Source: a virus
Lineage: Duplodnaviria > Caudoviricetes
Length of the DNA: 41,132 nt
Reading direction: 5' to 3' (one strand)
Virus record (IMG/VR): IMGVR_UViG_3300044657_000526
Location: 1 to 41,132 of that record
The notes under the pieces are model-generated. The model ran no database searches, had not been told where the DNA came from, and worked only from the letters and a program-made list of their open reading frames with translations. A program made the translations under genes and the position numbers. Of the stretch, positions 1-41,132 are shown piece by piece (position 1 is the stretch's first letter; each line of letters opens with the position of its first letter).

Positions 1-127
1 TTTATGACATGAATGACCCTTATGTAGCTAAGTACAGACTTAACATGGACCAAGATAAACTTGCAGATGTTATTCTAGCTATAGATGAGCGTATTGACAT
101 GATGGACAGTGAGAAAGTCACAGGGGA
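1..127. repeat. Terminal overlap of circular assembly (copy 1)
   Basis: Bases 1-127 are identical to 41006-41132; 127 is a typical assembler k-mer and the repeat falls inside a CDS. Confidence 0.95.
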
Positions 128-182
128 AGTTATAACACCTGAACCTAAATTGTCACTTGAAGAAAGGTACGATAATCGATGA
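1..182 (+). CDS. C-terminal part of the internal virion/ejection protein that starts at 39601 and wraps the origin
   Basis: Frame from 39601 continues through the overlap (YDMNDPYVAK...EERYDNR) to TGA at 180-182, an ATGA overlap with the portal start. Confidence 0.85.
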   Translation, partial: YDMNDPYVAKYRLNMDQDKLADVILAIDERIDMMDSEKVTGEVITPEPKLSLEERYDNR

Positions 183-2017
183 AAGCTGAAATTAAAGAGC
201 TACGTGAGTCTTTCCGGGTAGGGTACGAAGCGTATGAGCCATCACGTAAAGAAGCTAATGAAGCGTGGGACTTATACCATAACCGTCACTACACTGATGA
301 GCAGCTATCTATATTAGCTAACCGTGGGCAACCTGCAGAGACATTTAACGTAGTTAAACTATTTGCTCGTATGCTAGTAGGTTACTACTCTACTATAGTT
401 AATACTGTAGTTATTAGTCCTACTAACCCACGTGACATCGATGTTGCAAGCATACTTAACGACACAGTAGAAAATGTGTTCGTAGAGAATCGCTTTGACA
501 TCGAAGGTGACACTATTAAGTTAGGTGGGATGATTTCTGGCTTGCTTTGTGCTTACACCAGTGTTATTGACTCAGGTCAGCGCGACTCTTTTGGTCGTCC
601 AATTAACAAAGTAGTTACTCACCACGTGCCAGATTCTGAATTAGTTCTGGACCCGATGAGCACTATGGATGACTACTCAGACGCCAGATTCTTACACCGC
701 TTTAAGTGGTTAACTAAAGAGACTGTTAACAAGCAGTTTGGTAAAGGCGCTAGTGATAAACTAGATGCTTATTATAACCACTTAAACATCGATGAAGCCG
801 ACTTTGACTTTAACTATGGTAGTCCTTTCACTGGCAGCTATCGAGTATTTGATAACTACTTAGTTGTGCATTCGGTAGTGGAAGAAGAAGATGGTAAAAG
901 CTATTCTTGCTTCTGGTCTGGTGAGCACATGCTTCAGAAGCGTGAAATTACGTTCCAGAAAGCTAGATGGCCATATCGTGTTCAACGCTTACACAGCTCT
1001 GACCGTACTGAGTACTACGGTATCTTCCGTGAGATATTAGAGTCACAACGTGCGTTAAACCAGGCAGTATTAACTATACAGCTTATGGTTAACTCAGAAA
1101 AAGCTTTCGTGGAGAAAGGCGCTGTAGATAACATAAATGACTTTACAGCTGCATTTAACCGTGTTAACGCTGTTATTGAAGTTACTAAGTTATCAGGTGT
1201 TAAGTTAGAGAAACTTTCTAGAGAGATTCAAGAGCAGTACATAATCATTGACCGTGCGCTAGACCGCATACAACGTGTGTTAGGTATTAACGATAGTTTC
1301 TTAGGTATGGCTTTCGCATCAGACAGTGGCCGCAAGGTTAAGCTCCAACAGAATGCGACTATTATGTCTTTACGCTACATGACAGCTCGCATTGAGAGCT
1401 TTTATGTTAGTTTAGGACACGATATAGCTAACTTAGTTCAACAGTATTATCAAGCTAATCAGATGCTTATGCTAGCTGATGAAGTTGTTGGTGCGCGTTG
1501 GATTGAGCTACATAAGCCTATGATGGAGTTTACTGGACAGTATTCACCAGATGGTCAGCCTGTAATGCAGCCTATTCTACTTCCAATGACTAATCCAGCC
1601 GACGGTGAGATTATGGAAGACGAAGAAGGCAACATTATATTAGCTCCAGTCTCTGAAGAAGGTTCTGACTTTAGCTTTATGGACTTCCAAATCAGAGTAG
1701 AGTCTAACTCATACAATGACGAAGATGAAAAATCTCAGTTGCTACTTGAGACTGTCATGTCTGGCCAGATTGGTACAATGTTATCACAAGTTAATCCAGC
1801 TGGCTTCTTCCAGACTGCAGCACTAAGTATTAAGAGCACTAAAACTAAGTACTCACCAGATATTGCTTCGGTGCTTGAACAGACTGCACAAATGTTAAGT
1901 GGCAACCCTGAAGCCCAGGGTGAAGCTTCCATGATGGCACAAGGTGGTTCTGGTGGACAGTCACCAAAAAGTAAGTCATTGAAACTACCACAAAATACTA
2001 ATGAAGGTGTTGCATAA
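179..2017 (+). CDS. Portal protein (P22-like podovirus type)
   Basis: 612 aa; GQPAETFNVVK, LDPMSTMDDYSDARF, YGIFREILESQRALN and GINDSFLG segments resemble P22-like portals; lies in the structural operon. Confidence 0.85.
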   Translation: MKAEIKELRESFRVGYEAYEPSRKEANEAWDLYHNRHYTDEQLSILANRGQPAETFNVVKLFARMLVGYYSTIVNTVVISPTNPRDIDVASILNDTVENVFVENRFDIEGDTIKLGGMISGLLCAYTSVIDSGQRDSFGRPINKVVTHHVPDSELVLDPMSTMDDYSDARFLHRFKWLTKETVNKQFGKGASDKLDAYYNHLNIDEADFDFNYGSPFTGSYRVFDNYLVVHSVVEEEDGKSYSCFWSGEHMLQKREITFQKARWPYRVQRLHSSDRTEYYGIFREILESQRALNQAVLTIQLMVNSEKAFVEKGAVDNINDFTAAFNRVNAVIEVTKLSGVKLEKLSREIQEQYIIIDRALDRIQRVLGINDSFLGMAFASDSGRKVKLQQNATIMSLRYMTARIESFYVSLGHDIANLVQQYYQANQMLMLADEVVGARWIELHKPMMEFTGQYSPDGQPVMQPILLPMTNPADGEIMEDEEGNIILAPVSEEGSDFSFMDFQIRVESNSYNDEDEKSQLLLETVMSGQIGTMLSQVNPAGFFQTAALSIKSTKTKYSPDIASVLEQTAQMLSGNPEAQGEASMMAQGGSGGQSPKSKSLKLPQNTNEGVA

Positions 2018-5000
2018 TGGGTATCGAATCAGTATTAAAAGCAGGCATTAAGTCTTTACCTGATAGCACAAAAGTTAAAGGTCAGCAGCTTCCTAACGCC
2101 CTTAAAAAGATGGGTGTTAAGGATGAAGAACTTAAGTTCTCAGGTATAGAGATACAGCCTGATAAGTCTTACACAAAAGCAGATTTAGAAGAGCTAGAAG
2201 CCGGCCGTAAAGATAAATTTGGTAAAGAAACTAAACAAGGTGGCGACACAAGCTACTCTTGGGTTAGTTTAGAGCCTGGCGTATCTAACCCTACGTACAA
2301 AGAAAATGTGTATACTATGGCAGATAAAGGCGTAGAAGGTTCACGTTACACTTCTTCACACTTTCCTGACGTGCCAAACTACTTAATGCACACTCGTACT
2401 TATGATGACACAGTAGACGGTACACCTACACGTGTACTACAAGAAATACAGTCTGATTTACACCAGGAAGGTCGAGCACAAGGCTATGACATGAATTTGC
2501 CTAAGCCTAGTGAAGCTGATAAAGCTGAAGCTATCCGGTTAGCTCCGTTAGAGGAACTAGATGAGATAACATCAAAAAAAGACTTCGCTAAGTTAGATGA
2601 CTTATTAGACCGCTTTGGTTATACACAGGAACGCATGGAAGAACTGGACATCCCTATTTACGAAGCTCTTGCCGATATTGGTAGAGGTATCACTGCTAGC
2701 TCCTCTAATGTCCCTACATCGCCATATGAGAAGTCATGGTTAGCTAAAGGTATTGAACGCGAGCTTGATAGCGCTATTGAAGATGGTCGTCAACAATTAG
2801 CTATACCAATTAGCGGTGAAGGTATTGATAATCTTAAGCGTGCTGACGGTGTGCAAAAGTGGTACGAAGGTAATGTTGTTAACACTGCTAAGAAGATAGC
2901 TAAGCAAAACGGCATGGACTTTGAAGTTAAAACAGTCGGTGCGAAGAAAGTAGACCTTGAAGAGTTCGGACAAATTGTACGAGACTACCGTGGTAACTTA
3001 GATAACGGTGTCCCTGCTATTAGCGCGTACGATGGGTCTATGCGTGAGCTAGACAACTTAGGACTAAGCGAAGGTGAGGCAGCTGCTTTCTTGGAAGGCG
3101 TTCGTGCCAACCAGACCTTAGCAGAGTTAGTTAAAGACTTCGAAGGTAGGCTAGGTGGTGGCACTCAGTATGCGGTTATCAAACCTAAAGGTGAACGCGT
3201 ACCTATGCTGACGCCTGAAGAGTTCGAAGAGCTTGAAACGTTTAAAGCCAGCCTAGACCTTAAGTCTGAAGCAGCTAAGGCTAGGGTAAAGGACATAGAA
3301 GAGTACATAGCTGCAGGCAAATTTAAAGCAGAGCGTCCTAACCTAAAGCTTTACTCTAGTCCTGCCGCTGCTGTGGCTGCTGGTTATGCTTCTTACCAGG
3401 CAGGCGGTACGGATGATGACGTTCGTGTTGAGCTTGGTGAAGCTGGTTATGACAATGACGAGATTGATGAGATTATAGGCGATGCTAAGTTTGCTTATGA
3501 AGCAGTTACAGTTTATGGTGACCCTGAAGAAGAAGTTATGGCTTTCTTTAAAGGTAAAGAAACAGAGATTGCTGATGTTAAGTCTGTACCAATTGACCAA
3601 CCTGTTGAGAAGTCTTTCTGGGAACGTGCTGCTGATACTTTAGTTGCATCAGGCTATGACGCTTATGAAGTGTCGCAAGATAAAAGCATCGTAGGTACTC
3701 CTACAGCTAAACGACTAGCTTATGGCACTGTTGTTAACGATGAAGGTGTAACTGCTGAGCAATTAGTTACAAGCCTACAAGTAATTCAACCTAACATGAG
3801 TTCTATAACTACTCGTGCTAGCGGTTACTTTGGTAATGAAACGGCCTTTAAGAAAGCCGAAGCTGCATCTAAAGCAGCTGCGCAGAAGATTGTTAACTTA
3901 GCCCAAGAGAAAGGTATAACTATAGCCTTCCAGCCTAACCTTGAACCTGATGGAATGGACCAGTTAATGCCGGACAGAGGTGGTCACTGGTTTGTGCAGA
4001 TGCCTGATGGTACTGCTAAACCGCTAGACTTTGGTTTCTGGGAAAGCATTAAAGCTGAGAGTGGTGAAATAACCTTAGGTATTGGCGGTGCGGTAGCAGG
4101 AGCTAAAGCTGCAGCTAAAGTAACTAAGAATCCATGGTTAGTAGGTGCCGGCTCAGTAGCGGGTGCAATGTTTGGAGCAGTTGCTGGTACTGAGATAGAT
4201 TACTTGCGTGAGTCTATAGCGCTACATGAAGAGATGGAAGCTGGTATTGCTGCGCATAAAGCGTTGACTGCCGCTGAAGCTTCTGTAATTGGTGACCTGG
4301 TTGCTTATCCTTTAGTTAAAGGTTCAAAAGAGATATGGAATGGTGTTAAGTCTGCTAAAGACTTTATCCTCGACGGTAACACTCAAGGTGCTCATAGGGC
4401 GCTAAAAGAAACTATGTTCATGTCTGACTCAGAAGTGGCGGATATTACTATAGGACTAGAAAGAGCTACTAAGGGTGCTCCTGCGGTTAAGCCACTAGAA
4501 GCTAATATACGCGCTGTTGCTTTAACACAACCTGGTGGTGAAGCCATTGTAAAGGCTGCTGCTAGCATTGACCCACAAGCGAGTGCTGCAGTGGCTAAGT
4601 CCATTGATACACGTGCTAAAGATGTGTTAGAAACTACAGCTAGCTTAACTAATGAAAATGTTGGTCGTGTATTAGTTGCAGACTTAAGTAATTACACTAG
4701 CGCAGTTAGACAGCAATATGGAGATGTTAAAGACCTGGTAGCGAAATCACCACGCATTAATGACTTTGCTTGGGATTATGAGAAGTTAGCTATAAAACCT
4801 GTGCTAGAGACGCTACGTAATAACATAATGGACCCTGCAGTACTTGAGCGCTTTAAGCTACAGCAACAAGCAATTAATAATATGTCTGATAGCCGTACGC
4901 TTACAGACTTAATAGAGCTGCGACAATTAGTTAATGACTTTAGATTTAACAAGCGTATCACTAAGTCTAAAGACTTTGACGCGTTAAATAAAGTGATTGC

Positions 5001-5973
5001 TAACGTCGATGGCGCTATAAAAGTTGGCGCTGAAGCTGTTATGGAACAACCTAAAGAATGGTTAGCTTCATTTGCTAAGGCTAAAGCGGATTATGCTAAG
5101 ATGAAACAACTAGAAAAGAATGTTATATACAGAGCGCTTAATAGACCTGGTTTAACAGAAAAATCTGTAGCTCAGGCACTTACTAAGTACATAACGTCGT
5201 TAGATGGTAGTTTCCAGGATGTTATGACCCAGTTACCACTTAAGAGCCGTGAGATTGCTGAAGGTTCAGTAATTAACACGCTAGCTGAGAAGTTTGCAGC
5301 TGGTACTGAAGGTGGACAGCGCGCTATGCACTTTCCTTTATTAGCTAAAGAGCTAGATAAAGTTACTTTTACCACTAAAGAAGCTCGTCAAGCTAAAATA
5401 GCAATTAAAGATATGGCAGAAGTATTTAAGAATGAGATACCGTTATCACAGTCAACAGGTAACATTCAAATACCACACTTCCAAAGCTACTTGACAGCTG
5501 ACCCGGTAGTGCGCGCTAAGTTTGAGATTGCTTCTGGCATGTTCAACTATATTAAGCGACTAGCTCCAACAGCGTCACAACGTAATATGGCATTAGTTAC
5601 TAAAACAGCTAAGCTAATAGAGCAACCATTAAATGCTAAAGCAATGCGTGAAGTAATGTCTGAAGTGTCAGACCCTATACTGCTTAAGCAGATTACAGAT
5701 ATGCAACAAGCTGCAGCACAAGCTAAAGCAGCAGGTGACGTTGGCTCAGCTAAGATAACATTGTACGGTGATGGCCAAGTATTAAGCGCGAAAGGTAAAG
5801 GTGCAGAAGTTAAAATACCAGTACATCGTATAGCTACATATGACATCCAGAACACTATAGCTAATAAGTATGGTGTAGATATTAATGACAAAGTAGGTAT
5901 GACAGACGCTTTAATAGCTGAAGGTTATATGGCAGTCCAACAAGGCACAGATAAAGTGCGGAGATTAAAATAA
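2017..5973 (+). CDS. Large internal virion/DNA ejection protein with an N-terminal globular domain
   Basis: 1318 aa, Ala-rich helical; Gly/Ala hydrophobic stretches (GIGGAVAGAKAAA, GAGSVAGAMFGAVAG); N-terminal HF..PNYLMH.R...EIQSDLHQ motif; TAATG coupling to portal. Confidence 0.65.
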   Translation: MGIESVLKAGIKSLPDSTKVKGQQLPNALKKMGVKDEELKFSGIEIQPDKSYTKADLEELEAGRKDKFGKETKQGGDTSYSWVSLEPGVSNPTYKENVYTMADKGVEGSRYTSSHFPDVPNYLMHTRTYDDTVDGTPTRVLQEIQSDLHQEGRAQGYDMNLPKPSEADKAEAIRLAPLEELDEITSKKDFAKLDDLLDRFGYTQERMEELDIPIYEALADIGRGITASSSNVPTSPYEKSWLAKGIERELDSAIEDGRQQLAIPISGEGIDNLKRADGVQKWYEGNVVNTAKKIAKQNGMDFEVKTVGAKKVDLEEFGQIVRDYRGNLDNGVPAISAYDGSMRELDNLGLSEGEAAAFLEGVRANQTLAELVKDFEGRLGGGTQYAVIKPKGERVPMLTPEEFEELETFKASLDLKSEAAKARVKDIEEYIAAGKFKAERPNLKLYSSPAAAVAAGYASYQAGGTDDDVRVELGEAGYDNDEIDEIIGDAKFAYEAVTVYGDPEEEVMAFFKGKETEIADVKSVPIDQPVEKSFWERAADTLVASGYDAYEVSQDKSIVGTPTAKRLAYGTVVNDEGVTAEQLVTSLQVIQPNMSSITTRASGYFGNETAFKKAEAASKAAAQKIVNLAQEKGITIAFQPNLEPDGMDQLMPDRGGHWFVQMPDGTAKPLDFGFWESIKAESGEITLGIGGAVAGAKAAAKVTKNPWLVGAGSVAGAMFGAVAGTEIDYLRESIALHEEMEAGIAAHKALTAAEASVIGDLVAYPLVKGSKEIWNGVKSAKDFILDGNTQGAHRALKETMFMSDSEVADITIGLERATKGAPAVKPLEANIRAVALTQPGGEAIVKAAASIDPQASAAVAKSIDTRAKDVLETTASLTNENVGRVLVADLSNYTSAVRQQYGDVKDLVAKSPRINDFAWDYEKLAIKPVLETLRNNIMDPAVLERFKLQQQAINNMSDSRTLTDLIELRQLVNDFRFNKRITKSKDFDALNKVIANVDGAIKVGAEAVMEQPKEWLASFAKAKADYAKMKQLEKNVIYRALNRPGLTEKSVAQALTKYITSLDGSFQDVMTQLPLKSREIAEGSVINTLAEKFAAGTEGGQRAMHFPLLAKELDKVTFTTKEARQAKIAIKDMAEVFKNEIPLSQSTGNIQIPHFQSYLTADPVVRAKFEIASGMFNYIKRLAPTASQRNMALVTKTAKLIEQPLNAKAMREVMSEVSDPILLKQITDMQQAAAQAKAAGDVGSAKITLYGDGQVLSAKGKGAEVKIPVHRIATYDIQNTIANKYGVDINDKVGMTDALIAEGYMAVQQGTDKVRRLK

Positions 5974-7793
5974 TGACAGTACGTAATATCAAGAAGAGCC
6001 TTGTTGCTATGGAAGACATCGCTCAAGGCAAAGGTGAGGTAAGCCAGACACGTGCAGGTAGCGCTACAACTGTACACAAAGTAGATGTGCCCTATGCGCT
6101 AGATACTACTGTCGAGATGAGCGCCTTGGACGTAACTAAGTATACCAGAGCCCGCGTGTACTCTGATACTGTTAGTTACCTTGACTACATCTACGACGCA
6201 GATAGCGAAGAGGGTATCGTATCAGACACAGGCCCTGGAACATGGTTACTAGCAGAAAATGGTAGCCTAACACCAACAGAGTTAATTAGCGATACGTCAA
6301 TACCTTATATATGCACTGAGGTAGAATACAAGGCATTAACGGTTGAGCTGCCTGTCAGCAAAACAGTTCATCTAACCAATAGAGATGCTGATTTTACTGT
6401 TATAAGCGGCACTGGCACTGCTAATGGCCTTGGAATTATTGCAAGTAACGAAGTGTCTCAAAGTATTACACTAAATACCGATAACAGTGCAAAATTGAGC
6501 GTAATTAGTTATGGCGGCAAGGCCGAGGTCGGATTTGATAATACACCTGCAAGTAACGCTATGCTAGCAGACCTTGGTTATATTGAGTACCCCGCTGGAC
6601 GATTAGAACTTCATAGTAGTATAACTGCACGATGCAAAATAAAAGGCGCTATCGGTATAGCTACCGAACTTGCTTGTGTTGGCTCAAACAGTGGAAATTA
6701 TTTTATAGTGTTTCCTGAGAGCATTCGTGATGTTGTAGTGTCTGGTAATAGCGGAGCTATAAATGGTGTTAACTGGTCGCATAATAATGACGGTAGTTTC
6801 GCAGGATGGATGACTGCAAACAATGTGATAGTAAAAACATTCGAAAACATTGCAGCTAATATAGGTGAAGTTTTTGCACTCGCTTGGGATAATGTTAGAA
6901 TATTACAAAACGGTAAGGTTGGCTCAGGTGCGGCTGTAACAATACAACCTGTAGATGTGGGCGGAGATAGCGGTTACTTTACAACAATATACTGGAATAA
7001 TGTATACCTTAATCAAAACAATAACGTAGCACTTAATATGTTTCCTTCTAAGAAATCACCGTTACTTATGTGGGATAACGTAGTTATAGAAGAGAATTGC
7101 TTGCTTGATGGAGCTAGGCAGGCGTACGTAAGTCGAGCTGACCCTTTCAAGATAAAAAGTTTATACCTAGAAAAGGGTACAGTTCCAGCGCTAGTCTTAG
7201 ATAACGTGGTGGGTAGCTGCGATAGTGTGTACCTAAACAACAACACAAACGAGGCTATAATTGTAGAGTCTACAACTTGTGACTTCACATTTAGTAACAT
7301 TAAAACAACAGCAAATGGTAACAACTCAATAACCGCAAACGGTGGATCTTTACATAAACTAGCGTTTACTAACTCTAATGTTAAATTCACTGGCGGTACT
7401 CTGCCAAACATTGCTAGATTGGAGTTACAAAGCACAACAGCGGATTCTGTTTATTACCCTAGCTATCTAGGGGGTACTTTGCTTAGGTTGCAAGTGAATG
7501 ACTCAAGCAAGCTTAGAGCTATTAGAGCTTATAAACTTACTGGCCTTAACCAGACTATATCGGCAGGTGGGAGAGTTTCCCTAGGTCAAATAAATCTAGG
7601 CTCTATAATGATAGATACTACTGCTATTGCTAATCTAAAAAGTTTTCAGCCAGATGTTACACTGAGAGTTACTCCTGCAACAACAGGCAGTCAGGGATAC
7701 TTCAACGTGTTTGCTTATAATAGTTCAGGTTCTCCTATAACATTAGTATCTGATGAATGTTATGTGTCGTTCATGCGGTGGGATTTTACATAA
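5973..7793 (+). CDS. Tailspike / receptor-binding protein 1 (beta-helix, putative depolymerase)
   Basis: N-terminal anchor homologous to 32846..35263; ISYGGK...FDNTPASNAM..YPAG entry into an Asn/Val-rich beta-helix. Confidence 0.8.
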   Translation: MTVRNIKKSLVAMEDIAQGKGEVSQTRAGSATTVHKVDVPYALDTTVEMSALDVTKYTRARVYSDTVSYLDYIYDADSEEGIVSDTGPGTWLLAENGSLTPTELISDTSIPYICTEVEYKALTVELPVSKTVHLTNRDADFTVISGTGTANGLGIIASNEVSQSITLNTDNSAKLSVISYGGKAEVGFDNTPASNAMLADLGYIEYPAGRLELHSSITARCKIKGAIGIATELACVGSNSGNYFIVFPESIRDVVVSGNSGAINGVNWSHNNDGSFAGWMTANNVIVKTFENIAANIGEVFALAWDNVRILQNGKVGSGAAVTIQPVDVGGDSGYFTTIYWNNVYLNQNNNVALNMFPSKKSPLLMWDNVVIEENCLLDGARQAYVSRADPFKIKSLYLEKGTVPALVLDNVVGSCDSVYLNNNTNEAIIVESTTCDFTFSNIKTTANGNNSITANGGSLHKLAFTNSNVKFTGGTLPNIARLELQSTTADSVYYPSYLGGTLLRLQVNDSSKLRAIRAYKLTGLNQTISAGGRVSLGQINLGSIMIDTTAIANLKSFQPDVTLRVTPATTGSQGYFNVFAYNSSGSPITLVSDECYVSFMRWDFT

Positions 7794-7802
7794 GGTGTTA
7801 GT

Positions 7803-8216
7803 ATGTTAGAATTACTAGGAAGCTTATTGGGATTTGGCACTAGCCTTTTCCCTTCTATCATGGCATATTTCCAGGATAGTAAAGACAAGAAACATGAGCT
7901 AGCTTTACAAGAAGCTATAGCTAAGATCCAAGTAGAGCAGGAACAAGTCACTGGAGAGATGCACAACCTTGGCATCGAGCTCCAGAATGACTTAGTTAGC
8001 ACTCAAGTGGCTCATGCTCCAATGGTTATGACCGGCATAGGTTTTATTGACGGTCTTAGAGGTTCTGTGCGACCAGTGTGTACATACTGGTTCATGGCGC
8101 TATATTCGTGGGAGAAGTACAACAATCTTACCTGGACAGAGTTTGACCAGGTATTATTAGCTACAGTCCTTAGTTTTTGGTTCGGCGAGAGGTTAGTAAG
8201 AAAATATGGCAAGTAA
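7803..8216 (+). CDS. Putative holin (GTA 3TM holin-like)
   Basis: Hydrophobic N-terminus, RGSVRPVCTY and VLSFWFGER motifs, basic C-terminus, next to endolysin. Confidence 0.7.
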   Translation: MLELLGSLLGFGTSLFPSIMAYFQDSKDKKHELALQEAIAKIQVEQEQVTGEMHNLGIELQNDLVSTQVAHAPMVMTGIGFIDGLRGSVRPVCTYWFMALYSWEKYNNLTWTEFDQVLLATVLSFWFGERLVRKYGK

Positions 8217-8365
8217 ATTACAAGCAACAACTAAAGAGTATACTGGTAATACTACTTTCGCTGCTAGCTCCACAAGATACGGTTTCTGTATGGGTACGTA
8301 ACACTGGTAATACCTCTAAGATAATTGTATCGGCAGCTAAATTTACTCTACTGAGGTTAGTGTAG
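8206..8365 (+). pseudogene. Probable internally deleted or frameshifted gene remnant
   Basis: ATG 8206 gives MASKLQATTKEYTGNTTFAASSTR then an early stop; another frame gives a protein-like end DTVSVWVRNTGNTSKIIVSAAKFTLLRLV that stops coupled to the endolysin GTG. Confidence 0.35.
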
Positions 8366-8862
8366 TGAAGCACTTAGCTATAATAAAAACATGCGAAGGG
8401 TTAAGATTAGCTAAATATCTTTGCCCTGCTGGCGTGTGGACTATAGGATATGGTCACACTGGTCACATTCCTAAGTCTCCTATAATCAAATCTGAGGCTG
8501 AAATTTTATTAGCTATAGATTTAGCTTCGGTAGAAAAAATGATGTCCAGATATGTCCGTTTGGAGCTAAATATTAATCAAAAAGGGGCTTTAATAAGTCT
8601 GATTTTTAACATTGGTATTGGGAACTTTAGGGCGAGTACTTTAAGGATGAAACTAAATAGAGGAGACCTTGCTGGCGCAGCTGATGAGTTTCCAAAATGG
8701 AGAAAGGGAGGTGGTAAGGTCCTCCCTGGTTTAGTTAAGCGTCGCGAGATGGAGAGAGCTCTTTTTCTAACGCCTGTTGAACCTCCTCCAGTGACCACGC
8801 CACCAAGGCAATCCCACCCCTCTTTTTTATCTCGGCTATGTTCCATGTTTGTAAGGGGCTAG
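8365..8862 (+). CDS. Endolysin, GH24 lysozyme (P21/P22-like muramidase)
   Basis: EGLRLAKYLCPAGVWTIGYGHT (E-x8-C-x5-T), FNIGIGNFRASTL, GLVKRREMERALF. Confidence 0.93.
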   Translation: MKHLAIIKTCEGLRLAKYLCPAGVWTIGYGHTGHIPKSPIIKSEAEILLAIDLASVEKMMSRYVRLELNINQKGALISLIFNIGIGNFRASTLRMKLNRGDLAGAADEFPKWRKGGGKVLPGLVKRREMERALFLTPVEPPPVTTPPRQSHPSFLSRLCSMFVRG

Positions 8863-9028
8863 GCTTACCTGCTCCCCACTTAAGCTCGATGGCAAAGAAA
8901 TTACCTTTGGGAGTTGACCCAACAATATCTGGTATACCGTTACGGTTACACACTATTGTTTTAAACACCCAAAAGTTATTAGCTTTAAGCCACTTGAGTA
9001 CTTTGGCTTGTAGCTTACTCTCAGACAT
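8735..9028 (-). CDS. VRR-NUC nuclease / Holliday junction resolvase
   Basis: MSESKLQ...GIPDIV...AIELK...PSPLQ PD-(D/E)xK signature. Confidence 0.88.
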   Translation of the reverse strand: MSESKLQAKVLKWLKANNFWVFKTIVCNRNGIPDIVGSTPKGNFFAIELKWGAGKPSPLQTWNIAEIKKRGGIALVAWSLEEVQQALEKELSPSRDA

Positions 9029-9890
9029 CAGTTCTAAAACCTTTAAAGATTGGAAAGCGTGGTTTACCGTACTTAGTTATCTCTTGGTATTTGAACGTGA
9101 CTTGCTTACCAGGCAGTGAATCCTTAGTCGCCCACAAGGTGCTACGTGTTGCCAGGTCGAAGCCGGAACCAATCTTAAACTCAACCCCACGCCATTGAAC
9201 AACCAGAGCGCCAAGAATGCCGGCGCCCACCATGCCTTCTTGATGAGAAGACCTCTTAGTTTGTCCAAGTTCTCCGGTGGTTGCCTCGTTAGTGTTCGTT
9301 TCCATTTCTTCATAGCCGATTACCTCCGCTTCGTCATCTTCCCATTTCTTTAGTTTTAGTAAGTACCCTTGATTAACAGTAGAACGACCGCGCTTATATG
9401 GACCATCTAAAGCTCTTACCATCGCACCTTCATAACCTACAGAGATGCACCAGGTCCAGTACATTTCTAGTGCTTCAGCATCTTCTATTAGCACGTGCTC
9501 AACCATACGCACACGAGGAGAGTTAAGCTTCTCTACTAGGTCTTTGGTCTTTAGGTAACGCATATTAAAACCAAACTGGTCTATGTAGAAGTCATCAAAG
9601 ACATTTAGGTAGAAGTCAGGTTCACCATGCACGCTCATAATACCAGATTGTACATCGTTAAAGTCGCCTTCAACCATTAGCTCACCGTCTAGGCCGTGTT
9701 GTTGTAGCTTCATGATTTCACGTTGGATAAACAAGTTAGGTATGCGCTTCATGTTACGGCTAAATGGAATACCATCAGCTACAATACAACGTATACCATC
9801 TAGTTTAGGACTAGCTAATACAGGGTATGCTATTTTAGCTAAGTCAGGTGTTTGACTGGCAGCTAACATTGGTTTGAATAAACAGGTCAT
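9021..9890 (-). CDS. ATP-dependent DNA ligase
   Basis: KPMLA, SPKLDGIR, LDGEL, YEGAMVR, LLKLK, IGSGF, PRFPIF motifs. Confidence 0.93.
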   Translation of the reverse strand: MTCLFKPMLAASQTPDLAKIAYPVLASPKLDGIRCIVADGIPFSRNMKRIPNLFIQREIMKLQQHGLDGELMVEGDFNDVQSGIMSVHGEPDFYLNVFDDFYIDQFGFNMRYLKTKDLVEKLNSPRVRMVEHVLIEDAEALEMYWTWCISVGYEGAMVRALDGPYKRGRSTVNQGYLLKLKKWEDDEAEVIGYEEMETNTNEATTGELGQTKRSSHQEGMVGAGILGALVVQWRGVEFKIGSGFDLATRSTLWATKDSLPGKQVTFKYQEITKYGKPRFPIFKGFRTDV

Positions 9891-11074
9891 AACGTTTCCT
9901 TAAAGTAGACTGAGTCTACAAAGTTCTTTTTGTTTACAGTTACGGTCTTATATACTTGCGCAGATAGACCACCTTTAACTAATAAGTAATGCACGACTAT
10001 CGGGGTGTCGCGCTTCTTATTACACTGTCGTGCTCTACGCTGAGTGTGTCTAGCAGTAGAGAAGTCTTGACTGTAGATTATTAAATTTGCATAACCACTA
10101 AGGTCAACACCTTCAGCATAAGAAGTAGCTTGCAGTAGTAAAGCTTTCTTAAATATCACTGATAACTTAGTTAGTTCTGCTTTATAGTTGTACATAATAA
10201 CAGTGTCTTCATTGTCACCAAAGTGTTCAAGAATGTAGTCAGCTTTTTCACGGTTAGCTAATACAATATACTCATCTTCTATCTTAGCCACACCGCCTTC
10301 TAGCATGTGTAAACTTACACGCAATTTAGACTTCGTGTCACACACTAGCGTACCAGCAGTTATCTCTACTATCTCATCTTTAACAATAGTGTTGTAGACT
10401 TCTTTAGTGGCTTTACCTAACTCAATGTAGTGAATTTCATCAGTTGGTTCATGTTCAAAACCAAGTTCCGCACGAGTCTTAGTTATGAATAAGTGTTCTA
10501 CTACACCTAATATGAGCGCAGCATCACACTTATCATATTGTCGTATAGGTATGCCATTAATCTCAATTTCATACGGTTTACCATACAACCTAAACCACTG
10601 ATAAAAGTTGCCATGCTTACACCAAGGACTCCAAGAGCTTAGCGCAAACTGATGGAACAACATCTGTGGTCCTTGCGCGTTAGGCGTAGCTGAGATATAC
10701 ACTATAGGTAGTCTAACTAATAGCACCTTCAATTGCTTCCATAAGTTACCAGGCTTAGGGAAAGCACTTATATAGTTATGGCTCTCGTCTAATAAGACTA
10801 AATCAAACGTACCGGTCATTTTATGTGCCTGGTGATAATTAGTTACAACGTACTCTTTAGTGTGCTCAAAAGCCTTCAACGTTTCATGCCAGCCATCCAG
10901 GGCCTTTTTCTTAGTTATCACCAGCACTCTCTCAGCTGCAGATTTCTCTGCAACCAAGATAGCGGTAAGAGTCTTCCCTGTCCGCTCTTCCATTGCCAGG
11001 TATACTATCATGTTCTCACGTAGTATACCTAGAGCAACTTCAGACAACTCTTCCTGGTGTGGATAGGGTATCAC
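9887..11074 (-). CDS. SF2 (SNF2-like) helicase
   Basis: PYPHQ, RTGKT, LLDESH, SATP, EGVDLS, QRRAR motifs. Confidence 0.85.
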   Translation of the reverse strand: MIPYPHQEELSEVALGILRENMIVYLAMEERTGKTLTAILVAEKSAAERVLVITKKKALDGWHETLKAFEHTKEYVVTNYHQAHKMTGTFDLVLLDESHNYISAFPKPGNLWKQLKVLLVRLPIVYISATPNAQGPQMLFHQFALSSWSPWCKHGNFYQWFRLYGKPYEIEINGIPIRQYDKCDAALILGVVEHLFITKTRAELGFEHEPTDEIHYIELGKATKEVYNTIVKDEIVEITAGTLVCDTKSKLRVSLHMLEGGVAKIEDEYIVLANREKADYILEHFGDNEDTVIMYNYKAELTKLSVIFKKALLLQATSYAEGVDLSGYANLIIYSQDFSTARHTQRRARQCNKKRDTPIVVHYLLVKGGLSAQVYKTVTVNKKNFVDSVYFKETL

Positions 11075-11910
11075 TACAGCTTAGTCATAGCGATGGTTGT
11101 TGGCGCTTTAATCTTTTGCATAGTGCCCGGACACTTTCCGTAGAAGGCGCAGAACTTCTGGCTACAAAACATATAACTCGGATTCGGACGCAAGATTGTC
11201 TCAATAGGCGCAACATCTTTAACAACCAGGTCTAGCGTATCAAGAATGATATTAACTAATGCTTTAGCTTGTGGTACATTAGCTTCCATCGGGATAATCA
11301 TACCTTCAGGTACTTTCTTAAGCACTACAGATTGTATTAGATTGTGCTTAACTGCTACACCATTCTCTTCAGCTAAGTATTTATAGATAGACTGTTGAGT
11401 ACTATAGTTTGACACTGTAGGCTTGCGCTTGCCAGTCTTAATATCAGCGATAGTATTGTGGTTAATGTAATCAACTGTACCACCAATCTCTGAAACTAAC
11501 GGATGGTCTAGGTCGACTTTAAAGAACTGCTCAACACCAGTAGGTATATCAGTGTAAGGCACAATGTCCTCAATGAAAGCTTCAGTGCCCGCAATAATCT
11601 CACCTACACAAGTGCCATCAGTTTCACCATCATTAAACTGCATGTTTTCCTGCTCATTTTCTTTTTTCCAGGCTTCAACAGCTGCATCAGTCATAGCGCC
11701 AAGGTTTATTACTTTAGTACCTTTAGCTATACTTTCTTGCCACATCTGTTCAGCGCCAGCATGTATAGCAGTACCGATAGCAGCACGACTAGATGGCATA
11801 GAGCGATTGCCTTCAAGGAATGTAGACCCCCACTGCCAAGCACAACCAAAGAACCCATCAATAGCAGACGGACGTAAGCGTATTTCTTCTTGCAAAATTT
11901 GAATAGTCAT
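11074..11910 (-). CDS. PD-(D/E)xK exonuclease (Cas4/RecB-like)
   Basis: GTAIH, GTVD, IADIKT, QQSIY, 1+3 Cys pattern; start moved to ATG 11910 because of TAATG overlap with the upstream stop. Confidence 0.85.
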   Translation of the reverse strand: MTIQILQEEIRLRPSAIDGFFGCAWQWGSTFLEGNRSMPSSRAAIGTAIHAGAEQMWQESIAKGTKVINLGAMTDAAVEAWKKENEQENMQFNDGETDGTCVGEIIAGTEAFIEDIVPYTDIPTGVEQFFKVDLDHPLVSEIGGTVDYINHNTIADIKTGKRKPTVSNYSTQQSIYKYLAEENGVAVKHNLIQSVVLKKVPEGMIIPMEANVPQAKALVNIILDTLDLVVKDVAPIETILRPNPSYMFCSQKFCAFYGKCPGTMQKIKAPTTIAMTKL

Positions 11911-12632
11911 TATTTTAATCCTAGTGTGTGAAGGAACATTAAGTTGCAAAGCAAGTGTGCAGAATGAGGTAATCCCGTTTCAGGGTCCTCGTATTCACCT
12001 TGTAGCATTGCATTAGTGTGACGGTGTGCGGCTGCAAGGTATCTGCCAGTATCGGAGCACTCTTTCCAGTTACCTGGTTTATACTTACGAGCACCAAAAG
12101 TAAGTACCTTAGCTAAGGTTTCTTCAGCTACGTAGAAGTTAGCGTAATTACTTAACACAGCCCCTAGCAGCCGCCTAAAATGGTCTACTCTACCAGGTAC
12201 TGGCGTGTGGTCAGCTTGGTAATCGTACAGAGCTGTTTTTAGGCTTACTTCGTTAGGTTCTACTTCCCAGTTGAAGCCCCACATTAATAAAGCAAATGCT
12301 GGCTCTACTAAGTCAAAGCGAGGCTTGTCACCATCAAACTTCATGAATGCTTCAACTACTTTAACTTCTTGCACGTTGTGAGCTAACATTAGCTTAGCGC
12401 AGTTAGGACAAGGCTGATGGGTTACATACGCTATTAGCGGACCATCTAGCTTTGAACTATACTTAGCTTCAGCTATCAACATCTCACAAGCCATTTCTTC
12501 AGCATGTGTGTGTTCATCGTTATAACCTTCAGCTACCACTACACCATTAGCTACTAGTATGCAGCCTACTTGGCGCTTTTCTACATTTGACTTGGCAGCA
12601 ACGCCAAGCACATATTTAGTTAAGTCTTCCAC
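11910..12632 (-). CDS. Fusion: dCMP-deaminase-like domain plus DUF5664 dATP/dGTP diphosphohydrolase-like domain
   Basis: VGC..GYN..HAEE..PCPNC zinc deaminase; KFDGDKPRFDL...VLTFGARKY..NW...RH...DPETGLPHSAH; GTG 12632 preceded by GGAG. Confidence 0.85.
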   Translation of the reverse strand: MEDLTKYVLGVAAKSNVEKRQVGCILVANGVVVAEGYNDEHTHAEEMACEMLIAEAKYSSKLDGPLIAYVTHQPCPNCAKLMLAHNVQEVKVVEAFMKFDGDKPRFDLVEPAFALLMWGFNWEVEPNEVSLKTALYDYQADHTPVPGRVDHFRRLLGAVLSNYANFYVAEETLAKVLTFGARKYKPGNWKECSDTGRYLAAAHRHTNAMLQGEYEDPETGLPHSAHLLCNLMFLHTLGLK

Positions 12633-13182
12633 GAGCTTTCTCCAATAATGCATTTAATTTAGGTTCTGGTGCTACAAAGTACGCACCTTTGTTTATGTTC
12701 GCTTTCACCTCAGACGACACTTTTTCTATCGTCTTAGAGTCATTGCTATCACAAACTATAAGCATAGCTTCTTTACACTCTTTATGTGTTAAGCCAAGGC
12801 CTGTCATCTCAACTAGTGCTGATGTGATAACTAAAGCAGCTGTCATCTCAGCTGGGTAGTTTTCATCGTAATTCAGCACATCAATGTACGTGGATATATA
12901 GTAAGCCGGCCATAGTTCATTACAGTTTATTTGATTCGTTACAACTATGTGTGCTTGCTCCATAGATTCTGTTATTACTTCGTTAGTAACATCTAGCTTC
13001 CACAATACACCCATAGCAACGTAAACTAGGTCACACAGAGCATCAAGCTTGTCTACTGACGTAGTAGCTTCTAACCACTCTGTGTGCTCTTCACGCAGTA
13101 GAGACACTGCTAAGTCTTTGTGGTACTCACGAGCGTATCGCTTCTCGTTCCAGTCACTTACTCTTTTAAATACTTCATTCAT
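12616..13182 (-). CDS. MazG-like NTP pyrophosphohydrolase
   Basis: EEHTE...DALCDLVYV metal motif and SNDSK. Confidence 0.8.
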   Translation of the reverse strand: MNEVFKRVSDWNEKRYAREYHKDLAVSLLREEHTEWLEATTSVDKLDALCDLVYVAMGVLWKLDVTNEVITESMEQAHIVVTNQINCNELWPAYYISTYIDVLNYDENYPAEMTAALVITSALVEMTGLGLTHKECKEAMLIVCDSNDSKTIEKVSSEVKANINKGAYFVAPEPKLNALLEKARGRLN

Positions 13183-13988
13183 TATGCTTTCAACTTAAAA
13201 TCAATAGGGGCACAAGAGTCAAACAGGCTTAAGCACAAGTCTGACGGTTCAAATTCACAGAAGTCTTTACCGCGCGGTGCTGTCCAACGATATGTCGGTG
13301 CACGCTTAACTTCTCGGTGTTCTACAGCATACAAGTAATCATATGCTCCCTGGGTATGTTCATCATAGACATGACAGTCACCAAGGTCAAACTTGATACG
13401 ACCAGGATTCAACCCAAACTCATTAGCTATAGCAATTAACCACGCTGCAGCGAATATAATATCAGAAGGTAACCCTATCATCATATCGACACTGCGTTGA
13501 GTCCATATCATGTCTAATTGGCCCTTACGGACGTAGAATTGATACGAATAATGACAACATGGTAAACTAAGCTCTTTTAGTTTATGTGGTCTCCAGCCTG
13601 ATATAATCATCCGACGGTCGTCAGGGTTGTTAGCTAAAGCTTCTTTAAGAGCTGCAACCTGGTCGTAACCTTCAAAGTCAAACCAGGCATTGCCGTAGTC
13701 TACTTTTAGCTTGCCTTGCTCGTCACCCCAAAGCTTCCAATAGTTACAACCCCACTTTTCAAAGTCTTCAACACAAGTAGGCGTACGTACCATCGCAGCT
13801 AACTCACCTAACACACCTTTAGGGTACATCTTACGACCCTGGATGATAGGAAAGTAAGCATCGATACCGTCTACAACTAAAGACATGCCAAATAGTGACT
13901 TCGTCTTTCCATTACGGGTATTCTTAGTTATACCGTCAGCTAATATCTGTCGTATTAACTCAGCATAGTCATGTTCAAACTGGAGCAT
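13182..13988 (-). CDS. thyA: Thymidylate synthase family protein, Asp176 variant (possible dCMP methylase or hydroxymethylase)
   Basis: DRR, LPCCHYSYQFYV, QRSVDMMIGLPSD, DCHVY. Confidence 0.9.
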   Translation of the reverse strand: MLQFEHDYAELIRQILADGITKNTRNGKTKSLFGMSLVVDGIDAYFPIIQGRKMYPKGVLGELAAMVRTPTCVEDFEKWGCNYWKLWGDEQGKLKVDYGNAWFDFEGYDQVAALKEALANNPDDRRMIISGWRPHKLKELSLPCCHYSYQFYVRKGQLDMIWTQRSVDMMIGLPSDIIFAAAWLIAIANEFGLNPGRIKFDLGDCHVYDEHTQGAYDYLYAVEHREVKRAPTYRWTAPRGKDFCEFEPSDLCLSLFDSCAPIDFKLKA

Positions 13989-14549
13989 AATGCATTCCTT
14001 CTAATGTTGTTGACCAGATGTCTTCAATGTCGTCATCTTCAATGTCTCCCCAGTTAGTGCCTACTTTAACATCTACAGGCATAGGGAGGTCTTTAATTTT
14101 GTACAGCACGCTCATTTCAAACCAGGCTTTTTGCATCGCCTCAGCTTTCATTAATGCTATTGCTTGATAGTGCTCAGGCTTGTCAGGACCTTCAGTTATC
14201 AAGCTATCATGAATGAAGTTGCATAGCATAAAGTCAGTACCGTGCTCGGCGTTGTACGCTTTCATTTTAGGGTAGAAGTAATGTAGAGCTAATTTAGCTA
14301 CTTCAGCACCTGCACCCTGGTTCTCAATGTTGAGTTGGTCAGTCATCATTTTAGCCATGTACTTACGGCCTAATGGTGTGCTGCCAGGACGCTTTTGACG
14401 CCATTGGTTAATACCAACTTCTTGCCAGGCATATATCTCTTTCCAAAGATTACGCCAGCGACGTCTATCACGTACACCTTGTTCTTCAGTTAACAATACT
14501 TCAGCTTGTAATATCAGAATGCTGATAAGCATGTTAATACCACCACCAT
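13975..14549 (-). CDS. polA: Family A DNA polymerase, exon 2
   Basis: (Y)GGGINML, TPLGR, NQGAGAEVAK, motif C FIHDS, VGTNW. Confidence 0.9.
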
Positions 14550-15355
14550 CTTTATATTCGAGTGCATTCGCTACTACGCACCCCGTTCTCTTATGAACTG
14601 CTGCATGTTTCCATGCAGAATAGACTATATCATAAACTCTCACAATTTGAGCTTCCCACCGCTTCCACCTGCATTAGGTGTACTTCCTTTCGGAATAGTC
14701 GTTGAACCTTGAGCATAACGTCCAGTAGCATTATCGTGCACGCAGTGCTCCGATTGATGGCAACGCTTACAAAGCAGCTCAAAGTTTGAGTCTACGTTGT
14801 TTTCTCGATTGTGGTCTACGTGGTGTACACACCAGTCGTAGCGAGAAACGTTCCATAAGTCTTTATTACAACGGTTACAGTGTCTACGCTCTTTTAGAAT
14901 CTTACCTCTACGTTTATTGAAATATCCAATGCCTGTAGTGCGTAAATTCTCTCTTGCCCAAGCGCCTTGACTTACTTTAGTATTAACTTCTCTAAAATCT
15001 GCCACAGCTTTAGCTGCTTTTTCATGCGTTAGGTAGTAACCGCAGTCTTTTAATTCACCGTTATGTCTAACTAATGCTCTGAATCTGACGAAGTTCTTTC
15101 TACACGGTACTCGTTGAACACCTTTAGCTACCATCTTCTTGCTTCTTAGCTTGTTACACTCTTCGCAGTAGACTACTGATGGTCCTTTAGCTTCAAACTT
15201 ACTTGTACAGTGCTTGCAGTTCTTAATCATAATTATGCCCCTTGGCTGCTGATTGTCTTGTTAATTAATTATGCCAAAATTATATGTCTTTTTACGCAAT
15301 TAATTTCGTCAGAGTTCCCAGCAATTCAATGGGTTTTACTTCTGCTAGGTTATTA
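14550..15355 (-). mobile_element. Group I self-splicing intron (IA2-like, 806 nt) in polA motif B
   Basis: Exon ends in U pairing with G in P1 (UUCUGU/GCAGAA); P GAAUUGCUGGGAA, Q AAUCAGCAG, R GUUCAACGACUA, S AUGAUAUAGUCUA; terminal G at 14550; splicing restores NFSFLYGGG and a 571-aa ORF. Confidence 0.93.
14640..15230 (-). CDS. Intron-encoded HNH homing endonuclease with zinc ribbon and AP2-like domain
   Basis: CKHC..CEEC; FRALVRHNGELKDCGYYLTHEKAAKA; CNRC..HHVDHNRENN..NFELLCKRCH. Confidence 0.88.
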   Translation of the reverse strand: MIKNCKHCTSKFEAKGPSVVYCEECNKLRSKKMVAKGVQRVPCRKNFVRFRALVRHNGELKDCGYYLTHEKAAKAVADFREVNTKVSQGAWARENLRTTGIGYFNKRRGKILKERRHCNRCNKDLWNVSRYDWCVHHVDHNRENNVDSNFELLCKRCHQSEHCVHDNATGRYAQGSTTIPKGSTPNAGGSGGKLKL

Positions 15356-16496
15356 ACAGAAAACTAAAGTTATATGTCTTTGACAAGTTGCGGTCGTCTT
15401 TAGTCCAGTCGTCACCAAATAACATCTGAGCAGTAAAGCCATGTAAATCGGCACCAGAGCGGAATAGTTTTTCCATAGCTCTACACGCAGTGATTGCGCA
15501 TATAGTACGCAACTCAAGTTGAGCGTAATCCGCATAGATTAACACACGACCTGGAGGAGCTTCAAACATTGCTTTTAGTTTACGTGGCAACTGCTGAAGG
15601 TTTTGGTCTTTACTAGTTAAGCGACCAGAACGTGCGCTAGGTAAAAACTTACCGTAAATGCGACCATCTTCAGTGTCAAACTTATCTAAGAAAGAGTTTT
15701 GCTTCCGTAGTCTACGCACTTGTAGAATCTGGTGTGCTTTAGTGTTACCTTCAAGTGATAACTTAGTTAAAGCTAAAGCATCAGACTCTGTGATACCACC
15801 TAACCACTCACGCACTTGCTTATATGAGTTAGCGTTGATAGGCAAGTTAATGTCACTAATAAGCTGCTCGTTATCTTGATAGCGAAAGAATAATGCGTCT
15901 TTATTAAGAGGCATACCATTCCACTGGAAGTCAAAACAATAACCTAGTGTTAGTTTATCAAGCTGATAACTTTGGTCACTAACAAAGCTTTTAACAGCTT
16001 CCCACAACTGTGGCATGTAATAAACATCAGTTGCTGCATAAAGCAATTGGTCTTCAGTTAAAGCTAACTTAGCCCAGTCAGACTTCTGTAGAGCTTTCTT
16101 ATCCAGGTTTTGTCTAACATAAGGACAATAACCTAAGACGTATTGGAAGGTCTCATCTAAGCTAAATTTCTCTTTAGTAAAGAAGTGTAATCTAGCTAAT
16201 AAAAATGTGTCTTCATAGTTCTTAGGAACCCAACGAGTACCAGACTGTTGTTGTACTGTGGTAATATCATAGTGACTGTTATGCCACACAGTTGTGAACT
16301 TATCTAAGAATGCAGCTGTTTGTATCGCACCAGGGTGGTCTACTAATAGCACTTTATCTAAGTGTGGTTGGTAGACTTGAAGTAGTCTAATTTCCTGGTA
16401 GAACCCTTTAGTTTCAGTATCAGTAAATAAAGGTTCTTCCAGGTTCAATAGCGGCAGAGCATCTGCCAGGGTTGTTAATACGTATGGAGTCTTCAC
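15356..16496 (-). CDS. polA: Family A DNA polymerase, exon 1 (3'-5' exonuclease, motifs A and B)
   Basis: DTET, HNSHYD, YAATD exonuclease motifs; SGRLTS..NLQQLP; ADYAQLELR; RNLSKTYNFSFL. Confidence 0.92.
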
Positions 16497-16756
16497 AGGC
16501 GCGCCTTACTATCAGCTGACTCTGTAAGCTTGTCATACTCAGTGAAGTCTACTTTTTGGATAACCCACCTGTATTCAAATAGCACGTCTAGCTTAACCTT
16601 TTCAATAGGTAACATGTGGTGTACACGTACTAGTTGTGGGCCTTTAGGGCTTGGGACTACAAGGATGTCTTTCGGTTCAAATACTTGAGTGGTGCGGTAG
16701 GTGTATAGTCTGTTACCTTCAGGAAAAGCGACAGCTACATAATTGATTGTTTGCAT
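16493..16756 (-). CDS. Hypothetical phage protein
   Basis: 87 aa, AAGG RBS, stop overlaps polA start. Confidence 0.7.
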   Translation of the reverse strand: MQTINYVAVAFPEGNRLYTYRTTQVFEPKDILVVPSPKGPQLVRVHHMLPIEKVKLDVLFEYRWVIQKVDFTEYDKLTESADSKARL

Positions 16757-16806
16757 GTTGTATACCTTTTATTATAGTGCCTAAAGTGTGGCACTGTGGT
16801 TTAAGA

Positions 16807-16826
16807 GCGACCACCGAAGTGGCCGC
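16807..16826 (-). terminator. UUCG hairpin after ssb (weak terminator or stabiliser)
   Basis: GCGGCCAC-TTCG-GTGGTCGC followed by TCTT. Confidence 0.55.
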
Positions 16827-16833
16827 ATATTAT

Positions 16834-17502
16834 TTAAAGCTTAACTTTTTTAGGAGTGTCGCTTTCAACAGACTCAAAGTCTGCATCTTCGTCCACGCCT
16901 GTAAAGCCACCTTCGTCTTCATCAGCTTCAAAGCCTGCATCAGCACCTTCGTACGCTACAAACTTAGTTAACTGAATGGCATTAAGATACAAAGTAACAC
17001 CAGCATCAACTAAGACACCTTTGTTTTCGTTCTTATAGATTGCCATCATGCCTGAGATGTAACCTTCAGAGCCGTTACCAATAGTCTTGTCACCAAGGCT
17101 TACTACATTAGCTTTAGCATTGTAGATTTTGATAACTTTAGCATCGCCACTTTTAGCAAAGACTGTGTCTGTACTAAACTTAAGCGCTACTTTACCGTCA
17201 GGGTCAAATACCTTTTCACCATCTTCATTGAAGACGGGCTCGCCATCAGCGTCCTTTTCCACATCATGAAGGTAGTAACCAAGAGATTTAGCTTTCTTAC
17301 GGTAGCCTTTAGGCTTGTTCTCTGCCCAGAACGCGTCGATAGCGTCGATAGCAGCCTGGTGAACTCCATTGTTCTTAGGGTCAAGAACAACATCCGCCTG
17401 GTATTTTAGCTTACCAGACAAATTTTCTTTACCTTCACCAGAGATTGTTACCCACTCTAAAGTGCCTTTTGGAGATTTGAACTTTTGCATTGCATTTGAC
17501 AT
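16834..17502 (-). CDS. ssb: Single-stranded DNA-binding protein (T7 gp2.5-like)
   Basis: SPKGTLEWV, IGNGS, GVTLYLNAIQL, acidic C-terminal tail, next to polymerase. Confidence 0.78.
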   Translation of the reverse strand: MSNAMQKFKSPKGTLEWVTISGEGKENLSGKLKYQADVVLDPKNNGVHQAAIDAIDAFWAENKPKGYRKKAKSLGYYLHDVEKDADGEPVFNEDGEKVFDPDGKVALKFSTDTVFAKSGDAKVIKIYNAKANVVSLGDKTIGNGSEGYISGMMAIYKNENKGVLVDAGVTLYLNAIQLTKFVAYEGADAGFEADEDEGGFTGVDEDADFESVESDTPKKVKL

Positions 17503-17575
17503 TGTGTTTTACCTGTGTTTAAGTGTGTTTAAATTACTGTATCAAGCTTCTCAACTTGATGATTTATTATATCGA

Positions 17576-17824
17576 CTATTTGGAATCTTTAACAATAACT
17601 TTTTTAGCCGGAGTTATACTTTTTTGTTCTAAGGGCTTAGCAGGTTCTTTAGGGACCACTACCAGGTTCTGGAACTCTACAGTAACAAAGTGGCCGTCAT
17701 CCAGTAACACCAAAGCTTCATCGAACCCACGTAACGTGCGCACTGGTCCTTGAAACTGTCCAGAGTACTTAGGCTTATCACCTTGTTTAGCTGCTTCACT
17801 GTGTCTAAAAATATTTACTAACAT
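17576..17824 (-). CDS. Hypothetical protein
   Basis: 82 aa ORF overlapping the helicase stop, GGTG RBS. Confidence 0.65.
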   Translation of the reverse strand: MLVNIFRHSEAAKQGDKPKYSGQFQGPVRTLRGFDEALVLLDDGHFVTVEFQNLVVVPKEPAKPLEQKSITPAKKVIVKDSK

Positions 17825-19113
17825 GTTATCACCTTTTCGCTTGCGCGACTAATTGCTACGTACATTAATTTGAGATATTGCTGCAAGCTAAAATAAGCTG
17901 CTTTATGCAAATCATCGGTGTCCACAAGAACTCTAGGGTACGTACTACCTTGAGACTTGTGCACAGTCATGGCATGGGAAAAGTCCAGGCACACTACTGA
18001 TTCGTTGTAACTAAGAAAATCACGCCACGCTTTAGCTCGTTTCCGTGCTAGTGGATGGGTAGCGTTACTCTTAGCCCAGCCTGTTGCTTTAAAACCAGGG
18101 AAGTTATCCTCTATGGCTCTATTGCTGGCGGCTGCTGTTCTTTTTAGCTCTTCTAAGCGAAGCTTGTGATTGTAGTGGCCAAACTCTACAGCCATTACAG
18201 TTTCATCACCTTCTTCGGTCTCCAGAATTGCGAATTTTGTATCATTTTGTATCAAGTATTCTAATGTCTTATATTTAGAATTAATGACCAATGGCTCTCC
18301 AAATGGTAGCTCTATTTGCGTCGGAAATTCAGTCCATTGAACAAAATTGTAGCTTTGTTTAGTAGTAGGACTAAATAGCACATCACCCTCTACTGGTAGC
18401 TCACGACCCTGGATTTGCGCGTTAAGCTCTTGCACTCTTTCATTCGTGTAGCACAAGATAACATCACCAGGTGTATACTCTTTAGCTAAGTCTTTGCCTC
18501 GCACAAAGTTCTTGTTAGCAGGTAGTGGTTCTATAGGCGCACCTTCGATAAAACTAACTAAACTTTCTAAAGTGTCACCCAGGGGATTGTCTTTAGCTTG
18601 TCGCTTTATCTCAGTAAGCAATATACAGTACTTCCCTGAAGGTTTAACAGATTGCTTGTCACCGATAGGTCCTAACTGATAAGGGTCACCTAACCACACA
18701 AGCTTGAGATTAGGTACGCCGTCATAGTCAGGGTCCTGCTCTGCTCGTAGGTCCATCAGGTCCTGTTCACCAACCATAGAGTACTCGTCGATGAATAGTA
18801 TTGATGTCTTAGCAGATGCACCAGTCTTACAATTGCTACTGATGTGCGCCATGTTCGTAGCGTTATCGTTAATAGTAGGCCGCTTACACAGGAACTTATG
18901 CAACGTAACGATGTTAGTACCTTTTCTTAGCTTAGTAGCTAATACATCGCAGGCCTTATGAGTGTAAGCCGCAACCATACACTCAATGTCATTATCAGCG
19001 CAGTAGTCTACCAGGTAGCTCAGGTCTGTAGTCTTACCAGTACCTGCTCTACCTGTAATGTACATGTCCCAGGCGCGGTAGTCAGCCAGGAAGTCTTTGA
19101 AGGTCTCAATCAT
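17818..19113 (-). CDS. SF1B helicase (Dda/RecD-like)
   Basis: GRAGTGKT, IDEYSMV, GDPYQL, MTVHKSQGST, YVAISRA; start at ATG 19113 with GGAG and ATGA overlap. Confidence 0.9.
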   Translation of the reverse strand: MIETFKDFLADYRAWDMYITGRAGTGKTTDLSYLVDYCADNDIECMVAAYTHKACDVLATKLRKGTNIVTLHKFLCKRPTINDNATNMAHISSNCKTGASAKTSILFIDEYSMVGEQDLMDLRAEQDPDYDGVPNLKLVWLGDPYQLGPIGDKQSVKPSGKYCILLTEIKRQAKDNPLGDTLESLVSFIEGAPIEPLPANKNFVRGKDLAKEYTPGDVILCYTNERVQELNAQIQGRELPVEGDVLFSPTTKQSYNFVQWTEFPTQIELPFGEPLVINSKYKTLEYLIQNDTKFAILETEEGDETVMAVEFGHYNHKLRLEELKRTAAASNRAIEDNFPGFKATGWAKSNATHPLARKRAKAWRDFLSYNESVVCLDFSHAMTVHKSQGSTYPRVLVDTDDLHKAAYFSLQQYLKLMYVAISRASEKVITC

Positions 19114-19328
19114 GCTATCTTCTCCACGCTTATTTCTATCAGGAGTTGTTCGTACTTCGCTAGTTTGCGTATGCATTGCTTGAGCTTAATACTATCGCGC
19201 TGGTGTGCTTTGTAGCACGCTTCATCTAGTGAGCCTTCAAAGTCTGGACGCTCTGTATTTATAGTATCTGCGCAGTCTTCTTCAATCTTCAGGAGCTCTC
19301 GCAAGAACTCTACTTCTTTACTAATCAT
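19110..19328 (-). CDS. Hypothetical protein
   Basis: 72 aa, translationally coupled at both ends. Confidence 0.7.
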   Translation of the reverse strand: MISKEVEFLRELLKIEEDCADTINTERPDFEGSLDEACYKAHQRDSIKLKQCIRKLAKYEQLLIEISVEKIA

Positions 19329-21571
19329 TAGCTTTCAGCCTCAAACGGGTTGTCGTTAAAAATCACGTACTCAGGATTGTCTTTGCCGCGGATTAAAATG
19401 CCATGACTGCGTATTGCCTTGTTTAAGCTGCGTAGCTCGCCTTGCATCTCTGTCATGGCTAGGTACAACGGTTCTAATGTGTGCTCAGTTAACCGCTCAG
19501 CTCGCAGTGCATCCAGGGTTACTTGCTGGTCATACTCTACTGCTAAGTTCTTGAGATACTCAATCATGTTATGCTTCATAGCGTAAGCTATACGCTGAGC
19601 TGCGTACATACTGTCTGCGATGAGTGCAAGCTTATGTTCAGACTCTGGCGGTGACATATACTCTGTCTTAGTTAGCGCTGTTATCTCAGTAGCTAAATAA
19701 TAACAGAAGTCTTTAAGCTCACTCATTATCTTGTCATACACAACCGACATACCACCAGCATCAACAACCCACTGTTGCTTAGCTAATACATTAGGCGTCG
19801 GTAGGAAGCATATCCGTCTGTCACCATCTTCTAGCATCAGCGGGTTCTTGTTAGCCGTCATAATGAATGTAGCGCCATGCTCGTAGACGAAGCCGTCAGT
19901 ACGCATCTGTCTGATAGTAACCTTTTTCTTACCTGTATATGCTTTCAATTTACCAAGAGCTTCTTCACGGTCAGATAGCCTGGTAAGCTGGTTACCGTAC
20001 TCATCTAGTTGTATGAAGTAATTATCCAGCATATACGTGTTGTACACTTCCAGGAATTCTTTCACTGTCGGTCGTGCAATACCACCCATGATAGTCTCTA
20101 GCAGTGCAACGTAAGTATCTTTGCCCGAACCGTGAGCGCCGAGGAAGTACAATATCACTGGGCTATACTCAAACATTGTTAGCTTACGTTTAGTGAACGC
20201 TAACAGGTAGTCACGCATAGCTTCTTCAGGTACCAACGTTTCCAGATACTTAAGAGTGGTCACTGGCCTGTTGTAGTACTCACGGTATGGTGCAGGGTCA
20301 TTCAATATCATTAGCTCAGGTGTATGTCTGAATGTGTTGAGCGTCTTTATTATTGATTCATCCACCAAGGTAAAGCCAAAAGGCAAGCTAGGTTTAGCCA
20401 CCACGTTAATAAGAGGTAAGCCACGCTTGAGCTCAGCTTTCTTGGGGGAGTTAAGCGCAACGCTTTCCAGGTAGCTCTGTAGCTCCGCATCACGGCCAAA
20501 CTGCTTGATATGTTCATTAACAATATCAACACAATAATACAAGTTTCTGTTATCATCAAATCCTAGCTCCACGTTAGATTGTCGTTTTGTATGGAGTACC
20601 ATACGGTGTGTTTTCCAGTCTTCATTATACTGCCAAATTACTTTGCCGTTGACTTTAGAACCACCGCTTATCATAGGGTCAAGCACTGTTGCTTCAAACT
20701 TACTTTCTTCCATGGGTGAGTCCCACAGAGAGTTTATTAATGTCATTGCCTGCACATACAGGTCTAAACTAATGCTGCTATCAGCGCCAAGTACAGCACT
20801 AATCTTAACTAAGTATTCGCTACCACGGCCTTCAGGCACGTTCTCTGGATGCAAGTGACCACTCTTAACATATTGTGGCTCACGTCTAAAATCTTTAGGT
20901 GTTATTACTTTGAATAACCCAGGCATGTAGTCTTTAGATACAATGAATTGCTCAACTAATGGTGCGAGACAGTTACCGGTACTTACATTTGAAGGAGCCA
21001 CCTGGTTGTCTGATGGTGTTACTTTAGCTTTATGTAGTTGTTGTATCAAAAGCTTAACAGTAGCAGGCATCTCTTTTAGTTCTGGTAACTCTGTCAACGT
21101 GACCTTAGTTTTGTTTGCTTCTGTAGGTAAGTACACAAAGCCGTTGTTAGCATATATGTCTAACGCGATGTGGTTATCAGCTAAACTAAATGATAACGGT
21201 ATATCAGAGTCAAACTTATAGATGAATGTACCAGCTGGATAGCCTTTACCAAGCGACTCAAATACAAATGTATAGTCAGGGTCTAACGCCTTGAACATCT
21301 TATATGTAGTCTCGTTGTCACAGTCTATCGCGATGATGCCAGAGCACTCACCTGTTATAGTACCACCTAACTTAGCTTTTATAGCGTTCTGTTCTACCTG
21401 GTACTTCTGTCTCCAACCTGCTTCAAATTTGGGTATGGTCTTAGTGCCATCGTCATTGCGCTCAAGCTTACCCTTCAGCGGTACGGTGTGCCAGCCCATG
21501 TTTATGAACTTCTCTATTGTTTGCACAGGCGCCATTCTCCTTGTGTAGGGAAATATCCAACGTATGTCCAC
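19328..21571 (-). CDS. Bifunctional primase-polymerase fused to SF3-like NTPase/helicase
   Basis: TGECSGIIAIDCD, GFVYLP, EGRG..L, GAHGSGKD, LDE, MTAN, DRR; true start probably 21535 or 21526. Confidence 0.85.
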   Translation of the reverse strand: MDIRWIFPYTRRMAPVQTIEKFINMGWHTVPLKGKLERNDDGTKTIPKFEAGWRQKYQVEQNAIKAKLGGTITGECSGIIAIDCDNETTYKMFKALDPDYTFVFESLGKGYPAGTFIYKFDSDIPLSFSLADNHIALDIYANNGFVYLPTEANKTKVTLTELPELKEMPATVKLLIQQLHKAKVTPSDNQVAPSNVSTGNCLAPLVEQFIVSKDYMPGLFKVITPKDFRREPQYVKSGHLHPENVPEGRGSEYLVKISAVLGADSSISLDLYVQAMTLINSLWDSPMEESKFEATVLDPMISGGSKVNGKVIWQYNEDWKTHRMVLHTKRQSNVELGFDDNRNLYYCVDIVNEHIKQFGRDAELQSYLESVALNSPKKAELKRGLPLINVVAKPSLPFGFTLVDESIIKTLNTFRHTPELMILNDPAPYREYYNRPVTTLKYLETLVPEEAMRDYLLAFTKRKLTMFEYSPVILYFLGAHGSGKDTYVALLETIMGGIARPTVKEFLEVYNTYMLDNYFIQLDEYGNQLTRLSDREEALGKLKAYTGKKKVTIRQMRTDGFVYEHGATFIMTANKNPLMLEDGDRRICFLPTPNVLAKQQWVVDAGGMSVVYDKIMSELKDFCYYLATEITALTKTEYMSPPESEHKLALIADSMYAAQRIAYAMKHNMIEYLKNLAVEYDQQVTLDALRAERLTEHTLEPLYLAMTEMQGELRSLNKAIRSHGILIRGKDNPEYVIFNDNPFEAES

Positions 21572-21822
21572 TCATCAGGCTGTTCTTGAGCGGTCAACGC
21601 ATCTTGGTCTAGCCATACTGGACACAGTGAAGCTAATATAGCATAACGCACTTCTTCAGCGTGGTAGTCCAGTGCTAGGAACTCTTTAAGGAGCTTAACG
21701 ACTGCAGGCCGACTCATGTCGATGTCTAGCTGGCGCATAGCAGCGGCTAGCGGTATTCCTATTTTAGTTTTGCTCTCAAGCGCAGTTAATGCCTTGAATG
21801 ATAGCAGCTTTCTTCTTCGCAT
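21514..21822 (-). CDS. Hypothetical protein (possible HTH)
   Basis: 102 aa, strong GGAGG RBS, own promoter. Confidence 0.7.
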   Translation of the reverse strand: MRRRKLLSFKALTALESKTKIGIPLAAAMRQLDIDMSRPAVVKLLKEFLALDYHAEEVRYAILASLCPVWLDQDALTAQEQPDEWTYVGYFPTQGEWRLCKQ

Positions 21823-21846
21823 ACTTTAATCCTCCGTTAATCTATT

Positions 21847-21875
21847 ATTATATAACGAAAATTATCAAAACGGAA
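21847..21875 (-). promoter_or_regulatory. Sigma70-like promoter for the replication operon
   Basis: TTCCGT-17 nt-TATAAT upstream of GGAGG. Confidence 0.55.
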
Positions 21876-21878
21876 TTA

Positions 21879-22073
21879 TTAATTTATCTTATACACAATA
21901 CTAGTGTAGTCTGCATACTCATGCTTGCTAACAATAGTAACTGTGAGACCTACCTGGTTCGCCATGTCATGTAGCTGGCGCTCAGGTACTAAGGTAGTAT
22001 GTCGACCTGGTAGTGTTTTATTAAGCACTGTAGCTAACCTAGCTACCGCTAATCGTTGTTGCCTATGATACAT
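21879..22073 (-). CDS. Hypothetical protein
   Basis: 64 aa from ATG 22073 with GGAG. Confidence 0.6.
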   Translation of the reverse strand: MYHRQQRLAVARLATVLNKTLPGRHTTLVPERQLHDMANQVGLTVTIVSKHEYADYTSIVYKIN

Positions 22074-22332
22074 GCTTATTCTCCCGTTGGTATATTGCTG
22101 CACGACTAACGCCGTATTTATTAGCTAACTCTGTCACTGTGTGACTAGTGCGCTCTGATAATAGCTTAACCCACATGTGCTCATGTAAGGTTACCTGGTT
22201 CTGCGGTGTTGCTAGCCCCGCCTCACCTGCTATCTGTGAGATGCGAGACCTGGACACTTGTGCAATGCCTGCTATCTCTTCATGTGAGTACACTTTAGAC
22301 TTAAGCATAGCAATTATAATATCTTTGTCCAC
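22063..22332 (-). CDS. Double helix-turn-helix DNA-binding protein
   Basis: SHEEIAGIAQVSRSRISQI and TVTELANKYGVSRAAIYQ; GTG 22332 with GGAGG and TAGTG coupling. Confidence 0.8.
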   Translation of the reverse strand: MDKDIIIAMLKSKVYSHEEIAGIAQVSRSRISQIAGEAGLATPQNQVTLHEHMWVKLLSERTSHTVTELANKYGVSRAAIYQRENKHVS

Positions 22333-22880
22333 TAGCTTGCCTCCATAACTAATAGTAGTATAGGTTTCCATACTTTCCACCATTCTAGTGCTTGGTTATC
22401 CATCTGTTGGATAGTGTTGTCATCAAATGAACACCATTCTTCCCAAGTGTAATGCTTACAACCTATTTGCATTACGTCTTTAGTGTATGTAACTGTGTAC
22501 GCACTAGTTTGTACAGTTTTAATCTCTTTGCCGTTACCTATACAGTCCCAAAGGTCAGCTCCACTCAGGTTAACTCTACGCAGGTCAGCATCACTCAGGT
22601 TAACTCTACGCAGGTCAGCTCCACGCAGGTAAGCATCACTCAGGTCAGCTCCACTCAGGACAGCTCCACTCAGGTCAGCATCACTCAGGTCAGCTCCACT
22701 CAGGTAAGCATCACTCAGGTCAGCTCCACGCAGGTTAACTCTACGCAGGTTAACTCTACGCAGGTCAGCTCCACGCAGGTCAGCTACACGCAGGTCAGCT
22801 CCACTCAGGTCAGCTCGTTCACCTTCAGGGTTATTTTCAAGCCATAGCTTGTGTAGTCTTAGTATTTCTTTAATATCCAT
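22332..22880 (-). CDS. Pentapeptide repeat protein
   Basis: Many A(D/N)LxG repeats between HKLWL N-terminus and MQIGCK..W C-terminal domain. Confidence 0.92.
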
Positions 22881-22908
22881 GTGCACTCCTAACGTGACAC
22901 TGTTACTT

Positions 22909-22935
22909 AAAAAGAAGGGTGACTTGCGCCACCCT
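22909..22935 (-). terminator. Intrinsic terminator
   Basis: AGGGTGGC-GCAA-GTCACCCT followed by TCTTTTT. Confidence 0.85.
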
Positions 22936-22943
22936 AAATTATG

Positions 22944-23417
22944 CTATGCTGCTAACAAGTCTTCAAGACTGTCGTAGCCTGTGATACCTTCAGGTAACTC
23001 AACGATTGTAACACGTTTTTCTTCAAGCTCATCGATGATGCCAGCGATGTCTTCTGGGTCAACGTCACCTGAGATAACTTGAGCAAGAATGTCTTCTTTA
23101 GCTTTCTTGAACTCACTTTGTTGCTTAGTCCAAGCGCTAACGCCAAGCTTACACATCGGGTTAAGACCTGATGCACTGCCAACTTTCTTGCCGAACTCAA
23201 CTTCATCAGTGCGGAACCACTTCTGAAAGTATGAACAACGAACAGCAACGATGTTGCCTTCTTCATCGCGGTGTGAAGTAGTAACATTGCTACCGCCTGC
23301 ACCGACACGAGCAACTGTTAGTGCTTCTACGTCTTTGTAAATTTCTTCAACTGTAGCTGACATGTTAGCAGCTAATAATGACATGATTGGTTGGAACGCC
23401 TTTTTAATAGTGGCCAT
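22944..23417 (-). CDS. Hypothetical early protein, paralogue of 25478..25900
   Basis: 157 aa, AAGGAG RBS; shared ASGLNxMCKxGVSxWTKQQ. Confidence 0.85.
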   Translation of the reverse strand: MATIKKAFQPIMSLLAANMSATVEEIYKDVEALTVARVGAGGSNVTTSHRDEEGNIVAVRCSYFQKWFRTDEVEFGKKVGSASGLNPMCKLGVSAWTKQQSEFKKAKEDILAQVISGDVDPEDIAGIIDELEEKRVTIVELPEGITGYDSLEDLLAA

Positions 23418-23456
23418 TTCTGGACTCCTTTAGTTAGAATGTTTTTGAACTATTTA

Positions 23457-23486
23457 ATAATATCAAGTCTGTGCGAAATTGTATAA
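23457..23486 (-). promoter_or_regulatory. Sigma70-like promoter with extended -10
   Basis: TTATAC-18 nt-TATTAT with TGn before the -10. Confidence 0.5.
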
Positions 23487-23503
23487 TAACTTTTAGCTAT
23501 ATG

Positions 23504-23737
23504 CTATTTCAATGTTTGTAACCTGGCCTGGAGCTTCTGTAATGAAGCGTATGGCGCCTTACTAACTATCAATAGCTGGAGGTACTCACGGCCTGTGGCG
23601 GTCTGCTGGTCGCGTAACCTCCTGGCAGTCTTGCGTACGACAGCATCCTGGTTGCGTTGCGGGTGTATAGCTAATGCTAGCTCCAGCGTGAGTAGTGCAC
23701 TAAGCAGTGCTGGTATATAGTCGGTGTGTGTGGTCAT
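23504..23737 (-). CDS. Hypothetical protein
   Basis: 77 aa from ATG 23737 with GGAG. Confidence 0.65.
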   Translation of the reverse strand: MTTHTDYIPALLSALLTLELALAIHPQRNQDAVVRKTARRLRDQQTATGREYLQLLIVSKAPYASLQKLQARLQTLK

Positions 23738-23817
23738 GCGTATAACTCCATAAGTGTGCAGATAACTGCAAGTATAATAAGTAGTTTGGTAACTAAGCGT
23801 CGTTCTTGTTCTACCAT
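23734..23817 (-). CDS. Small membrane peptide (27 aa), not in ORF track
   Basis: MVEQERRLVTKLLIILAVICTLMELYA; GAGG RBS; ATGA overlap with next gene. Confidence 0.55.
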   Translation of the reverse strand: MVEQERRLVTKLLIILAVICTLMELYA

Positions 23818-24071
23818 AAGTCCTCACTGAATAAGTTCATGTGACCGCACTGCATAGGCAATAGCTTCTGCCCGATGCTCCTGACGTACTGCATAGCTTG
23901 CTCACGGTCCAGGTACTCTCCAGTCGTGGTGTAGAATCCCTGGTTTTTGCCGCCGCATGCGTCGTTTTTACCACCCTGGTGAGCGAACTGAAGTATGTCA
24001 CAGTGGCGGTGAGGTGATGGCATGCGTATCTCTGTGCCATCTTTAAGCCTGACGGCTACACCTATTATCAT
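23811..24071 (-). CDS. Hypothetical phage protein
   Basis: RHCD..QGF....YLDREQA...LFSEDLW pattern seen in small phage proteins; GGAG RBS. Confidence 0.8.
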   Translation of the reverse strand: MIIGVAVRLKDGTEIRMPSPHRHCDILQFAHQGGKNDACGGKNQGFYTTTGEYLDREQAMQYVRSIGQKLLPMQCGHMNLFSEDLW

Positions 24072-24277
24072 TGTGTCTTCTCCTGTTGGTAGTGTTTCAC
24101 TAGAGGATTTACCTCCGGTTTGCTGTCTGAGTTATCCATGTTATAAGCGAGTAAGCCTAGTAAAGTATTCCTTAGTGAGTAGTAGTGGTCCTCGTTCATA
24201 GTCTTGTTCCAATTACCTAAAATTGCATTAATAGCACGTTGCTCTGCAGAAGTTTCTTTCATTCTTTCAATATTCAT
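24068..24277 (-). CDS. Hypothetical protein
   Basis: 69 aa, coupled to neighbours. Confidence 0.65.
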   Translation of the reverse strand: MNIERMKETSAEQRAINAILGNWNKTMNEDHYYSLRNTLLGLLAYNMDNSDSKPEVNPLVKHYQQEKTQ

Positions 24278-24279
24278 AG

Positions 24280-24888
24280 TTATGCCTTATTATGTGTTGT
24301 TGCTGCGAGTGCCTCGAGGACAGCCAGGTCAACGCCGAGTAACTGAGCTGCTTGCTTAAGTATCTGCGTGCGAGGCAAGCTCCTGGGCTTACGCCCGACA
24401 AATCTGCCTTGCTGGGCTACCACGATGTTCGACATGCTCGTGTTATAAATGTTAGCTAAGTCACACGGTCGCTCATGTGCGCAGTTGTCACGGATGTGCT
24501 CCTTCTCTTCAATGCTCAGTGGTCCGAACGGTCTGTCGGTCGCTACTGGCTGGCGGGGGAGGCGGGTGAACTTGCCCTGCTGAGCGAGCCGCACGTTCTG
24601 GTAGGACGTTTTATAGTGCCTAGCTAATAGTGTAGGCGGTTCTGCTATGTGGTACTGTAGTATCTCCTCCTTCTGGTACTTATCTAAAGGCCCCATCACC
24701 TGGTTCGCTGTACACGGATGTAGTCTAGGTGCTGTGCCGTGAACTAACTGCCTTAGGTCCTCCGCTGTATATCGGCCCTTTGTGTACACCTTAGCTATAT
24801 TATCAAACATCTTGCTGTTGATTGGTGCCTCCTTTTCTTGGAGGAATTGGACAATTTCTTGTATAGTGCTATCTTTATTTAACTTCAT
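24280..24888 (-). CDS. Putative DNA-binding protein with two tandem HTH-like repeats
   Basis: GPL..KE.I..LA..Y.TS..N...AQQG(K/R)F occurs twice; AAGGA RBS. Confidence 0.7.
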   Translation of the reverse strand: MKLNKDSTIQEIVQFLQEKEAPINSKMFDNIAKVYTKGRYTAEDLRQLVHGTAPRLHPCTANQVMGPLDKYQKEEILQYHIAEPPTLLARHYKTSYQNVRLAQQGKFTRLPRQPVATDRPFGPLSIEEKEHIRDNCAHERPCDLANIYNTSMSNIVVAQQGRFVGRKPRSLPRTQILKQAAQLLGVDLAVLEALAATTHNKA

Positions 24889-24992
24889 TTACTTGGTCCT
24901 TTTTCTAGATTATTTATCGAAAATTACATCATTGAGCATCGAATAATATCGTGGTTTTTTGGCCCTGGGAATAAAAATTTAACAATAAAGCG

Positions 24993-25005
24993 TAACCTAT
25001 TGATT
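24993..25005 (-). promoter_or_regulatory. IHF consensus site in AT-rich intergenic region
   Basis: AATCAATAGGTTA matches WATCAANNNNTTR. Confidence 0.45.
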
Positions 25006-25225
25006 TATAAGGATTAAATCAATCCGGGCATTCTTTATTATTATATTTTATATCCATAAGTCTATTTTGAGCATGTGTATATATACGATTGTACGGTCGT
25101 ACCATTTACACGTATAGTGGCACCGGTGAATGATAGCGATTTATTGTTTGATACGATTTTTTTTATAGATATAAAATATAATAATAATATATACTGTATC
25201 AGTAGCCTCCTCGCTATACACTTAG

Positions 25226-25384
25226 TTAACAGTCAAACAGCTCACTCTCTATCTTAGTTAACAAGGCCTTCAGCTTCAAATAATGTAAGTGCTCAGCCTT
25301 CGTTCTCTCTTTTAGCTCAAGAGCCTTTGCCTGGTATCCAAGTGCTCGGCACACTACTATAAGTGCATCATGTGTTAGTTCCAT
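25226..25384 (-). CDS. Small hypothetical protein (52 aa), not in ORF track
   Basis: MELTHDALIVVCRALGYQ...SELFDC with AGGAG RBS. Confidence 0.7.
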   Translation of the reverse strand: MELTHDALIVVCRALGYQAKALELKERTKAEHLHYLKLKALLTKIESELFDC

Positions 25385-25423
25385 GGTATTCTCCTGGTTG
25401 ATAAATAATATTCAGTCTGTTGA

Positions 25424-25445
25424 TTGAGTAGGTAAACCTACTCAA
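25424..25445. other. Perfect 10-bp inverted repeat (hairpin)
   Basis: TTGAGTAGGT-AA-ACCTACTCAA. Confidence 0.7.
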
Positions 25446-25477
25446 ATAATATTCTTAAAATATAGTTGACAACAGTG

Positions 25478-25900
25478 TTAAGCCATTGAGTGCTCTATTA
25501 TCTTAGTTCTTTCTGCTTCTATAAGAGCTTCTGCACCTGGCAGTTCTTCTATAGTAAGCTCGCCCGAACCTAACTTAGTTAGTAGTTCTTCTCTTGACTT
25601 CTTCGCTACTCGTTGTTGTTTAGTCCAGTTGCTCACACCCTCTTTACACATTGTATTGAGGCCACTTGCAGTGTTTTTCTTTGGACCATACTCAATAGTG
25701 TCTACATCTTCCCAAACTTTGTGATAATAGCAGAATACCTGGGTGACAAAACCTGCATCATCTACTTTGAAGGTTTTGTCATTAGTCTTCTTACTGCACA
25801 TAACTTTAAGTTCGTCTAATATAGTACTTACTTTCTTAGTTTTGTTTTCTTCTAAAAAAGCGATTAAGTCTACGAAGTCTTTCTTGATTGCTGTTGTCAT
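25478..25900 (-). CDS. Hypothetical early protein, paralogue of 22944..23417
   Basis: 140 aa; CYYHKVW...ASGLNTMCKEGVSNWTKQQ. Confidence 0.85.
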   Translation of the reverse strand: MTTAIKKDFVDLIAFLEENKTKKVSTILDELKVMCSKKTNDKTFKVDDAGFVTQVFCYYHKVWEDVDTIEYGPKKNTASGLNTMCKEGVSNWTKQQRVAKKSREELLTKLGSGELTIEELPGAEALIEAERTKIIEHSMA

Positions 25901-25961
25901 AATATTTTACTCTTAGTTAGTTGATTTCTTAGTATTAACTATAGAAGTTAATACTAAAGAG

Positions 25962-26171
25962 TTATTCAGTTTCTGGGTAGAAGTCAAAGATGCTACAGTT
26001 GTGCTCTGCACACACATTAATAGCATCATTCATCATCTCTTGTAGTTTTTCAGGTTTGGTCAAACTACTAAAATTTGGTATATCACACACTAAGTCATCA
26101 GCATGCCAAAGCATATCAGCTGTTATTAGTGTTGTAATAAACATTTTAACGTCTTGTAGTGTCTCTATCAT
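25962..26171 (-). CDS. Hypothetical early protein (first gene of early transcript)
   Basis: 69 aa; leader AACTAAAGAGTAA shared with the next gene. Confidence 0.7.
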   Translation of the reverse strand: MIETLQDVKMFITTLITADMLWHADDLVCDIPNFSSLTKPEKLQEMMNDAINVCAEHNCSIFDFYPETE

Positions 26172-26238
26172 AATTGTTACTCTTTAGTTAATTAATACTA
26201 AGAAGTCAACTACACTTTAAGAATATTACTTATACTAA

Positions 26239-26300
26239 TTGTTAAAGAACTCTACGTCTATATCGCACTCGTATAGACTTTGAATAACGTTGTTACTCAA
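26239..26300 (-). promoter_or_regulatory. rrn-like antitermination leader: two hairpins followed by boxA
   Basis: Hairpins 26280-26300 and 26256-26278, then GTTCTTTAACAA at 26250-26239. Confidence 0.65.
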
Positions 26301-26311
26301 GAAGTAAATTA

Positions 26312-26340
26312 ATTATAGTCTTTAATTCAACATTGTGAAA
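26312..26340 (-). promoter_or_regulatory. Early sigma70-like promoter
   Basis: TTTCAC-17 nt-TATAAT (or TTCACA-16 nt) immediately upstream of the structured leader. Confidence 0.65.
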
Positions 26341-26633
26341 TAACTAATTGGACTATGATATACTATTTAGTTATATGAACAGAATTATTATATTATATTA
26401 GATATTGGACCAATATTGTGTTAAACAAGCCAAACGGTCAATCCTGGAGACATTTAGTTATAGGCCTATTGATAATACTCTTTATTAAATAAAGTGTCTT
26501 AAAATGACTGTGAGGAGTTCTGACTAAATTGAGACTGATTTTTTATAGCTTTTAGCTATAAGGGTGACTATCATGTATGAATTGATTTGTACAATAACTT
26601 ATTGGCATATCTTATAGCTATTAGAGTTGAGTA

Positions 26634-26752
26634 ATTGGTCTTACCTATTTACCTGGTGGGTGATTGGTCTTACCTATTTACCTTTGGGTGATTGGTCTTA
26701 CCTTTATCTACCTGGAGGGTGATTGGTCTTACCTTTATCTACCTGGAGGGTG
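26634..26752. repeat. Tandem repeat, 4 x 28-31 bp
   Basis: ATTGGTCTTACCT...ACCT..GGGTG starting at 26634, 26663, 26691, 26722. Confidence 0.92.
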
Positions 26753-26789
26753 GGCTAGGGCCAGTCCCGGGGCGGCTATTGTCTCAGGA

Positions 26790-26956
26790 AATTGGTGGTT
26801 TACTTGTGTACTAAAGTATACCGTATTAAATTTATATAAATGCACTACGAGTAATTGGTGGTTTACTTGTGTATAAAAGTATACCGTATTAAATTTATAT
26901 AAATGCACTACGAGTACGTATTAAATTTATATAAACGCACTACGAGTACGTATTAA
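26790..26956. repeat. Nested tandem repeat: 2 x 63 bp plus an extra 32-bp sub-unit and a partial unit
   Basis: 26790-26852 is nearly identical to 26853-26915; CGTATTAAATTTATATAAAyGCACTACGAGTA occurs three times. Confidence 0.92.
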
Positions 26957-26977
26957 GGCGTACAAGTAGCGCACATC

Positions 26978-28627
26978 TTATACCGCATGCCCTCTAGGTG
27001 TTCTCCGCGGTCGACTACTATCTAACAGAGAAGGCTTATCTGTCTCATATGAGTTAACCGCTATTTGCCGCAAGACATCCGCACCATGCGAGTACTCATC
27101 ATGCCGTGGTGTTTTCTTCCACACCCTCAGGTTATCATCCCACTCTTTTGAGTAGTTATTTAAGCAATCTATGATATACTCACATTTAGGGTCGATAGCC
27201 ATACGCGGAATCATGCGACGTGTAGCTTCTATACCTGCTTCTATGCCTGTTTTAGGTAGGATTGTTATGTTAGCAGATATGCGTTCCGCAGTAAAGTACT
27301 CACGTAGCATATCTTCCCTTGACTTAGCTAAGCCTCCATAGCCACCTGACCCAAGCTCTCGAACAGACATATCGTGCGGGCAGTTATAATTAGTTATACG
27401 GTACCCGCGCCCTTCGATAACATCGACGTAGTGCGTTAGCGCATAGTTATTGTTCCAGTACTCATCGATGATACGCCACTCACCACGCCACCACTGTACA
27501 AAGATAACTACAAAGTAGTCACTGACACCTAAATCCAGGTACACTTCTGTATCGATATTCGGGTCGTACATGTCAGTACGCACACGGCCCTTGCGCACAC
27601 AGGACTCATTGAACAGTCTAGAGTAATAAGTGCCGTCACGGGCTGCTGTAAATGCCTCCTCAGGTGTGGCTGGGTACTCCTGGAAGATATCCCCACCGAG
27701 CTCTCGTCGCTGTGCTATCCAGAAGTTACGCTGCTCAGGAGATACCACCACACCCAGCTTCTGCTCTAGCTCTTCGAAGTATTCCCTGGCTTCTTTGTCC
27801 TCGGCTTGTGGGACATCAAGCAGACAGTCAGGGTCGTCCAGCCAGGATAAGAACACTGGATAAAAATCCTTGGGTGACATCTGGCCGCTGTTAACTACTA
27901 GCTGTGCAGAGTCCCACATAAATTTGAACTCGTTACGTCCCTCAGCCGTGGACTCGATGACGCCCGTGTTGCCCTTGCCGAGCGCCTGCAATGTACCGGT
28001 CTTGGTTTCGTTGGCGCGCTTTGGGTTAGCATTAGCTATCTTACCGAACTCTGAGATGTGTAAGCGCTGTAGAGTTGTCGACCGGAACGATACACGGATA
28101 AACATCGTGCACTTGTTCGAGAAGGCAAACTCCTTGGTGTTATCTTTAGTTAGGCGGACATTCATGAACGCTTTGATGGACTGGTTAAGGTTGTCCCACA
28201 GGAACTTCGCACGCTCTAGAAGTGTAGATGCTTCATCGGTACCCTGGGCCATGAGACCTATGTTGAGTAACTTACCGAACACTGCATCATCGAAGTAACT
28301 AACAAGCCACAGCGTAGATATACCCTGTTGTCTGGACTTGAGTATGATAACACGAGAGTGTAGTCTGGTAGCTGCATATACTTTGTGCTGCGCATAGTTC
28401 ATGCGGAACACAACAGCATTACCGTCCTTGTTAACAATCTTGTAGATGTTATTGATGCGCCACAATTTAGACTTCAGGTAGGTCTGCTCGAAGCGCTCCT
28501 TGGTGATACCAGGTGGCGGCGGTGTGTTAAACCAGTCGTAATGACCTACCAGGTCTGGGTATATCTCGTTAAACTGTTCTTCAGTAATCCGTAGATTTGT
28601 TGGCTTGTCCGCTACTAATTGCGACAT
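26978..28627 (-). CDS. terL: Terminase large subunit
   Basis: MNYAQ, KSRQQGIST Walker A, LHISE Walker B, ESTAEG, LDLG and SHGAD nuclease motifs. Confidence 0.92.
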   Translation of the reverse strand: MSQLVADKPTNLRITEEQFNEIYPDLVGHYDWFNTPPPPGITKERFEQTYLKSKLWRINNIYKIVNKDGNAVVFRMNYAQHKVYAATRLHSRVIILKSRQQGISTLWLVSYFDDAVFGKLLNIGLMAQGTDEASTLLERAKFLWDNLNQSIKAFMNVRLTKDNTKEFAFSNKCTMFIRVSFRSTTLQRLHISEFGKIANANPKRANETKTGTLQALGKGNTGVIESTAEGRNEFKFMWDSAQLVVNSGQMSPKDFYPVFLSWLDDPDCLLDVPQAEDKEAREYFEELEQKLGVVVSPEQRNFWIAQRRELGGDIFQEYPATPEEAFTAARDGTYYSRLFNESCVRKGRVRTDMYDPNIDTEVYLDLGVSDYFVVIFVQWWRGEWRIIDEYWNNNYALTHYVDVIEGRGYRITNYNCPHDMSVRELGSGGYGGLAKSREDMLREYFTAERISANITILPKTGIEAGIEATRRMIPRMAIDPKCEYIIDCLNNYSKEWDDNLRVWKKTPRHDEYSHGADVLRQIAVNSYETDKPSLLDSSRPRRTPRGHAV

Positions 28628-29142
28628 CAAGCACCTCCAGGTGTGTCGGTCAGGAACTCCGTATACGCACTGGCTTCACCACCCACATTATTTTGGATGT
28701 TAAGTTGGACGCCAGACTTATTGAAGAACGCGTTGCGTATCTCGCACAATGCCTTAGTTAGCTCGGTCAGCTCCGACACGTGCTCTATAGTGCTAACCAT
28801 CGTGCGGATGCGGTTGTTCATGTGCGACGCAGTCTGTAACAACTCGGTATCAAGTCGCTCCAGGCCGGCTACACCCTTACTTAATTTAGCTAAGTTCTCT
28901 TCCGCCATTGGCTGGAGCTCTTCAGGCAGGTCTTTAACTAGCTTTTCAGCCATCAGCTCGACAGCGGCGTCAGGCAGGTGTAGTAACGAGTTTAATCTTC
29001 CTTCTGCAGTAGCTGCGCGCAACTCAGAACGGTACTTGATAACTTTAGAGTAACTTATGTCAAGCTCTTCTGCTATTACTTTAGGGTCTGCACCTTCATG
29101 TAAAGCTACTAGAACCTGGTACTTAATTGCTTCGTTGCTCAT
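28627..29142 (-). CDS. terS: Terminase small subunit
   Basis: N-terminal HTH (PKVIAEELDISYSKV), helical body, TGATG coupling to terL. Confidence 0.72.
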   Translation of the reverse strand: MSNEAIKYQVLVALHEGADPKVIAEELDISYSKVIKYRSELRAATAEGRLNSLLHLPDAAVELMAEKLVKDLPEELQPMAEENLAKLSKGVAGLERLDTELLQTASHMNNRIRTMVSTIEHVSELTELTKALCEIRNAFFNKSGVQLNIQNNVGGEASAYTEFLTDTPGGA

Positions 29143-29278
29143 TCTCCCACTCCTTTAGCTTAGTTAGTACGATGTGGCTGAAGTTGATGCCTCTATCACT
29201 GCAATATTTCTTGATGCGTTCGACATCTTCGGTGTCCCTTGGCTTGGAACCTTTAGTAGAGAAAGTAAAAATAGCCAT
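29123..29278 (-). CDS. Ribbon-helix-helix-like regulator (51 aa), not in ORF track
   Basis: MAIFTFSTK...DVERIKKYCSDRGINFSHIVLTKLKEW; AGGAG RBS. Confidence 0.65.
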   Translation of the reverse strand: MAIFTFSTKGSKPRDTEDVERIKKYCSDRGINFSHIVLTKLKEWENEQRSN

Positions 29279-29305
29279 TGTGAGCTCCTAAATTAATTTC
29301 TCTTC

Positions 29306-29349
29306 ATTATATATAAGGGGTTTACATCTGTAAATAGACATGTTAAATT
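29306..29349. promoter_or_regulatory. Overlapping divergent promoters for the terminase and structural operons
   Basis: Plus: TTTACA(29321)-17-TAAATT with TGn; minus: TTTACA(29334)-17-TATAAT; the two -35 boxes form the inverted repeat TTTACA-TC-TGTAAA. Confidence 0.7.
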
Positions 29350-29388
29350 TATATAAGATTTTTAACCACAACTAAAAGGTAATTACCG

Positions 29389-30084
29389 ATGGGTACTCCT
29401 ACTGATATTGAAGAACAAGTAAATGCAGCTATTAATAATCGTACTGAAGTTGACGGAAAGATGCAATTCGCAGCTGACCTTGACCCTTTGGTGCAATTCG
29501 CAGCAAACGCAGAAATTCGTCGCCGTGACACACAAGCATCGTATACAAAGACCCAGCAGAAGAACTTGGCTCTAGAAGCTGAGAACGAGCACCTGGCAAG
29601 CACCTGGGAAAAAGAAGTTGCGCGCTCGCTTACTGTAGAGCAACAGAACGAGCTTGATGAACTTAAGCACACCGACGTTGAGTTATGGCGTGAGAAGATT
29701 AACGAGTACGAAAGCAGCAACTCTACTCGTGTCCGCACAAAACGCGCTGAAATTAAAGATACTGTTGTTAAAGAAACAGAGTTACAGCAACGCACTCGCT
29801 TGTTAGAAGAGTACAACACAGCTAATCCTGACCTTGCGCTAACTGATGACGTTATCGACAACGACATCCCACCACGTATAACTAAAGAATTAGCTGAAGG
29901 TAAAATCACTTTTGACCAGTACATTGACAAATGTGCAACCTTTTTGTCTAAAGGTAAAGTTATTCACCCAGGCGAACAAGCACCGGGTGACCCTGACTTA
30001 TCTAAGACACCTGGTCGCGGCACCCCAGACCCTAAGGCAGTGGGCCAAGCGGCAACTGATTCTTACAGTAAAGAGATTTATTAA
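29389..30084 (+). CDS. Capsid scaffolding protein
   Basis: Acidic coiled-coil with RRRDTQASYTK, directly upstream of the major capsid gene. Confidence 0.72.
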   Translation: MGTPTDIEEQVNAAINNRTEVDGKMQFAADLDPLVQFAANAEIRRRDTQASYTKTQQKNLALEAENEHLASTWEKEVARSLTVEQQNELDELKHTDVELWREKINEYESSNSTRVRTKRAEIKDTVVKETELQQRTRLLEEYNTANPDLALTDDVIDNDIPPRITKELAEGKITFDQYIDKCATFLSKGKVIHPGEQAPGDPDLSKTPGRGTPDPKAVGQAATDSYSKEIY

Positions 30085-30094
30085 ATTTAATAAA

Positions 30095-30123
30095 TGTACA
30101 ATGTATTGATTTTGTACTATATT
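30095..30123 (+). promoter_or_regulatory. Putative capsid promoter overlapping an IHF consensus
   Basis: TGTACA-17-TATATT; reverse-strand AATCAATACATTG at 30099-30111. Confidence 0.4.
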
Positions 30124-30130
30124 ATATGTA

Positions 30131-30236
30131 GCGGTACGTAGCATTTATCTCTGTATACAGACTAGAGTAAGCCTACACCAGATAATATCCTGACGGACTC
30201 GTTATCATAAGTACTGAAATAACCGTGCGCAAGCAC
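30131..30236 (+). ncRNA. Putative structured 5' leader of major capsid mRNA
   Basis: Several nested stems and a GCAA tetraloop hairpin found by eye. Confidence 0.4.
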
Positions 30237-30260
30237 TAACTTAAATATTAGGAGCTAATT

Positions 30261-31436
30261 ATGGCAACTGGTGTAGTCCGTCTGGACTCTGACCTGAAGC
30301 GCAAGAAGTGGATGCGTGAAGGCTTGGTACAAAAGGCAAGTACGTCGTTCTGGACCCCGTTCACGGGTAACAGCAAAACGTCTATTGTTTACCAAGAAAA
30401 CAATGAAAACTCTGGCTCAGGCCACACAGTAGTATTTGACTTTAATGGTAACCTTGCAGGTAAAGCAATCAAAGGTAAAAATACTGCATTCGGTAAAGGC
30501 GAACAGAAGAAGAAATTCTCTGACAAAATTACTGTTGAGCGTTACCGCCTGGTAGCAGACAATGGTGATTCGTTTGATGCTGTAGACATTGGTGATTTAT
30601 CAATCAGTCAACACAGTGACTCACGTTCAAAGTTAGGTGATTTATTCGTACGCTTTAAAGACCAATCAATTTTTGATGCTGCCCAGGGTAACATCATTAC
30701 TAATGATTCTGGTATTCAAGCTCCATCACACGTAATCGATTCAGGTACAACTTTCAACTTCAACACTCTTGTTGATATTGAGAAGATTTTAACTACCTCT
30801 AACGGTTATACAACTGGTGGCAATCGTCGTCCTTTAGATGCATACACCACCTTAAAAGGTGATGGCGGCATGTATGGTCAAGAACCTTGCTGGATTTTCG
30901 TAATTGACGCGGCTATGGCCAACTTATTACGTAAAGACGTTGCAGGTTACCAAACTATCATGAAAGACGCTGACATTCGTGGTCAAAATAACCGTAACAT
31001 CAAAGGTGTATTCGGTAAGATTGGCCGCTTAATGATTGTTGAAGCTGGTCAATTCTTTGGTGAAACTGCTGGTTCTGGTGCTGGTTGGGGCTTAGATGAC
31101 TCAGGTATCGAAATTGCTGGCTTACGTCAATATGACGGTGCAAACCCTACGACTGCTCTTTGGACTGGTCAAGAAGGTTTTGACTACTCTTCAACTAACT
31201 TACATTCACGTGGCTTATTAATGGGTCAAGGTGCTATGCAGTTAGCTATGGGTAAACAGCCTGATTACAAGTTCAAAACTTCACAAGATTTTGACATCAA
31301 GTCTGAATCTGCTGTTGAGTTCTGGATGGAAGCTCGTAAGACTAACCTTAAAGCTGAAAACGACAAATACAAGCAAGCTAAAATCTCTGGTTTAGATTTT
31401 GGTGTAGTTGCATTTGACGTCCAAGTTCAATCTTAG
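30261..31436 (+). CDS. Major capsid protein (N4-gp56-like family)
   Basis: 391 aa, strong AGGAG RBS, biased codon use, KKW...GHTVVF..L.G...G.GE and final GVVAFD; followed by decoration gene and terminator. Confidence 0.82.
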   Translation: MATGVVRLDSDLKRKKWMREGLVQKASTSFWTPFTGNSKTSIVYQENNENSGSGHTVVFDFNGNLAGKAIKGKNTAFGKGEQKKKFSDKITVERYRLVADNGDSFDAVDIGDLSISQHSDSRSKLGDLFVRFKDQSIFDAAQGNIITNDSGIQAPSHVIDSGTTFNFNTLVDIEKILTTSNGYTTGGNRRPLDAYTTLKGDGGMYGQEPCWIFVIDAAMANLLRKDVAGYQTIMKDADIRGQNNRNIKGVFGKIGRLMIVEAGQFFGETAGSGAGWGLDDSGIEIAGLRQYDGANPTTALWTGQEGFDYSSTNLHSRGLLMGQGAMQLAMGKQPDYKFKTSQDFDIKSESAVEFWMEARKTNLKAENDKYKQAKISGLDFGVVAFDVQVQS

Positions 31437-31445
31437 GAGTAGAAC

Positions 31446-31868
31446 ATGGCTAACAAGAACGTAACTCGCGCGGGTGACGCGCATCAAAAGAAAACGTTGT
31501 CTTTGTTTTGTGTAGCTATTGGCGTAGACTCTGCTGACACATTCAATGACGCTTCAGATAACTACTTAGTTGGTTATTTGCCACCTAACGCTGTAATTAC
31601 TGCTGCATATGTTAACACGAAAGTGATTTCAGATGCAGCTACAGTAACTGTTGGTACTACTGAAGGTGGAACAGAGATTCTATCTGCAGGTACTACTGCT
31701 GCGGTAGGCATTAATGGTACATTTACTGGTCGTTCAGACACAGGTACGGGTGTTCCTATTCATGTCACTTTAGGTGCTGTTGTTACCACTGGTGACGTTC
31801 GTGTTGTTATCGAGTATGACGAATACGAATTGAATACTGGTGAAATGACCAAGATAGATAATATCTAG
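31446..31868 (+). CDS. Putative capsid decoration/cement protein
   Basis: Beta-rich, LPPNAVI..TVTVGT..VRVVIEY; co-transcribed with capsid gene. Confidence 0.6.
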   Translation: MANKNVTRAGDAHQKKTLSLFCVAIGVDSADTFNDASDNYLVGYLPPNAVITAAYVNTKVISDAATVTVGTTEGGTEILSAGTTAAVGINGTFTGRSDTGTGVPIHVTLGAVVTTGDVRVVIEYDEYELNTGEMTKIDNI

Positions 31869-31873
31869 TCAAT

Positions 31874-31902
31874 CTGGGACCTTCGGGTCCCAGTACTTAT
31901 TT
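31874..31902 (+). terminator. Intrinsic terminator after capsid genes
   Basis: CTGGGACC-TTCG-GGTCCCAG followed by TACTTATTT. Confidence 0.8.
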
Positions 31903-31913
31903 ATAGGTGAGCT

Positions 31914-32846
31914 ATGGCAACCCGTATCGAAACAATTTTATTACGAGCGAGAGATACTTTAGCTGACCCGAATGGTGAGCGTTGGTCTACAGATAGACTC
32001 TTACGCTTGTTAGACGAAGGCCAGAAAGATGTAGCTAAGCACACTAAGCTATTGAAAGGCCAAACCACTATTCCTCTAGTTGAAGGCCAGGCTATATATG
32101 AGCTTCCTTCAGACGTATGGTTAATCACCCGAGCAGCTTTTGATGACTGTCGCATTTCCTTATACACTTACGACCAACTAGATGAGCTAGTACGTACACG
32201 TGCATTAGATAACAATTATGACCGTTACAATGAACGTGGCAACAGCTACAATTCCAGTGAACCAGGCTTTGGTGGCTACTGTTGGGAAACTGACACAGGC
32301 GCAGAAGTACAAGCTTTAGTTTATGACCGCAGAAACTTAAATGAGATTCGGGTATATCCAATACCTAATGAAGACATCTCAACCAATTCTTATACCTTTG
32401 AGACTGACGACCCTGAATTTGAAGGTGCAGAGCTTTTAGGTGTTACCGCAGATATTACTGACTATAGCTTCGACACTGTGTTTGGTGTTGTTACAGAGCT
32501 ATATGACCCTCAGGTAGAAATAGAAAACTTCCAGGAAATATACGGTGTTCTTACAGGCATAAATGAGTCTGAAGGTGTTATAAACATTTGGTATATTAAA
32601 ATGCCAACTGAGATAACTACAGTTGACGACACTTTAGAAACGCCTGCAATGTTCGACACCGCGCTTAAGCACTACCTGGTAGCGAACGCATTCGATGATG
32701 ACTATGACACCCGCTTTGCAGAAAAGTCAGCTAAAGCTTTAGTTTACTACGAGCGTGAGCTAGGTATCGCACAAGACACCCAGGCTAATGACGGCGTACG
32801 TGATAGCCAGGTAAATACAACAGATTACAGAGGAGCATTTAGCTAA
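31914..32846 (+). CDS. Head-tail adaptor protein
   Basis: RARDTLAD...RWS...LDEGQ, YELPSD, IRVYPIP, ALKHYLV pattern; position after capsid genes. Confidence 0.7.
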   Translation: MATRIETILLRARDTLADPNGERWSTDRLLRLLDEGQKDVAKHTKLLKGQTTIPLVEGQAIYELPSDVWLITRAAFDDCRISLYTYDQLDELVRTRALDNNYDRYNERGNSYNSSEPGFGGYCWETDTGAEVQALVYDRRNLNEIRVYPIPNEDISTNSYTFETDDPEFEGAELLGVTADITDYSFDTVFGVVTELYDPQVEIENFQEIYGVLTGINESEGVINIWYIKMPTEITTVDDTLETPAMFDTALKHYLVANAFDDDYDTRFAEKSAKALVYYERELGIAQDTQANDGVRDSQVNTTDYRGAFS

Positions 32847-35263
32847 TGGCTGACCAAAGAGTAGTCCGCAAATCCCTTGCAGGACAAGACGACTTGCTAT
32901 TTGGTGAAGGCCAAGAAGCTCAAGTGCGTGCAGGTGGTAATTATAACATCCAGAAGAACCGGGTGATATACCCTGTTAACTCTCTGGCTGAACTAAATGC
33001 CCTTGACCCAGAAAAGTTCCCTAAAGCACAGTTATATGAGAATGACTTAGTTACCTCATATCTGTACAACCCAAGTACAGAGCAATACGAGCGCATAGAC
33101 TTTGACATAGACTACTTAATAATTAACGACCTATCTCAAGCCTATATATTTGATACTGTAGCTTTATACAAAGCCAGCACTATTGAATTTCCCGTTGGTA
33201 AAACTATTCACTTAAATGATAGAAATGCTGATTTTACTATTATTAGTGGTACGGGTACAGCGAACACGTTTAATGTGATTGCAAATACCACAACATCTCA
33301 AAGTATTGATTTAATAATTACATCTACATCAGATTTAAGGAACTTTGGTGCATCAAGTGCTGCATCATCAGAAGAAGTTAACACACTAGCTTTAACAACT
33401 GCGTTAAGCGTGTCGAATGGGGTTGTGATTAGTGGCGATTATGACATAAACACTATGACAGTGGGTTTTGGTAAAACATTGACATTTGTAACGGGCGGTA
33501 AATTGACCGTTGCGGCAAACGAAGTTCTGACAGTTCTCGGTATTATCAATGCTGATTATGACCAATGGATATTAGATGCTATTGACGAAGCGACTAACTT
33601 TTCAGACCCAGAAGGTTTAATTGGACCAGTAGAAAACACAGCAACACCGATTATTATCGGGACAATAGATAACTCCGTATATCTTGAAACAGGTATGGGT
33701 AAAAAGGTTTCTGTTAAATGGTTCGGGGCTACTGGCGCAGGTATGAAGCTCGATACTTATAATGATTATTTTACAGATATATTATTGCCGCCTGACCAGT
33801 TTATTAATGATACAAAAGCAATTAGACTAGCATTAACCGCCTTAGCTAAAGATGCGTTTGCAGGTAGTTTAGCGGGTAGTTATGCTGGCTCTAATATATT
33901 ATATTTTCCAGCAGGAATGTATTGTGTTGACGATGATTTGTATGTTAGCGGTGGCACGACACTGATTGGTGACGCTCCAATGCGACCCAATAGGGCTACT
34001 GGTATACTACAAACTAACCACAATAAAAACTTATTGGTATTGCAAGCTCGTGGTATTGGTGGGCTTGGTGGCGGTGGCACCTCTCATGTGGCTAAAGATT
34101 TAACTCTTGGTTACAGAGCATGCTCTGTCTCAATACCTGAGCCAATCGCTATAATTAAATTTGTAGATAATAAGTTTAATTTAGATTCGTCATTCCACAA
34201 TATAAGATTCTCAAACTGCGCCACACATGGCGCGGTCGTTCTCGTAAATTCAAAAGAAGCTCGCTCGTACCTAACACCAGCAAATGACTCCAACAAGGAT
34301 TGGGGTTACGGCTCTGAAAGTGGACTCAGAGTAACAGCTCATTTTTATGATTGCATGTTCGATGTAGCCCAAGGTGTTTCTTTTGACATCGCAGAGGATG
34401 GTAATGTTGAGATGGAGCTAGTTGATTGCCAATTATTCGACCAGCGAGATGGCTTTATTCATGATGCCGCTAAAACAACAAACGCACCTGAGGGTGGCGC
34501 ATCCATATTTACAGTTAAGGGAACTACATTCCAGGGTTGTGGTAGTCCTAATAACTCAACAGCACTATACAGAGCAATGATACATTGTGAAAATAGCGAG
34601 GCTAAGTATTCACTAGATAACTGCGATACATCAACTTACACAGACAGGGTGCCGAAGGGTGGTAGAATATATATGACAGCAGGAAAGTTACTTTCTGTTA
34701 TTAATAGTAGATTAAATAACACTGAGGAAAGCGCATTTTGTTATGCGATGGAGTTAACTGGTTACATAGAAAAACTTAAAATATCTGACAATGTTGTTAC
34801 AAGAATGGGGGTGTCTTCTAACTCATCAATACAGTTCGGTAGTGGTTATTACGGTAAGAGTTTATCAATAGTCAACAACGACTTTTTCTGTGAAAACTTA
34901 GCATCTAACGGGCATTTGTTTTATAACAACCCTCCTAACAACATAGAAACATTTGCCACGCTAAACGGGAACACATTTTCTGAATCTCCTAGAGAGGCGT
35001 TATTCGGAAACCCAAATCCAAACACTAGGATAGATGGTAATTTCTTTGGTACACTACAAAGCAACAAGGCTATATCAGGGGTTAATGTTAACATGAAAGG
35101 CAGGGCGAGCATTTATGTAGCAGGAATACCTACTACTGGGCATGGAGAGCGTGGTGATATAGCGATCGAAGCGTTCCCTGTCGCAGGTGGAAAAGCGTCA
35201 TACATTTGTGTGGCAACAGGTGACCCCGGTACTTGGAAGCCTTACGGTGTAATAGACGCATAA
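32846..35263 (+). CDS. Tailspike / receptor-binding protein 2 (pectate-lyase-like beta-helix)
   Basis: NFGA, VSVKWFGATG, DTKAIRLA, YFPAGMY, TLIG; C-terminal PTTG...GD...GTWKPYG. Confidence 0.85.
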   Translation: MADQRVVRKSLAGQDDLLFGEGQEAQVRAGGNYNIQKNRVIYPVNSLAELNALDPEKFPKAQLYENDLVTSYLYNPSTEQYERIDFDIDYLIINDLSQAYIFDTVALYKASTIEFPVGKTIHLNDRNADFTIISGTGTANTFNVIANTTTSQSIDLIITSTSDLRNFGASSAASSEEVNTLALTTALSVSNGVVISGDYDINTMTVGFGKTLTFVTGGKLTVAANEVLTVLGIINADYDQWILDAIDEATNFSDPEGLIGPVENTATPIIIGTIDNSVYLETGMGKKVSVKWFGATGAGMKLDTYNDYFTDILLPPDQFINDTKAIRLALTALAKDAFAGSLAGSYAGSNILYFPAGMYCVDDDLYVSGGTTLIGDAPMRPNRATGILQTNHNKNLLVLQARGIGGLGGGGTSHVAKDLTLGYRACSVSIPEPIAIIKFVDNKFNLDSSFHNIRFSNCATHGAVVLVNSKEARSYLTPANDSNKDWGYGSESGLRVTAHFYDCMFDVAQGVSFDIAEDGNVEMELVDCQLFDQRDGFIHDAAKTTNAPEGGASIFTVKGTTFQGCGSPNNSTALYRAMIHCENSEAKYSLDNCDTSTYTDRVPKGGRIYMTAGKLLSVINSRLNNTEESAFCYAMELTGYIEKLKISDNVVTRMGVSSNSSIQFGSGYYGKSLSIVNNDFFCENLASNGHLFYNNPPNNIETFATLNGNTFSESPREALFGNPNPNTRIDGNFFGTLQSNKAISGVNVNMKGRASIYVAGIPTTGHGERGDIAIEAFPVAGGKASYICVATGDPGTWKPYGVIDA

Positions 35264-35285
35264 GTTAACGAATGTAACACACTAA

Positions 35286-35501
35286 ACAAAAGTATCTGCC
35301 GCCGACCAATATTGTGTACAGCCTCTTTATGATGGCCCTGTATTTAGAGACTCTAACTGGGATGCAGGCAGATTAGGGGGTTTTAATACAAGGAAGATAA
35401 GCTTTATATCTTTTAATCTAACGTGGTCTGGTTCGCTTGGTTGGAATAAAGCAGGTATAACGTATTTAATTAATAAAGCAGTTGACATCGACTTAACGTA
35501 G
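35286..35501 (+). pseudogene. Start-less 71-codon frame, probable orphaned 3' end of a replaced gene
   Basis: Open frame TKVSAADQY...AVDIDLT ends in TAG 10 nt before the next ATG; no ATG, GTG or TTG in frame. Confidence 0.4.
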
Positions 35502-35511
35502 GAATGGCGGA

Positions 35512-35835
35512 ATGGATAATTGGCAAGCATGGGCAGCAGCGATATTTGGATTTATTCTCTCTCTTTTAGCTGCAAATAATAAGCGCGAGAAGGATAAAGC
35601 TGAGAAGATGCAAACTGACTTCAACCAGCATAGGTTGGAGGTAATGGAACGCATAACTAAGGTTGAGTCTGAGATAATGACTGAAAGAGAGGTTAGGGAG
35701 ATTCTACATGAGTTCTTCCAACCTTTCCAGGCTTCACTAAACAAGATAGACGTCAAGACAGATGCTATCGGGAAAGATATTACAGAGCTACGAGTGGACA
35801 TGGCGTCAACTCGTAAGCGCGCTGGAGATAAGTAA
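35512..35835 (+). CDS. Membrane-anchored coiled-coil protein (possible holin or antiholin)
   Basis: Single N-terminal TM helix WAAAIFGFILSLLA then a charged coiled coil. Confidence 0.55.
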   Translation: MDNWQAWAAAIFGFILSLLAANNKREKDKAEKMQTDFNQHRLEVMERITKVESEIMTEREVREILHEFFQPFQASLNKIDVKTDAIGKDITELRVDMASTRKRAGDK

Positions 35836-37748
35836 TGAAGGTACAAATCTTTAACGGAGGCCAGGCTAGTCGCTTGGCTCCACAGTATATTGGGCAGAAT
35901 GAAGCTGTTACCTATAGCAATATAGATAACAGCCTAAACACGCTCACACCTGTTAAAGATAAGCTACTTACTGATGTAGTGGTAGAAGAGTACCATAAGT
36001 TCTTTATTGCGGAACAAGAGTGGGTTAGCTCAGCTACGCCTACAGACTTCCTTGAGTATCAACAAGTCATGTACTCTACTGATGGTGTTACCAGACCGCA
36101 GAAGTACAAGAATGGAGCGTACAATAACTTAGGTATAGTTGCACCTGTTACAAAACCTTCACTAACTCAGTTAAATGCTGCTGCAGCTATAACTGATGTA
36201 GAAATAGAGAACCTGGTATCAAGCGTAGGCACTTACGGTGACCTCCCTATCTCTGACTTAGTTTACATCTTGTATAATGTTAAAGACGGCCGGTACTCTG
36301 AAGGCTATGAGATAGTCGTTAAAGCAAGCAGTATTAGTAAAGTATCAGTAACTAAGAAACAAGTACGCAGGGCTAGTACAACTGTTCTAGTTGTAGCTCA
36401 GCCTGACTCTGGCTTTGACCGCTCTATTAAGTTTTCGAACATTAAAGCGCAGTTTGCTGACTCTGCTGTACTATTTAGATACTATAAAGGTGTGTGGCGC
36501 TTAGTTAAAACTTTTGCTACTGATGCTGAGACATTCACTGATGCCGTAGAAGATGTAAGTGCTAATGACGAGCTTGACGATGACTTAGTTAGTGCCTTCG
36601 ATGGTACTTACCAATATGTGTATACTTACTATAACGAAAATGACGGTACGGAGTCTGCACCAAGCCCTATATCTAGTGAACTAGAACTAGACAGTGGCAC
36701 TCTACAGGTTACTTTACCCTCTACAAGTCCAGACAGCCAAGTCACGCATAAGCGCCTTTACCGCGTAGGTGGTGACACTACAGAATTTACGTTGGTGGTC
36801 CAGCTAGACAAGGATGTCACCTCATTTGAAGATACCCTGGATGCCACTGAACTAGACGGCAGATTACTTAGTTCAGACAACTACTATGAAGCACCTACAG
36901 GCTTGAGATACTTAACAGAGTCTTATGCGATGTTATTTGGCGCACTAGGTAATGAGCTCCGCTTTACACCTATAGGCGTACCTAATGCCTGGCCACCTGA
37001 GTACAGCATACAATTTGACACTACAGTAACTGGTATAGGACCGGTAGCTAATGGTGTGATAGTATTCACAACGTATAAAGCTTATTTAGTTACAGGTACA
37101 GGTCCACTTAGCTTGTCACAGCAGTCACTCAATGGTGACCAGGGTTGTATTGCACACTCATCTATCCAAGAGATAGGTCCAGCTTTAATCTGGGCATCTG
37201 CTGAAGGGCTATGTATGTCATCAGGCGATGCTGTCCGCAATATAACTAAAGATAAGCTTGGACATGTTGACTTAGACCCAGTAGACTCTGTAGTTGCTGA
37301 TGAGGTGTACTATTGTCACAATGCTGATGGTTCTACTTTAGCTTTTGACTTTAGATTCACACCTATACCTAAGTATCTCGACCTTGGCATCAGTACTATA
37401 TCTTATGCCAACGGTGACTTATACGGTTGGTTAGATGGCTCTATGTACAAGTTGTTTAAATCTGATGATTACTTACCGTTCACGTACCTATCTCCTCGCT
37501 TTATAGAAGGCAGTGTAACAGAGCTAAAAACGTATAAAAAGATTCACATTTATTCAAAAGGTGATATAATAATAAATATAATAATTAACGATTCTGTAGT
37601 TGCCACTCGTGCGTTATCAGGTGAAGGTGATTACCAACTACAGATAGACCAGAAGCTTCAACGGGGTAACTTCATACAGTTTGATATTCAAGGAACTGGT
37701 GAAGTATACGAGTATGAATATATAGCAGGAAGAGAACGTAGTGAGTAA
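35835..37748 (+). CDS. Tail nozzle / packaged-DNA stabilisation protein
   Basis: FNGG start, YQYVYTYY..GTESAPSP, RLYR, PNAWP, QGC beta-propeller-type motifs. Confidence 0.7.
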   Translation: MKVQIFNGGQASRLAPQYIGQNEAVTYSNIDNSLNTLTPVKDKLLTDVVVEEYHKFFIAEQEWVSSATPTDFLEYQQVMYSTDGVTRPQKYKNGAYNNLGIVAPVTKPSLTQLNAAAAITDVEIENLVSSVGTYGDLPISDLVYILYNVKDGRYSEGYEIVVKASSISKVSVTKKQVRRASTTVLVVAQPDSGFDRSIKFSNIKAQFADSAVLFRYYKGVWRLVKTFATDAETFTDAVEDVSANDELDDDLVSAFDGTYQYVYTYYNENDGTESAPSPISSELELDSGTLQVTLPSTSPDSQVTHKRLYRVGGDTTEFTLVVQLDKDVTSFEDTLDATELDGRLLSSDNYYEAPTGLRYLTESYAMLFGALGNELRFTPIGVPNAWPPEYSIQFDTTVTGIGPVANGVIVFTTYKAYLVTGTGPLSLSQQSLNGDQGCIAHSSIQEIGPALIWASAEGLCMSSGDAVRNITKDKLGHVDLDPVDSVVADEVYYCHNADGSTLAFDFRFTPIPKYLDLGISTISYANGDLYGWLDGSMYKLFKSDDYLPFTYLSPRFIEGSVTELKTYKKIHIYSKGDIIINIIINDSVVATRALSGEGDYQLQIDQKLQRGNFIQFDIQGTGEVYEYEYIAGRERSE

Positions 37749-38463
37749 TGAATCGCTAGTACAGGTTCCACCTAACGTTGCAGACCCTTTGGTCTTGCAA
37801 CGCTTTCTGCTACGCCTGGTCGAGAGACTTGATATAGTACTTGGCAATCGTGGCACAGGTACTGAAGAGCAGTACGTTGCTCAAAAAGAATTACTCTCTT
37901 TAACTACATCGCTAACCGAGCAACTTACTGAAGCCTCAGATGCGTTATCCATTGCTACCGAAGCACTTGAAGAAGCTCTATCCGATGCTTCAGAAACTTT
38001 AGTAGCTAGTATAGAAGAACTTGAAGCGTTAACCTCTCAGCATACCGCGCAGTTAAATGTACTTAACAACTTTTCCTGGTTCAGACCTTATGCTATGGCT
38101 TTTGAAGGTCGTAGTACTAACGGCCCTGTAACATTTAGTTTAAACTATAACATTGCTAGCGGTTCTCGCGTGGGTGTTGGTGAGTACGAATTCACACTCG
38201 ATACAATTACTTATGACAGTGAAGACTTGTTAGACACGACTCAAGCTGTAACATCGCACTTGATAGCTGACTCTGTTACCTCTGAAGCTTACTATGTATC
38301 TGTCGACATAATTGACGCCTCGTTAGGCACATTCAGTGTGTCTATAAGCGCCGTAGCACAAGGAGCAGGCTCTAAGCTAGCTTATACGCCTTACGACCCG
38401 CTTAGTACTGACTTAGTTAATGTAGTTGGCTTCTACACACCATCAGGAGCTACTCCACCATGA
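37741..38463 (+). CDS. Putative tail needle / structural protein
   Basis: VPP...LVERLDIVLGNRG, coiled coil, beta-rich C-terminus. Confidence 0.5.
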   Translation: MSNESLVQVPPNVADPLVLQRFLLRLVERLDIVLGNRGTGTEEQYVAQKELLSLTTSLTEQLTEASDALSIATEALEEALSDASETLVASIEELEALTSQHTAQLNVLNNFSWFRPYAMAFEGRSTNGPVTFSLNYNIASGSRVGVGEYEFTLDTITYDSEDLLDTTQAVTSHLIADSVTSEAYYVSVDIIDASLGTFSVSISAVAQGAGSKLAYTPYDPLSTDLVNVVGFYTPSGATPP

Positions 38464-38945
38464 ACGTAGTTAGTTTTAAGAAAGAATTTCACGGTCCTTG
38501 CTTAACAGTAAATGACCTCATGCATCGCCGAGCTAGTATAACAGCACTAGGTAAACGCATGGAACAGTTAGATGATAGTGACAAGATTGAGTTTCCTGTC
38601 ACACATCGCTTTGCTGATAACGTGTATATCCGAGAGATATTTATACCTAAAGGTAGTTGTATCATAGGTAAGATACACAAAACACAGTTTTTCAACATCT
38701 TAGTTAGCGGTACGTGTTTATTAGCTTCTACAGACGGTGTAAAGCTTATAGGTGCGCCTTATACGTCAATTAGTGAACCTGGTAGTCAGAAGTGCGCTAT
38801 CGCGTTAACTGATGTGCTTTGGCAGACGGTGCACGCCACAACTGAGACTGACCCTGCTAAAATAGCAGACAGTTTAACCGTAGATAGTTATGACGACTTA
38901 GAGACAGACGTTGTGCTAGATAAACTATTAGGAGTGCAAGCATGA
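38460..38945 (+). CDS. Cupin-like protein of podovirus tail modules
   Basis: HRFADNVYIREIFIPKG..IIGKIHKT..G..S.PG..K..TVH. Confidence 0.7.
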   Translation: MNVVSFKKEFHGPCLTVNDLMHRRASITALGKRMEQLDDSDKIEFPVTHRFADNVYIREIFIPKGSCIIGKIHKTQFFNILVSGTCLLASTDGVKLIGAPYTSISEPGSQKCAIALTDVLWQTVHATTETDPAKIADSLTVDSYDDLETDVVLDKLLGVQA

Positions 38946-39601
38946 GTGTTGCATGGGTAGGAGCTGGCATAGCCACTGTAGGTTTAGTCAGTTCTGCTAG
39001 TTCTGCCAGTAAGGCGCGTAAATCTGCAGATAAGGCTAATGCTACGAGCATGGCTTTTGAACAACAGAAGTACGATGACTGGCAAGAGATGTACGGGCCT
39101 ATACAGACTAACTTAGCTGAGTACTATAACAATCTTACTCCTGAGTACTATGAAGCAGTAGGACTTGAGAACTTTGCTATGGAACAAGAAATGGCTATGA
39201 CCAGGCTAAATGAAAATTTAGCTCAACGTGGCATAGACCCAAGTTCTGGTATAGCAGCAAGTCTAACAGCGCAAACTGAACTAGATGCTGCTGAAGGCCG
39301 AGCAACTATTCGTCGCGACGCTCCTAGACAGGCTGCTGAAGATAAATCTCGATTCTTGCAAATTGGCTTAGGACAAAACCCTGGTAGCTCACTTTCTAGT
39401 GCACTAAGTAACCAGGCGTCTTCATTACAAAGTCGAGCTAATGCAGCAGAGCAATCCGCTGGTAAGGCTATCGGTAGCGCAGTGACTACAATCGGTACGG
39501 CACTAGCTGACTATACTAGTACGCCAGCTACGCCAGCAACGCCAGCTACGCCGCAGGCATCACCTGCTGAAATTAACTCTGCACTTATTGGAGCACCATA
39601 A
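38942..39601 (+). CDS. Small ejection / internal virion protein
   Basis: Hydrophobic Ala/Gly N-terminus, LAQRGI..SG, TPA tripeptide repeats. Confidence 0.65.
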   Translation: MSVAWVGAGIATVGLVSSASSASKARKSADKANATSMAFEQQKYDDWQEMYGPIQTNLAEYYNNLTPEYYEAVGLENFAMEQEMAMTRLNENLAQRGIDPSSGIAASLTAQTELDAAEGRATIRRDAPRQAAEDKSRFLQIGLGQNPGSSLSSALSNQASSLQSRANAAEQSAGKAIGSAVTTIGTALADYTSTPATPATPATPQASPAEINSALIGAP

Positions 39602-41132
39602 TGAACATTTATGCAGGTGAAGCTTTAGCTACTGGAGCTAGTCAAGTAGGTGACTACGTTAGAGAAAAACCAGAACGCGACTTACGTCTAAGCGAAGCTA
39701 AGAACCGCCAAGAACTCTCACAAATGAAATTACAAGAGTACCAAGCTCAGTCGCCTACGCGTCAAGCTGGTGCTGATGTCGAACTACAACAACTAAAGAA
39801 TGAGCTATATAAAGCTCAGACTCAAGGTTTACAAGCTAAAACATTTGACGCATTTAGTAAGTACGACGGTGACCGTAACGTACGCCACTTGAATAACTTC
39901 TTTGTTGAAGCTAAGAAGAATCCTGTTGGTGCTAAGATGTTTGCCGACACAGTTCGCGTAGACCCTATTGAGGCGCCAGGTGGACAAAAGCTCCTTGAGC
40001 AAGCTGGAATCACTTACGATGAAGCAGTTAAAGAAGGTACAAACTTTGTTATAGCCACAAAAGCTGATGGTTCACAAGTGTTAAGCGATATGAACACAGT
40101 GTATGCCGCAACAGGTTATACTAAACACATGAGCGATGAAGCATTAGCTAGAATGACTAAGGAAGCACTTAACACCCAACGCTTACGCTCTGGGATGTCA
40201 AGCGGACGAATTTCTGATACTCAACGCTTAGCTGAGCTAGTTATGCAAGAAAGTCCTCAATTAAGTAAATCTGAAGCTTGGGAAGAAGCTACGCGTATCT
40301 TAAAGAAAGGCTCTACTAGCGCCGGCACTGAAACAGAACGCTTAGCCCAAGAGCTTATGGCAGCTGATACTACTCTTAGTTACACAGACGCTTACGAGCG
40401 TGCTGTAATGATGAAAAAAGAAGGTGGTTCGTATAAAGAGCGTCTTGCTAATAAGCGCGCAACAGATACAGCATCACCTGAGCTTGAAGCTGTACATGCT
40501 GAAGGTACACGTTCACCTGACCAGGTTAAAATTGAAGAAGTGAACACTGCTAAAGATGAGCTTGATAAGATGTTCGATGGGGACTTTGAGCAAGCGGATA
40601 TGACCGACCCTAAGAACCGTAAACAGGCTGGTCGCTACATGTCTCGTATTGAGCAAGAGTTCCCTATGAACGTGGCAGACCGCAAAGTAGCTAAAGAGAT
40701 TCGTCAGCTTACCTCATTAGGTGAAGTTGCAGGTGAAGAAATTACTGACGCTGAAGCAGGTCCTATTGATAGCATGATTCGTGGCGTTAAGAAGTACCTG
40801 AGTAATGATGTCTCAGGTGTTGAAGGTCCTGCAGCTTATGAAGCGTTCCGCAACACACTACGTCACGCGTTATATGGCGCCACAGTTTCCAAAGGCGAGA
40901 CTAGCACCTTTACTTCTGCTATGGGTAGTCTAGGTGAGCAAAAAGGTCCTGTGTTAGTTAAGCTAAGAACGCAGCTTGAAGACCTTAAAGAACAGCTAAG
41001 TAGCGTTTATGACATGAATGACCCTTATGTAGCTAAGTACAGACTTAACATGGACCAAGATAAACTTGCAGATGTTATTCTAGCTATAGATGAGCGTATT
41101 GACATGATGGACAGTGAGAAAGTCACAGGGGA
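39601..41132 (+). CDS. Internal virion / ejection protein (about 528 aa, continues to 182 across the origin)
   Basis: Open from ATG 39601 (TAATG coupling) to the window end; absent from the ORF track because it lacks a stop inside the linear window. Confidence 0.8.
   Translation, partial: MNIYAGEALATGASQVGDYVREKPERDLRLSEAKNRQELSQMKLQEYQAQSPTRQAGADVELQQLKNELYKAQTQGLQAKTFDAFSKYDGDRNVRHLNNFFVEAKKNPVGAKMFADTVRVDPIEAPGGQKLLEQAGITYDEAVKEGTNFVIATKADGSQVLSDMNTVYAATGYTKHMSDEALARMTKEALNTQRLRSGMSSGRISDTQRLAELVMQESPQLSKSEAWEEATRILKKGSTSAGTETERLAQELMAADTTLSYTDAYERAVMMKKEGGSYKERLANKRATDTASPELEAVHAEGTRSPDQVKIEEVNTAKDELDKMFDGDFEQADMTDPKNRKQAGRYMSRIEQEFPMNVADRKVAKEIRQLTSLGEVAGEEITDAEAGPIDSMIRGVKKYLSNDVSGVEGPAAYEAFRNTLRHALYGATVSKGETSTFTSAMGSLGEQKGPVLVKLRTQLEDLKEQLSSVYDMNDPYVAKYRLNMDQDKLADVILAIDERIDMMDSEKVTG
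41006..41132. repeat. Terminal overlap of circular assembly (copy 2)
   Basis: Identical to 1-127. Confidence 0.95.

What the first reader, a model, noticed from the sequence alone, without database searches (positions are those of the whole stretch)
13182..13988. Thymidylate synthase homologue with the dCMP-specifying Asp: candidate cytosine-modification or alternative dTMP pathway
Seen: the motif reads QRSVDMMIGLPSD; Asp176 (codon at 13461-13463) lies 31 residues after catalytic Cys145, the same spacing as E. coli ThyA Cys146 and Asn177. Established: this residue sets base specificity. T4 dCMP hydroxymethylase has Asp179 there, and Asn-to-Asp mutants of ThyA methylate dCMP. The rest of the protein looks ThyA-like rather than T4 gp42-like. 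Inference: the enzyme makes 5-methyl- or 5-hydroxymethyl-dCMP. Either the genome carries modified C, or the neighbouring deaminase converts 5-methyl-dCMP to dTMP, a methylate-then-deaminate route that avoids dUMP. I see no dNMP kinase or glycosyltransferase, which favours the second model or use of host kinases.
Basis: partly seen in the sequence, partly recalled or inferred. Interest (0 to 1): 0.85.

Follow-up and report, generated by a model that had tools for sequence, protein, structure and literature searches.

The report
Podophage dCMP methylase, 5-methylcytosine cassette
This complete 41-kb phage genome carries a thymidylate-synthase gene with the aspartate that likely makes it methylate cytosine nucleotides, so the phage likely builds its DNA with 5-methylcytosine by a recipe already described for phage Xp12; the one fresh lead is a small neighbouring domain that swaps places with a nucleotide kinase in relatives and may be the pathway's missing kinase.

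Summary
Observation confirmed. ORF 13182-13988(-) is a ThyA-fold protein with Asp176 at E. coli Asn177. It keeps the Leu143 and Asp169 equivalents, the published signature of a dCMP methylase rather than a hydroxymethylase or hydroxylase. The Asp is clade-wide: 120 of 120 homologues, 81 of 82 viral loci. The window is a complete Kafunavirus/PH1-like podophage genome with a polymerase, TS, PRA-PH and deaminase block. The 'no kinase' argument fails, because Xp12 has no recognisable kinase either, and VPMS1 keeps the Asp enzyme without a deaminase. The scan found this system before on other genomes. No activity or modified base is shown for this clade, which keeps His147 and Gln165, unlike Xp12. 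New lead: relatives carry exactly one of DUF5664, DUF6378, Nmad1 or a P-loop dNMP kinase (43 of 43; held-out 19 of 19). The window's deaminase-fused DUF5664 may therefore be the missing 5-methyl-dCMP kinase, although one DUF5664 was measured as a slow dNTP hydrolase.

The parts
13182..13988 (-). Asp177-type thymidylate synthase homologue, predicted dCMP C5-methyltransferase (268 aa)
   Evidence: PF00303 E 3e-54; residue table; model and fold match
13461..13463 (-). Asp176 codon (equivalent of E. coli Asn177), base-specificity residue
13551..13565 (-). Leu142-Pro-Cys-Cys145-His146: catalytic Cys, the Leu143 equivalent (methyl signature) and the retained His147 equivalent
13485..13487 (-). Asp168 (equivalent of Asp169); not the Asn of 5-hydroxy-dCMP synthases
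12616..13182 (-). PRA-PH / MazG-like nucleotide pyrophosphohydrolase, inferred dCTPase; substrate untested
   Evidence: PF01503 E 1e-6; weak match to the N-terminal half of the Xp12 hydrolase, E 3e-6; PRA-PH or MazG in 39 of 43 well-flanked relatives
12339..12653 (-). Zn-dependent cytidine deaminase domain (HAE and CPNC motifs) of the 247-aa fusion 11910-12653; inferred 5mdCTP-to-dTTP deaminase
   Evidence: PF00383 E 1e-13 and PF14437; closest solved relative a dCMP deaminase, 4p9c, E 2e-7
11922..12128 (-). DUF5664 / dGTP_diPhyd_N domain fused behind the deaminase (its N-terminal motif lies about 55 aa upstream of an insertion); candidate 5-methyl-dCMP kinase, or a dNTP hydrolase
   Evidence: PF18909 E 2e-24, aa 176-244; mutual exclusion with a dNMP kinase; hydrolase data
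15357..16496 (-). PolA-family DNA polymerase, N-terminal part (exonuclease to motif B)
   Evidence: matches PH1 polymerase aa 10-379, 63%
13975..14549 (-). PolA-family DNA polymerase, C-terminal part, overlapping the TS start
   Evidence: PH1 polymerase aa 381-570, 74%
9021..11949 (-). Downstream PD-(D/E)XK nuclease, SNF2/ResIII helicase and ATP-dependent ligase; same domain set as enriched in cytosine-modified contigs

Best explanation
The gene encodes a ThyA-fold enzyme that likely methylates dCMP to 5-methyl-dCMP, and the phage likely replaces cytosine with 5-methylcytosine in its DNA while likely making dTTP from the same pool with its deaminase. Shown: fold, catalytic residues, Asp177/Leu143/Asp169 signature, gene order and conservation. 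Inferred: (1) the PRA-PH protein hydrolyses dCTP to dCMP, which starves replication of plain C and feeds the methylase; (2) the TS homologue transfers a methyl from methylene-THF, with host DHFR recycling the folate since the phage has none; (3) 5-methyl-dCMP is phosphorylated by a host kinase or by the DUF5664 domain; (4) the phage PolA incorporates 5mdCTP, which would block most C-containing type II restriction sites; (5) the deaminase converts part of the 5mdCTP to dTTP.
For: Signature residues match the published methylase rule (PMC13326640) in the window, in 120 of 120 homologues, and in 82 of 82 loci for Leu143 and Asp169. Five of seven Asp-type, deaminase-linked phage TS homologues made 5mdC in vivo, and Xp12 labelling data support dTTP from 5mdCTP. 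The seven Pfam families most enriched in experimentally selected C-modified contigs (TS, dCMP_cyt_deam_1, MafB19-deam, two ligase domains, PRA-PH, DNA_pol_A) all occur in window 9021-16496. The five domains listed around deaminases in that screen are this block. Xp12 and PaMx74 have TS, PRA-PH and deaminase adjacent. Xp12 DNA is 100% 5mC and resists about 90% of type II enzymes. The Asp enzyme persists without a deaminase in 8 of 42 well-flanked Asp loci and in complete genomes, which a thymidine-only role does not predict. The single Asn member (L076) nests inside the clade, lacks a deaminase in the DNA held and has DHFR.
Against: No activity or base analysis is in hand for this protein or any named member of its clade. 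It is only 27-28% identical to the Xp12 and PaMx74 enzymes and falls on a separate branch. It keeps His147 and Gln165, where Xp12 has Pro and Leu and T4 gp42 has Thr and Met; position 147 was the second most discriminating position between modified and unmodified contigs. Two of seven tested Asp enzymes gave no 5mdC. Whether the tested enzymes belong to this clade could not be seen. The window's deaminase has no detectable match to the Xp12 deaminase at E 0.01, though the KF-1 and Amaethon ones match weakly, and 22 of 56 active screened deaminases were not 5mC-selective. Deaminase plus pyrophosphatase plus TS is also the gene set of an ordinary dTMP pathway.
Confidence: 0.72

Rival explanations
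1. Thymidine-only detour: the enzyme makes 5-methyl-dCMP, all of it is deaminated to dTMP or dTTP, and the DNA keeps ordinary C.
For: Deaminase within the DNA held in 34 of 43 well-flanked relatives; no P-loop kinase in the genome. A host dCTP deaminase could stand in where the phage gene is missing (recalled: enterobacterial Dcd accepts 5-methyl-dCTP).
Against: Complete genomes lack the deaminase but keep the Asp enzyme and PRA-PH. Xp12 and PaMx74 also lack a recognisable kinase. The domain set is the one enriched in C-modified DNA. The purified deaminase mSCD-B5 needs the triphosphate, so 5mdCTP would be in the pool.
Confidence: 0.1
2. Ordinary thymidylate synthase despite the Asp: with His147 and Gln165 kept, it still methylates dUMP supplied by the deaminase and a dUTPase-type PRA-PH protein.
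For: His147, Gln165, Trp80, Trp83, Tyr94 and Glu58 are all as in ThyA. VPMS1's PRA-PH is annotated DR2231-like, a dUTPase family (recalled). It is the only TS in the genome.
Against: Asn-to-Asp switches ThyA to dCMP, as cited. The Asp is held in 81 of 82 and 79 of 80 loci together with a fixed Phe176-to-Ser/Ala change. No natural Asp-type dUMP methylase turned up in the papers read.
Confidence: 0.08
3. The product is another C5 modification (5-hydroxymethyl-dCMP), or 5mC replaces C only in part.
For: The methyl versus hydroxymethyl rule rests on one residue described as a correlation. PRA-PH or MazG is missing from 4 of 43 well-flanked relatives, so dCTP exclusion may be incomplete.
Against: Leu143 in 120 of 120 and 82 of 82, Trp80 invariant, Trp83 in 120 of 120 and 79 of 82. 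No glycosyl- or carbamoyltransferase in the window or among the neighbour clusters scanned.
Confidence: 0.1

Closest known systems
Xanthomonas phage Xp12 (MT664984) and Pseudomonas phage PaMx74 (JQ067093) 5-methylcytosine module
   Same: Asp177-type TS with Asp169 kept, adjacent PRA-PH hydrolase and PF00383 deaminase, no recognisable dNMP kinase, and one small helical slot domain (Nmad1 fused to their PRA-PH protein, E 2e-20 and 4e-18).
   Different: TS only 27-28% identical and on a separate branch; Pro147/Leu165 in Xp12 against His/Gln here; Xp12 has DHFR in the module; unrelated virus (2 of 40 window ORFs match); the window's deaminase is divergent and fused to DUF5664.
MetaGPA deaminase-linked Asp-type TS cassettes and mSCD-B5 (bioRxiv 10.1101/2024.12.05.627091; eLife PMC8670742)
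   Same: Same neighbourhood (TS, PRA-PH, PolA with exonuclease, deaminase, ligase) and the same selection rule (Asp at 177 plus PF00383 in an IMG/VR contig); methylate-then-deaminate route proposed and partly tested.
   Different: The preprint's main text does not mention Edwardsiella, Pseudoalteromonas, Vibrio, KF-1 or any DUF; mSCD-B5 is a single 154-aa domain; its supplements could not be seen.
Kafunavirus KF-1/IW-1, Pseudoalteromonas phage PH1, Vibrio phage VPMS1, Dickeya phage Amaethon
   Same: Same virus group (26-31 of 40 window ORFs shared), same PolA-TS-PRA-PH order, TS 52-55% identical with the same Asp.
   Different: VPMS1 has no deaminase and has DUF6378 in place of DUF5664; no base modification is reported in the KF-1 announcement or the review passages read; none has the polymerase insertion.
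T4 gp42 dCMP hydroxymethylase; RB69/DLP3 5-hydroxy-dCMP synthases
   Same: TS superfamily with Asp at the 177 position.
   Different: They carry an acidic residue at 143 and, for the hydroxylases, Asn at 169; the window has Leu and Asp, and no sugar transferases.

Membership tests
Thymidylate synthase superfamily (PF00303) | Fold and catalytic set (Cys146, Arg21/126/127/166, Glu58, Tyr94, Asp169, His207, Tyr209 equivalents) | tested here: met
Canonical dUMP-methylating ThyA | Asn at position 177 | tested here: not met
   Asp176
Xp12-type dCMP C5-methyltransferase | Asp at 177 | tested here: met
Xp12-type dCMP C5-methyltransferase | Hydrophobic residue at 143 and Asp at 169 (methyl product) | tested here: met
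   Leu142 and Asp168; rule; counts
Xp12-type dCMP C5-methyltransferase | Linked PRA-PH hydrolase and PF00383 deaminase | tested here: met
Xp12-type dCMP C5-methyltransferase | Same sequence clade as the Xp12/PaMx74 enzymes, with His147 replaced | tested here: not met
   27-28% identity, His kept, separate branch in a quick tree with a long-branch warning; it works like Xp12's enzyme but is not filed as its orthologue
Xp12-type dCMP C5-methyltransferase | Measured dCMP methylation and 5mC in virion DNA | not testable with these tools
   needs enzyme assay or LC-MS
T4-type dCMP hydroxymethylase | Acidic residue at 143 and downstream sugar transferases | tested here: not met
5-hydroxy-dCMP synthase (RB69/DLP3/RL38JI) | Asn at 169 | tested here: not met
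5mC-selective deaminase (mSCD), for 11910-12653 | PF00383 domain in cis with an Asp-type TS | tested here: met
5mC-selective deaminase (mSCD), for 11910-12653 | Measured preference for 5mC; the trait is polyphyletic with no published motif | not testable with these tools
T7 gp1.7 / DUF3310-type nucleotide kinase, for the DUF5664 domain | Sequence or fold homology to gp1.7 | tested here: inconclusive
   no profile match with shallow alignments; the 50 viral fold hits shown, where named, were DUF5664 proteins or one mislabelled row

The most novel reading that the evidence does not exclude
DUF5664, DUF6378 and Nmad1 (DUF1599) are interchangeable non-P-loop nucleotide kinases or phosphotransferases, and in 5mC phages they are the long-missing 5-methyl-dCMP kinase: the window's deaminase-DUF5664 fusion would both phosphorylate 5-methyl-dCMP and split the product between 5mdCTP and dTTP, and the Nmad1 half of Xp12's PRA-PH protein would be the phage-induced kinase reported in 1982. 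The Kafunavirus/PH1 podophages would be a second, His147-retaining lineage of 5mC phages.
Probability: 0.3. Interest if true: 0.7.

Novelty: new member of a known kind. Interest (0 to 1): 0.36.

Why it matters
If right, a widespread group of marine, freshwater and aquaculture podophages (KF-1, PH1, VPMS1, Amaethon and many uncultured relatives), now annotated as having an ordinary thymidylate synthase, has 5-methylcytosine DNA. That predicts resistance to most type II restriction enzymes and sensitivity to methylation-dependent ones. Cultured members make this a quick LC-MS test. The pathway is known, so the base finding is modest. The slot pattern matters more: it gives a testable function for three widespread phage domains of poorly known role and a candidate gene for the Xp12 kinase. 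The deaminase is also a candidate 5mC-selective enzyme of the kind used for methylome sequencing.

Tried and rejected
Direct evidence of modification: the run search listed 19 DNA holders kept as contigs and no RNA holder; contigs cannot show base modification, so no reads were laid. Linking the clade to MetaGPA modified contigs: five clade motifs found nothing in the eLife supplements as held, but the source-data archive is cut and the preprint's supplements are closed, so this is open. Literature on the isolates: searches gave no restriction or base analysis for KF-1, ETP-1, IW-1, PH1, VPMS1 or Amaethon; the primary VPMS1, PH1, ETP-1 and Amaethon papers were not read. Restriction-site avoidance: only uncontrolled counts exist (GATC 0.03 and GGTACC 0.29 of expectation; DpnII, MboI and KpnI cut Xp12 DNA). 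Several 5mC-blocked sites are low too (CCTAGG, CTCGAG) and TCGA, which is cut, is not, so this is not used as evidence; a controlled comparison was not carried out and stays open. A second TS in MW202744 (annotated DHFR-TS) is not TS-like. Pfam DNMK is a weak test, since true slot kinases score below its cut-off; phrog_139 with a positive control was used instead, and its weak VPMS1 hit lies in the primase. Homology among the slot domains or to T7 gp1.7 was not detected; the ESM Atlas returned only their own families. The DUF5664 model's best solved match was 2p06 at Z 6.9, rmsd 4.2 over 81 residues, with MazG-like entries at Z 4.0-4.3; this is too weak for a helical bundle and, if anything, leans to a hydrolase. 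Independent origin of the Asp was not tested properly: the tree was the quick one, with one canonical ThyA. The PRA-PH protein has no solved relative by sequence, so dCTPase versus dUTPase is unresolved. Rfam found nothing in the window. No complex prediction was run.

Full report
Observation. The ORF, motif and coordinates are as stated: 268 aa, Cys145 at 13554-13556, Asp176 (GAT) at 13461-13463. Alignments to solved ThyA proteins and to E. coli ThyA place this Asp on Asn177. The AlphaFold model from a 119-sequence alignment has mean pLDDT 96.4 and matches ThyA structures at TM about 0.9. All catalytic and phosphate-binding residues checked are present.

Genome. The window is a complete virus record with direct terminal repeats. 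It is a podophage related to PH1, KF-1, VPMS1, Amaethon and two Manatee Spring genomes: 25-31 of 40 window ORFs match each, against 2 of 40 for Xp12. The minus-strand block reads PolA (in two pieces), TS, PRA-PH hydrolase (12616-13182), deaminase fused to DUF5664 (11910-12653), PD-(D/E)XK nuclease, SNF2 helicase, ligase. The TS is the only one in the genome. No DHFR, glycosyltransferase or carbamoyltransferase appeared among 43 ORFs scanned, and no dNMP kinase in a six-frame search.

Conservation. The best 120 of 811 homologues all have Asp177, His147, Gln165, Trp80, Trp83, Tyr94, Glu58, Leu143 and Asp169; Phe176 is Ser (111) or Ala (9). Of 82 IMG/VR loci (the second kept the best 80 of 192, and three loci appear by length to be copies of KF-1, PH1 and VPMS1) 81 have Asp and one, L076, has Asn. 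Of 80 metagenome loci (best 80 of 346) 79 have Asp and one was unreadable. In a quick IQ-TREE run on 82 rows the clade (SH-aLRT 95) is separate from Xp12 and PaMx74 (100), and L076 nests inside it; the tool warned of long branches and only one canonical ThyA was included.

What the residues predict. PMC13326640 (passages) gives three rules: Asp at 177 selects dCMP, Leu at 143 goes with methyl while Asp or Glu goes with hydroxymethyl, and Asn at 169 marks 5-hydroxy-dCMP synthases. The window reads Asp, Leu, Asp, which predicts 5-methyl-dCMP. The caveat is His147: PMC8670742 (section 11) ranks 147 second for separating modified from unmodified contigs, and Xp12, PaMx74 and T4 gp42 have replaced it while this clade has not.

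What is in print. bioRxiv 10.1101/2024.12.05.627091 (parts 1-3 of 11, sections 20 and 43, passages; supplements closed) reports that 104 of 149 deaminases on C-modified contigs lie beside a TS. Five of seven such Asp-type TS made 5mdC in E. coli with T4 kinase. mSCD-B5 deaminates 5mdCTP but not 5mdCMP. The authors propose that 5mC phages make dTTP this way. PMC8670742 supplement 2 (part 1 of 36) lists the families most enriched in C-modified DNA; the first seven are all in window 9021-16496, and DUF5664, PDDEXK_1 and SNF2_N are also enriched. Xp12 DNA is 100% 5mC (PMC7653180, part 2 of 5). Earlier notes of this scan reached the same reading on other genomes; my reading was recorded before I saw them.

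Modified genome or thymidine only? Among 43 IMG/VR loci with at least 4 kb on both sides, 34 have a deaminase, 39 a PRA-PH or MazG, 4 a dNMP kinase and 1 DHFR. Eight of the 42 Asp loci have no deaminase in the DNA held. Whole-record searches confirm its absence in VPMS1 and Kolga (2 of 5 records, the other three positive) and in 5 of 5 IMG records, only one of which is complete. Xp12 and PaMx74 have no DNMK or phrog_139 kinase, while the control L063 is found. Both arguments for a thymidine-only route thus weaken. A host dCTP deaminase could still cover the gap (recalled), so that rival keeps 0.10.

The slot. Beside the TS there is always one of four things: DUF5664, DUF6378, Nmad1 (DUF1599) or a P-loop protein matching the dNMP kinase family phrog_139 (E 3e-10 to 6e-8). 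Exactly one is present in 43 of 43 well-flanked loci (24, 12, 3, 4) and in 79 of all 82; the other three are truncated and none has two. After collapsing at 90% TS identity it is 53 of 53, against a permutation mean of 26.3 (0 of 20,000 shuffles; these ignore relatedness). With profiles built on the IMG loci only, the held-out metagenome loci gave 19 of 19 after keeping the 43 of 80 under 90% identical to any IMG TS, the 22 of those with at least 1.8 kb downstream, and collapsing near-copies (14 DUF5664, 4 kinase, 1 DUF6378). Of all 80, 62 had one, 18 had none and 0 had two. All 9 reference records have exactly one; in Xp12 and PaMx74 (first 50 kb searched) it is an Nmad1 domain fused to PRA-PH. 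The domain sits upstream of the TS in some loci and downstream or fused in others, so this is not just one physical slot. The simplest inference is a shared, needed function, and the only member with a clear one is a kinase. Precedents: T7 gp1.7, a DUF3310 protein, is a small non-P-loop nucleotide kinase (PMC10700055 passages), and a phage-induced 5-methyl-dCMP kinase was reported in 1982 (reference title only, in PMC10742078; that the phage was Xp12 is recalled).

Against the kinase idea. DUF5664 of phage Wayne hydrolyses dATP, dUTP and dGTP to dNMP, slowly (kcat 0.48, 0.22 and 0.053 per second); the word kinase does not occur in that paper (PMC12884076, outline and passages). No homology was found among the three domains or to gp1.7. 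The fold search leans weakly to MazG-like bundles. The Asn-type locus L076 also has DUF6378, and DUF5664 occurs in many phages outside this clade, so the role is not specific to 5mC. One paper search for these domain names (40 of 59 listed, three papers opened across and earlier) and one search of earlier notes showed no statement of this pattern; that is a narrow check. I put it at 0.3.

Other papers seen: PMC9206674, PMC8472413 and PMC5175136 (passages) and PMC3569283 (whole text); none reports the base content of this clade. PMC7653180 supplement 2 was read in parts 1-2 of 3.

Verdict. A real feature and a new member of a known kind: a predicted dCMP methylase in an Xp12-like cassette, from a lineage not shown to have been tested. 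Confidence in 5mC DNA with deaminase-derived dTTP is 0.72. Interest 0.36, carried largely by the cultured relatives that make it testable and by the slot pattern.

Noticed in passing
window 14550-15355 (-), HNH ORF 14640-15230: The PolA gene is split inside motif B by an insertion of about 806 nt with an HNH endonuclease ORF; by eye it has group I intron elements and a U/G splice pattern. PH1 polymerase aa 10-379 and 381-570 match either side. Rfam found nothing at gathering score.
   Followed up: partly
L014:46207-46980 (Xp12 QNN97215), L015:41389-42126 (PaMx74_53): The Xp12 'HAD hydrolase' is a PRA-PH domain fused to an unannotated Nmad1-like domain.
   Followed up: partly
L076:8301-9128 and 11661-12206: The only Asn177 member of the clade, nested among Asp members, with DHFR nearby and no deaminase in a 21-kb fragment; a likely natural reversion to dUMP and a good control.
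   Followed up: partly
window 1-41132: GATC is nearly absent (3 sites, 0.03 of expectation); GATATC, CCTAGG, CTCGAG, GGTACC and GAATTC are also low. Uncontrolled.
   Followed up: partly
window 22944-23417 and 25478-25900 (-): Two paralogous unknown genes (phrog_10459) conserved at 42-52% in all six related podophage genomes.
   Followed up: no
L007-L009, L022, L023: Relatives carry a different deaminase, 34-41% identical to Xp12's, in the same cassette, so the deaminase has been swapped within the group.
   Followed up: partly
L024 (Pelagibacter phage Kolga) 29043-30697; L073-L087: An unrelated SAR11 siphophage and similar marine contigs carry the same Asp-type TS with Nmad1 and PRA-PH; Kolga has no deaminase, so it may also have 5mC DNA.
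   Followed up: partly
L053:9092-10795: The TS is in one frame with an upstream 5'-3' exonuclease (567 aa), a possible fusion.
   Followed up: no
L044, L053, L057, L059, L067, L077, L097, L098, L010 (cluster c21): A small unnamed gene follows the TS in 9 of 82 loci, some of its text resembling a degenerate DHFR start; no Pfam or PHROG match.
   Followed up: no
window 22332-22886 (-): Pentapeptide-repeat protein in the early region.
   Followed up: no
window 26600-26910: Non-coding stretch with short repeated units before the terminase, seen only in spurious ORF translations; possible origin or packaging region.
   Followed up: no
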